In this document: piece after piece, positions 1 through 64,000 of the stretch | Layout of the letters: the number at the start of each line of letters is the position of its first letter | How positions within the stretch are numbered: the first letter of the stretch is position 1 | DNA from: Pseudovirgaria hyperparasitica | Taxonomy: Eukaryota | NCBI GenBank assembly: GCA_010093815.1 | Contig: ML996577.1 | DNA length: 64,000 bases | Direction: 5' to 3' (one strand) | Notes under the pieces: model-generated | What the model was told of the DNA's origin: nothing | Database searches by the model: none | The model's input: only the letters and a program-made list of their open reading frames with translations | Program-made: the position numbers and the translations under genes

Positions 1-113
1 TTGTTCCCTGTCGCTTTGATAACACGCGCGATCTTGTGGTCTTCAGCCAGAGAGTCTGGTGGAGACGCGGTGATCTCCGCGGTCTTTTGGAGAAGGTGTT
101 TAGGTCGCGGCAT
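1..113 (-). CDS. 5' end of an eIF1A-domain (S1-like/OB-fold, EIF1AD-type) RNA-binding protein; runs off the window
   Basis: ATG at 113 on the minus strand reads MPRPKHLLQKTAEITASPPDSLAEDHKIARVIKATGN, which resembles the fungal EIF1AD N-terminus (PPD.L....IARV.K..GNN). Not in the ORF track because it is truncated. Confidence 0.75.
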   Translation of the reverse strand, partial: MPRPKHLLQKTAEITASPPDSLAEDHKIARVIKATGN

Positions 114-1255
114 TATGTTATTCAGCTAGTTTGGCTGGTGGTTCTAGGGTCGTTGGTGTATTTTCCAATCTGCGGGCAATTGTAAGGAGAACCAAGTCTT
201 GTACTGGTGTAAAATAGGTACCTAACCGAGAAATTTTATGTATGCCTCAGGCAAAAACGTGCTTCTCTTTATACTGCAAAGCACCATTGTCTTGTATACT
301 CGGTCTCTCTGACCTACGAAACATTCGAAGAGGAGGAAACGTCATAAGCAATGATCAAGGTACCACGTATGTGACTTCTGATTACAATTACCAGAATACA
401 GGGTGATGGTGTCGCGAAGTCTCGTACACGGCTCCTTATCTCAGCCTCTTATGACACATGTTGACCATGGCATACGATCAGTCTCCTCAGCTTTCTGTGC
501 TATCGTCGAATGAGGTAGTATAGGTCTCATCACACTTGCGATACTCAACAAGACTTTCAAGTATCTTCGTCGAGTGCTTACTGTAGCACAGCTCCTGGAC
601 AAGGTTCGCTGGATACTAGATTTCGATGGACCGATCGATGGATGCTCGATCAAACGTATCAGTTCATATGGCAGTAAGACAGCGGGCTTTAGGGCTTTAG
701 GACCGAGACGCATAGTATTGAACGCTATTCTTGAGCAAGGCAGTAAAATGCTGCACATCGAAGACATGTCTACCTCGTATGACAGATGAAAAATGATACC
801 TTATTGCAGAAGTGAAAGCATGCCCTTTTGTAGCCAAGCCATCGCCTCCTGTTAGTGAAGGTATATCATAGTGTTCTATCCTCGTCTTCTCCATTGCAGT
901 AGCCTTAGTGTGTATGGATGAAAGCAGACTTCCACACAGTCCACTCGAGAGATTTTCAAGCCCTAGGTATATACGCGTTCAATTGCTTATAGTGGAGCCT
1001 GGAAGACAATGACAACGTGTGAGCGATGTACAAGGGTGAGGCGTCGTAAATCACAGTATCCATGCTAGCACGTCCACGTCAACAACAAGCTATACCTATT
1101 ACGGCCGGACATCAACAGACGGCCCAGCCTCCGCAATTTCGTAACCCCTACCGAGCACTACTCCACGTCTCCTTCCGTATTGAACCTGCCAAACGCTTCA
1201 ACCAAACCTGCAAACTCGCCCTACCTTATCGCATCTCCCCTCGCGCCTCACCGCC

Positions 1256-2393
1256 ATGTCTCGCCACGGTGGGCACCACAATAAAGGCAATTTCGGCCTC
1301 GAGGCCCTTGGTATCGGGAGTGCAGTGGGCGTCATCGCCGGGACCTACAAGTTCGGCGAATTCCTTCACAATGCGAAGAAGCTCCAAGAAGTGCACCTCG
1401 AAAACCAGGCTTTTGTATCCGTCGCCCAGCGCGCCTCGCTCGACCTGCGCGAGACTGCGCGCCTGCTCGCACATCCCAAAATCAAGCATGCGTTGAGCAC
1501 GAACCCTGAGAAGAGAGCTTGGATTGAAGGCGCAATTAGGGACACGGAAAAGGGCGTCGCATTCTTGGTTAGGCATACGAAGCGCGTGGATAAAGATGTA
1601 CATGGCGGGAGCTGGGGCTTTGGGATACGGAATAGGTTTCGTTGGGTGTTGGATGATCGTGATAAAGCGGTTCATGCAAGAATTGAGCTTGTGACGGCGC
1701 ACCAAACGCTATTGGAGGTGATAGGGTTCTTAGGAAGCCTGGAGCCAATGGCTCGTCATGAAGAGAAAGCAGACAGGCGACAAGTGGATGTCCATGTTGA
1801 ACATGACAGTCGGCGGGAGGTAGATATCGAATATGACAGGCCCCGTGAGGTTGATGTCGACTTCAACGTCAAGAAGGAGTACGAGTATAGAGATGAGAGG
1901 CCACGCTATGAATACGATGTTCACCGGGAGGTCAGAGTCGATCGTCGCGGCGGGCACAAAGACGAGGGTTACGACAGTCATGACGAATCTGATTTCCAAT
2001 TCCTGCGACATGGCCTAGGTCAACCCACCGACGAGAGAAGATATGTTGACGCAGAGGTACCAGAATTTTGACTGCCTTAGATTAATAAGAGCTAATAAGG
2101 AATAGGGCAACATTGTCACCGAGAACGTGGCCCGTAACGTCACCTACCGCAGGGAATATGAAGTCCAGGAAGAACCACGCTATGCCCCTGCTAGCGAGCG
2201 TGTCAGCTACAGAAAACAATATAAAGTTCATGAGGAACCACGCTACACCCCTACAGGTGAACGATACACCTACCGCCGCGACTATGAAGCTCGCCATGAT
2301 GAACCCGAAAGGGTCGAATATCGCAGGCCATATGTTGAGGATGAACCACCAAGAGAACACCGTGGGAAATGGCCGCCACCAAGCAGGTTGTAA
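1256..2393 (+). CDS. Hypothetical protein: N-terminal helical domain plus C-terminal R/E/Y-rich repeats; join(1256..2056,2106..2393)
   Basis: The 271-aa ORF and the 2127..2393 ORF join in frame through intron 2057..2105 (GTACCA...GCTAAT...AATAG). Confidence 0.75.
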
Positions 2394-2592
2394 TAGGGAG
2401 TTGACCATTTCATTACATAGAAGATGCCTGCTTCTTATTTGGAAAACAATATCACAGACGACGAGACGCGTTGAATTAGCACGAATACATCTGAATTCCT
2501 CTTGTCAACGAGCTCTGAAATTTTGTTCCGGCTTCCTTATACTATCAGCCTGTACTCATAAGATCATTCCTTCTTGCTCTGTCTCCGTCGGA

Positions 2593-3221
2593 TTACATCA
2601 ACTTTCTCTCCTTAACCTCCGCGATCATTTCCACCCACATTTCCTTTCCTCCTGGTCCTGGATCCACCCCTTTCGCCTTCTCCTCAATAGTGGCCCAGTT
2701 CTGCTTTATCCAAGCAACATCCTCCCCGGCCGCGGGAATGCTAAATCCCGCTTCTACCCCGCCCACGATATCGCCTAGCATAAAAACCGCATGCAGCTAA
2801 CACTCTTATTAGCACGTCTCCCCCAGATTCCCAATCACTATGCAACACAACTCACCTCCCGCTCCTCCTCCGGCACATGCGCCCCCTTGCCAGTCACCCG
2901 CTCCTCCTCCGTCGAACGCGCTAGATGAGGCGCGATTTCGGTATCCCAGAACTGGCTTATTTCTGCCGCGACGCCATTGAAATCCGCCGCTGTGCGCGAG
3001 CCGCCGTCGCGCACATGTGCGAAGATGTAGTTTGTGCGTCTTGGCTTGCCGCCTACGTATGTGGGTGGCTCGATGGCAGGGTCTTGGTATTCGAACTTGA
3101 CGTTCACGAAGTGGCGCGGGGCTGTGAAGCGCTCCGAGTGCGTGGTGGTGATGTGAGACGCGATGGCGGCGCACTGTGGTTTTGAGAGAGGAGTGGAGTG
3201 GTGGATGATGTAGAATGGCAT
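2593..3221 (-). CDS. Tautomerase superfamily protein (cis-CaaD-like, fungal Tautomerase_3 type); join(2856..3221,2593..2796)
   Basis: Starts M-P (Pro-1 catalytic signature): MPFYIIHHSTPLS...ITTTHSERFTAPRHFVNVKF. Intron 2797..2855 (GTGAGT...GCTAAT...TTAG) joins to LHAVFMLGDIVGGVEAGFSIPAAGED. Confidence 0.8.
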
Positions 3222-3580
3222 CTTGGGGTGGGAGTAGGTTCCAGGTGAGAAAAGGGCAAGGGATGGGTCCAAGGGAATAAAGCGCTGCGATAAAGGTTGA
3301 GAATGAAGATAGGTCCCCGGACATATGGACGGCAGCTTAGACGTATATATAATCTTCGATTAGGCTTTTGACTCTGGAGCTCCCGATCGCATAAACCATC
3401 AGTAATGCTAGTAGCTGTGGGTTATAACCCCGCATCTTGTCTCGAACTAAGCAGTCCTACCGGCAACTCGGTGGACACAGTGCGGTGCGACCCAGTGCAT
3501 CATAAGGGGGGGGGGGCATGCATCATGGGTGTATTTGGCCGTGATTACTATACTTGGGCTATGCCGAGTAACTAATCAAA

Positions 3581-5472
3581 CTACAGTCGCAGGACCGAGC
3601 TCTTGCTCATTATGCCATCGAAAAGACACACATTGTCTACCGGTACGTACTGCTTGGTAACCACTTTGATGACTTCCTGTGCAATAAGACCTCCTGCAAG
3701 AGACGAAATGTTGTGGAGCTCCGAGCCACCGGCACGAACACTATCGTAAGATTAGTAATACTCGACTTTAGTGTATGCTAAGGACTTACAGTTCGCGTAC
3801 GTATTGCTCGATCTTGCCTTTAGCAACGGTTTGTTCTGATGCTGACATAGCTATACCAGACTGTTGTATCAGATCGTCGGTGATGGCATATGCCATACTT
3901 GCCATCATCTCTACGTCGCTCTCTGTATTGTTTTCGCCGGGGACTACCGAGGCACTACCAAGACCACCAGTTGTGTGAGATGATATGAATGAATCATAAG
4001 CAAGAAATGCAATGTACAGGAGTACGAGAGAGTCAGGATCAGTTAGTGATAAAGCCGCGAACTTGGCACGATCTCCCCATGCTGGCATTTGTCCCGGCAT
4101 CATAATATGAAATGGCCGCCCACGCACCAATTTGATGTGAGCTGCCCCTTTGCAAAAGGCTTCGATTTCGCTATCCTCGATTTGTGAAGTTCGACCAAGT
4201 TGCTTCTCGATGGCGCGGACGTTCTCCGTGACTTCACCGATATCATGCCGCGCTTTAGTCTTATATGTGTTCTGGAGCTCGATGTAATCTTTGGACTGTG
4301 CCTTCATATCTGGTACAGAGCCTGGTAGAGGTAGTGCTGAGTGAGTCTTGTGGAAGGTGGATATGGCGTGCGCTATTATCCAGAACGATGCAGACTGGGT
4401 AGTGAGATTCTGGCACTCCGCAGCCTCGAACACCTCCCTAACGCCACTGCCTAGAGATGGTGGGTTTAAAGACTTCAAGACCGCAGCAACAGCCTCGTCG
4501 TAGTTTTCCTCGCCCCCTTCCGGTGTGTTGGTACGTGCTCCCTTGGCGACGGACTCTCTGAACGCAGTCTTGTCTTTATAATTGCCAGGTGCCTGTCCGT
4601 CGTGTTCAGCTTTCCAGAGGTCGAGATAGTGGAGAAGCAGTAGCACATAAGGTACATGCCCATGGTCATGCTCATTCATCTGTTCTAGGCCTGTCGTCTT
4701 TCGTCTCGCCAGATCTAATAGCGAAGGCCATGGGGTAAGTAGGCGAAGGTCTTGTGTTGATAACGGATCAGGATGTGTGTCGACAATGGGAAATGAAGGT
4801 GACAGATGAACGGAAAATTGTGCATAAAAACCTACACAGTGTATGTAGAAGATGGGAGTTCCTGTAGTAGACGCATGTGATGATATTTGAGCAAGGATCT
4901 CGGCTTTTACGGGAGATGTGACCATGATGAGCGTGTATGGCTTCAAAGCTAATTGATTGGAGAGGAACGACTCTATATGCTAGCTGCTCGTCAGCACTCC
5001 TCTGCTACAAGTTGCGTTGGACAAACATCTGTTATGAAGTCCCCTTGGACATCTGGATTCAGTTCCTTGAGCAGATTGCACGTATGCTCTGCTCGATAAC
5101 CGCCCAGATGCTGCTCCTCGAGAAAGAAGTTCACACCCAAATCAGCTTCAGTGATTATGCCGGAGTCGAGAATCGTGAAATGACCAACACCTTGACCAGT
5201 CAACAATGCGTCTGCCAGATGCCTATCCGGAAGGATCACTGACCTGGCAATACTAGATTCTTTAATGTTTCTATTCCAACTACACCAGGGCCAGAGTTTA
5301 TGAGAAGAAGTCGTGATTCTTCGAGAGCAGCCTGACCGCTGGCAGCCCACAGTCGTAGCTGGCGGTCATATCTGCGTTCATCAGCGATAACGAGGCGGCG
5401 AATGCATTTCGGAGCTCACTTCTTCTCCTTGGACGTGGGCCCGTGGAGTATTGGCGGCGTGGGACTTTCCAT
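3581..5472 (-). CDS. ULA1: NEDD8-activating enzyme E1 regulatory subunit (APP-BP1/Ula1), multi-exon
   Basis: Motifs [71 protein letters not shown] and [25 protein letters not shown] at 5472, TAG at 3581. Confidence 0.95.
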
Positions 5473-6128
5473 ATCCTGCGGAATCACCAAGGCCCTAGTT
5501 TCGTGTCGGCCAGGTCGAAGAGAAGATCCGAAGTTACATTCTTGAGAAGACGTAGGCAACGCTCCGACGAACGACCAGAGAACTGCCGGCAGATTCATAC
5601 ACCGACATTTTGACCGCCTTACTTCTGCCTTAGGCCGCCATAGAACATCACGCCCCTCCCTCGCCTGAACAATATCATAATACTGCGGGGCAGCCATCGT
5701 GATCCTGCATGCGCCGGGACACGCCCTGGCGGACAGTTCCAGCGGTGGGAACTATCAACGGTTTCCGACTTTGAGGATCCTTCTCCGCGCGCAATCATTG
5801 TCCGTCAGTTCCGGAGGAGAATCTTCGTTGCAACGGCCTACGTCGCAGTATCACAATTCGTCCTCCCAAGGTTGTTCAGCTCTGAGTCAGTCTATCTCAC
5901 CCGAACGGCCAGTGAGAAAGACCAGGACTTGTCTCACAAGGCCTATAAAAGAGCCCCTCCGCTCCTGTGCCATTAATGCACCTATCGTCAAGTCTGTTCC
6001 TCTGCATATCTTCAACCAAATCAACCGCAAGAGTGACCTTGCACTGCTCCTCCATTCGACCAATTACACTTCATTGTACGTCACGTACATTTCCATCTCA
6101 AGTCTTCGTCCGGACCATCTCGTCCAAA

Positions 6129-7021
6129 ATGGCAGATACAGTCGAACAGGCCAAACGTAAGGCCGCAGAGCAAGCGGTGAAAGAGCACTTCGACCCTGAA
6201 GCAAGATACGTTGGCATCGGAAGCGGAACGACCATACTATACGTGGTGGACGCGATCAAAGCAGCATCCACCAACCAAAATATCAAGTTTGTTCCAACTG
6301 GCTATCAATCAAAGCAAGCTGTTCTCGCCGCTGGACTCACACCAATTGATTTCGACTCGTTGCCTACTAATCAGGTTCTGGACGTGGCATTCGATGGAGC
6401 AGATGAGGTCGACGAGGACTTGAACTGTGTCAAAGGAGGTGGAGCCTGTCTGTTTCAAGAAAAGCTGGTAGCGGAGCGAGCTAAAAAGTTTGTGTGTGTC
6501 GCTGGTACGTATATCATTTTATCTGCTTTCAGAAATATTCGAATTAACCTAATGTTCTTGCAGACTATAGGAAGGATCAGTCACGGCTATTAACAAAGTG
6601 GCCTGCGATCCCGATTGAGGTCGCTCCCCTCGCAAGGTACACTGTCATTGCAGCTCTCAAAGCTCTCGGCAGTTCCAATCCGGTCGTACGGGATGACTAC
6701 ATGGCAAAAGCTGGACCGATTAGGACCGAACAATACTTCTTCATCATCGACGCTCCATTTCCCACTCTATTGACTACAGGTGACGCCGCGAAAGACCCAA
6801 ATGGAGGAGACGGTACTGATGGCAAATGGGAAGTCGGGAAGCTCAGCCGCGCCATCAAGAAAATTACTGGCGTACTAGAAGTCGGCTTATTCTGCGGCAT
6901 GGATGGTGTGGAAGCCACTAGGGCTGGTTTGACCGGCGGACAGAAGCCAGTCGCAGTTTACTTTGGTTTGCAAGATGGAAGTGTCAAGGTCCGAACGACG
7001 AGGAAAGACGAAGCTGCATAG
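6129..7021 (+). CDS. RKI1: Ribose-5-phosphate isomerase A
   Basis: Motifs GIGSGTT, DVAFDGADEVD, KGGGACLFQEK and GVLEVGLF. Intron 6505..6563. Confidence 0.95.
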
Positions 7022-7092
7022 GTAGATCATAATCTCCTCTGATGGCAAGAAACTCCTCGGCAAAAAAGCTTTAATGCTCAAAATGGCTGCGA

Positions 7093-8373
7093 TCAGCTTT
7101 CTAGAGCATCCCTTCCATGATTCGCTTGGACGATAGCCATGAGCTTATCGAAAGCGTTTTCATCCTTCTGTTGCTGATCATCGTCCTGTGGCCTCTCCCA
7201 ATAATCCACAGGCATACTACCATACTTCGTATCCCAGCAATAGTATACCAAATGTTCTTTACTCGTAATATTATCCTGCGGAGTCTTATTTTCATCTGAG
7301 CTCTGCTCAATCACAATTTGGAAGCTTCGCAACTTTTTAGGAGCAGCTTTTGCTATAGCATCCAGAAATTCTGCCCAAGTTGGAGACTCTTCCGTATCAT
7401 ACCCATGCGGCTCACTACCACTGTTGATCAACTTGACTGTTTCTAAAACCTCCGACTGCGCGCATATCAGGTCCCTCAGCTCAGGACACAGCAAGACGTA
7501 CTTCAGGGTCAGATGTCGAAGTTTCGGCATGATGAACGGTTGAACTTTGAACTCTGCAAACCACCTTTCGCTGTTAGACTTTAGCCCCAAAGGTGCCTCG
7601 TTACAGCTCTCAATCTCTAGCGTCTCGATATTTATTAGATGATCGAATAGATATCGTCCATACGCTTCCGTGGTGCTGACCCAGCCAACACACGTATCCA
7701 GATTCCATCCCGCTCCGTTCTCCGCACCACGCAATGTGAATGTGAAACTTTTCAGTCCACTCAGCATTTTCTGGAAAGCAGGCGTATTCCAAGTGGACAC
7801 TAGTTTTGGCACATGTTCGCGAATTTCAAGATGTCGGATCGTATCAAACCCTGCAACGAGCTCATAGGTTCGCGCCATGAGTCTTCGCCATGCATGAATA
7901 CGCTCGTCTTCAATGACTGCAGTGTCGGATTCTACGAGGTCGAAGAGATAGAATGCAGTCCGCATCTCCGCTTCGGTCCAGGTCGGTACCTCGATGATTA
8001 GGCTATCAATACCTGGTAGAAGCGACGTATTGGACAGAACCTGCTCCACAGACTCGGGGATGACGGCGTCGAGTACACTCTGATCGTCCGCGGGGTAGTT
8101 TGACTCCAGATCAACCCATTCTTGGGGGCCGGGCGCGTTGAATTTAAGATGGATGGATTTGATATGCGAGGCATAGGGGCCTTGGATGAAATCGTTTACG
8201 GCCTTCCCACTTTCCTCTGTGTTTTTCAGGGGGACCTTCGCGAATATGAAGGGGACGAGTAGAGACCGTAGGGCTTTACAGGTACTGCTCAAATTGATAT
8301 GATCTTGGAAGGAGAGGAGTTCGACAATCGAGAGCTGCAGCTCGGGAGTGATGGTAACCAGTGTTGGGGGCAT
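7093..8373 (-). CDS. F-box domain protein with LRR/RNI-like C-terminal region, intronless
   Basis: N-terminal LVTITPELQLSIVELLSFQDHINLSSTCKALRSL F-box pattern; repeated L..L.L segments; 426-aa open frame. Confidence 0.8.
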   Translation of the reverse strand: MPPTLVTITPELQLSIVELLSFQDHINLSSTCKALRSLLVPFIFAKVPLKNTEESGKAVNDFIQGPYASHIKSIHLKFNAPGPQEWVDLESNYPADDQSVLDAVIPESVEQVLSNTSLLPGIDSLIIEVPTWTEAEMRTAFYLFDLVESDTAVIEDERIHAWRRLMARTYELVAGFDTIRHLEIREHVPKLVSTWNTPAFQKMLSGLKSFTFTLRGAENGAGWNLDTCVGWVSTTEAYGRYLFDHLINIETLEIESCNEAPLGLKSNSERWFAEFKVQPFIMPKLRHLTLKYVLLCPELRDLICAQSEVLETVKLINSGSEPHGYDTEESPTWAEFLDAIAKAAPKKLRSFQIVIEQSSDENKTPQDNITSKEHLVYYCWDTKYGSMPVDYWERPQDDDQQQKDENAFDKLMAIVQANHGRDALES

Positions 8374-9993
8374 CGTTCTGTGTCAGACTTGTGTTGTCGA
8401 TACATGGCACTGGTATTCTAGTAGTGGGGGGTTGACATCCTTATGCAGAATGAGCTACTCTGGGCCTTGATGGCATAGGCAGCATCTGCAAAGCGCGACG
8501 CGAATTTCAGCCAATGACAGCTACGTATTTGATGGAACTTTGCGTGTAATATTAGTACCGAGGTAAGGCTTAGTCTGTCATGATAAGCGCAGGCAGCAAC
8601 CTGACCACGAGCGAACGCTAAAACGTGAACATCTTCTTGTCGGCACGGCTCATCCTGCAGCAGACATCAAAACAAGATTGTCAGTCACCGCTGAACATTA
8701 TGCCTAGGCGTTCACGAACTAGTTCCTTGTACAGTCAAGGCGCAGACATGAAGTAGAAAGGGGGAGCCGTTTGAAGTCACCCTAACGATACATAGTCTTC
8801 CTCGTTGCATCTAGAATATTCAGAGGAATATCAACGGAGTCTGATCAGAACAGGACGCTACGTAAATATCTCGGAGTCCTCTGGACCTGACGTGAAAATA
8901 TTGGGAGTCTCATATGTTGTTTTAGCCCACAGGAAAACTGTAAAAGCACGGTACCATCAAACATTAGATTCAAAATACGGAAGTCTATTGTCCGGCATGG
9001 GCAACGAGATGCCCAGAAAGCCTCGACGAAGAACCGCTCTGCAAGAGGTAAGCCAGTTTCAATGGAGAGTAGTATTAGAGACAGTATTTCAAGTGGCTGC
9101 TGAAGCTGATGCATTGGGCTGGCATTGTGGCTCAAGCAAGAGGCCCATCAACGAAATTATTGTGAAAACTCCGCTGCAAGCAAAGTCTGGATCATTTTAG
9201 GTCATCACGCGAGACGGAAAGACTGCTCTAATGAGCGCTTGGACTATTACTTGATGCCGGAACTGACTAGAACGCACTGAATCACTTGACTGCTGTCTCT
9301 ATCGCTTGTTCAGATGGTAGTTACCAGTAGCTTTTTCAGACAGGTAATGTGGTCAATGTTCATCGAAACCCGCCAGGATGGCTCCTCATACAGGCATACA
9401 GACAATGCGAAGATAGTCCTATGAACCAACGTGTTTTCAACTGCCATATCTGATTTTGCTGGAGACAAGGTGGTATAGATAAAGTAAATGGGGACCGGAA
9501 AGAGCAATGACGGAAGGAAAAATTGGGACGCAAAGAGTAAAGCCAGCTTGGTACGTACCAGAAAGGAGATATGGTCTCAACCAGACTTCGTATAATCGAA
9601 ACTTCAGTGCTATCTCGCCTCAAAGTTCTTATCCAGCCAACTCAAGACTTTGGAAACCGAGAAAATTCCAAAGACGTCTTCTGAGGATGATTGAAGGCAA
9701 TTGCATACACTTCTTAATTCTCCCACCCAACACTTATGTCTTATTTATGCTCGTGTCAGAGAGGATATCCACATACGTATGACTGCCATTGATCTCATTT
9801 GTATTCATGGAAGAGGCCCCACCATACAGACCCAGCCAACTTCAGAGCATCTTTCACAAATCGGTCTAACATGTAGACCCATGGTCAGGCTCTACTTCGT
9901 TGAGCCACCCTCTGGTTGACCATAGGTGTACCATGAGAGTTACGGCTACTTCGTCAACTATTTTATACCACTTCAATGCCATGGAAGGATAAC

Positions 9994-10609
9994 CTACGCC
10001 ACAATTCCCTGCGCAAGCTGTATCGCCGCCCCAGTAAGCTCTTTCGGTAACTCAGAACGATAGCCGCCGTTGAGATACACTTCCTCGAAATGCAGATCGA
10101 TGATAGCAATGGTGCGAAGCTCGCTTATAGAGAGCGCACTCTCGACTGCCTTTGACGCTGGAACCTTTCGATCGAAGCGGAATGTCATGAACGCCTCCTG
10201 GATCGTGCTGTGGCGACCATATCCAGTCTTGATGATATTGTAACCCACGAAGTCGGACTCGCTGATCCAGCTATCTATGTCGTTTGGTATAAGTATGTAG
10301 ACATTCGCGAGAGCACGATTGGTTACCAAATACGAGTATATAATGTAGGAGTCTGATCAGATAATTGAGTTTATGAATTCTATGCTGATCCGTCCTCAGG
10401 ACATTGTTACTGAGATGGGTCGTTATGGTCGAGATATCTTGCAGGACTTGTTGCCAGCGTGGATCGTGCTTGAGGCGTTGGGAACCGGGTACTCTGTTTA
10501 TGGCGTGAAGGTCTATGGCTGTGAGGATATCTCTGATGAGAGCGAGAATGGTCTTGAGCTGGATGTCTGCTGCGGCGATGGCGCTGAGGTTTGAAGTGTC
10601 AAACTCCAT
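9994..10609 (-). pseudogene. Possible decayed protein-coding relic (two overlapping ORFs in different frames)
   Basis: An ATG at 10609 opens a 112-aa protein-like ORF that overlaps a 111-aa ORF in another frame, with no convincing intron between them. Downstream sequence is rich in stops. Confidence 0.3.
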
Positions 10610-11123
10610 TCTTAAGTTGTTATTTAGATCTAAAGTTGAGGCTCTGCATGTCGGCGGTCTGTCCTATCCTAGTAGTGAAGATGCCCTGGAGTCAGGTAGT
10701 GGCACCCTGTACTCGGTGCCAGGATCACTTTGTATACCAGGCTATGAATGAATAGCATGAAGTTGCAGTCCCCTGCGTCATGGTGCTGATTTATTATTTT
10801 GCTGTTCTACGTAGGACATGTCGCTTATAGTCCAGTCTGACAGGGCGAGATGTATGTTCATCCCTTTCGAGACTTCTGTCCTACAATGAACGCTGCTTGA
10901 GATCGGTAAGCCGCATCAAGTATCCCTCGGAAATATAGTGACCTTATGAAACTATGAGAGTCTCGGCGGTATATGCATGTCATTAATATATCTAAGCTCT
11001 CGAGTGTTCCTTTGAATATCCCTTGAGAATCTAAATGATCTTTACCTAGCCTGTTAACCGTTAGCTTTGTTACTTTAAACATCACCTAAATCAGAAATGT
11101 AGTATACATACTTCACTCCTGCT

Positions 11124-11730
11124 CTACCGCCCATCTCTAAGCAATGGCTCCCTCTCACTACAATCTCCATCCCTATTCCTCTCCAAATCCTGTCCCCTGT
11201 GCACCCACGCGTGTACTACCATTGGATAAAACACAACTCTATTCCGTCCGTCAGCCTCTACAACATCATCTCACCCCTTCCCATCGCACCCACGCATACA
11301 CTCACAGCAAGAACACCGCACTTCCCCCTGTTGTAACCACCCTTCGATACCACACGTCCCCATAATTCGCGTCCCGCGCCACACACGCATCTGTACATAA
11401 CCACACCCATACCGCCGTCGCTGCCACGCTCTTGATGAGTTCTAAGTACAGCCCGGCATGGTCTCCGCCCATATACTCGCTATGAGCACCACCATGCCCG
11501 TGCAAGCTCGCCCTCCTCTGCACAAGCACAATACCCACGATCAGCCCCGCCATCAGCGTCACAAAGAGCGCTCGCGTTGCATCTTCGATGGGGATGTAAT
11601 AGTTCCAGAACACAGCGCTTAGCACCGTGAAGCCCTGAGTCAAAAACACAGGGGTAGCGAGCAGAGCTTGGAAAAGTGTTGTTGTATGGGCAATATGTGT
11701 CGTGAGGGAGGGGGGTGTGGTGGGCATCAT
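11124..11730 (-). CDS. Small multi-pass membrane protein of unknown function; join(11306..11730,11124..11238)
   Basis: About four hydrophobic segments. Intron 11239..11305 (GTGAGT...GCTGAC...ATAG) restores the frame to ...VVFYPMVVHAW...EREPLLRDGR*, which contains an acidic-dileucine-like motif. Confidence 0.7.
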
Positions 11731-13649
11731 ATGACAGAGTGAGGGAAGGAGGGCAGCGTGGATACGGAAGGGGAACTGTAGCTAGAAAGCTAGAGTTTGG
11801 AGAGTGAGACAGAGAATAGATCTAATGAATGGATACAGTCTGATATCTTTATTGCATAGTCAAGGTGCGTGTGTAGCTGAGTGCTTGGGATGAGTAAGAT
11901 GCGGGGCGGAGTAGGTAGCTATACCTCATATTATGACACGGCACAGTGGGTTCTTCATAGCATGAGATGGAAACCGACGAAATAACAGCGTAGGTGCTTT
12001 CAACTTAGTCGAACAAGAGCCTACTATACGTAGATAACATTAGCTGTTCCACATTGTCGAAGAAAATAAAAATAAGAGTTATACAAGCTTTACATCTATA
12101 AGCTCAATTTGCTCCTGGTAAATAAAGATATAGTTTCATACTGACTGCATCTCTGAACAGATCCTCTTTGACCCTGCTTCTGTTTCTAGGTTCAGTAGAC
12201 TCATATCATAAGAACTATATAAATCGTGGCAGAACTTGTACTTCTGCGGCGCTCCCAAGGTTTCTAGATGTAATCGCAGTACGATCGGTACCAGGAGGCC
12301 CTGGACGGCTAATGACCAGATTCAAGGGTGTTGACCCTTGCTGGTTGCCTCCGATTGCTACTCTAACGATAGCATTGCTCGTTTCTCGATTGTGCCTGTC
12401 ATCAATAGCTTGGTATACCAACATCAGCACCTACATGTCGCTCAGTCAAAGTACGAGTTGCGCAGTCGAAGTAGCACCAGACTATATGCAAGAGCTTGGA
12501 GCCTGTCATCACTGATCAGGAAGCTTACTGGGTACGTATCATCCAAGTTACCCCTTAACAGCCTCCAGACTCTCTATGTCTAGCTGTCCAAGCTTGAGAT
12601 TCGACATTGAAAGTCTGTAGTCAGGCGAATAGGTCCTGGTAGACGCGCTCGAAACACTTTGGTCATAAAATACGTTGCCAACTTATTCGAGGTATTGTTA
12701 TTGCGCCTATGTTAATAGTAGTTGGAAACAATAGGTCATTCCGCATGTCATTATTCTACCTCTCTATATTTAGCCTTTCATAACGACTTTGAAAATCTAG
12801 ACCTATATGAAAATGTAATAAATTTACTCCACTTAGAAATCACATCTAAAGCCGTAAATTCATGGATAATATTTTTGTAATATGTATACTATCGATGAAA
12901 CTTATAATACTAAATACTAGGATCAAGGGATACTAAAAGGACTATTATTGTTCTAATTAGAGTAACTTAAAATTATTAAAACACACAATGAAAGCTTGGA
13001 AAGTGATATCTATTTTTCTTCTTATCCCTTCTACATTCAGACTCTAGAGTATATAGTACTTTCTCTTAGTAACACTCTTATTCTATCACCATAAAATAAT
13101 CTTACTTTATAAAGTATGATTCCCACCTCATCCACTCCTCTGAAACAAACCCGCCAAGATTCAAACCGCGAAACCTTAAATCCGGCCTCCGTCCTCCGTC
13201 TCCACCTTTATCTTTGATCATTCTTAGCGCCGGCTCCAGATTCCGCGCGCACAACGCTAAATGCAACTCGCCCGGCCAAATCAGACCACGACTGGTTGTC
13301 ACAGAGGTGTTGTGGTAGCAGAGTACGTCATCCAACATTTAGTGCCGAACGCCTATCGCCTATTGACTTTCGTCTGGGTGAGCGCTATATGTGTGTTGTG
13401 TACAGATACATACTGTACATATATAAGGTGCGCCAGTGGTTGTTGGTTGTTGCGTTTCAAAGAGAGACGAATTGAGGCTACATCCAGCGAATTACCTACG
13501 TATTGTCGTCTACCTGTATATTGCAAAGCTCCGCGCGGAAATCACTGAAACAACCCCCTGCCAAACCCCAACAAGCAAGCACGCCCAAACGCAGAAACGC
13601 ACAAACACCCCAAACACAAACACAAACCGCACAAACGCCCCGCAACACA

Positions 13650-14525
13650 ATGCCGCCATCGCCGCCGCTAACAAACACATCCACAGCCTCCCTCCTCTCA
13701 GGCCACAAAATGCCCCTCCTCGGCTACGGCGTCTACAAGACACCCGCCCAGGACACCGCAGTCGCCGTCCACCACGCCCTCTCGCACTCCTACCGCCACA
13801 TCGACTGCGCCGTCGCCTACGCCAACGAAGCCGCGGCCGCCGAAGCGCTGCACAACAGCGGCATCCCGCGATCGCAGCTCTTCTTCACGTCCAAGATCCC
13901 CCCGGACAAGACGAGTTACGCGGGAGCGCGGCAGAGCGTTGCGGAGACGCTGGAGCGCACGGGGCTCGGGTATGTGGATTTGTACCTTGTGCATGCGCCG
14001 TATGGGGGGCGCGAGGGCCGGTTGGGGGCGTGGGCGGGGCTTGTGGAGGCGGTGCGGGCGGGGCAGGTGCGTAGTATTGGGGTGAGTAATTACGGGGTGC
14101 GGCATTTGGAGGAGTTGGAGGCGTATATGCGTGAGAGGGAGGCGGCGGAGGGCAGTGGTGCGGGCGGGGTGTTGAGTGTGAATCAGGTGGAGCTGCATCC
14201 CTGGCTGGGACGGCGGGAGATTGTGGAGTGGTGTCAGCGCAGAGGTGTTGTAGTGCAGGCATATGCGCCGCTGGTGCGGGCGACGAGGAACGAGGAGCCG
14301 GTGCTGGTGCGGCTAGCGGAGAGGTATGGAAAGACGCCCAGTCAGGTGCTGGTGCGATGGAGCTTGCAGAAGGGGTTTGTGCCGCTGCCAAAGAGTGTGA
14401 ATAAGGAGCGAATAGAGGAAAATGCGGGCGTGTTTGGGTGGGAGATTAGTGACGAGGACATGGAGACGTTGGAGCTCGATTGCTACGAGCCGTGTGCGTG
14501 GGATCCGACAGTCATCACGGACTAG
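13650..14525 (+). CDS. Aldo/keto reductase family protein
   Basis: Motifs MPLLGYGVY, YRHIDCAVAYANE, FFTSK, YVDLYLVHAP, SIGVSNY, VNQVELHPW, LVRWSLQKG and PLPKSV..RIEEN. First ATG at 13650. Confidence 0.95.
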   Translation: MPPSPPLTNTSTASLLSGHKMPLLGYGVYKTPAQDTAVAVHHALSHSYRHIDCAVAYANEAAAAEALHNSGIPRSQLFFTSKIPPDKTSYAGARQSVAETLERTGLGYVDLYLVHAPYGGREGRLGAWAGLVEAVRAGQVRSIGVSNYGVRHLEELEAYMREREAAEGSGAGGVLSVNQVELHPWLGRREIVEWCQRRGVVVQAYAPLVRATRNEEPVLVRLAERYGKTPSQVLVRWSLQKGFVPLPKSVNKERIEENAGVFGWEISDEDMETLELDCYEPCAWDPTVITD

Positions 14526-14678
14526 ACGGGTAGATGTGATGCCATGGATGAGAGTGATTGACGGAAGCGGTCGTGTTGAGAGTGTTTTGAGGTGTTGCTA
14601 TGTGGTGTGAGATATTGGACTAGATGATCGTGTCAGATCCAGACATTGTATATGTAACATGAACTCCTGATGTTCCTC

Positions 14679-15797
14679 CTATTTACCATCTCCTTCTCGC
14701 CACTCAGCGCCACTGCCAACTTCGGGTACTGGATCTTGCTGTTTCGTCGCTGGTTCGGCTTCACCGTCGCTCTCGTCCTCAAAAGCATCTGGGTCTGCGA
14801 GCGGCTGTCTCTCCGCATCTTTATGCACATCATGAACACCGTCATCCGCCGAGATCGAGATCCCTCTGGCACCCCAGCGTCCAGCGCGTCGCGGCCCGGT
14901 CTGTGCCTCCGGATCGGATTGGGCCTCTTCATCCTCATCAAAGTCTGCGCTCTTGCGATTGCCCACAAGCTTGCCAATCAGCCAACCCCTACTCAAATCT
15001 TCCGAGTCCACAACTCCCCCAGCACGTAGCTTCACCCTCTGTCTCGTCCAGTATACCCACGCAAAGTCGACGTAGAACGCGACCTGAATAATGCCGAAGA
15101 TCCAGGATACCGGGTTGACATCGCCTTCTTTTGCGTATCGCATGATCCAGTTCAAGATGTAGAGCGCGCGGTAAGAGCCGAGCGTGACGAGGTAGAAAGA
15201 GTCGATCACCGTGGGCACAGTCGTTTGACGCAGTAGAACGAGCTGCGGGAGTATGCAGAACGCTTCGAGCTCTTCGGAGAATGTCCAGAGGATCTAATGC
15301 TGGTCAGTGGGCTTTGGTTAGTCAACGGTGGCGTTGGGCGACATACCTCAAGGATACCGTGACCCTTTGCGAATTTACTGAATATCATGTAGATAAAAGG
15401 GGCTGTTACGGCGGAGCCGATGAAGGAGTATCCGCCGAGCTTCCACGCCTTCTCACGCTCACGCGTTCGAGCAAAGACGCGCATCATGAGGAAGACGATG
15501 TAGCAAGAGGTAGTGATGTATGCGATCTTGAGGACAAAATTCCACTTGGAGTGCCAGTCGGTCAGATGGGGTTTGAAGACATCGAGATAGCGGGTACCGA
15601 AGACAACGATGTAAAGGATTTGGGTGAGGAGCGAGACGCCTGTGGAGAGTGAGCATGATTGATGAGGGAAGCAGCAAATGCGACGAGAGAGAACAACCTT
15701 CGGCGCTGCGGTTGGAATGTATCGCCCATATCAGGATGAGCTTGGAGGTTGCGTGGGTGGCATCGCCCAGGATGCGAAAGACGTTGAACTCTGGCAT
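14679..15797 (-). CDS. ERD2: ER lumen protein-retaining (HDEL) receptor, 3 exons
   Basis: Motifs NVFRILGDATH, NRSAEGVSLLTQILY, TRYLD, WTFSEELEAFCILPQLVLLRQ and YLVTLGSYRALYILNWI. Confidence 0.93.
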
Positions 15798-17243
15798 GTT
15801 GGGGACTGGTTGGGATGCAAGTGAAGCAGGGGACTAGTGATCCATATGACGAAGAGGGGAGCCGGTGTATGGCGTAAGAAAGGATATAGGTTGTACAACA
15901 GAATTCGTCTCGCTACAGAAGTAGTAGACAGGAAGCAAAGGTATGTCGTTGTTCTGTACAGGACGGCTGGTGTTGCAGAGAACAAGCTTGAGATGAGGCT
16001 GAAGCTGAAGCTCACATGGCCAGGTGGTGCAAGATTGACACGTTCTGGACAGAGCCGCAGCCCAGCCACAGCCACACATATCCTTAGCCACAGTCTTGTC
16101 TATACAGTATGTTGGTACATGTTAGCCACATGCGCATTGGGTAGGTTGGGCCCCTATACCCATTGACACGGACGAAATGAAAATGTTGTCACTTGTCTTA
16201 GTACTTGTCTAGTACTATTAAAATCATAGTCCGAATCGTGACGGTGACAGCACTGTAAGTGACGCTCTTATATATCGATCACTCGTCTTTTACACCTCCA
16301 CCATACTCGCTTGTTATATACTAGTCAGTGATAGTTCGTTCCTTTGAGATGCATGATGCAGGTGTGGAGAACTGCATCAACATATATGTATATGTATGCA
16401 ATTATGCACTGCGAGAGTTGCGAATCGGGGACTTGGACCTGGCGTGTCGCACTCTCTCGTGCATGTCCGAGGGTATGGATGTCCATATCGCTTCTTCCAC
16501 AACCGAGCGTCAAGACTTCTCAAGTGATACCCATCAGGCAATACCGCATTATATGCCGCGACGGTCTAGGGCTCGTAGGGCTGGCATTGCGACTTGGAAG
16601 CCTGTCCTTTAGCATGTCCAAGGGGTCCAGCGAGTCCAGGGTCGATAGTCGAGGGTCCCAGGCTCGGGCGGGCTAAACGAAGTCTGGGGGGCCTCAACCG
16701 ACCGCGTGCCCCTCGTTTGTTGGGCGGCACCCGGCCTGTTTGACGGCGGTTTGACAGCTGGCAAAAGTTAATGATGCAATGGGGGCGCTCACTGGCCCCG
16801 TTAGTCCGCTCGAGGCTCGCTAAATTAGCTGGGTGGTGCCGCTACTGCTAGCTACCGCGGCGTACTTGCTCCCCTAGGTTTAGCTGGGGTGACTGCTGAC
16901 AGGTGCTCCTGTCTGCTACTGTCCACTACTGCGATAGACATGGCTGCACTGCTAAATGATGATTATATCATGCAACCACCTGCATGCTGATCAACAAGCT
17001 CTCTATTCGGCCGAAAGATACAGTATTAGGTTGTAACCCATCAGCAAGGACAAGGTCATCAATTAGCAACGGCCCAGGACAAGGGCAGCAAGCAGAAAGC
17101 AAAGCAGAAAGCATCTCTCCTCATGAGCGTTGCTTTTCATTGTCGACCGATGCCCTTCTTCCCGTCCTCGTTCGTCCACACACCTGCGTCGACGATATAG
17201 TACCTGGGTACCTGGAAAGTCGTAAGCCCGCACTGCACTGCTC

Positions 17244-18919
17244 ATGAACGACGATGTGAGTCTGCTGCTGTCGCGACAATATCTGCATATCTTCTGTTGT
17301 GGCTGCTGACAAGTCCCCTATTCCAGAGTGATCGGGACTCGGCGCTTGGTGAGCAGCATTCGCCGTACGTTGCTTGCCCTGCATCCAGCTTCATTTCATC
17401 TTCAAGAGCTTCATCTTCCTCTCACTTCCTCTCCCTCATAAACCTTGCCATGTAACACTGATCTACATCGTGTAGCACCACTACTTCCATTACTTCCAGC
17501 GCATATGCCTACAGATACGAACTAGGTACGCCCTTTCACCGCATCGCCAAGCCTGACACAGCAATCTTATTCTCTTTTAGGCCGTCGCTATCATGCTTTT
17601 GAAGCCGAGAGTGCGTATCTGACTCGTCTCAATCGGTGCTCCTTCACAACTGACCCTTGTCTAGACTATATGCTACCTAATGACGACGTGCGTCCCTCCG
17701 ATCCCTTGTGCCGCTTTCAGATCCGGACACTAACCCACATGGCCCTGGCAAGAATGAGGCAGAGCGTTTAGGTTCGTGCTACCATTCCAAGAACTACTTG
17801 CCTCACGCTTATCATAAAGCAGATCTACAACACCATGCATTTCGCCTGACGCTCGGTGGTGCTCTGTACCTATCGCCAATCCCCGATGACGTTCAGAGCG
17901 TGCTCGATGTGGGATGCGGCACAGGCATATGGGCCATCGACTTTGCCGATGAACACCCCTCGGCCAGTGTCGTGGGAATAGACTTGAGGTGAGATCCTTG
18001 GCTTTGCTGCATCCGTTTTGAAGCTAAACGCTGCAGTCCAATACAACCAAACGAGTATTTACACCCATCCCTAACCACCCCCCTGTCTCGCTCACTTGAC
18101 CTAGAGTACCGCCAAACTGTTCCTTCGTCATTGATGACGCCGAAAAGGAATGGCTATACAACGATCAATACGATTTTGTGCATGAGAGGATGCTTTGCTT
18201 TGGCATCAGAGACTGGTCTCGCATCTTCCAACAGACTTTCCTGTCATTCTTCCCCCCTTTTTTTCAATGCAGACTCCTACTGACAACCAAGAAGACATCT
18301 GAAACCTGGTGGCTGGATAGAATGTCAAGAAGCATGTTTCCCACCAAGATGCGTTTCAAATCCATTACTCACACCTGAGGACTCGCCATACTTAGATTGG
18401 AGCAATAGGCTAATCCGTGCGGCCTCGCTTATCGGAGTCGACTTGACTGCACCAAGATCATTCTCAGATCACCTGCAAAACTGTGGCTTCGTCGATATCC
18501 GTGCGCATCAGTACAAGTGGCCTATAGGGCCTTGGCCGAAAGACAAGGAGGCCAGGAAGCTGGGTTGCTACGTCAAGGAGAACATGTTTGATTTCTTGCA
18601 GGCCGCGTCCCTGGCACTGTTCACGAAAGTCCTGAAAATGTCAAGATCAGAAATCGAAGTGCTGCTGTCCGAAGTCAGGAAAGATATCAATGGTAAAGAA
18701 CGGTTTGTGCTATCAATGTAAGTGACTGAGTGTGAGTACAATCAGCCACCGCTAACTCAGTATCGAAGTGGTGTTTGGTGTGCCCGGAAACCACTGGTGG
18801 GTGAACACGGCAACAACAACCATGCCCTCTTCAGCTGGTTGCCAACACCTGGAGCTTTGGCAGTGACACCGGAGCCCGATGACAACCTCTCCGAACAGCA
18901 ACATCTCGACCAAGAATGA
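17244..18919 (+). CDS. LaeA-like SAM-dependent methyltransferase (Methyltransf_23 type), about 11 exons
   Basis: Spliced product: MNDDSDRDSALG...TTTSITSSAYAYRYELGRRYHAF...YMLPNDDNEAERLDLQHH...[40 protein letters not shown].IDDAE...LKPGGWIE...KWPIGPWPKD. Confidence 0.88.
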
Positions 18920-19289
18920 TGGTGCTGACATACGCATTCCTTTGTGCGCGCTGGCCGGCATACAAGGGATGCATACAAGCCATTACTTCACATGGCTTTT
19001 CAACACGGCAGCGCACGTCTACCTGTACATGCTTACGACCAGTACTCAGATGTAATGATACCCGTCGCAAAAGCCTTCTGCGACAATCAACATTAACGCT
19101 TTTCTGTCCTATCTATTTCCAAATCCTCGCTTTTAGTGTGGGCGTATGTAATTATGTGTGTGTGTGTAATTAGGGTTGACGTTGTGCATTGTAGGAGTAG
19201 ACGAGATGGACAAATCGTGAGCTCTGATTGGTGTGGCGCTTCATGCTGGCGCTTATGAGCAGGAACACCCCGGCGACATGACGTCTAAA

Positions 19290-19301
19290 GCCGGAGCCGG
19301 C
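19290..19301. promoter_or_regulatory. Leu3-type everted CCG-N4-CGG Zn2Cys6 binding site (GCCGGAGCCGGC)
   Basis: Exact match to GCCGGNNCCGGC, about 225 bp upstream of the hydrolase ATG and about 90 bp upstream of TATATAAG (~19390). Further CCGG motifs lie nearby. Confidence 0.5.
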
Positions 19302-19524
19302 TCAAATAGATCAATCTACCCGGACGTCAACCCTGTATCTATGGCTGTCTCCGGCTATGTGTATAAAAACACTAGCCAAAGCATGTCTTTATATAAGAAA
19401 GCCAGTAGAGTGCAAAACCACTCACGCACACCCGCCAGATCCCTACAGATCGTCAGCCAATATCACCCACGCCCACCGCACTGTAGTAGCAGCAAAAGCA
19501 GCACAAAGCGGGTCAAAGTAAACA

Positions 19525-20439
19525 ATGTCCTCCGACTCGCCCCTTCCAAAAGCATGCTGCGCGCTCGCACCCGTGACGCCCGGAGCGTACACTCCAAAGG
19601 GCACGTACGAAGACATGGCCGGCATGAAGACATACACAACCGGCCCGCGTGACGCAAGTTTGGCTGTTGTATTCGTCTACGACGCGTTTGGCTTTACGAG
19701 TCAGACGCTGCAGGGCGCTGTATGTGTTTTCTTTTCCTACACTGGTCCTTTCTCATTCTTCATCTTGATCTTCATTGTCGTATTTTTGTTTTTTTTCTCA
19801 CTTTTGAGGGACTGTGACGAACGAATGAACGACTTAACTCATTCACTCAAACAGGATCTCATCGCTGCAGCACTCCCTGCACGCGTCTTCATGCCGGACC
19901 TACTCGACGGCGGCATGGACCGTGCGCTCTTCCCCGCTGACACGCCTGCGAAGCAGAAGCTTGTCGGTGACATGTTTGGTCCCACGGGCAAAGGCGACCT
20001 CACACGGTGCGCGTCACACGTGGCCAGCATGCCAGCGCAAATCCGGGCCTCGGAGCCGGATATCGCGAGCATTGTGGCGCTAGGGCTATGCTGGGGTGGC
20101 AAGGTGGTTGTGCTAGCGAGCAATAATGATAGCACGAGGAGTGGTACGGCAGGTGGGTTTGTGGCGAGTGCGCAGGCGCATCCGAGTCGGTTGGCGGAGG
20201 GGGATGCGCGTGGGTTACGGATGCCGCATTTGGTGATGGCGAGTCGGGATGAGGATGCGGTGGATGTGAGGGCGTTTGAGGCGGTGGATAGGCCGGCTGG
20301 GAGTGTGGTGTGTACGTATCCGGATATGAGGCATGGCTGGATGGGGTCGCGCGCAGAGTTGGATTCGGAGGAGGGGAGGGATGGGTTTAGGAGGGGCTAT
20401 GAGCAGTTTGTGGGGTGGGTGAAGGAGGTTGTTGGATGA
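19525..20439 (+). CDS. Dienelactone hydrolase family protein (alpha/beta hydrolase); intron 19720..19854
   Basis: Motifs ACC..P....YTPKG.Y, VYDAFGF, nucleophile GLCWGG, AHPS and HGWMGSR. Confidence 0.9.
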   Translation: MSSDSPLPKACCALAPVTPGAYTPKGTYEDMAGMKTYTTGPRDASLAVVFVYDAFGFTSQTLQGAVCVFFSYTGPFSFFILIFIVVFLFFFSLLRDCDERMNDLTHSLKQDLIAAALPARVFMPDLLDGGMDRALFPADTPAKQKLVGDMFGPTGKGDLTRCASHVASMPAQIRASEPDIASIVALGLCWGGKVVVLASNNDSTRSGTAGGFVASAQAHPSRLAEGDARGLRMPHLVMASRDEDAVDVRAFEAVDRPAGSVVCTYPDMRHGWMGSRAELDSEEGRDGFRRGYEQFVGWVKEVVG

Positions 20440-20519
20440 GTACCTTCTGTATGGAGCATGCGAGTGGTGTGTTGACGGATACGTAGGTAGTTTCTTGGTA
20501 TGCAGAAGTAGGTAATAGC

Positions 20520-22924
20520 TCAGCCTGCTGTGTTCATGTTATATCCGTTCAGAGCGGGAGTTGCAGGCCAGGCGCCGTATGAGTTGTCCATAGACGATAC
20601 TCCTGCACTGGGGTTGTCGAGGTTGAAACCAAACTCCGCTAGTAGTTGGTCGTCCATGAAGTAGTATGGTTGCATCCAGTCGAAAGTGGTCAAAGCTGGA
20701 TTAGCTTCGAGTAGAGTGGAGCCCGTATCGGCGGTAGGTATTGCGTTGCCAGATGTGCATTGAACTGTATATTGTCAATGACTAACCTACACAGCCAGCA
20801 GTCATTTGTGAACTTACTCGGTGCATTCTTCTTACATTCGTCTTCATTAGTGAGTGGATACGCCCCAGCCTGACCGCCAAACTCCTCTCTCCACCACCAC
20901 AGCGTGTCAGCGATCGGACTCATGATCAGTCGACTTCTGATACGCAGAGCGGAGAACTCAGACCCGTCTGGCTTCTTAAACGCCTTATCGCTACTCCAGA
21001 GTTGTGTGACAACGGGAATGAGCTTTGTCTGGGCGTCCTTGTTCCCGTGAGAGAGCAGCTTGGCCATGTCGAGGCTGAAGAATAGCTTCTGTCTGGCGAC
21101 GTCAACATCCAAGTACCTTGCAAACCAACTTTTCAGTAATCGCAAAATTGACGTTGCAGCCAATAGGATCCCAAAGGTGAGATGTCGAGGTGCATATGCC
21201 AACGTTCCGGGGTTGTTCTTGTCCATGCCGTTGATCAGCTCAATGACCTGGCAAGCACTGTTGTAGATACGCGTGAACGCCGGTGCTTCCTTGACGTTGG
21301 GCTCTTTGTAGAAATGAAATACGAGAATTGTGAGTCGAGAGATGGCCCAATTCACTCGAGTCAATTCCGTGGGTGCTTGGTGCTCGACGTCGTGTAGCTG
21401 GCCCTCGAAAACTCGGAGCAGGATATCTAGTGTGAGCTCTCTTTCGGGTGGTAGCTTTCGCAATCCATTTTCAAGGAGAGCGTCACAACATCTCGCCTCA
21501 ATTCGATGGAGTGTCAGCCCGTAGTTTAGACTTGGAGACAGTCTCGCTGTTAGATGGGAGACCTGCTCAGGGTCGTGACTTTTGTCTAGAATGGTCATGG
21601 GATTTTGACCTACAAAGGCTGCACATCTACGTTGAATTAGTGGTTGATGCCCTGACTATGCACAGTAGAATGCCCGTACCGATGATACACAATGACCACA
21701 CGAGCCCAGATCCCACAACGGTCATCCACTTCGGCTTCAGTGAGCCTAAGCTTGACCCTCGAAAAGTCTTGAGACGAAGCTGGAATATGCAGCCCAATCT
21801 GCATTGCAATATGAAGCAATGCTCCCGCCATAGGATACGCTACGTCTGAATCATACACGCCCTTCGGAAAAGGCCAAGTCAGGAGGAGCAGTAAGGCTTT
21901 GACGGTCTGTATTGTCGGCTGCTTCTGCAGCGTTGTCAAAGCGAGACTGACAACTTTTGGTGCCAGGGAGTAGAGCAGAGAAAGATCTTTCGTATATGTC
22001 CTGCATGCAGTGCCGATGACTGCCCAAAAAAGCAGAGGTGACTCCATGAAGTAGGCATTCGGCGGTACGGATGGATCGAGAATTTTCAGAAATCGATGAT
22101 AATGGTCAAAATACCTGTACAACTGGTCAACATAGCCAGGTTGTCGTTTTATCACTTGACTCACATCATGAATATTTCGTCAAGTGTATTGCCCGAAACT
22201 TTGGTTCCATCGAGAGTCTGATCGTACGTACCTCTGGCTAATTGATCCGGTGTGTGCACCGGAGTATGTATCGGGTACCTGTTGGTATGCAAAGGTCCGC
22301 TGTTGTAGTCTAGTGAAACCTGGTTTGCCACAGGAGGTTGGAATGTCGGAGGTCCCAACGGAGATGCACTCGCTCCACTACTGAAAGTCTGTGTGCGTGG
22401 ACTCGTAAGTTCTGCAGAGCCCCTTGTATTGCCAAGCTGTTGTTTCAGTGCCTCGGTCTCTTTCTCTAGCTCCGAAAGGCGTCTGTTTGATGTGAATAAA
22501 CGATGCTAAACAATCAAAAGGTATCATAAGATTGCGTTAAGCGTTCTCGAGCAGAGTCGAGCCGTGTATAGATATGTGTAAAATGTGAAGATGCAGGCAA
22601 ACTGATTAACATGTGACGTACTTTCGCTTGTGCTCTCTTTTGAAAGGATCGCTAATCACGCATTGTATCTTCATTTTCCCACACCGCGTGCATGGCCCAT
22701 CCTGGTTGAGGTATGCATCACATTTTGCCTAAGCGTCGTCAGTATACTACGAACTTGCATAATGTCATCCGTCTGCTGATTACTAGTCAGCAAGAATCTC
22801 ACCTTCTGCTGCCGGCACTCGGTGCATGCTTTGCGTGCTCGTTTCATCAGTCTTTGTCGATTAGCACGATACGCGTTAAACTTGGTATTGTGCGATACCT
22901 TTGGTGCCCTGTCGACTCAGTCAT
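20520..22924 (-). CDS. Zn(II)2Cys6 transcription factor with fungal TF middle domain, Leu3/Sef1-like, multi-exon
   Basis: Spliced N-terminus MTESTGHQRLMKRARKACTECRQQK|AKCDAYLNQDGPCTRCGKMKIQCVISDPFKREHKRK; also SPLLFWAVIG, LHIAMQIGLH and LRIRSRLIMSPIADTLWWWREEF. TGA at 20520. Confidence 0.88.
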
Positions 22925-25900
22925 TCTGTCACATCTCCAGTGGATGACTGGTTTGGTGAACAGGACGAGTAGAGGTCCCGCTGATCCAGAGTCGGTGAAG
23001 ACGCACGGACCATACAGGCTGGAGTAGCCTAACCTTGAACGCCGGTAGGTTAAGCTTTACTATATTACAAGCGCCGTTGCATTCATAGCTACATGTGTCT
23101 ACTTTCTAAATTTTATAACCATAATGAAGAAGGAGAGACAGAGAAGATGAATATACATGAGCTTGAATGCATGATCTTCGTACATACTTGAGTCTTCGTC
23201 CACTGCCGTCCATCTTTTGTACGCTATACTACTTCCACGGCGCTCAGTCACACATATTGTCTTATTGCGAGAACTGTACTCAACACCTACTCGAAAGAGC
23301 TCCCTGCAAAATATTGAAGCAAAATGACAAAAGGGCTATAATACCCAGCGCTAGCACTGAGTAATTAACGTTGACTCCGGGAGATACTGTAGGACCCCTG
23401 ACAACAACACCAGTTGAGTGCATAGATAGCATTGCCGTGCTGATGGTTGCAGTAATTACTATTGATATATCAGATCGCATTATCACTAATCATAAGTAAA
23501 CGCACGAGATCTGAGATCTCTATGATCAATACACCCGTGACCTAGCTCTAAGGGGCCACAGGACACTGATAGAGGTCTCAGAATTCGCCTTTCAAGAGCC
23601 TGAATAACTCACAGTCGCTTTTCAGGATCATCTTAAGTGATATGTTGATGAAGATATTATTCGGTCCTCGGGAGCATCAGACACCGTTGATAATTGATCA
23701 AGCGTAGCATTCCAGGGTGACTCTACTAAGCACAGCCTCCTGGAAGTTCTATTGACAAGTCGATAACTGCAATATCAGAATCTAGATTATGGTAGTTGGC
23801 TGACGCCGATGGTCAGTGCTGCTGATATCGATTGGAAGTTTGTCCATCATACTGTCTATAGCGTGAGACTCATAGGTTTGAAGCAAACAACTTATAGTCC
23901 GAGACAACTAACACAGCTTATCAAATAGATTTTTGTCTTCTATGGTTACTCTTATGGATTTCTGACGTCATAAGCAATAACAAGCTTTATGCAACACAAG
24001 TAAATCATGCAGATCATTTGTAAGCTGGTGACTACGAGCATGTCAGATGGATAGTGGACACTTTTTACGAGCTTTGCGTGCATGACTGTCTTCTATTATC
24101 ATATAGATGCAGTTCCATTATGTGGGATATGTCAGTAGCTCAAGGCCTTGGCTTATCATTGATTCATAGAGGAAGCTTTATGAAGCTGGGCGACCTAATC
24201 TCGAAAGCCGGGGCCTGTTCGTGACTTCCTAGTCCGAATGTCTTTCTGACCAGCACCTTAATCATGCTAATACTTGCTTTTATCTTATAAGTCCTTATGA
24301 TATTCCACTAGCGCTATATGTACTTTGCCTCATTCTATTCAGACATTACTATAACAAGTCAGAGGTTCATGCTTTCGGCAGGAGTCATTATGTATGCAGT
24401 CCAATTGTAGAAGTCTTATTTATTAGCAAAGAAGACAATACGACTGATCTGCCTACGCGAAATCAATAGTGTTCTTCTCTAGCCTGGCCAACATGGACAG
24501 GTCTTCGGAGCACAAAGAGGTGTACTAGAGATCCAAAGATGAGCAACTTTCACATATTAAATTGTCACTCAAGTGTTGTAGTTGCTGCCGGGAATGTAAT
24601 TGGCAAGGAAACATTAATGGAGCAGAAAGGAATATGTATATATGAATGACCCCTAGTGAGTCACGCTTTAGTTTTGTCTACTCTTAAGCTGGTCTCGATT
24701 AGTTGGTTCTTGATGACGCGGCATATCTGGAAGCAGCATTCCGTTCAAGAGTTCGAATTATACATACTTTACAGTGTGTGACACGAAAGGTCTCATAATT
24801 GCACTCGACTTCTGATACGATTACGATCGTAAAGAAGGACCGTCCGACGCTATTCTAACGAGATACAGGTCACTCAAGGCATTGCTAGGTCCCGTCGCCA
24901 TTTTTGAGACTATCAGCAAGTCTAGTTTCCAAACGAAGAAATTTTGCGCGAATTCTTAAACTTAGTTGGCGTTCCGTATGAAGCGTTATTTGCGTTCGTT
25001 TGAAGATCAAGATGACGCCTTGTTACCGGTCTTCACTGCTTACTTCCTCGACCCATGCGTGTTAGGAACGGACGATGTTCCTACACCCTGTAAGATTGAA
25101 GGTAGATGTCGCTCACCCCGCGTACGATTTATTCCACCAATAAGAGACAAGTATCACAGCCAGGGCTCTTCATCAACGATAGTAATGAAGAATGACCAGC
25201 TCCGAGACACTGGGCCTAGTAGTTTGCCTTGTATATCACTTATCCTGCCCTCGTAGCAGACCTTCCATGTTCCAGGTCGTCATTTTTATGTCTGGGAAGT
25301 TCAGCTCTAGATCTAAGCAACGCCACGTCTGTTATACATTATGCACTATACTGTAAGACTTCATCGGTAGCATTTCGACACTTGTTTAGCTTTCTAGCTC
25401 TCCACGAATGTGCCCGGGAAGAACAGTTGGTATAATCCGTGCCATCAGGCTACAACAACCCAGCATAGAATAGTGAGTCCAGCAAGGAGCATTTCCGTAC
25501 AAACGCATCTGTTCCCGAGGAGAGATAGGGCAGAAGTATTTTCAATAACAGATTACGAGTATTCTTCGTGCTGCAATATTCAGGGACGAGTCTAAAGGTT
25601 GTTGTCAGCACTCTAAACACTGCTCATGCAGCAACACCCACGACGCTTCGTTCATGCGGGCAGGGTGGCTCAACCTGGGCTGTCTGGGTTCTGGAAATGC
25701 CCTTGCTTGGCCAGGCAGGCGTTCAAACAGCCATGCCTTGTTCTAATGACGTGCTTGTTACTTCCTCTTTTACACGGAGATACTTCCTACTTAAAGGCAA
25801 CGCTGTTGCTTAACATGTGTGGCCGGTGCACATACAGTTGGACCAACTATCATGGGCCAACTCTGAAGGCTGACACCCAGAAGTCCGCTTCGCAAGGTCG

Positions 25901-28900
25901 ACCAACCAACACGACTTTGTAGCTACAAGGTTTTCAACTTCACTAAATAGAGGTACATTAGACTACTCAACAGTACTATTCTCCAAGATCAAAAGATCAA
26001 ATGCTAGTAAAGAGTCTCTTACAGATAAGGTCTCCTATAATGATTATGAGTTTCCTGTGCTACTTTGAAAATGAAGTAACCGATGTTTGAATATTTGGAT
26101 AGCCAGATTCATTGTTGGTACGATCACCTTGGAACCTTCTACTATCGACCTATATTCTATATTACAGGTGGAAAACTCTAAACACAGTTTCTAATCCCTA
26201 TATTGCTGTCTAGATATCAGCGAGTAGTTACACGCAATACCTAGTGACTTCACCCTAGATAATTGGGAGAATCTTGATGATCAGCGCTACTTTCTGTGAT
26301 CATGTAACAAGGAAGAACGTAGCTTAGACATTGAAATAGGTAAGCACTTTGACCTTAGGTAAAGCTCTATAAGTGTGTAAAACGTTACTATAGTTCGGAC
26401 AACCCGCTCCTGACCCGTTATGATTCCATATTGACCACTACCAATGATGAGTAAAAGGTAAAGCTATAGCCTATAGATATGTCTCAATGGATCCACAAGC
26501 ACTAGATCCCCTTCCTGCCCTCCTCCATCATCTCCTTACTACTCTGCTATACTAATCACTTACATGATGATCACATGCCCTAGCCGATAAATCCCAAGCC
26601 TGGAGCATGCCATATTGTCACGCACCCAATAGCCCTTCTCCAATGTTCCTGCACGCGTCATCTGCCGCCACGGTCCGTCACGAGCTGGGTGCATATCTCT
26701 ATTGCGTGGATATCTCTATTGCCCTACCCACCCGGCCAAAGAACGCTGTCAATAAACTTCTATTACGCGCTTAAGATATGGTATAATCCCACACTAATCA
26801 TGCAAAATGTGACTCGGGTAGATATCTTATACAATGTACGTGTGCAGCTTGACGAATTGCCTATCTCCACCAATGCAAGGGAGGCGTGCTATAGTATGCA
26901 ATTTCGAAACAGAAGAATGCATGCGGCTGTAGCAAGCCGCTGTAGGTCAATACTTTCTTGATACATTGTCTATCGATGCCATGCGAGACGGATAAATGAT
27001 TGTGTTAGACCGGTATATTACGTTCGGCGTTTGCTTGGTACGGACAGCGACAGTTGTGTGGCGTAGCTACATAGTCTCCACTTGATACTCAGGTCCCTCA
27101 ACATAGTACCAAAGACACAGACTGGTCAGGTAATTACACCACTCCTCCAGGGCCTCGGGATTGCCGTGTCTATAACACTTTTCAAATGTAACATTCAGTG
27201 AGGGTGTTTACTAATACGAATGGATCTGGAATTCTAGTTGAACTAAAGTGTCCGTAGTGGTCTTTTGTATCGTTATGGTGTATTACGACTAGAACGACTG
27301 AAATCTAGTAGACATCCGAATACCATATCATTTTATAGGAGGGCTAATGTGCATAAACTACAGTCGAGACTATTGCAATACCAAGCGACGCATGGTCTTA
27401 TCATGATAATAGATTTTTCGTACCCTACGTAGCATCAATAGCTGCTTCTATGATCGTAGTGCTTGAGCCATATTGTTAGTATCACGGTTATTACAACACG
27501 CATCTATTTTTCCATTTGGAGTACGGTGACCGAAACTGCCTCCTCAGATCACAAAACCTTTGCAGCTCTATACATGTTCTCGGTTGCTCGCTAAAGTCCG
27601 TCATGCAAGCGATCGCTTCACTTGACCAGGTTTATGGCGTGGTCCTGGGCAGATCCCGCTTCAAGCTTTTGCAATCCTGCAGATTACCGGTCAAATCGCG
27701 ACTAAGGTAGCACGATGAACGCCGAGTTATTCAATAATGAGTACCTGCCTAGAGTTCGACCAGCATTTGAGTACCAAGAGTCAGGAGCAAGTCAGACGTA
27801 GAAAGATCTGTACGCTTTGGGGCACCCCTAAACGAATAGATGTCAAAGTGGACATAGAGGTTGAAATTGCTGTTCTTGGTACCGACTAAGCAGTGCAAAG
27901 ACGGTCGAACATCAGGACTGGCTACACAGATGGCGGGTTTCAAAGGACAGCGTGGGAGGCGTTATGCGTCAAGCCACAGCGTAGGATCCCGTTCCTCGTC
28001 CACGCAATTGGCAGCGCCACGTGGTATCGTCTGCGAATATCCTGCCGCATCCCACACGGAACCAGGCCGATCTCTTACTCCAAGGCGGAATGGGAATGAT
28101 TAGTTTGTCTGTATAAGCGTAAGACAGAACCATAGTTAAACTTATATGTACTTTTGCGGATCAACAATCAGATACTGCGTTTGCGACAAGGCATAAGAGG
28201 ACCGACCAATACGTATAGAAAGTAAGATTGATGTGTAGTGGCGGTGGCAAATTGAAACCCATGTGGCGTAAATGTGAGTACTAAGTGACTGAAGCCCGTG
28301 TGATGAATGAACAAAGGAAATAAGAAATGTTGAAGAGCCGCGACAAAAGGAACACACATAAGGTCCGATGGCTGGGCAAAACTGAAGACCGGTGAAGGGT
28401 TGCTAGGTTCTGAAAAGTCCATGAACATGACCAGACTGAGCCTAGAAGTGGAACTGAGGAGTAATAGATGCTTCGCAATGCACTAAAATGTTATACACTT
28501 AAGTAGTAGAATAGGTAGAATAGTAGGCTCGTACAATGAATGCTAAAATGCAGCCAAGTCTCTCCTGTTCCTCTCTATATGAGTGGCTACCCTTATCCGA
28601 CAGGCAGCGAGAAGTATTTTTGGGCGTGGAGGATCACCCCATGGGATGGAGAGAAGATGAAGTACAGTACGAAGGAACACCGAACGCTGTTGAACCATTT
28701 CCAGCAGCCGTTTGATCCGCCTGGGCCATCATCGGGTCTATGCAGCCGCAGCCGTCCTGTCGCTTGGTGTGCGCACGAGCCTAGCCAGTGACTTCGAGTT
28801 AAGCTCTCACACTAGGCTGGAGCAATCGAAGCGTTATGCCTATTTGGGAAGTCTCTTCTGGCCACCGCGCACCTGCGTTCCAGTTGCGTCTAAGATTGGC

Positions 28901-31900
28901 GTTCATCATCATATGAATGTCCAGGGTTTGCAAGAATCCCATGGCCTTGCCATTCTCAAATCACGATATTCAATATTCGTGCAGAAACATGTCGGGTCGA
29001 GACATTGAATAATGTACTCCTTCGTCTCCTGAGCAATCATCTACCGTTCAGAAAGTTGGAAATGGAACTTGCCGCTTTCAAGTTGCAATAAATAGTCCAA
29101 TTCTAGCCTGGACTAACTACTAACAACTATCTATAGCCTGCGTGTATTGCAATTTATAGCCCCTACGCGGCTCATCTGTAGCTCCACTGTATCACGAACT
29201 ACCACACGGGACGTTTCTTTCTGCACACATCCTCCACACCCAGAGCCCTGCTGTATTCACCATGCACAGCACCAGTACCCGGAATCCTTACCCGTCTAAC
29301 ACTAATAATAAAATTGCTAGCATTGTACCACCCTGAAGCGTGACACTAGACGAGGCTGATACTGACCCTGAACCATTACATCTAGGCATTTTGGGACACA
29401 TTGTACAATATAGTAGCCATAGTAGCACCGCTATCACATATAGTCATTATACTTGTCCTCTTTAGTCCCTGGAACTACAATCGGTTACTTCGTCCTGTTT
29501 GAGTCTTTTAGAGAGTGCTTGCTGGTCTCTGGGCCTTGCTGGGCCTCGTTTAGTCAACCAGCTGCTGTAAAGCATGCTATCCTGTGTTATCTGAGACTCT
29601 CGGTGAAATGTTTCGGCCACTAACTCATGTTTGTCGATTGCAAGCTCTTCAAAGCGCTCAAATGTGGAACATCATGAGACTCCTATGGGAATCCTACAGA
29701 GAGGAGATCCCACATGACCCGGCGGCCACGCGACTGGGATGAGCGTCGCAATGGTAGGATCATGGTTCGTCGTGGAAGAAATGCAGGTAGGTATGCAAGT
29801 TCGTTGTTTCACGGCCCCCAAGCCCTGCCCTCGGTGGAACTTTTGGCAGAACACGACCAGGAACGCTTTTTGGACACATCCCCGCACATTTCGCCCCAGA
29901 GATAAAAGTAACCACCCATGATCCACGCGTGTCCCACGTATTTGAAATGTCTGTCCCTAGAATAGCAAGAAGAATGGCCAAGCCTTCTTTCGCAGGGGCA
30001 GGGCAGGGCTGACGCGGACGCAGACGTTGCTGATACTGCGCGTTTTCCCGCCAAACCATGCGGGAGGCGGCGCTGGCGTCCTCGCGATTTACTCTCCTTT
30101 CTTGTAAGCGCACGCCGCCAGCTCCCTGCCATCCGCCCCTTCGCGTGCTGAGAATGGGCCACATAAGCATCGGCGATACGGAGTTCCGATCATTCGTTAA
30201 TGTCTTCTCGTCTCGCAACGAGCCCATAGCGGTACTCGCACTTTTAACAAAGCGACTTGCGCGATCCAGCCACCCCGGCAATGTGGAGTCTTGATATCGG
30301 CGACCAGGGTGGGCCAAAGTCACGATGTATGACCCCCAGAAAATGCACCCTTGGTAAACGCAATGGTGTCCGCAAGCATAGGATTGACATGGCTTCTATG
30401 TATGTGTGTTCCGCAGAAATGATGTTGCTAGGGAAGGAACTCGCCGGCGATAACGCCAGGCATTTATTCATGGTCGTCGATAGCCCTTGTAGTCAGGGTA
30501 GGATGCAGCTTATCCGGCGCAGTGAGCATGAGCGAGAGGCCGGAGCAACCACATCGAGGTTAACAAAAGTTGCTCTACCGATCGTGGAGAGTTGCTCCGT
30601 TATGTCTGTAGGCACGCACTCACTGTGTCAAACGTCGCATTCGCCTTCTTCCTCGCAAACGATCTCGTCCCTTACGGAATGCATGTCTAGGATGATGTAG
30701 CTACCCGGTAAGTTCGTCACGCCAGTTAGCTCGGCTGGATTTTTGACAGCAACACGTAAACAGAAGACTCCCACTTGGCGAATCAGAGATTGTAAAGGCT
30801 GTATTTACCATAAAGCGAGAAAGTGGAGTAGAGTGAAACCTCTCCAGACAGAAAGTTGGATACGCAATCCTGCCGCAGATGGGGTAAACACCTGCCCAGC
30901 CAGGATGGGACGTTAGCGGATCGTGACTGGGAGTCCCAAGCAGCATCTTGAGCGCGTTTCGGCACGGCAATGGAAGGATTCGATATAGCCATGCAAGCGT
31001 TGCTGCTAGTTGTTCCATTATGAGTGTAATTTGCATGTTCGACCTCAGATTCTCAAAGCTCGAGATGTGATACATTGGGGGATTCGTGTGACTTTGCAGT
31101 GTTCGAGGCACACTTCCCATGACGTTTCCGATGATCTTGTGCGAGAACTACGCAAAGCGGCCCTCGGGTGGCTAAGGACGACGCACCGGGCTTAGGAGTG
31201 CCCGAAATAGCTTGAGTGAAAGGGGAGGGGAGGGGGCCGGAAGATACACGCCGCACGGGTGTCAAAGGCTCGGCCGAGGTGGAAGAGATCCGGGTGCCAA
31301 AGCATGAGTAGACGGGCATAGCCGTGAAGTGATCGTCACTCTTGTTTCTTTGCCCGCAGATGTTCTTCAGCACGTTTCTTTTACCACAATCATCCGTTCT
31401 CCTCGCTCCCGAAGCTTCTGCCGCCACATATGGAGGAATTCCTCTAATGAGTTAACACTATCTTCCAGGACATCACTAGCACTTTCTGAGCCGCTGGCCA
31501 GCTACCGACACAGGACCTTTAGTTTTGATCAACCTCACCCACTGACTCTGCCCAAGCCACTGACACGTATCAAGAGCCACGCAGGTGCAGACAAGACTCT
31601 TGAAATGGCAAGCAAGATATAAAAAGCAGCGCGCTGTGCGGACCATTTGCATTACACACCATCTGAAACAAAGGCATGCATGCTATCATCGACGAGGCTG
31701 AGAAATCAAGTCCATTCAATTTTGAGTCTGCCTCGCACTTGTTTCCCAAAACACAACTTACCAGGGAATCCGCGGAACTACACACGCGAGAAAGCTGAAG
31801 GATCGCAAGCCCTGTCTTCTTGCACGTTAAGTGACGTTGATGACTACTGACTCGAGGCCCTTCCACCGCAATGGTACTGAACTCTCCGTCTAGAGTTACA

Positions 31901-33358
31901 ACGGGCCCTTACTAGTGCCCTTAAATAGTGACCCTTTCGAACAGAGCCCTGAAAATGTGATGCTTTCGATCAACTCGCGAGCAGACATGACATCGTCGTG
32001 AAACGTGTCTTACCTGATTCTTATCCCAGCTCACCGTTGAGCAAGGGCATATCTCAATCTCAAATAACTCACCCTGGAAGTAGCCGATCCATATTTCATA
32101 GATGATCCAATCCAGCGCAACGCAAAACTGTAGTATATACACAGCGCAGCACAATCCCCTACCGTCCATCACAGTCACACCGTACCAGCAGCGCGGCCTG
32201 GCGCCACGCGCAAGCTTAACCATCCTTTCTCGCTTCGGCGCACGAGGCCGACGATCTGATAAGTTAAAACCAAGATGTGGCTGTCAGAGACCGTTTTGGC
32301 CCCCCTTCTTTCGTCTACCGTTGTACAGCTATCTCATCAACCCGGGATCTCGCTCTCGCAAGTAGTCTTTCGTGGTCGATCGCTCTATGCATCCACCCGC
32401 AAATCCCTTGCCGCTTTCTACACTGCTTGCAGCGTCCTGGGACTCTCTGAAACGTGTGTCTGACTGCGCTGAGTGGCGGGGGCGTGGGAGGGAAAATGGA
32501 GACCTGCTGCGATCTCAGCGACCCTTCGAATACACATACCCGTGCTAAAATATGCATACGTCGGACCGTCGTTTACGCGTAGTACGCGTAGTGTAGACGG
32601 ATTAGGAGATTGTAATCCAGGACGATGATCTCGAGATCTGCATTTGGGTCTGGCCGTGGGCTCTATGATGCGTGTGTCTATAGTCGCGATTCGATCAATT
32701 TTTTCTTCTGTGCTATGTACGAGGCAAGTTCCGACGCTGACTCCATTGAATACCTAGGTTACAAGCAAATCAGTTCTCCGCCCCCTGCTGCGCATCGCCG
32801 CATGAATTGCCATTGTCCATTATCGTGGCGCAAGCTGGGCCCATTGTCCTGATCTGTCTTATGTGTCTTTGCAGCTACCAAGGAAGTGTCTTGGTATAGT
32901 ATAATCATATCAGTATGTCTCACATGCACTCATAACCTGTTTAGATAGAGAAAATGCGGAAAGATAGTTCGTAGAATATTGTCTTGTTATTCTCGCAACG
33001 CTTTTGCGTTATGCTATTGGTATCGTATGCCCCTTCATCCTCGTCGTTACGCGAAAATCCCATTTCGTCGTCGGTCATCGTAATATTTTATATGCTGCCC
33101 CAGGTAGATTGTACAGGTAAGAGGTATCATCACATGTTGCGCCATGCCCAATGCGTAAGTAATCAACTTTATATACAACTCCGGCAAAATCCGAAGTAGA
33201 AATTTTGTAATGCCATATACCAGAAGAGATGGTCCGTGGAGGATGGTGGTTGGCCAGAAGGTAATTGCTATGCAGTGTAGTTGTTTTGTCCATGTAGCTC
33301 TATAGGAGGTACGTGGCTGAACTCAAATATTGAATGTTGGGTAACTGGCTTGGGAACA

Positions 33359-34669
33359 TTACTGCTGAATGTGCATATATGGCAAGAAGGCGTGCGCATC
33401 TGTTGGTGGACTGGTCGCATACTGTGGCATCGGGCTTTCGTAGGAAGAAGTAGTGGTAGTTGTGTATGGTGTTGGGCCTGGATCAATGTCTGCCCATTTT
33501 CGCGCACATTGTCGTGCTGACCATCGGTCTGATGCTCCATATTCAATCATCTAGTATATGTTAGTAAACATCATCAAGCAGATACCGAGATAACATACTT
33601 TGGAGGCGATAATCTCGTATTTGCTTTGTATCCAGTAGTCATGGGCTAGATGGAGGGCTTGAACGTCTGCGTTGGTCCACACCCGAAGTCTCTCCCGCAG
33701 CCGCTTGAGACGCATTTGAAGAGCTGGGATCTGACACGTCTTGCCAAGGTCCGTTTGGAATCTCATCGCGATGTCCTTCCATGGTAGACTCTCCTCGTCC
33801 TTGAGTTTTAGTAGAAGCTTGTCTTCTTCCGTAAGTTCCTGTGTAACAGTGGCAGAGTCTGAGCGTATTCTTCGTTTGTTTGGGGAATCATGGGGTTCTT
33901 CCGAATCCCGGTGCCGCTTCTTGGATGACTGAGACTGAGCCTGCTGGGACGGGTTCGGTGCTAGAGGAATGTACGTCCGCCTCGGCTGAGGTGCATTAAT
34001 ATCATTTACACTAGGTATAGCTGGCTCGGTATGATGCCGAGGCGTCCGAGGGCCATATGGGTAGTTGTGAAGGGGGTCCATGGGAGGGCTTGACTGATGA
34101 GAAATACCAAGACCGTTTGACTGTTGTTGCCAAAGGAAGTCTTCAATACGAGGACCAGAAGTGGGGCTAAAGGTACTGGGGCTACTTCGAGGTCTTGGGG
34201 GTAGTGTCGAATCGTACGATGAGCCAAAGTTGTAAGCCGACTCTGCTACTTTGCTGGTGTCGATATGTGGTAGTCCTTCTGCTTTGGAATACTCTGGAGG
34301 CGAGAAGGGGCCTAAAGAGGGGGTGATGTATGTGTTATCAAAGCTAAATTCGTATGTCTAGTCGATGTAAGTAATGTTGAAGAGCAAGTGTAGGCAAATT
34401 CGACATACGCTTGCTGGTATTCCTGAGCTGTACCAACCCGAACTTTGCATGTCGTGGGCGACGACAGTAGATAGAGGCTGTGGATCTTCGGATGTGGAAG
34501 GTAGGTATGCAGATGAGAGGGAGTCAGTGGTCATAGTCGACACTGGCGAGTTCAGTGCCAGTGAGGGACAGCACGACGAATCAACAAAGGTCGATTCTGC
34601 GAATGCTGGAGGGGACCAACGTTTGTCGAGATTGGAGGGAGCCACAGGACTTTTCAATACCAAAGCCAT
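33359..34669 (-). CDS. Myb/SANT-like DNA-binding protein; join(34409..34669,~33599..34357,33359..33550)
   Basis: Motifs LTEEDKLLLKLKDEESLPWKDIAMRF...ALQMRLKRLRE, WTNADVQAL...YEIIASKM and WSARQCARKW; basic NLS-like KKRHR/KRRIR. Two GTATGT...TAG introns keep the frame. Confidence 0.8.
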
Positions 34670-37600
34670 TGTATGATTGACGGGACGGGACGTGGAGGAT
34701 TATGGAGTTGATAAAGGATGCTTCTGGACGTGCGGTTCATCACTACATAAATGCAGGCTGGATTAGCGGTTTAGAAGAGTGTGAACATGGCAAAACGGTT
34801 AGCCCTTCAAGCCAACCAGCTACACGCATCTCAAGGTCAGAACGAAATTAGTCGTGAGCAGCGTACCCATGGAGGCCGTGCATCCATGCATGTAGGCGCC
34901 CTTGCACTCCCTTGCACCTCACCACCGGCTCGGGTGGCGCGCGAGGCTCATGGGGGAGGGGGGTGGGGGCGGTGGAGAAGGAGTAGTCGAGAGGTGAGAA
35001 TAGCAGTAGGACTAGTCGTGCGGCCCTTTCAGATCTGCGGTGTGTCCCGAAGCAGATGGATGCTTCGGGAGTGAGCCGGCGGCCACTTGCAAAACACGCC
35101 AGCTATACCTCTCTGCATTGCTCCAGTATCTTCTGTTCATAGACCGGAAATAATTCTCCCCAATGTACCAGGAACCTGTTGGGGGTTGCTTTTGCTGTGC
35201 CTGCGAACTGTGTGAAGTCATAGACACAAGGACGGGACAAGGCCCGTACCCTTCGCCGCCGTCCGGCCCATGAAATTCAAAATCCCGTAAAGCCATCCGA
35301 CGTTTTATTTGATCTTCTTTGATTCATGCGCCATCTGGAATGTGCCTCTATCACAGGTGGGAGCCTTGCCATTTGCTTTCCGCCTATCATGTTGAAGGAG
35401 GCAGCGGGACCACATGGACCGGGTGCGTATAGATGCAAACCTCGTTCTGTGTAGGTACGATGTTGTCTTACTCTCAGGCACATCTCTCGCGCCGCAAGTA
35501 ATGCGCATTACTGTCATGGAGATGGCAATGTCTGCCTCTGTATCTCGCCGTCCGATCCCCGGCGAGGCAAGCAGCTCGAGCAAGTGATAGGACTGGTTGC
35601 ATTTCACTGCCCTCAATTCGCGTTCAATGTCTTTCGACTCCCCATGTCGCTATGCTTCAGGTGTTGCCGGGATAGAAATCCTTCGGCACACCAGGGCAGA
35701 GCGAAAGCGGGCAAGGCCTAGTTCCACGGCGCACGATGCGGCCGGTGCTTGACGACATACAGCGTGGAGCACAGGGATGTGTACTGAAGAACTGAAGAGA
35801 GAGGCCCTGCGCCCACGCTCCGCAGCATGGTGTGTCCACTACTGTCCCTTGCTTGGGGAGCTTGCAAGCACTTTGACCGTTGGTTGCCCACTAACGGTAA
35901 GCAGAAAAATCGCCCGCCGTCAAGAGATATAGATAGTATCTGATCGTCAGTGCCAGTCATCATCCTTCAGAGAATGGTCAAAATCCGCAGTATTCTCACA
36001 TCGGGATGTCGGCATTATTGCTCAGCATTGTCGGACTCTATGCGCTTTCTGTGCCATGATCATTGGTGTGGTGGTGGTGGTGGAAGTCGCCGTCATCGCA
36101 GTGGAGCAAATAAGCCCGGACGGGGGGAGAAATGATACCAAAAAGCCACACTCGTCTCTCATTGGCGTAATCTTGCTGCTTTGCGATCCTTCCAGAGCAA
36201 GCCAATGTCGTTAATTCCTCTCATTATGGGCTGTGCCGTACAGCTGATGCAATCAATTTAGCGGCTTGTGCTGCATCTTATCGTGGACACGAGCTCGGGA
36301 CTACTCCCTTAATTGGTCTTCCTTGAGCTACATCTGCCCCTAATGCCCCCTGTTTGAGCGCTTACACACACACCTACGCCTCAATCTCACCGCAAGCCGG
36401 CAAATACGTTGACCTCTCATTTTGCGGCATTTCGCGCTGTGGTCTTTATCTCTAGCCAGCGGAATGCTGTCAACATCGATGAGGTTTGTGATTTTACGAG
36501 ATAACCAGAAGACAAGGCGACAAATTTGCACAGGTGCATCTCGTAAGCCCACGATCCCTCGTTCAAAAATGCGGAATACAATGGTCGAAATAGGCAAATC
36601 TTGCCCACGATCAGGTATGAGCGCGAGAACACCTTGAGTGTTCCATGGCCATCGCTTGCAAAGGGCATTCTTGTGGCTATACTTCTGGCCAATTGTGTCA
36701 CGATCGCGGCGCAGTCCGAAGCCTGACACCGTACCCCTTGCAAAACTTTACCACGAGCTTCTGGATTACTAGGGTTCTTTTGATACTGCTGAGTGCGCGT
36801 GGGGAAGTTGAATCATGTGGTGGATGTGCATCGAACTGAAAGCCTCCCTTGCGGCAGTACAACCTTCCGGATTAAGCCAATACACCACTGGAAGAAGTCG
36901 CAGGACTAGATTTGTGTCTTCGTGGAATTCGAACTTCCCAAGTTCCACGGTACTTGGTACAGAATTCAGAGCGAACAGTAGCTGTTCGATGACGGTACAG
37001 CCGAGTGGATGTTCCCTTCCCTTCCCGTTGGATTGTTCTGACCTAAGCATGGCATGATGCGTGAGCAATTCAATGGCAGTCATGATCGGACCCTGATAAA
37101 GTTTCATGACCAGAGAACACCTGCAACTGTTGCTACTTGTAATAGCTCATCTGGGGGTTCAGTAGGCATTTCCGAGATTAGCATCGGAAGGACCCAGCCT
37201 GAGAGATTCGCAATATCTCTCGTAATAGCCCCGCAATCCTGGTGGCGTATTGTGTGCACTGGCTAAGTGTTCCTTCGAGCCCAGACAAGGAGTTGCTATT
37301 CCGTCGCGGAAGGGTGTACGAGGTGGTCAAAGGCATTGTTAAGTCCTTGACCTTATTGCCATGTCCACTTACATGGCGAAGAAGCCCACGAGAATAAAGG
37401 AAATACTAGCATGGTCCATGGACAATAATCGCGGATCGACATTTGCTAGCTTAAGGACGGGTACGAGAACGAAGGGGATGAGTTGTGTCTCAGTTTCTCA
37501 CATGCAGACACTTGCTCGATGAAGCAAATTGTACTTCATAGCTATGTAAGACGTGCTCGAAGCTCGACATTTGCGTGGATCAGAGAATCCATCCGAAGAG

Positions 37601-40600
37601 AAGCCGGCGGTCCAAGCTTTCCTTCGGTACTCTGGAGGATGCCATCTGGTGAAGGAATTTTGGGACATGATGTAAACGAAACAAGGGATGTTCAACAAAG
37701 ACAATCAAACAGCTTTCCAAGGCGTTATCCCTTCCTCCAAACATTCCTACTCCCTCGGTTGGGCATGGATCGGTCCGATATTTGACTAGAAATAGACGGG
37801 AGCGTGCTCCGCAGCACAGAGCTATTTTGGTCTCCACCAACGTCACTATCATCGATTAGCAATAGCTTTACTACCCTCTATCCCAGTCGTCTCGAGTAGC
37901 ACCAATGGGCCAAGCAACGTTCCTGAATCAATCGGGGCCAGGGGTCGGCTTTGTGCCTCAAATGCAGATCACGTCGAGCCTCACATATCAGTGAGATGCA
38001 GCGCTGTTTCAAACCAACAGCGGTCTCGCTGCTTGGTGCTGCATGCTTGATCAGCCGTCATTTAGCAAGGGTGAGGAAACGGCTTCGCATTGTCACCTTA
38101 TCGAAACCTGAGAGTCATGTCAGCGTGTGGTGTGACCCCACAGTCTCATACTTGCTTTTTGGCCACAGAGTACTACTAATGGACCGAACAGTACCCACTC
38201 TTGGTCTTTGAATCCTCATTGTACAGGTCTAGGCTCAAGACAATGGCTTTTGCAAGAGTTCACGAAGTGTGCAGCTTCCTTCTGCAGACACTTCAGGTGT
38301 ATCAATATAGCATGTGAAACAATTTCTGTTGCTCCGTCTACCTCGGAAGACACTGTCACGTACCATATCTACACACTCTGTTCGTCTTCGTTCCCTAAGG
38401 AGAATTTGCCGCCTTTTACGCTTGAACTCGGTACAGGAGATGATAACGGCTTACAAGATGTACGATTTTTCCCATCAGTACTGAGACGCCAACTATGACA
38501 AGAATTCCGTTAACGGCAAACGAAAGAGCTCCAGGTAGTGTAGAAACTTTGCACTTGGCGAACTTATACCATTTCCGTCGCTATCGAGACAGCAATATGC
38601 TTCACATGTAAGAGCTATGTGGCACTGATGACGGTGTGAACTTGTATATTTTACCTGTCTTGCATCGAGCTCCAAACCTACATGGCTACCAAGACATGGA
38701 TCGGCGCTACCGTCGATGAGAGGACTGGAATTTATGTACCATCCTGCTACTATTCAGTCGGCATACTGTTCTCCCATTCCGCCGACGCACTAAGTCCTGC
38801 TGGCCTTCCTTGACAGTTGTACGGAAGATTTTCCAAGGATTTGACTTCAATCAATGTGTTGGTCGTCCTATTTTTGATTATATACAGACAGTGCACTTCA
38901 ACCCGGTAATAGCGCTTCACAAACCAAGAATGTCAACACTGCCGCTGTACGCATAGTGTATAGGGGCACCTCCCGATTACCTACACCGGCCCGGCATTCT
39001 CCAGGCCAAACTATAACGGGATCAGATCCTTGTTTTCTTTCACCGGATCTGCTTGATAATGTCGTAAAGCCAGCATAGTCGTGATTGTGATTGTTAATGT
39101 CGTCAGGGGTTAGAGCTGCCCGACGCGTTAGACCACGCTTCACACAGGTACATAATTACCCGGCATAGCAATATTTATATCATCCACCTAGTCTCATTCT
39201 TCCTCTCTCCTTTGTTCTTTATCGTGCACAACGAATATCCGATGTCTGTGCTCCTTTTTGCGACCTGAATACTCGCGACCTGAAAACATCATGCGTTCGT
39301 CTCGTTCGGACCACGATGATTTTGGTCAGTAGCTGTCACTGATGATCACCACGAGCACCAAGTGATATTGGATAACACGCTGATTACGTGCAGACATACT
39401 CGCGTTATTGAGCCAATGCAATGCTAGAATGGCCGAACTCTGAGGGTTGCGAATAGGAAATGCACGAGGGGAAGAATTCCATGGCGTTATGCTCTTATAA
39501 CTTGACCATTTTATACAGGACCAGCATGGTTGTGTTTGTGTACGCATTGATACAGTAAATATGCAAGTCCATGAATAAGTCAAAACTGAGATAACGTGCA
39601 GACCCGTCATTTCATAGTCTAGTACTAACCGGCATCGAGAAGAATGTACAAAGCGCCCACCCTCCACCAGACAAACTCTTCACCAAGCTCAGCAGTACCT
39701 CCAATCCATAAGCACAGCAATATTATGGCTGGCTCTCGACGCACCCACAACCGCTTACGTTCTTCGATGTCTCTTCCATTGCGTGCCCTAAACCTTCCGT
39801 CAAGTCGCCTGATGTGCATACTCCAGGGTAGTCTCCATCAGTAGTGTTGATGATGTCCGTCATTAGCACGGTCTCTGTGCTACCATCGATGATTATCATC
39901 GCTTAGCAATGCAAAACGTGCTGCGAGAGCACATCGATTCGATTCCAGCGTATGCATCTTTGTGTAGGTGCTCCAGCGTTTAGGAGGAAGGTTCCTCCTT
40001 CAGCGAGAGTAATTGGTGAAGCCTCGCTTGATGAAGGAGACTTTGCAGCTTGGAATGATGGTATGGAACTGTTCTGGACATCCTTATGACAGTGGATGTT
40101 ATCAAGCTCTTCTCGTTTGATGTAACACTCATAAGCTAGGTGTTGTGTATCACAGCTTGTCATTAACAGGTATGCATATTGGTAACCACTAGCCTGACTG
40201 TCTGATGATAGTGAACACCACTGCCAAGCACGATTCCATTCCATTCCAAGCACTTGCACTTATCTCTATCTAAGTAAACGAAGCAAACGTAACAACATTC
40301 TCCTCACCAGTTCTTAGGCAAGGGAACAGATATCATTGGATATAGATATCCAATCCAGTACCTAATAAGTGTCATAGACACGCTGGTGCCAGCGCTCCCA
40401 AGAGCTACCACAGTGAATTTTGCTTGCACAATCACATCCTCGCACGCCCATTCATCACCACTTCTCATCAACGATAATCAGCACCAAAGGTACACACCAA
40501 TCGACAACCAGACTTTCTCCTCCCATACAGCTCTATTTGATCCTCAAGAACAAAGCCACACGGTCGTATACTCTAATGCCAATCTAACATGAACTCGTGT

Positions 40601-41516
40601 GGAAAAGACATGACCGGAAGGACCAAGGAATATGTATATATGCGACAGGCATGGATAGTGGATGCATGCAATACCCGGCATTTTGCGAGACAATCATTCA
40701 CTGTGCGGTCTAGTACATACCCGGATTCTACACTTCCCCACTGATAACGCACCACCCACCACGCCACACAGCCTCTCTCGCCACACATATATATATATCC
40801 CCAGAACCTACAGGACACTCCAATTCCATAGATACTCCATTGGCCCTTTATACAGTAATCAACCCCATAATACCGAAAACACCACCTCCCTTAGTGAAAG
40901 CTTGTGCCCACTATCACAACACACGATTTAGTTCGGTACCAGATGTATCTCGAGCGTGGGTGTACACTCGCTAGCAAACAGAATGAAGCAAGGAGAAGCT
41001 TCTTATACACCTACCCATATCCGCTTTCTAACAACCTACCTGCCATGTCCGCACTTCCCCAACATCCTGACCAAACACGCCCAAAAGATCACCCGAGAAA
41101 CTAGCAACTCCGAGCACATCAGCTTCAAGCGCAAAGACTATAACTCCACGCTCAACCCCCCCTGCCCTTCCCAGCCCATATAAAAAAGACTACACCGCCA
41201 TCAAGTGCGCTACTTCCATCTCGCAGTTAAAAACAAGAACAAAAGAAGACAAACCCAGTCCTTTCTGTACCGATGAAGGAAGTCAGGGGTTGACTTCCAC
41301 TTGACCATACCTGTATCTTCACTTTGCTATGATATGCAATGCTACAACACGACCACGGATTCTTTCATTGGTGTGGCTTAACTTGCTTACTTGCTCTTCT
41401 TGTTCAATGGGTTAGCACGTGGGAAAGCATTCGTTGTTGTTGATGATGCTTGCGTAAGGAGCTGTGTCTAGCTATCGAATCTGTGTTGCGTGGCTGGTCT
41501 TGTAGTGTGTATATGT

Positions 41517-41606
41517 AGTATCCACAGTATCTACAGTATCTACAGTATCTACAGTATCTACAGTATCCACAGTATCCACAGTACCAATACTATCCACAGT
41601 ATCTAC
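41517..41606. repeat. 9-bp tandem repeat (AGTATCYAC), about 10 units
   Basis: Units agtatccac/agtatctac are read directly; two degenerate units near the 3' end. Confidence 0.9.
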
Positions 41607-42284
41607 ATCCCAGCACCCCACAAAACACCATCGACATGCACACGAGCAAAAACAAACAACTAATTACCAGTTGCACATATACTTCGACCTTGTATCTATG
41701 CAAGAAAGCGGAGCATAGGCTCAGCGTAGGTGTCCTTCGCATGATGACTACTATGTATAGCAGAGCAGACAGGTACATGCATATTGGCTGTGCAGCATTA
41801 CAGACATGTACTGCTGTCGAGGAATATATTTAGTGCAAAACGGCTATACATGCCGGATGGAGACGATCGACGCATGAATGCGGGGCCGGGGTTCCCCAGG
41901 GCGGCCGTCTATCGAAGGGGGCTGATCTTCGCCAAAACAGGGCATGCAGTGGGCTCGAGCATGTCAACGACACTCACTACACGACACAACACAAGGTGAA
42001 AGACATAACGTCATATTGCATCTACAACGGCGCGCGCACATACGCAACAAGAGAAAAAAACGATAGGTATCAAGCGATACAAATCATGATGGTAGAAGAC
42101 ATTAAGATACATGAACAAATAGGGGGTATTTCTATCCACAGAAGCAGACCAGACAAAGACATGGCAGACGTTGGTACGTTTAGGCTGTAAACTTTGGCGC
42201 GACGTATTTGGGTTTCCTCTTCCGTTTCCTTTCATTCCTCCTGTGTTTCATGTACAACACACGCGCGCAACAAGCTCAAGCTGT

Positions 42285-43132
42285 TTACAGGGCGATGGCG
42301 GCGAGCACGACGGCTGCTACGGCACCCATGCCAGCGGTGACCTTTCCAGCCGCACCGGTGGGAGCGGGAAGGGGAGTGTACACGGGGGTTGAGACAGAGG
42401 TGTACAAGCTGGTGGGCACACCAACTGGGCCGGTGGGCTGAATGATGGTCGGGGCGGGGCCGTTTCCGGTAGGAGCCCACCAAGTGGTAGGGAAGGGGGC
42501 GTTGGAGGAGACAGTAGCACTGCACGGCACAGTAGTGTACTCGACAGACGGCTCAACAGTGGGCTCCGCGGATGGCTCGACATACGAATCGACATACGAC
42601 TCAGGGACGGGCTCGACGGGTGAAGGAGTAGGAGCGTCGCTTGCAGAGCTGAGCGTGATGGTTGCAGGAGCGTCTGGGAAGGTGAAGCCGAACTGGGTAG
42701 AGTATTGGAAGATGCGCGGGTCGGACTCATCGACGAGCTGAATGCCGTAGCCGGAGCCAACGGTGGGAACAAGCTTGGGGAACTGCGCGAGTGTGGGCGT
42801 CCAGATGAAGGAGCCGGTGTTCGGCGCGGAGATGGCGATGGGCGAGTCTTGAAGCACGCAGTTGGTGGACTGACCGATGCAGAGCCAGAGCGTTACCGGG
42901 CCAGGCGAGCTGGGCTGCCAGGTGATGGTGAACGCCTTGTTGAGGGTGACTTGCTGGTCGGTTGTTAGTGGATATGTACAGGGTGGTTCGCGCAGGAGCA
43001 ACATACCTCAGCGAGTTCCGGGTGGCCGATGGAGTTGCCATTGGGAACGTCGCCAACAGCGTGAACCTGGGCGCTGGCAATGGCAGCAAGGCCAGAGACG
43101 AAGAAAGCAGCAATTGAAGTCTTGGAGAACAT
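42285..43132 (-). CDS. Ser/Thr/Pro-rich GPI-anchored cell-surface protein (Kre9/Knh1-like N-terminal domain); intron 42954..43006
   Basis: Signal peptide MFSKTSIAAFFVSGLAAIASA; domain motifs FTITWQP, VTLWL..G, IA.SAPNTGSFIWTP, YGIQL and FQYSTQF; S/T/P linker; PTGAA omega region followed by a hydrophobic C-terminus. Confidence 0.88.
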
Positions 43133-43690
43133 TCTGACTGAATTGTTGTGAGGAAGTGAGACAGGTGGAAAGTGGAGGAGATGCTTGAAAGGGTTGATAA
43201 GAGAGTCAAGTAAAGAGTGACTGGGCAAGGAAGCCGTGAGAGATGGAGTCAAAGAGTGGATGAAGCACAAATGCCTCTTGATATAAGATAGCCTACTGTG
43301 AGCTGAGATGGAGTGAGAAGACGAAGAAGAGGTGACTGGGGCAGTGCATCGTGGGCATCGTGGCCGTCTTAACGGGCTGATGTCTGGCGGCGTAGACTGA
43401 ACAGGGATCAGGGGTGTAAAGGGCTGGACAGTCATGGGTCATGGGTCAAGAGTAATTGTTATTACAGGAAGGAGCGACCGAGGATGACAAGCTGCACGCT
43501 CTACCTCATGTAGGCAAGCCCCAACCAGCGTAACCAGCCTGCGCGACTTCCAAGGTTGGAGGAAGGAAGGCGCCACGAGCCAATCAGCGCGTGCAGAATC
43601 CCCAGAATCCGGCGAATTTGGTGATTACGGCGTGCAAGTGGAGCCCCGTTTAAGATTGTCGTGTTGCTAGCGTGCGCTCGTCTAAATTTG

Positions 43691-43721
43691 TGGTGCCTGG
43701 TGCCTGGTGCCTGGTGCCTGG
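43691..43721. repeat. 7-bp tandem repeat (TGGTGCC)x4
   Basis: tggtgcctggtgcctggtgcctggtgcctgg is read directly. Confidence 0.85.
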
Positions 43722-46093
43722 TTGCTGCCTGAGGAAGAAGCGAATATCCTCTCTTCTCAGGCCAGACCAGACAACGACCACAACGCACAGGAGTCTCATT
43801 CTCCACCACAAAATGTCGCAATTCTGTCTAGGAACTGTTACTAACCTTGTGCTCAGACGCTTCACAATTGCAACCTCACCTCTACCGTCGCAGCCGCACA
43901 TCATAGTCATCGCACTCTCAAGCAAGCCATCGTTCAGCCCGTCAATAATTCAATGCCGCCCCATTCTGCCTCGCCTACCACCACCACCACACCCTCTCCC
44001 CAATCCAGCGCCGCCATCAAGCCATCTCCAAACGCACAATAATGAAAATACCGCCGCCAGCCAGCATGGCGCGGCCGGCACCCAGTCACCGCAATGTAAC
44101 CTGCGACGCCCACGCCGACGCCGGGCCCTTTTCCGCAAATGAATTGCGCCGCAGCACACCAAATCGGCAGATTACCATCAATCACCCTACCGGCCAGGTT
44201 CGGACTTCCCAACGTCCTTTTCCTTCTTCTCACATGCCGCCATACCTCACTCACTCACAGACATACTCTCTCTACGCGTCATCAATAACATCAAAGCCTC
44301 ACACCACCTCATCACAACTAGGAGCTTTTTTTCTTCTATCGATACCAATCAATCACACATCCCAGTTGATTCATACTAAAATTACGATCCGCCCCGTGCC
44401 GCTCGCTCGCTGCCACTTTGTGTGATCCCAGTGTCGTCTTGATTCATTCACTCACTCACTCATTCATTCATCCATCCCACTCCACTAAGAATAATTGTCC
44501 TGCGGTATAAACTAGACCTATGCCGCAGCAGCCACATCCCACCTCCCAAGAACTATAATCCCGCCATCCACATATATCACATCTCGTATCCCGCAGCTCA
44601 GCGCAAGAAAACCAAAAAAAACCAAAACAAATTCCCCTAAACGTTGCAGTAGTACTGGTGACGGCAGTAAACCATACATAAACCTCTGTTCCCCCTCCCA
44701 CCCGCCATTCGCCCGCACTACCCACCCCAACGTACCGTACTCCCCCCCCCCGAAAAGCTAATTTCCCACACCCAGGAGTCTGGCCCTAACCCTGGCCCAT
44801 AGCCTCCGGGTGTGTGAGGTCCTGAGGGAACTGCCCGCACCAGGCTCCCCCGTTGTCCCTTTTCTTTCATTCTTGCTTTCGCTTTCGTGTCTTTCTTCGT
44901 ACTAAGTAATTATATATTAGAAGTCCCACCTACACAACAGTATTGCCTATTTCTGGGGCTGCAGTACTCCCAAACCCAAGGTTCAAGCGGGGCTCATTCA
45001 GCAACGGCTTGGCTTGGTTTCGTCTTGGCTGTCCGCGTCGCGTCGCGTCGCCTCACGTCGTATTGTGTCGTATCGCGCCTGTATGCTATCATCAATTTGC
45101 TCAATTAGCACGTAATTACCTGTAGTTTGTATCGCGTTGCAGTCAGTGCAGTCGAAGCACTCATTGAGCACGCCAGGACCCCCCTGGGTAGGGTGACTGT
45201 CAGCAGCCGACATAATTCCGGCAACATAGGCGTAAATGGAGGGTGACCACCACAGCACAGCCTCCATTTCTTTTGAGGAAACGACTCAGAAAGAGCAGTC
45301 CAGTGAATTAATGGAATATGAGAAGAGGTTTGGATAGTATGGCACGTTTTCGAGTTTCATCTATTAATCAGTCGCAATTGGTAAGAGGTACTAATATACT
45401 AACTTGGGTAGTCATCATGAAGAGTTCCAAATACGTAAGATACCTACGTACCAAACAAAGGTTTAGTGGTAGGTAGGTAATTACTGTACTGCAGTAATCA
45501 ATTCGTAGAGAGAATTGTGAACTAATTACATGTACAGCACAAGTACCTTACTTAGCCCCCGTCTGTGACCAGTACTTAGTTAGGTACCTCAGGTACATAG
45601 ACTCACAAGTGCCGTTTCAGAAATTCAGGCCAGGCGACGCGACGCGAGGCAGGCAGGCAGGCCAGTGACTTCACCTGCATGAGGTGCCGCCTCCCTCCTT
45701 GGCGATTGCGCGATGCGAGTGTCAAGTACCGGTTTGCACCAATTAGTCTGCACAAGTATGTCTGTCTGTCTGTCTGTATGAAGACGACAAAGCGAAGATA
45801 TCATAGTCTAGTTAATAGGCGCGACTCCTGGCTGCTGTGTGTATGCGTGTGCGTGTGTGTGTGGATATATAACACTAAGGTAGCATCCATGACTCCATGT
45901 GAAGCCAACCTGGAAGCAGGTTGACGATCATAAACGCGAAGAGTATCTAATATCCCCATCCAAAGAATTTACTCAAACATGACAGCGCCCGCCTTGCTGC
46001 AACGAGAGTTCAAAGAAGTAAAACGCCGTGGCCCATGCTGTACAATTGTTTTTCCCGCGTCTCATACATTACTACTGACCAACAAGAGCAAGC

Positions 46094-47587
46094 TCAACGC
46101 GCTGGCGGAGGCTCTTCACTCTCCTCCACATAGCCCAGCTCCCGGAACAGCTTCTCTGCGCCAAACGCCTCTACGTACGCAACCTCCTCGTCGTCCGTCA
46201 TCCGCTCCAGCTCTGTTAGTTCCTGATTGTGCCAGACGAAATGGCAGTCCTGCTCCTTGTTCTGCCCACACAACGGCTCCATGTCGCGCATGCTACCCGC
46301 CATCTGCGCCACAAACTGGTCCTCGCCGCCATACCCAGTGTGCTTCCAGAACGAGGGGCCTGAAATCATCGTCCCAAGCATCGTGCTGTTGAACGCAAAG
46401 GCCCCATAGTCAAGCGAAAACTTGCGCTGCCACGGCGAGTCGGTGCCGGTGACGACGCCGTCGTCGATGGTCGGTTTTTCCCAGTCCCCTGCGCGCAGGT
46501 TGCCGACCGGAAACACCCCAACGCGAACGAGCTTAGTCATGAGCGTCAGGAGTTCCGGGAGGATCTTGTTGTCGTCGTCGAGGCCGTAGACGGGACCGTG
46601 CCCAAGCAGACCGCGTGGCTGCGGACGGCTAAGAGAATATGCAACCTGGAGGACGGCGTTCTTCTGCGCATTCCCATACGCTTTGGTCAGACCGTACGCA
46701 AAGTATACGTATGGCACGCCAGCGCGACGCAGCGTCTGCGAGACGATGGGATCGATGTCTGTGTCATCCTCGGCCACGATCCAGATAACTTGGAACCCTG
46801 TCTTTTGCGCTGCCTTGGCTTCTTTATCCATCCACGCACGGAGCGCACGTCCGTGCCGCCGAAAGTACTGTTGTCTCTGCGGCCCTGACTTTCCATTTGG
46901 CGAAGTTGCCGTCGTCATGTAAATGGTGGGCTTTCTCAATTCCAGCGATCCGAGTGACCAGGTCATCATATCGGGAAGGTTGTGGAGCGACCGGCGTAAT
47001 AGCTTTAACGCCTGTGCTTTGTCCAAGTGCTGCTGCGCACAGTACATGTCCAGAATTGTCTGACGCATAAATTCATTCACGTCCGCCTGATTTTTTCCTG
47101 GCCATATGTGCTTTTGAAGCGGTCTTGCTGGTATGAACGAGTAGGCGGCTGAAGGCTCGTAGAGCTTGGGAGCCATGGTGCAATTGCAGATTACGCATAT
47201 GTCGGCCGGCACGGCGGCTTGGAGGTCCAATGGGAACATGCCAGGCTCTGCTATCAGTGCATCGTACATGGGAGCGAATGCCCCGTCGTATGAGGTTGTG
47301 TAAGGTAAAGGACTGGAGGCGGCGTGGAAGGTCCCGTATACAACGAGGAAGAGGGCCGCAACCGCAATAATGATGGTGGATGAGCGCGACCGCATACTCT
47401 GTGACCTATACCAATGTGACGATTGCCCTGCCCATTCATGTAATTGTGAATATGCAGTATGATGTGATTGTTCCATCTCCAGCGAGGCGCGAGGAGGCTT
47501 GACCACATCGCCGTGGACGTCATCGTGTTGTTGGTCCCCATCGTCGAAGGTGCTGACTTCCGCCTTCATGACTGGCTCTCGTTCCAT
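46094..47587 (-). CDS. GT43-family glycosyltransferase (beta-1,3-glucuronosyltransferase/IRX9-14-like fold), type II membrane protein, intronless
   Basis: TM segment TIIIAVAALFLVVYGTF, then motifs in GT43 order: PTIYMTTAT, WIVAED, GNAQKNAVL, GPVYGLDDDN, VGVFPVG, RKFSLDYGAFAFNS, GGEDQFV and VWHNQ. The ORF-track start at 47680 is GTG; the first ATG is 47587. Confidence 0.82.
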   Translation of the reverse strand: MEREPVMKAEVSTFDDGDQQHDDVHGDVVKPPRASLEMEQSHHTAYSQLHEWAGQSSHWYRSQSMRSRSSTIIIAVAALFLVVYGTFHAASSPLPYTTSYDGAFAPMYDALIAEPGMFPLDLQAAVPADICVICNCTMAPKLYEPSAAYSFIPARPLQKHIWPGKNQADVNEFMRQTILDMYCAQQHLDKAQALKLLRRSLHNLPDMMTWSLGSLELRKPTIYMTTATSPNGKSGPQRQQYFRRHGRALRAWMDKEAKAAQKTGFQVIWIVAEDDTDIDPIVSQTLRRAGVPYVYFAYGLTKAYGNAQKNAVLQVAYSLSRPQPRGLLGHGPVYGLDDDNKILPELLTLMTKLVRVGVFPVGNLRAGDWEKPTIDDGVVTGTDSPWQRKFSLDYGAFAFNSTMLGTMISGPSFWKHTGYGGEDQFVAQMAGSMRDMEPLCGQNKEQDCHFVWHNQELTELERMTDDEEVAYVEAFGAEKLFRELGYVEESEEPPPAR

Positions 47588-49315
47588 ATCGAGCCGTGCG
47601 CTGTCGAAAGCTGTCGGATGGTGAAGGAAAGATGGTTGAGGAAAGGGCAGTCCAGTACTCTTAAATTTCGCTTTCTGCACTCGTCGTCTCTTTCTGCGGC
47701 CGATTCAACAAAGTTAGCGGCACCTGTACTCTGGCGCGCGGTAAGGCATCTCAGGACGGGATTGTGGGGGTAAGACGACAGCGCATGCAAAAGTTGGGGA
47801 GATTGAGAGATTGGAATGATGAAAAGTGGCAGGAGTGAAAGAAGTCCAAGTTGGAGGGGAGTGTGGTAAGGCAGTCAGGCTTATCAGTCGAGCTGATGAA
47901 TGCGTAGTAAGAAAGGTACGAAGGCTGCTGATGCCCCCACAGCAAGGGTGAAGGGTGAAGCATCACATAAAATGACAGACACTAGGTCCACATTCAGAAA
48001 GAAATAGAGGGGTCAGTGATCGAGACGCTCAATTTAGGGCTAAATCAGCCGACGATCCGACGCCTCCTGCACCCACAGCAGAGTCCAGAGCTTGAAGATG
48101 AAAGCCATCTGAGTCCTGGTGCCCCCTATTCGTAATTCCGTATCCTGTCATACCGTTGTGTTATAACAGCGATCTCTCGAAGAAGACTCGAAGAAGGCAT
48201 GTCTGCTTAGAGTCTCGTCGAGAGGGCCAGCCAACCCTAATGTTTCGTCGACTCATGCCGACTTGATGCAAGGTAATACACATAAGCCTCCGGCAGGGGG
48301 AGCATATCCATCCAGTAAGATAAGCTGAAGCGCAGCGGCTGTATTCTATTGTACCAATCAGTGTATCCTGCAGCAACTGTCATCCGCCATCCAGTATCCA
48401 GCATCCAGCATGGAGGTGGCACCTAAGTAGTTGCGGCGCAGTGTGCAACGCTCGATATGTCAAGAAGATGTTTCGTTGTTCGTAGCAGGTGTACGACGAG
48501 GCCTGATGGAGAGAAACTCTCTGTATTACTACTATCGGGCATGAGGTGGGAACAGTGGATTGATTTGTGGACGTTCCGGACGCCAACTTGAATCGATGTG
48601 TCCAGTCAGCATCTATTATTATTCCATCTATCCAAGTGGCGATTTCCGCAGGTTGCAGGTCTCGTAGAACCCCTGGAAACGGACAGGGAGAGCGGCCAAC
48701 TATCAAGGGGCTGTTTCGTTCTCTGCAAAATTGAATGAGACTCAAAAGCTCAAGAGCAGCTCATATATATAATTTTTTGGCTTGCGGTGCGTGCGGGTGC
48801 AGCAATATAGTAGTAGAAGCCAAGTCACCCATTAGTAGAGGAGGATTTCTCGGAACAGGGAGGCACCTAGCTATTCAGGCCCAGTCCACTAGCTGGAGAG
48901 CAGAGAGAGACAGCCGCGCTAGGTCTGGTTGGCTGCCCGTCCACATCCATCTCCTCATCTGGCTCCCCTAAACTTTCCCCCTATCGTTCTCGTGACTTGA
49001 TCTTCATCTTCACTTTTTCATCCGTTGCACTCATTCTCTGTCTCACCCACCTCCTCTCTTTTTGCCTTGCCGCATTCTCACTTCGTTGCAGTCCTTTGAC
49101 GAGTACATCGCCAATCCTCCCGGCGTGTCTCTTCTACCTTGGCTGTCCGGAAAATCCTCCACGCCTGTAATCCTTCGCTTTCTTCGCCAACAGCTTCTTA
49201 CGCGCCTTTCTCTACTGCGCCTGTATCCTCATCCTCCCTCTGAACACACTATCTACAAAGCTTCCCGATCGCCTCACTTACGCTCCATACTAAGATTCTC
49301 TATACTGGGAATAAA

Positions 49316-51607
49316 ATGTCCACTATGATGATTGGCCACCGGCGGATACAGATACGAGCGGTCCTATTCGTTGCAGTCATCTTCGTTCTGATCCTCATTT
49401 TCACGGCCTCGTCCACGGGCCTCCACAACCGCTTTCCTCCCTTCAGACCTCATATTCCATCAACAAGCGAGACCACCAAATCACCGAATTCCTCAACCGA
49501 TCCCACATTCGATCATACCTATGACAATATTGACAAAGCACCCGCCTCGGGTGAGAAGGCTCACGACCCATGTGTCCAAGTAGCTCTGAAGGATGGCGGG
49601 ACTTCACCACAAAAAACTGATGGAACATGGGTGCTTGTCACTGGAGGAGCTGGCTTCATCGGTTCAAATCTGGTGGACCGACTGCTCGATCTTGGTTACA
49701 AAGTCCGTGTGTTTGACAGTCTCTACACCGGCTTCCTACGCAATGTTCCTCTGGACGACAATCGCATTGAGTTTGTCTTTGGTGACATTATGGATCCAAA
49801 AGCGTTGGAGCGGGCTGTCAAGGGAGTAGACTACGTCTATCATTTGGCTGCCATGTCCAAGGTAGTACCCTCGCTCAAAAACCCTGAAATGGCTCGTTTC
49901 TGCGTTGAGGTGAATGCGCTCGGAACCTGGAATGTTCTCAATGCCGTTCGTGCAAAGGGTGATATCAAGAAGGTCATCTACGCTGCTTCTTCCACCTACT
50001 ACGGCAACAACAAGCCTCCCCATAGCGAGGAACAAGCTCCCGACTTCCTCACTCCTTATGCTGCTAGTAAATACGAGGGAGAACTCCAAATGCAGATGTT
50101 TGATCGTCTGTTCTCCGTACAGACCATTTCGACACGCTTCTTCATGGTTTACGGTCCTCGCCAGCCCAGCACCGGCGCTTATGCCATTGTCACTGGTGTT
50201 TTCGCGAAGCAGGCAGCCGACGGCAAGCAACTGACCATCGAGGGCGATGGTTCCCACTACAGAGACTTTATCCACGTTTCGGACATTGTAAACGGTCTGA
50301 TCTTGTCTCAGCAATCCCAGGATCTGCACGGCAACGTGGTCAATCTTGGCACTGGAACGGCCTTTTCTGTTCAAGATGTTGCCGATCTTGTGTCCAAAGA
50401 CCAGGTCCACATAGATGGTCGCAAGAATGATCTGGAGGGCACTCTTGCTGATACCTGCAGGATGAAACAACTCCTTAACTACAAGGCGAAGATGGACTTT
50501 ACAAAAGAAATGAGCTATATGGTCAAGGAGACAATGGAAGGTAACGTTTTCATGCAAAAATGGCTTACGCCGCTTCACGCACTCTCAGCCCCGCATCTCC
50601 TTGCTCCTGGGACCCCAGTTTTCAAGTGGCCCAAGGTTCAGAACGATCTGGATGAACTTATTTCATCCTTGGGCAACATCGACACTGCCTCTGACAATGT
50701 TGAACGTAGCATCACCGTCATCCCGTTCAGCCTAGAGAAGAACGATTCCTGGCTCTTCGGCGATATGCTTCTCAATACCATCCATTCTTTGGTACGTTTT
50801 GGTGGTGTCACCCAATACATCGTTGCACCGACAGACAAGGCTGCGCTAGAGCTTTGTATCGAGCTCAATGTTCCTACCTACGACGCTCAGACGGTCAACC
50901 CAGCCGACCTTCTTCATACGCTACTTGGTCTCAACTTCAATGTTCACTTTGCTCAGCTCGGAAATTCGTATGTCAGTCCCGTGCAGACATTTGTACAGGA
51001 AGCATCCAGTAAGAACGGCAATGCCGATCTCATCCAGGCCACTCCATTTGGCGATGTCTTCGTTCGTGCCAACGAAAACTCTCGCACCGCGAGCGCAGCT
51101 TGGTCCCAACAGAAGCCATCATTACCTGCTAATGATATTTTCGTTCCTGCGACATGGCCCGAAAGCCTTACTTTGAAACGCGCAAAGTTCGAAGTGTCTA
51201 CTCTCTGTAAGGGTAGCCTTGGGAAGGGATCTGCCACAAATACGAACGACCAAAAGGCGAAGGCCTCCGAGGAGGCCTTACATCCGAGCGCTGCATACGC
51301 TGCTGAAGCTCAACCAACCTCGGGTCTCTTCCAAGGCAAAGCCAGCCCCGAAAAGCGTGCAGCACCTGCTAAGGCACCTACCGGCCTTTGCGACAGTTCT
51401 CGCTTCTACGTCCCGGCCAGCTGCTCGACCACAAATACCAAATTTACCAACGCTGAGGCCAAAACCATCAAGGAGGCTCTTTCGAACGTTGAACTCTGGC
51501 ACATGACCGAGTGTGAGGACAAAGAGCACTGCGACCGCCAGCAGACGGTACCATTCCGCTGGGTTCAAAGTAAGCCCGACCTGGCTGCTACTGGCGGTCT
51601 GTGCTGA
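49316..51607 (+). CDS. Membrane-anchored NAD-dependent NDP-sugar epimerase/dehydratase (extended SDR) fused to a GT77/nucleotide-diphospho-sugar-transferase-like domain, intronless
   Basis: TM segment AVLFVAVIFVLILIF; SDR motifs VLVTGGAGFIGS, YHLAA, YAASSTYYG, catalytic YAASK, RFFMVYGPRQ and GDGSHYRDFIHVSD; C-terminal DMLLNTIHSL...YIVAPTDKAALELC...LLGLNFNVHF. The SDR call is strong; the C-terminal domain call is weaker. Confidence 0.85.
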   Translation: MSTMMIGHRRIQIRAVLFVAVIFVLILIFTASSTGLHNRFPPFRPHIPSTSETTKSPNSSTDPTFDHTYDNIDKAPASGEKAHDPCVQVALKDGGTSPQKTDGTWVLVTGGAGFIGSNLVDRLLDLGYKVRVFDSLYTGFLRNVPLDDNRIEFVFGDIMDPKALERAVKGVDYVYHLAAMSKVVPSLKNPEMARFCVEVNALGTWNVLNAVRAKGDIKKVIYAASSTYYGNNKPPHSEEQAPDFLTPYAASKYEGELQMQMFDRLFSVQTISTRFFMVYGPRQPSTGAYAIVTGVFAKQAADGKQLTIEGDGSHYRDFIHVSDIVNGLILSQQSQDLHGNVVNLGTGTAFSVQDVADLVSKDQVHIDGRKNDLEGTLADTCRMKQLLNYKAKMDFTKEMSYMVKETMEGNVFMQKWLTPLHALSAPHLLAPGTPVFKWPKVQNDLDELISSLGNIDTASDNVERSITVIPFSLEKNDSWLFGDMLLNTIHSLVRFGGVTQYIVAPTDKAALELCIELNVPTYDAQTVNPADLLHTLLGLNFNVHFAQLGNSYVSPVQTFVQEASSKNGNADLIQATPFGDVFVRANENSRTASAAWSQQKPSLPANDIFVPATWPESLTLKRAKFEVSTLCKGSLGKGSATNTNDQKAKASEEALHPSAAYAAEAQPTSGLFQGKASPEKRAAPAKAPTGLCDSSRFYVPASCSTTNTKFTNAEAKTIKEALSNVELWHMTECEDKEHCDRQQTVPFRWVQSKPDLAATGGLC

Positions 51608-52295
51608 GCGTTTCCGAACAATGTTTCATGAGCAACGCCAGGGGCAGAGGATGATATTGCAGTGATGAAGAGGAAGCGCGAGAGTTCCTGAAATCTTTCA
51701 AAATGGCGCTACATACTTCTGATCAAGTCGGGCAAGTCGGGCATTTTGAGGTGCAACCCTGGTACAGGACGAGGCGTTATCTCAGGCGTAGGCGTGGACA
51801 TACACTTCCGTTATTATTATTTTGTCGTGTGAAATCTCCCCCATTACGTCAGTGTGCCTTTGGAGATTTCCGTCGATTCATAGCGCTTCTAGACCTGCCT
51901 TTAAAACTCGAGGTGGGTCTCGGATGAGAGGGAGAGGAATGTGTGATCCCGCGCGGATCATGGAAGAGGGCTTTTTTTGTAAAGCTGCTCGTTGTATAAT
52001 ATTCTTCTAGTCTGCCGGACTGTCACGCTTTCCTTATACCGTATTTTTTTGGGCATTCCCAGGTGGGGATTCATATGAGCTCTCCAAAAATGGCTACGAC
52101 CGTAACACTATGATCATATAATCATTTGCATGAACTTCTTTGTGTCTTGGTGCAAAATTGGGCTGGCTGATGTATTTCACCCTATATATAGTTATATATA
52201 TAGTTCAAGTAAAGTAAGAGTAAAAAGAGTACGATGAAATAGAGTTTTGTATCAGAACGGGCCACGGCTACGATAAATGACTCAAAATTGCAAAA

Positions 52296-52390
52296 CGACA
52301 AGGGCAGGACTCGAACCTGCGCTCCCGAAGGAATGTGATGCCGGATAGGAATATTCGAGTCACACGCGTTAACCACTCCGCCACCTTGCC
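52296..52390 (-). tRNA. tRNA-Ser(CGA) with a 14-nt intron
   Basis: Sequence GGCAAGG TGGCGGAGTGGTTAACGCG TGTGA CT-CGA-A [TATTCCTATCCGGC] A TCACA, long variable arm TTCCTTCGGGAG, GGTTCGAGTCC T-loop and CCTTGTC-G, followed by TTTT (Pol III terminator). Confidence 0.95.
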
Positions 52391-53001
52391 ATAGATTGAT
52401 AGAATATCCCGACAGTTGACTTATCACAGACTAATCTGGGGGAACAAGTGCGGCCTCAGGATGCGGCTTCTTTTTGTTCTGGTGGGGCACTATCACTGGA
52501 CGGATGAATGAAAGTGGGGGCATTTGGCAGGTATCATTCAGGTATTCTATAAATGTGACTACAGTAAGTAAACATGTGTCATGCTTTATTATAGTTCTCA
52601 GAGGACCTAATCATACCAATCTATAACCTCCATGGCCCCCAATACCTACCGCAAATCAGAATCAATCAATCAATCAATCATAGCAAAAGAAGTGATCAAG
52701 ACCTCTCTACTTCAGAACGCAGCAGAAAGCCAATTACTTTTCATTGTTTCAATTTGTAACATGATCATCATGTGAGGTAGCTAGTCTATCTATATGCGAC
52801 TTTTTTTTCTCAATTCTACTTTGCTACCAACCGAAGCAGCAAGCCGTCAGAACATGTTTTCGAAGTGCACGAACGTAGCCGTGGACCTGGTGGGATTCAT
52901 GGGATGGGATGCAGTGGGATGATAACATCATGTCCGAGCTCCACATTTCCCCCCACCCCTTCTCGTCCCTCGGCTCCCTCCCAAAAGAAAAATGCGCATT
53001 T

Positions 53002-53648
53002 TTACACCATGGCAATGCACTCAATCTCCACCGGCACATTCTTAGGCAGGGTCTTGACAGCGACGCAGCTGCGCGCGGGCTTGTGCGTAAAGTGCGTCTC
53101 GTACGACGCGTTCATGGCGGCGAAATTGGCCATGTCGTCGAGGAAGACTGTGGTCTGTAGTAGTCGAGGTATGTTAGTTTTTTGTGCGTTTTGTTGGGGC
53201 TGCTGTGTATGTATTTCTTGTGCTTTATGTGTGTGTCTCTTTGTGTTTGTGTCTACGGGGTGGGCATGGGAGGAGGAGGAGGACAGGATGTACCTTGATG
53301 ACTTTGGAGATGTCGGAGCCTGCTTCTTTGAGGATGGCCTTGATGTTGGCGACGCAAGCGGTGGTGAGGTCGCCAATGCTGCCCTCGACGATCTTTCCCG
53401 TGGAGTCCATGGGGATTTGGCCCGAGAGGAAGATTGTGGGGCCGACAATTATGGCTTGGGACTGTTGGGGTTGTGAGTCAGATCATCATGATAGGGACTG
53501 AGGCTGGACGAGGGCAGGGAAGAAAGTACGGAGGAGCGTACGTATGGGCCGGCAGCTGGTCAATTGGTTAGCTTGGCTACCGTATGAGGATTGAGGAACG
53601 CATACGTGGTGCTGCCTCAGCAGAGAAGACCTTCTTCATCTCAGCCAT
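53002..53648 (-). CDS. RidA/YjgF/YER057c/UK114 reactive imine deaminase (Mmf1/Hmf1-like), 4 exons; possible upstream start at 53777
   Basis: Spliced MAEMKKVFSAEAAP|PAGPY|SQAIIVGPTIFLSGQIP...VIK|TTVFLDDMANFAAMNASY...KPARSCVAVKTLPKNVPVEIECIA. Includes a 14-nt micro-exon at 53542..53555. Confidence 0.93.
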
Positions 53649-54237
53649 TTTGTATGTGGTTGTTCGGTAAGTGTGATTGGATGATGGATATGGCAGAGGT
53701 ACCCGGGCAAATTGTCGTCGGATTGGAGAGAAGAGCCGTACAGTAGAAGATATGGCGCAGCAGGTCGGCAATTGCATGAGGAAGGAACAAGATAAGAGTG
53801 CGAGATTTATAACTCTTAGATTTTGTTTTGAGCTAGCCAAGGGACCTCTCGTGAGCTTGTCACCAAAATTAGGGTTGAGGTACGTGGTGGGGTCGAACGG
53901 GACTCCCCGCGAATCGCCGCGGATATGCGAAACACTAATGCGCTTCCCGATGTCGGCATTAATAGTGGTCTGAATCTCAAACTTTTGATCGACGTGTGGA
54001 AATGTACATGGGCTGTTGGGTTTGGTATCTTTATACGCAGGACCGGGGTGAAAAAATGCCTGCTCGTTGAAGAACGCGATCTTCTATATGTTTAAAGGCC
54101 GAAACTATCATTAAAACTTATTTTGAAGAACGCCGAATGCGCAAGGAAATATGCAATATCAATCGTGGATTCGTCGAATAGTGGGTGAGAATGATAGACG
54201 TCTAGTCAAAAGACATTACTTCCTCAATGCATGGGTA

Positions 54238-54993
54238 TTATTTGCTGCTCTCGGTTTGACCGGACAATAGAGTAATGGCTGGAGCATCGAGCTTATCGCG
54301 ACCTTTCAAGAAGTCTAGCTCAAGAATAAAGACGTAGCCCAGAAGAGTGCCTCCAAGCTGCTTAACCAGTGAGCCTGCTGCGGCTGCGGAGCCACCTAAT
54401 TCGACAGTTAGTATGTTCGAGTTGTACTTCATGATTGAAATGCAGGACCTACCCGTGGCTATTATGTCGTCCACCACGAGCACACGCTGGCCGGTCTTGA
54501 CTCCGTCACTTTGCATTTGGAAGAAATCCTCTCCATACTCTTTCTTGTAACTAGCAGTCACGGTGGGACCGGGAAGCTTGCCTCTCTTACGAACGGGAAC
54601 GAACGCAGCTCCTAACCGCAGCGCTAATGACGGCCCAAATAGAAAACCTCGTGCATCTAGGCCAACGATTACTTCAGGCCTTTGCTCTCCAAAGTGTTGT
54701 GTGATGTGTAGCTCCAGAGCTTTGATGAGCGACTCGTGCAAGATCGGGTCAGCGAAAATAGGCATGATATCCTCAAAGAGAATGCCAGGCTCAGGAAAGT
54801 CTGGGAATTGACGAAGGGCATTTTTTAGCTTTATCTTAAGACTGGAGAGTTCGGGGGAGCTGGTGGTGGTGGTGGTGGACTGTCCTCGCGGGGCATCTTG
54901 AGTAGTGGGGTCGATGGTTGACGATGAAGGATGGGCGGAGGTGGAGGGAATCGTGTTTGAAGGATGTGTCTGAGTGGAAGGCGAGGACATCAT
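54238..54993 (-). CDS. APT1: Adenine phosphoribosyltransferase, one short intron near 54397..54453
   Basis: Motifs [47 protein letters not shown] motif [13 protein letters not shown] and ELDFLKGR. Confidence 0.95.
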
Positions 54994-57086
54994 GAAGAGA
55001 AGAAAGGAAGAAGTGAGGAGTAGATAAAAGCTGTTGGGGATCGGGATGGTGGTGTCGAGGCGGCAGCGGATGTGCGTGTAAGACGCGCAGAAAAAAATGA
55101 AATTTACATGCTATGGCGTGCCCGGAACGAGCAGGTGAGTGGACCAATTACCCGCTCACAGACCGCTCTTCGAGCAACGTCGTTAGGAGCCCCAGACGAG
55201 TCATTCTTAGGTACACTCAGCGACAACCTACAAACACCAAACAAACAGCGCACTATCTCGTCCATCGTACCTCTCTTTACTCGTAAAGACGCCACGACTA
55301 CGCTCAGGCTCTGGCGCCGCCGCCCTAATCAGCACGCCGCATCCAGGTCGGAGGGGAACAGTACGATGTCTCTTTCAGGGCGCTCATGGAGCCACTGAGG
55401 GTGGGATGGACAAGGATCTACTACCCATGTCGGCACGGAGCAGCCGCAAAGCTACCAGCAGCTCGAGATACTGTTATCGAATAACGGCCAGCTCATTTTA
55501 CACGTGAAAATGACCCCTGAGTACGGACAGCCTTGAGGATCCCGAACTCTGATCCTCTTTTTAAGGCCGCGCGCTGACGAGACTTGCCCGATACCGATCA
55601 TGGCGCTGTATTGTTCGATCAAAAAATTCTCATGAAGGATCTTGTGCTTGAATAGGCTACGACAAACATTGAATCGATTACGATGCTGTTGTGGGAGAAC
55701 ATATGGTTGCCCAGTGTTCTGAACTGACAAATTAAATGGGTATTATTAGGCAACTCAATGCTAGCCCAACTCCACCTGTAGTTGAGGTTTATCTTTGTGG
55801 CGAAGTATCACATTTGTGGAGCAAGAGCCGGTAGTAATGGTGGTGCAGCATCAAGATCTACGTGTCGCCTCCATCCTGGATAATCACAGACATATACATC
55901 TGAGCTGAAGGAGCGACCTCGAAAACCTAGCTCTGTATATGAATGTCGTCCTCGATTGATCTCGGAGATTCTGAGCAGCACTTTTCCGGAAGCCTTCGAG
56001 AAGCCTGCTCTGCTCCACCTCCCGGGCTGTCAGGTCCACAATCTGGGTGCATGGGCCATAAATGCGACACAATGCTTTTGTAATGTCCTCTCCGGACTTA
56101 CTGATGGTTCGGTGTGCATGTGCACGCTCATATATGGAATAATGGCAGGCGCTGGTGCAGTCAAATATCACTAGATGGATTGATTCACATGCGCTCCAGT
56201 CATCTGCGTACACGCATACATCTTCTAGATAACACACCGCACCATTTCAGTTTGCCTGTCTAAGGTGCTATTACATGGCGTCTTAGACCGAGGGATAGTC
56301 ATCGCGCTATGGTTCCTCTCTAGGTTAACGGCTTATGCTTTCTCCACGTGCAGTGTAACAGCAATCTCATTCCGTTACCATTTTGAACTCGAGACAAAGG
56401 ATCGTACGGCGGTTCGTGTGAGGACAGCGAGGAAGAAGTGAAAACCTAGTGGCCCCACAAGTTCCAGCTTTCCTTGAGTCATATCACCGGGAAAGTTTTC
56501 GGGCTAGCTTCAGTAAATTGCTGACATGTAGGTATTATGGAGCCCTTGAAAACCTCAAAAAGGCATACCGATTCTATACACGCATGAGCTGACACACCGC
56601 TTAGCAATTTTGGATACTATACTATTGCCAGTCAATGTGGGTGATCATTAGCTACATCCTGTTCTTGCCTATCTCTTCAATATCAATTAGTCCACAATCT
56701 TATCTATAGTAGGAGGAATCCATCTTATCCCTTCGAGCCAACTTTTCTGCCCTGTAGACTACCATTTAGAGGTTTAAGAAGTAGAATCCTCTTGTCCTGT
56801 GCAGAGGGGATATAGATAAGATGCTAGCCACTCATTGATGCGAACCTCTGGGGCGCAGTTGATGATTGTACCTTTCAGGATAACGCGTTTCTATGATCAG
56901 CTGATGATTGTACATGATTAGGTTACGCGGACACGAAAAAAAGGCTTAGCGTTACGATGAAAAAGGTAAAACGCGTGATTACTCATACAAATCAGGCCAC
57001 ATCCCACCCTTTACCTATTCGTAACCCAACATTACAACTTCCGGCTTCACGATACAGTAAGATTTCAAACTTGGCTCGCGATCGCC

Positions 57087-58474
57087 ATGGGAAGACACGC
57101 GAACCCCGACATCCGTCGTGCGTATGAAGAATTTCATGACAGCGACACGCCAAGCAAGGTAAGTCAACAACATGATTCGAGTACTCGAATTCAACTTCTT
57201 CGCGCACGATCGCAATTGCACACTAACTCTCTTCAGTGTAATAAAGTTCGTTGTCGTCACTGTGGCTATGTTCGCGCAAAAAACACCACACGCCAGATCG
57301 AGCATCTACAAGAATGTCAGAGCTACCTCCAGTCTCCAGAAGCGCTTGCGCACCTAGCAACGATCAATCCTACGAACAGCAATGGCGGCACCGAAATACC
57401 TACACGGCCTCCGGGCCCAGGCATACTCAATGGCACGCATCCAAATCCAAACCTTCACGTCAATCGACGTGGACCAAACCAGAATAAGCGCAATCGCGAT
57501 TCCCTGATGATGCAAAGTGGTCTATCACAACAGCACACGCAACCGTCGGCTGGTCCTCCGCAACCCTCTCCTTCCTTGACGAGTCACCTCCTCGCGTCCT
57601 ACCAGTCGGAGTTCACATCGGCCACGCAGCAGCCTTTCTTATCCCATGCTGGTTGCGGTACGCTCGCAGCTGCACCACTGAACCAGTGGCTTGTACAAGA
57701 CGGACATTATGCACGTGGATACATACGCTTCATCGGCCAGCTCCTCGCGAAGATCAGACTTCCCCAGGTCCAAAACTCACAATTCCATCCAATGTACCGT
57801 ACCATGGATCTCCTCATTTCGGCCTTGAATAATATCAGACGAGAAATGAGCTTCTTCGAGATCACGGTATCAAAATACGGACTGCAGGTCACCGATACCC
57901 CACCAAACCACATCACAAGAGCATACTTAGATCTGTTTGTAAGCGCAAGCAGCTCCAGCGCTTCCTTGCTCGAGGGTATGATCGTCCTATGGGGCACTGA
58001 ACATGTATGTCTACCAAAGCTTTACCACGTCCCAGTCGTCTAATCTTGCTCCAGTGTTATCGCACTGCATGGATGTACGCCGCGAATTTCTCCCATTCTC
58101 TCAGTACTCCCTCGACCGAAACACACGTTGTCGCCCTTCACCAGGCCTTCATCCCCAATTGGACGTCGCCCGCATTCGCAAAGTTCGTAGAAGCCACGCG
58201 TGGACTCGCAGATGAACTTGCCAATGCGACAGTATCGAATGGTAAAGAAGAGATGCTGCGGTGCGAGGAAGTGTTCAAGCAGATTTGCTGGCTTGCGGAA
58301 CGATTTTGGCCCGATGTTGATGGAATGGGTGAAGAAGATGAAAGTGGACGGCTGGGAGCTGGCTTAGGAGGTGGAATAGGCGGTCTTGGAAGCGCTGATT
58401 CAGAAGAACAAGATCAACCTGGCAACTATGGGGCTCTAAATGGGATGACTGATGAAGTGAATGCAGAATCATAA
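57087..58474 (+). CDS. BED-type zinc finger fused to a TenA/THI-4 (heme-oxygenase-like) domain; introns 57159..57236 and ~58004..58054
   Basis: Zinc finger KVRCRHCGYVRAKNTTRQIEHLQEC (C-x2-C...H-x3-C); TenA-like ATQQPFL..AG.GTL, WLVQDGHY, REMSFF, LWGTEHCY..AW, FIPNWTSPAF and RFWPDV. Confidence 0.82.
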
Positions 58475-60716
58475 GACTGCTTGGTGGTGAGATGATATAT
58501 GTGCCGGCACATTTGCTTGCGCTTTTTCCTCGGCGGTGAGCGCAACTCTCATCCACGGGAATGTTAGACGGAAGCACTTCATGAGGAGTTGGGGATCTTT
58601 TCTTGTATCATGAGACGGTATTGCGGACTACCTGTTTCCAATCTTGCATATGACTGATGAACAACACATAGCCAGTCTTTTAGGGTCCGTTTGATGGAGT
58701 ACGAGAAGCGCATGGATGTGCGAGATGCTTGTTTTTATGAAATGTTATTCTCACGTACATAACAACGAACCCCACTTATGGATGGCTGTACAGTAGCAGT
58801 CTTTCGCGTAAGCTCACGTTAGAGTCACGGTAATGCCAACAAATGCAGTAAGCATATGTTTCCGAGTCTAGTGTTTGCTACGTTTGGATATGCTCCGATA
58901 TTGGCTATCCATGTTGCCAGACGACGAAAAGAGTCAATGAATGAGGCTGCTTGTATGGTCGGACAGCGTCGAACACAACTTTTATAATTACACAGGTACT
59001 TGGGGAACCATAGTCGCTCGGGCGATCCCCTGGATACACCACGCACGCGACATATCCGATAACACACTCGGAACGAAGCCCGCTCACGCGACGGTAGTGC
59101 GCACGTAAGACGACTCACTCACTCACGCCCGTCACTCATGCAATGCACCGCAAAGAAACATGCCGATGCCAAAGCTACCTACGGCATGACGCAAACAGCC
59201 ACCATGTCAGATGGCATGCGCAAAAAGAAAACATGGCAGCACTCTTGTATCAACGTCATTTCACATCCCCCGGACTGAGTGCTGACTTGCCAGCATGCTA
59301 TAGTAGCAGTTAGTGGACGATCAACCTGGGGGAAGTTTGTGTCGTGTGATGGGTGGATGGAAAGATGTATGGAATGTTATGACGGTTGGGCGTGCTCGTG
59401 GACAGCTGTGAGTGGGTTTTGGTGTGTTGTGCTGTCTGTGATACACTGCGAACCCATGGCACCGGATTGCTAAGTGCTGGGGCGACTCGCTACCAAAGCT
59501 GCCTTTTTGCGGGCGGCCGGGGGTTTGCGGGGGCGTGTTTGGTGCCCTTTGCTAGCTATTTAGCGGCTAGGTTGGCACCACATGCACCGCCTGTATGGGG
59601 AGGGTTGTGGCTGCTAGGGCTACTGTAGAGGCGTAGTTGCCCTGGCACTTTTCTTCGTCTCAGTTGTGCAACTGCAACGACAACTAATTACAACTACAAC
59701 ACCTCTACCTATTGACCGCACCACAATGACTACCAGTAAACTGCATGAGAAAGTGCCGTCCGGTCAATATACGGTGTAAACAAGCAAATGCAAGCACGGA
59801 CAGAGGTCATACATGAGTGATCCATCTTGGTGACTGGTTCTTGGGCCCGCCAGGATTTCCCCCGCTGTCTATCACGGTGGAGCAGCACGCATGGAGCCTA
59901 CAGTCTGGGTAAGATGTTCGTGATCGACCATCACGAGAGGCGCAAAACGTGCTAATTCATGGTCAGCGTGACAGCACTTGAGCCCTACCAGATGCGGGGG
60001 TGGTTCAAACGCTGGAAGGGTCTTGAAGAAGACAGAGACGAAGCATCGACACGAAGAAGCCTGATGATGATGATGACGATGATTATGAAGCCGGACCACG
60101 ATGATTGCAGTCACCATTCACTGGGCAAAACTCTGATGATCTATACTCGAAACAATCTACCTTGTCCGTCCGCCGTCATAGCTTGGCCACGTCGGGCGAA
60201 TCATCCACTCGTACCTGAGGTTGCTGTGTCTAGCATAACGTGCAGATCTGCATCGTCGACTGCCTCAATGGCCTTCGTCCGTACTTCGGCTGCTCTGAGG
60301 CCTGCCCGTGAACAGCACTCTGCCAGGTTTGCCTGTGCTGTAGCTGCCTGAGATCTACGTCGAAAAACGCCTCGTGCTCATCCCATTCTACCATTCCTTT
60401 CCTCGTCCAGCTTCACGGTGCGTTGCAATTGGCTACTGACCTTGCTGCTCACCATCTTAGTAGCTGGCCGATTCGGTCCCAGTTTTGCTGCACCTTGTTT
60501 TTCTCCGAATATCATGGGATCAACAACGCACTATCACTCCGCTCATCGATGCTACCCAAAGCAACTCTTTATATTGTCCTAATGCCCTCCCGGGTATATC
60601 CATAATCGTCTCTGCTCGCCATTTCAAAGCACATGATTCTACAGATTCGCTACTCAACTTCTCTTCTACAGTGACACAAACCAATTAACCAGACACGTCA
60701 CATCAAGTTCGCCAGT

Positions 60717-62100
60717 ATGGTATCAAGGTTGTTGTCTACGCTCGCTGTGGCGCTTTTTGCGTCTTCCAGCATAGCCGCTCCGTGAGTTGATCACCAGCCA
60801 CATGAATGTCTTCCATACTGATGCTTAGATCTAGAACCGAGAAACGTCAAGGTTCGTTGAAATTCGACTATAACAATCAGAAAGTTCGAGGTGTAAACCT
60901 CGGCGGCTGGTTTGTGCTTGAGCCATGGATCACGCCATCTATGTTCAACGACTGGGCAGATGGCAACAGTGTGAAAGACGAATACACTCTAACCCGGACC
61001 TTGGGCTACGACGAGGCATACCGACGTCTCAGCGCGCATTGGAACTCGTGGATCACTCAGGACGACTTCAGCCAAATCGCAAAAGCAGGCCTGAATCACG
61101 TGAGGATACCAATTGGCTACTGGGCCGTGCAGAAACAGGATGGAGACCCATACGTGCAGGGTGCCTATCAGAAGCTTGGTGAAGCTCTCGACTGGGCGCA
61201 AGCTGCAGGCCTCAAGGTTATGATTGACCTCCACGGTGCTCCTGAATCGCAGAATGGCTTCGACAACAGCGGTCGCTTGGGCGCTATCGGCTGGACTCAA
61301 GGAAACACTATTGCAACCACCATCAGCGTACTGAACAAGATTCGAGATGATCACGCTAATCATCCCGCCGTTTCTGCCATCGAACTCCTCAACGAGCCCC
61401 TTGGCCCAAATCTGAACATGGACACAGTCCGCCAATTCTACATGGACGGATGGGGTAATCTCAGAGATAACAATGTGGCCATCACCTTCCACGATGCCTT
61501 CCAAGGGGTGACATCCTGGGGCAACTGGGGTTCCGGCATGTGGAATCTTTTGCTTGACACTCACCACTACGAGATTTTCGACCAAAGCCAAGTCTCCATG
61601 GACCCAAACGCTCACATCGCAACTGCCTGTGACTTTGGCAGACAGATGGCAAGCACCGGAAAGTGGACCATCGCTGGTGAATTCACCGGCGGTATCACCG
61701 ACTGTGCAAAGTGGCTCAACGGACTTGGAAAGGGTGCTCGTTACGACGGTACCTTGGCCGGATCGTCGCATGTCGGCTCGTGTGATGGAAAGTACACAGG
61801 AACCGTCGCCGGGCTCAGCAACGACGACAAGTACAACATCGGACGGTTCATCGAGGCTCAACTGGACGCGTACGAGAAGGCCACGGGCTGGATATTCTGG
61901 ACGTGGAAGACGGAGAGTGCACCAGAGTGGGACATGCAAGATCTCCTTGCAAACGGACTATTCCCGCAGCCCTTGACTGCCCGAAAGTGTAAGCTGCATC
62001 CCATCAATCATTCCCAACCATAACAACAACAGTACCACCAAGAAGAAATACCGCATCTTTTGGCTAACGTAAAAACACAGACCCAGGCCAGTGTGGTTGA
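60717..62100 (+). CDS. EXG1: Secreted GH5 exo-beta-1,3-glucanase; join(60717..60781,60835..61988,62081..62100)
   Basis: Signal peptide and KR (Kex2) site; motifs VRGVNLGGWFVLEPWITPS, HVRIPIGYW, IDLHGAP.SQNGFDNSG, acid/base IELLNEP, DTHHY, nucleophile GEF, GWIFWTWKTE and terminal YPGQCG*. Confidence 0.95.
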
Positions 62101-62996
62101 GAATATCTCCACCCCAACAACCTCGCTCAACAACTTCTCTTGTCTCTCTCGTAACTTACTTCTTCCTCTCGCTCGACGTCAAAAAGTTTTTTCGTCCTCG
62201 GTTTTTAGCGGCAGCGCGCCATTTTTTGAGCCATTTTATCCATATCCAACATCACCTCCACTACCACCACCACCGCCACCACCCGTCCAGACCTGATAGT
62301 CTGAGAACGATACGACATTACGGCCACATCCATACATGTGTAAATACCACTACTACTGATACCTTCGCTAGACTGCAGACCTCAAGGTCTTCCCGGGGCT
62401 CAATCGGCCCCGTGTTTCCTATTTTCCATTTTCATATTTTCATATTTCACATGTTTATGTCGCCTTAAATGAGCGCTTGGATGTTTTATAGGCGTATATT
62501 GGGGGTTCGTTCAGGTGGGAAATTCAAGGGGAGATTTTTGCCTACGGCTGTTTGGCGCGCGCTAGGCTGGGATCAGGCTGGGACTGGGATACATATATCT
62601 GCGTGGAAATGGACAGGTAGTCTTGGGTCGGAATGCGGTTGTTTTTTTGGTTTTGTTGTTTGTTGTTGGGTAGTTGTAGGATGAGTCCAATCGAAATCGA
62701 AGATCAGATCAAATGACGCCGAGTTGAACACACTTGGTCTGGTTTGGCTTGGGTGTGTGACTGATGTATGCACTGAGTTTTGTGGATGTGGAGTACTAAT
62801 GTGCCAACTCGCCTTCCGGTGTGTCGTCCTTCCATCAGTAAGTCAATCAGTCACTCAGACACCTAACTCTGCTCGAAGTTGATTCCTGAGGTATAGATTC
62901 TCCATCAGGCATGAATATATCTAGATCGAAGTATAGAGGAGGGTATAATACAGGCAGTCACACTATTAATTAATTACACAACCCCCCTAAATCTAC

Positions 62997-64000
62997 TTAA
63001 TACTCCGTCACCAAAACCTTCTTCAACGCCGCACTCTCCCTCTCGTACCGCTCAATCTTCCCCTGACACGCCGCCACCTTCTCCAACAACCACTGCACGC
63101 GCGAGCCCAACTGCTGCGGCAACTGCTGCTGTCTCGCGACGTCGCTCAAGAGCCGCAGCTCAGCCTCGTACTTGTCGATATTAGCGCTTTCGATCTTGGT
63201 CTGCTGGGTCAGCGTGGCGAGATCGAGTTTGCTGCGCAGTACGGTGTCGGCGGTCAGGCGCTGGAATGCAGAGTGGTAGATGGGCTTGCCGGGCATGATG
63301 CTGTGCGGGCGACCGTTTGCGCTGAGGATGGTGATGAGCTCGGCCTGTTCGAGGGCTTGGAGGGCGGATTCGCCGCCGGCGGGACTCTTGTTGTAGGTGT
63401 CTGCGAGGAGGACTTCGTTGTAGCGGAGCGTGGCGTGGCGGGCAAGTTGGCTGACGAGCAGCCAGGCCTGCTCGGGGCTCCAGGCGCGGGCGGCGTTGTC
63501 GTCGACGCCGATGAGGTACATTTTGAGGATCTCGCTGGCGCTCTGCTCGATCATTTCCTGGACGGCTTTCTTGGGTGTTTCGCCGGCTTTGATGCGGCGG
63601 CCGAGAAACTCGAGGTCGGTGAGGCGGCCGCCGAGATAGGAGATGCATTCGTCGAGTTCGGCGAGGTCTTTGCGGCGTTGGGCTGGGGTGAGGGGCTTTT
63701 CGGCGTCTTCGTCTTCGTCTGCGGCGGCTGCGGCGGAGTCGGACGTGGGTTTCTGGCTTGAGGCTTGGTCGGCGTTGATGTGGGAGATGACGTAGCGTTT
63801 GGCGACTTCGGGACTGCAGTCGCTGAGGGAGATTTGGCGGAAGACACGGTCAGGAAGGGCTTTGCTGAGGGATTTAGAAAAAGAGACGTCGTTTGTGAGG
63901 AAGATAACATGGGCAATATTGGAGGTGGAGAGTTGTGCAGCCCTGTGAGTTACGTGAGAATGTTGGGGGACTGAGGTCATGGAGAGGACTTACCATTCTG
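62997..64000 (-). CDS. YME2: Mitochondrial escape protein 2 (RNA12 domain), 3' part; intron 63943..63993
   Basis: Motifs EWAAQL...NIAHVIFLT.DVSFSK.LSKALPDRVFR.ISL.DCS, LGGRLTDLEFL.RRIKAGETP, W.PEQAW.L, L.ALEQAELI and NGRP..I.PGKP.Y. Confidence 0.92.

Follow-up and report, generated by a model that had tools for sequence, protein, structure and literature searches.

The closest described systems to the locus reported here are the GT43 glucuronosyltransferases GlcAT-I/P/S (B3GAT1-3), the UDP-GlcNAc 4-epimerases WbpP and WbgU, and the plant enzymes that make nucleotide sugars inside the Golgi. Of the latter, GAE/UGlcAE is a membrane-anchored extended SDR that forms its donor in the Golgi (available part of PMC3355719), and MUR4/UXE1 is, in the portion of the plant literature consulted, a Golgi-lumenal nucleotide-sugar epimerase. 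While nucleotide-sugar synthesis in the Golgi lumen is established in plants, we found no described counterpart of a lumenal nucleotide-sugar epimerase for fungi in the literature. With respect to fungal GT43 proteins, a survey of 103 genomes gave GT43 in 0 ascomycetes (available part of PMC3652786), and the GT43-like proteins of Pucciniomycotina were said to occur sporadically and to have no assigned function in the available part of PMC4449007, which reports neither ascomycete GT43 members nor an SDR partner. A GT77 plus GDP_Man_Dehyd architecture has already been listed, without a function, in early-diverging fungi (PMC8778642); the part of that source available makes no mention of a GT43 link or of ascomycetes.

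The window analyzed here is a stretch of 64,000 nucleotides from Pseudovirgaria hyperparasitica (contig ML996577.1), in which a first-pass annotation had pointed to a GT43 gene and a gene for an SDR joined to a GT77-like domain as a candidate undescribed fungal pair. No description of a GT43/SDR pair was found in the literature. GT43, earlier reported as absent from ascomycetes and without a known role in fungi, is here seen paired with an SDR, and we lean towards regarding the pair as an old glycan-building unit of the fungal secretory pathway in split form, consisting of a converter SDR and a GT43. Such a unit appears to produce an unusual activated sugar within the pathway and to add it to a cell-surface glycan.

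Gene organization and predicted topology

The two large genes lie head to head, about 1.7 kb apart as first described (Table 1). Transcript-like contigs were available from two runs on one sample, the run type of which is not on record; the runs are considered transcript-like because their contigs skip canonical introns of neighbouring genes (42953-43007, 53154-53294, 53461-53606 and 54393-54451). Given that contigs of this kind cross both coding sequences of the pair without any joint, while three neighbours are spliced, the GT43 and SDR genes are transcribed and, in keeping with the initial reading of an intronless pair beside spliced genes, lack introns. Within the intergenic region these contigs extend inward to 48236 and 48967, and the roughly 0.7 kb that is almost uncovered is a candidate bidirectional promoter, contigs being unable to show starts. 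Comparison of the intergenic region with that of two related loci (L001 and L002) revealed no conserved motif, the best being a single 15-nt match. The adjacent tRNA that had been noted is real, its identity and anticodon having been read by eye, and is treated as a neighbour of the module.

Each protein has one hydrophobic segment near its N-terminus, preceded by basic residues and beginning at aa 72 in the GT43 protein and aa 13 in the SDR protein, as expected for the type II membrane proteins predicted at first pass. The same single N-terminal anchor pattern was recovered by hydropathy in 44/58 GT43 relatives and 59/63 SDR relatives. From this topology we infer that both proteins are membrane-anchored, with catalytic parts that would reside in the ER/Golgi lumen.

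Table 1. Coordinates of the gene pair, its predicted domains and the adjacent tRNA in the window
Feature	Position	Strand	Remarks
GT43 gene	46094..47587	-	497 aa, no introns; predicted N-tail in the cytosol, then membrane anchor, stem with Cys and GT-A catalytic domain
GT43 predicted signal anchor, aa 72-91	47315..47374	-	hydropathy scan
GT43 catalytic domain, ~aa 220-455	46223..46930	-	DDDN 337-340, E370, W386, R388, D393, catalytic E422, H453
Divergent intergenic region	47588..49315		1,728 bp between start codons
SDR + GT77-like gene	49316..51607	+	763 aa, intronless
SDR protein predicted signal anchor, aa 13-32	49352..49411	+	hydropathy scan
Extended SDR domain, ~aa 106-405	49631..50530	+	TGGAGFIG; triad S225/Y248/K252; subfamily marks S181-K182, M277, I291, T376
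GT77-like (PF03407-related) GT-A fold domain, aa 410-763	50543..51604	+	Q547-L-G549 in place of DxD
tRNA-Ser(CGA) with intron	52295..52391	-	neighbour of the pair; identity and anticodon read by eye

Linkage, co-descent and fusion of the pair

When contig sharing was judged by equal size of the longest contig in the GT43 and SDR matches, 23/58 GT43 relatives were found on the same contig as one of 63 SDR relatives; among those on contigs of at least 5.5 kb the figure was 23/46, several of them on contigs of 6-12 kb. The locus tags of the pair are adjacent in Diploschistes and Exophiala, and the orientation was head to head in 2/2 related fungal loci inspected. The pair is present in scattered moulds and lichen fungi, several lichen-forming genera among them, and its linkage persists at about 45-60% protein identity. 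The gene trees likewise agree: for 30 pairs, 21/27 splits were common to GT43 and SDR, compared with 0.2 on average, and never more than 3, in 2,000 label shuffles, and the patristic correlation for the real pairs was r=0.93.

The same parts also occur as a single protein. One polypeptide in the chytrids Gaertneriomyces and Rhizoclosmatium has the order SDR-GT77-like-GT43, two Cladochytrium models (one species, short contigs) have the order transporter-SDR-GT77-like-GT43, and a partial model from Olpidium begins in the GT77-like tail and continues into GT43. The nucleotide-sugar transporter, which we take to resemble Cryptococcus Uxt1/2, is seen only as a fused domain, in Cladochytrium and in protist relatives. 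Given the conserved linkage, the congruent gene trees and the fusion of the same parts with a transporter in chytrids, the GT43/SDR pair is a real module whose functional coupling is supported, as had been proposed for a unit acting, by prediction, in the lumen. In Xylographa, apparent SDR-GH79 "fusions" were set aside as probable merged gene models, since they carry an additional membrane anchor and their GT77-like tail is cut short.

The partners are also seen apart. Allomyces has SDR and GT77 with no fused GT43, and GT77 may therefore have been the intended user of the SDR product. In the tree, the sister group and thus nearest kin of ascomycete GT43 is that of the Pucciniomycotina GT43s, yet no Pucciniomycotina SDR is named among the 240 SDR matches listed, and this GT43 lineage may thus work without an SDR.

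The GT43 protein

The GT43 protein matches PF03360 over aa 266-454 (E=7.6e-20; 72 bits versus a curated cut-off of 27), and its fold is nearest to GlcAT-I/P/S, the top 10 Foldseek matches all being GlcAT chains (E 3e-15). It has in common with these enzymes the fold, the type II topology (predicted here), the DDD metal site, the catalytic Glu and the acceptor residues E227/W243/R247/D252, plus H308. Among aligned rows the DDDN metal site is present in 58/59 and the catalytic Glu (GlcAT-I E281) in 57/59. Of 17 key GlcAT-I residues, 11 are identical, all acceptor and catalytic ones among them, and R161 is additionally replaced by Lys. The UDP-GlcA donor contacts (Y84, D113, P82, D195, R156, R310, R161, D194, D252, H308) comprise 5 identical, 1 conservative and 4 replaced positions; unlike in GlcAT-I/P/S, P82, Y84, R156 and R310 (GlcAT-I numbering), which contact the uridine, ribose and phosphate, are substituted in nearly all 59 rows. 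The protein further differs from GlcAT-I/P/S in an extra Cys-containing stem and in its genetic tie or fusion to an SDR; homology between the stem and the linker of the fusion proteins is weak (hhalign 9%) and is not claimed. By the strict GT43 motifs of PMC4449007 it scores 2/8, below the criterion of at least 3, and in the available part of that paper rust GT43-like proteins also score 0-3 of 8. Judged by its residues, the enzyme keeps a GlcAT-I-like catalytic and galactose-acceptor set with a changed donor site, and appears to be the unit's only transferase with an intact metal site.

It was not unreasonable to consider that the GT43 is an ordinary glucuronosyltransferase acting on imported UDP-GlcA, with the galacto-sugar made by the SDR installed as acceptor by an unlinked transferase. 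The GlcA-binding set H308, D194 and D252, with a basic residue at R161, is kept together with all galactose-acceptor residues; a galacto-type residue is exactly what a 4-epimerase yields; and the Pucciniomycotina GT43s are seen without an SDR among the SDR matches listed. However, the replacement of the four donor-side residues in nearly all rows is at odds with an ordinary GlcAT, and no third conserved transferase gene neighbours the pair, whether in the window or at L001/L002, and we consider this reading unlikely.

The SDR domain

The SDR domain matches Epimerase PF01370 over aa 106-345 (E=3.7e-50) and has the extended-SDR marks TGGAGFIG and the Ser/YxxxK triad, the latter invariant in 48/48 rows. 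Among its closest relatives of solved structure are the 4-epimerases WbpP and WbgU, which rank with the best sequence matches to solved structures and have the triad and the RQ..GAYA loop in common with it; the top PDB match, 6wjb, is presumably PelX.

The S225-S226-T227 run starts at the catalytic Ser and contains neither Glu nor Asp. UDP-glucuronate decarboxylases (UXS/ArnA) are marked by a Glu two positions past the catalytic Ser/Thr (available part of PMC7984243); this Glu is absent from the SDR, which has Thr there in 48/48 rows, and the run therefore fits an epimerase and not a decarboxylase. According to the same part of that source, the carboxylate pocket of UDP-glucuronate 4-epimerase is built from Thr/Ser/Ser and the T178 main chain, with no acidic residue. 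The window's run is compatible with such a pocket, but WbpP has the same run, and position 277 is Met. The sugar-pocket fingerprint of WbpP/WbgU, comprising Ser, Asn, Ala and a gate Ser (PMC12820599), is absent, with K182, M277, I291 and T376 instead (S103->K, N195->M, A209->I, S306->T), and unlike those enzymes the window's SDR is eukaryotic and, by prediction, membrane-anchored. The predicted anchoring and lumenal location liken it to the plant Golgi enzymes GAE/UGlcAE and MUR4/UXE1, from which it differs in subfamily (nearest WbpP/WbgU), in the attached GT77-like domain and in the linked or fused GT43.

The SDR is probably a 4-epimerase of an uncharacterised subfamily, an assignment that is an extrapolation given that no curated NCBIfam cut-off was reached and the WbpP fingerprint is missing. 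A UDP-uronic acid is perhaps its substrate, at less than an even chance; a UDP-pentose or 6-deoxyhexose is a lesser possibility, some other sugar is just as possible as that, and HexNAc(A) is the least likely of these.

The subfamily is found also in bacteria, giant viruses and dinoflagellates. Of 19 bacterial pattern matches, 11 proved to be full-length members; a further 2 were weak, and the other 6 turned out not to be SDRs. The bacterial members repeatedly lie beside a nucleotidyltransferase, an HAD phosphatase and a CofD/YvcK-like gene; the substrate was not identified from the bacterial and viral neighbourhoods, and GT43 was beside the SDR in 0/30 of these loci. In viruses, scanning with the C-terminal alignment yielded no confirmed match, and a generic scan gave SDRs alone, at 32-45% identity. 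These bacterial neighbours suggest a dedicated rare-sugar route, and K182 (48/48 rows) and M277 (46/48) are conserved, unlike in WbpP, as would suit a different NAD-dependent step (C2/C3/C5 epimerisation or reduction) in which Lys182 serves as acid/base and a rare sugar is formed. Against such chemistry, those solved structures that score best and have an assigned activity are 4-epimerases, and no dehydratase or reductase partner accompanies the fungal pair, which leaves it highly doubtful.

The GT77-like domain

There was no Pfam match on this domain of the window's own protein, but matches to the PF03407 family were obtained in 18/67 aligned relatives (E<=0.1), hhalign against an Allomyces set gave 99.8%, and kinship to GT77/PF03407 was also indicated by an Atlas feature and by structure matches. 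The "GT77-like" label of the first-pass annotation thus stands for fold and ancestry but not for the DxD metal motif, which is gone. DxD was found in 0/62 ascomycete-type rows and 0/4 GT43-fused chytrid rows, and in 5/8 rows from Blastocladiomycota, which are without a fused GT43. The combination of SDR and GT77 is that of the architecture in the available part of PMC8778642; the absence of DxD and the GT43 partner set the window's protein apart. With Q547-L-G549 at the metal motif the domain is probably non-catalytic, and a scaffold or acceptor holder is its likely role.

LARGE is a two-domain copolymerase, and a comparable enzyme with its own donor supply might be envisaged here, a metal-free GT77-like activity alternating with GT43 to build a repeating acidic disaccharide polymer. 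The chytrid polypeptide indeed holds transferases of retaining (GT77) and inverting (GT43) type side by side, and the GT77-like domain is predicted to be well folded (pLDDT 84.7) with many near-invariant residues retained. Given that DxD is missing in exactly those lineages having a GT43 partner, and that Pfam does not recognize the domain in the window's protein, we regard a copolymerase as distinctly unlikely.

Proposed pathway and significance

For the split secretory-pathway unit that we favour, a nucleotide-sugar transporter would import an NDP-sugar into the ER/Golgi lumen, where the SDR, which would bind NAD+ and whose Ser-Tyr-Lys triad is intact, would convert it in place, most likely by C4-epimerisation. 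GT43 would transfer the product with inversion, probably in beta-1,3 linkage, onto a galactose-like terminal residue, as the GlcAT-I residues suggest, and the acceptor carrier could be a glycoprotein, a glycolipid or a wall/matrix polysaccharide. The GT77-like domain, its metal site lost, would likely hold the acceptor or act as a scaffold. Between them, the conserved pair and the fusions in chytrids supply the full parts list of one pathway, which could lead to a fungal glycan and an SDR activity that are both new.

A more specific proposal, which we put forward only tentatively, is that the transporter, a new-class lumenal SDR, the GT77-type domain and GT43 constitute an undescribed assembly line for an acidic (uronic-acid) surface or matrix polymer, as one polypeptide in chytrids and as a divergent pair in lichen-forming, root-associated and black fungi. 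The acidic polysaccharides of lichens have been called a black box (PMC8355462), and the assembly line, if true, would provide the first genetic handle on these uncharacterised polymers.

Origin of the pair

The pair could in principle be a recent foreign cassette, its genes together through insertion history and not function, as the missing introns, the patchy distribution, flanking genes that differ between loci, an Exophiala/Elsinoe grouping at odds with the species tree and the occurrence of the SDR subfamily in bacteria and giant viruses might suggest. However, in the trees both genes fall in fungal clades reaching chytrids, Blastocladiomycota, Olpidium or Pucciniomycotina, the fusion occurs in early-diverging fungi, linkage is kept at about 45-60% identity, GC3 of both genes is inside the range of their neighbours, no terminal repeats framing the pair were found, and GT43 accompanies none of the 30 bacterial or viral loci. 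The tRNA was rejected as an insertion site, two related loci having no tRNA and framing repeats being absent. The marks of a recently transferred mobile cassette, namely a foreign composition, terminal repeats and nearest relatives outside fungi, are thus all absent, and the horizontal acquisition considered at first pass is, as a recent event from outside fungi, largely refuted, making a foreign cassette very improbable.

The data agree better with an old origin within fungi followed by many losses. Loss would account for most of the patchy spread in ascomycetes, to which one or more transfers between fungi would have added. There may have been an old chytrid-to-ascomycete transfer (AU p=0.10), and one fungus-to-fungus transfer, that of the Exophiala/Elsinoe grouping, is probable.

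Layout and transcription of the gene pair

The GT43 and SDR (extended short-chain dehydrogenase/reductase) genes are divergent, with start codons 1,728 bp apart, which bears out the head-to-head pair with a gap of about 1.7 kb described in the first-pass annotation. Transcript evidence came from contigs of two public runs from one sample, of unrecorded run type; contigs of both omit canonical introns of three neighbouring genes, and the runs therefore behave as RNA. Because single contigs in both runs span each coding sequence without a joint, the two genes are intronless and transcribed, so that the earlier claim of intronless genes among spliced neighbours holds. Midway between the two genes contig depth drops to 1-3.

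Features of the gene pair and its flanks
Feature	Position	Strand	Description
GT43 gene ORF	46094-47587	-	497 aa; Pfam GT43 E=7.6e-20, aa 266-454
SDR gene ORF	49316-51607	+	763 aa; NAD-dependent epimerase family (Pfam) E=3.7e-50, aa 106-345
Kre9/KNH-domain (Pfam) gene, spliced	42285-43321	-	probably GPI-anchored wall protein; flanks pair
Small spliced flanking gene	52960-53830	-	in window
GT..AG intron	45467-45537	+

To the eye, the small flanking gene looks similar to the RidA/YjgF family. The plus-strand intron is removed in contigs extending over the 3' side of the GT43 gene as well, which suggests an opposite-strand transcript overlapping that gene.

By hydropathy, each protein has one N-terminal hydrophobic segment preceded by basic residues, a pattern present in 44/58 GT43 and 59/63 SDR relatives. 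The pattern fits the type II topology claimed earlier, with a predicted anchor and catalytic parts that would be lumenal.

Conservation of the pair in fungi

Searches in which 8,000 candidates each were scored found named relatives in lichen-forming and allied fungi (Lambiella, Agyrium, Varicellaria, Ptychographa, Xylographa, Trapelia, Diploschistes) and in Exophiala, Elsinoe, Hyaloscypha, Stipitochalara and one Xylariales isolate. Table 1 of a survey of 103 fungi lists GT43 in no ascomycete (PMC3652786), and PMC4449007 describes it as only sporadic in about 400 genomes. Some of the GT43 relatives are named 'RNA polymerase II subunit A C-terminal domain phosphatase' at NCBI, which suggests that these GT43s have been overlooked so far.

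The pair is a conserved unit. On the call that contigs are the same when the longest contig has exactly equal size, 23 of 58 GT43 matches share a contig with an SDR match, several of these contigs being 6-12 kb; Diploschistes and several Exophiala assemblies give the two genes consecutive locus tags; and in both fungal loci inspected (L001 and L002) the pair is head-to-head with open SDR frames. For 30 pairs, assigned by equal longest-contig size or neighbouring locus tags, 21 of 27 splits recur in both gene trees, and none of 2,000 label shuffles exceeded 3.

A third locus of the same scan held an unrelated bacterial SDR. In L002 an alpha-L-arabinofuranosidase lies behind GT43. The Xylographa gene models P0101 and P0103 merge the SDR with a downstream gene for a membrane-anchored GH79 (beta-glucuronidase family), which places a GH79 immediately behind the pair in two species of that genus. 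P0473 and P0477, labelled Elasticomyces elasticus, are identical to Exophiala sideris accessions for both genes, probably through a mislabelled assembly and otherwise through very recent transfer.

Coupling of SDR, GT77-like and GT43 domains is demonstrated by fusions. Gaertneriomyces and Rhizoclosmatium models carry all three in one chain; two Cladochytrium models place an N-terminal nucleotide-sugar-transporter domain and a further hydrophobic segment before them; and a partial Olpidium model starts in the GT77-like tail and runs on into GT43. Allomyces and Blastocladiella have SDR plus GT77 without fused GT43, an architecture that PMC8778642 lists for early-diverging fungi without a function. 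Protist subfamily members are fused to TPT/EamA transporters (transcript-derived P0152, P0154, P0156, P0158, P0166 and P0169) or a GT8. As the protist and Cladochytrium transporters are only distantly related (about 20-25% identity), the transporter-SDR fusion probably arose twice.

Domains and residues of the two proteins

The predicted GT43 structure (mean pLDDT 91) is nearest to human GlcAT-I/P/S. PMC4449007 tabulates 17 residues as key to GlcAT-I. Of these, 11 are identical here (D113, D194-N197, E227, W243, R247, D252, E281, H308), R161 is Lys, and P82, Y84, R156, T309 and R310 are replaced consistently over 59 aligned rows; 2/8 strict GT43 motifs of that paper are present. With residue roles as assigned in PMC12118331, the protein keeps the metal site, catalytic base and entire galactose-acceptor set of GlcAT-I, whereas nucleotide and phosphate contacts are altered. 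It is a divergent and apparently active GT43.

Unnamed metagenome GT43 domains (P0199, P0203, P0210, P0219, P0220, P0230, P0233, P0239, P0254) are apparently anchorless, many being fused to GT2, GT90, sulfotransferase, methyltransferase or oxidoreductase domains, and may be prokaryotic or viral; PMC4449007 gives GT43 as absent from prokaryotes.

Besides the glycine motif, the SDR domain carries the triad S225/Y248/K252, which does not vary in any of 48 rows. Among the closest solved structures are the 4-epimerases WbpP and WbgU, but their pocket fingerprint, as defined by the residues in PMC12820599, is absent: Lys replaces Ser103 (48/48 rows), Met replaces Asn195 (46/48), and Ile/Val/Leu stand for Ala209. 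No NCBIfam cut-off was reached. The S-S-T run has no Glu of the kind found in the decarboxylases described in PMC7984243; it is compatible with, and not diagnostic of, the UDP-GlcA 4-epimerase carboxylate pocket of that paper.

The C-terminal 354 residues are predicted to adopt a GT-A fold (pLDDT 84.7; it matches many GT-A and nucleotidyltransferase chains, at a best Z of about 10-11). The domain is related to PF03407/GT77, with matches in 18/67 relatives at E<=0.1, 99.8% by hhalign against the Allomyces set, and the same link in the Atlas. The GT77-like label therefore stands for fold and family, but not for the DxD motif, which is missing in 62/62 ascomycete-type rows and all 4 GT43-fused chytrid rows and kept in 5/8 Blastocladiomycota rows. 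The fungal SDR-GT77like paralogue P0123 sits on a long branch; its AMSKVVPS and RFFM motifs, otherwise conserved, are altered, and it has a long acidic insertion. It is possibly a pseudo-enzyme or a carrier of new specificity.

Proposed mechanism

Domains, residues, linkage, fusion and transcription are the observed parts of a scheme in which both catalytic parts would be lumenal, an NDP-sugar would be imported and converted on site by the SDR in the manner of plant Golgi epimerases (PMC3355719), and GT43 would transfer with inversion onto a galactose-like residue, the DxD-less GT77-like domain perhaps serving as scaffold. Against strict hand-over of donor from SDR to GT43 count the intact GT77 of Allomyces and the lack of a named Pucciniomycotina SDR among the 240 SDR matches listed; the former suggests that the SDR product originally served the GT77 domain. 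Because lichen uronic acids are described as reported but poorly characterised (PMC7164778, PMC8355462), an acidic glycan is an attractive, if unproven, product.

Every part falls into an established family, and plants provide a precedent for the logic; the SDR belongs to an uncharacterised subfamily, and the module lends itself to direct testing. Searches of open-access literature, with few of its supplements, yielded no description of either the pair or the fusions.

Origin and wider distribution

A quick tree of 77 rows (2 left out for want of the anchor motif) unites the fungal SDRs in a single clade (SH-aLRT 93), Blastocladiomycota branching outside chytrids and ascomycetes, and bacterial and giant-virus members lying outside the fungal clade. 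Fungal GT43s likewise form one clade (97/90), ascomycetes being sister to Pucciniomycotina (99/94); the alternative placing ascomycetes with chytrids and Olpidium was not rejected (AU p=0.10). GC3 is 0.67 and 0.56 for the two genes and 0.47-0.80 in 13 neighbouring coding segments, no terminal repeats framing the pair were found, no tRNA occurs in L001 or L002, and GT43 lies beside 0/30 bacterial/viral pattern-matched loci. Recent acquisition from outside fungi is therefore not supported; the first-pass annotation had entertained horizontal acquisition, partly from the neighbouring tRNA.

Within ascomycetes Exophiala groups with Elsinoe (100/100). A placement of Exophiala beside the lichen clade, as in the species tree, is rejected (p=6e-11); this grouping presumes our class assignments and was picked after the gene trees were seen. 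The pattern points either to movement of the pair from one fungus to another or to hidden paralogy.

A bacterial operon of the SDR subfamily (L086, L094, L097, L098, partly L102) combines GT2, a CofD/YvcK-like protein of 650-670 aa, a nucleotidyltransferase and often a HAD phosphatase; it recurs across Omnitrophota, Bacteroidota and Verrucomicrobiota, and looks like an undescribed nucleotide-sugar pathway. Giant-virus members (L103, L104, L107, L108; others in L105-L113) are fused or adjacent to DUF3431 and sit amid glycosyltransferases and methyltransferases; in L107 the SDR gene adjoins a major capsid protein gene.
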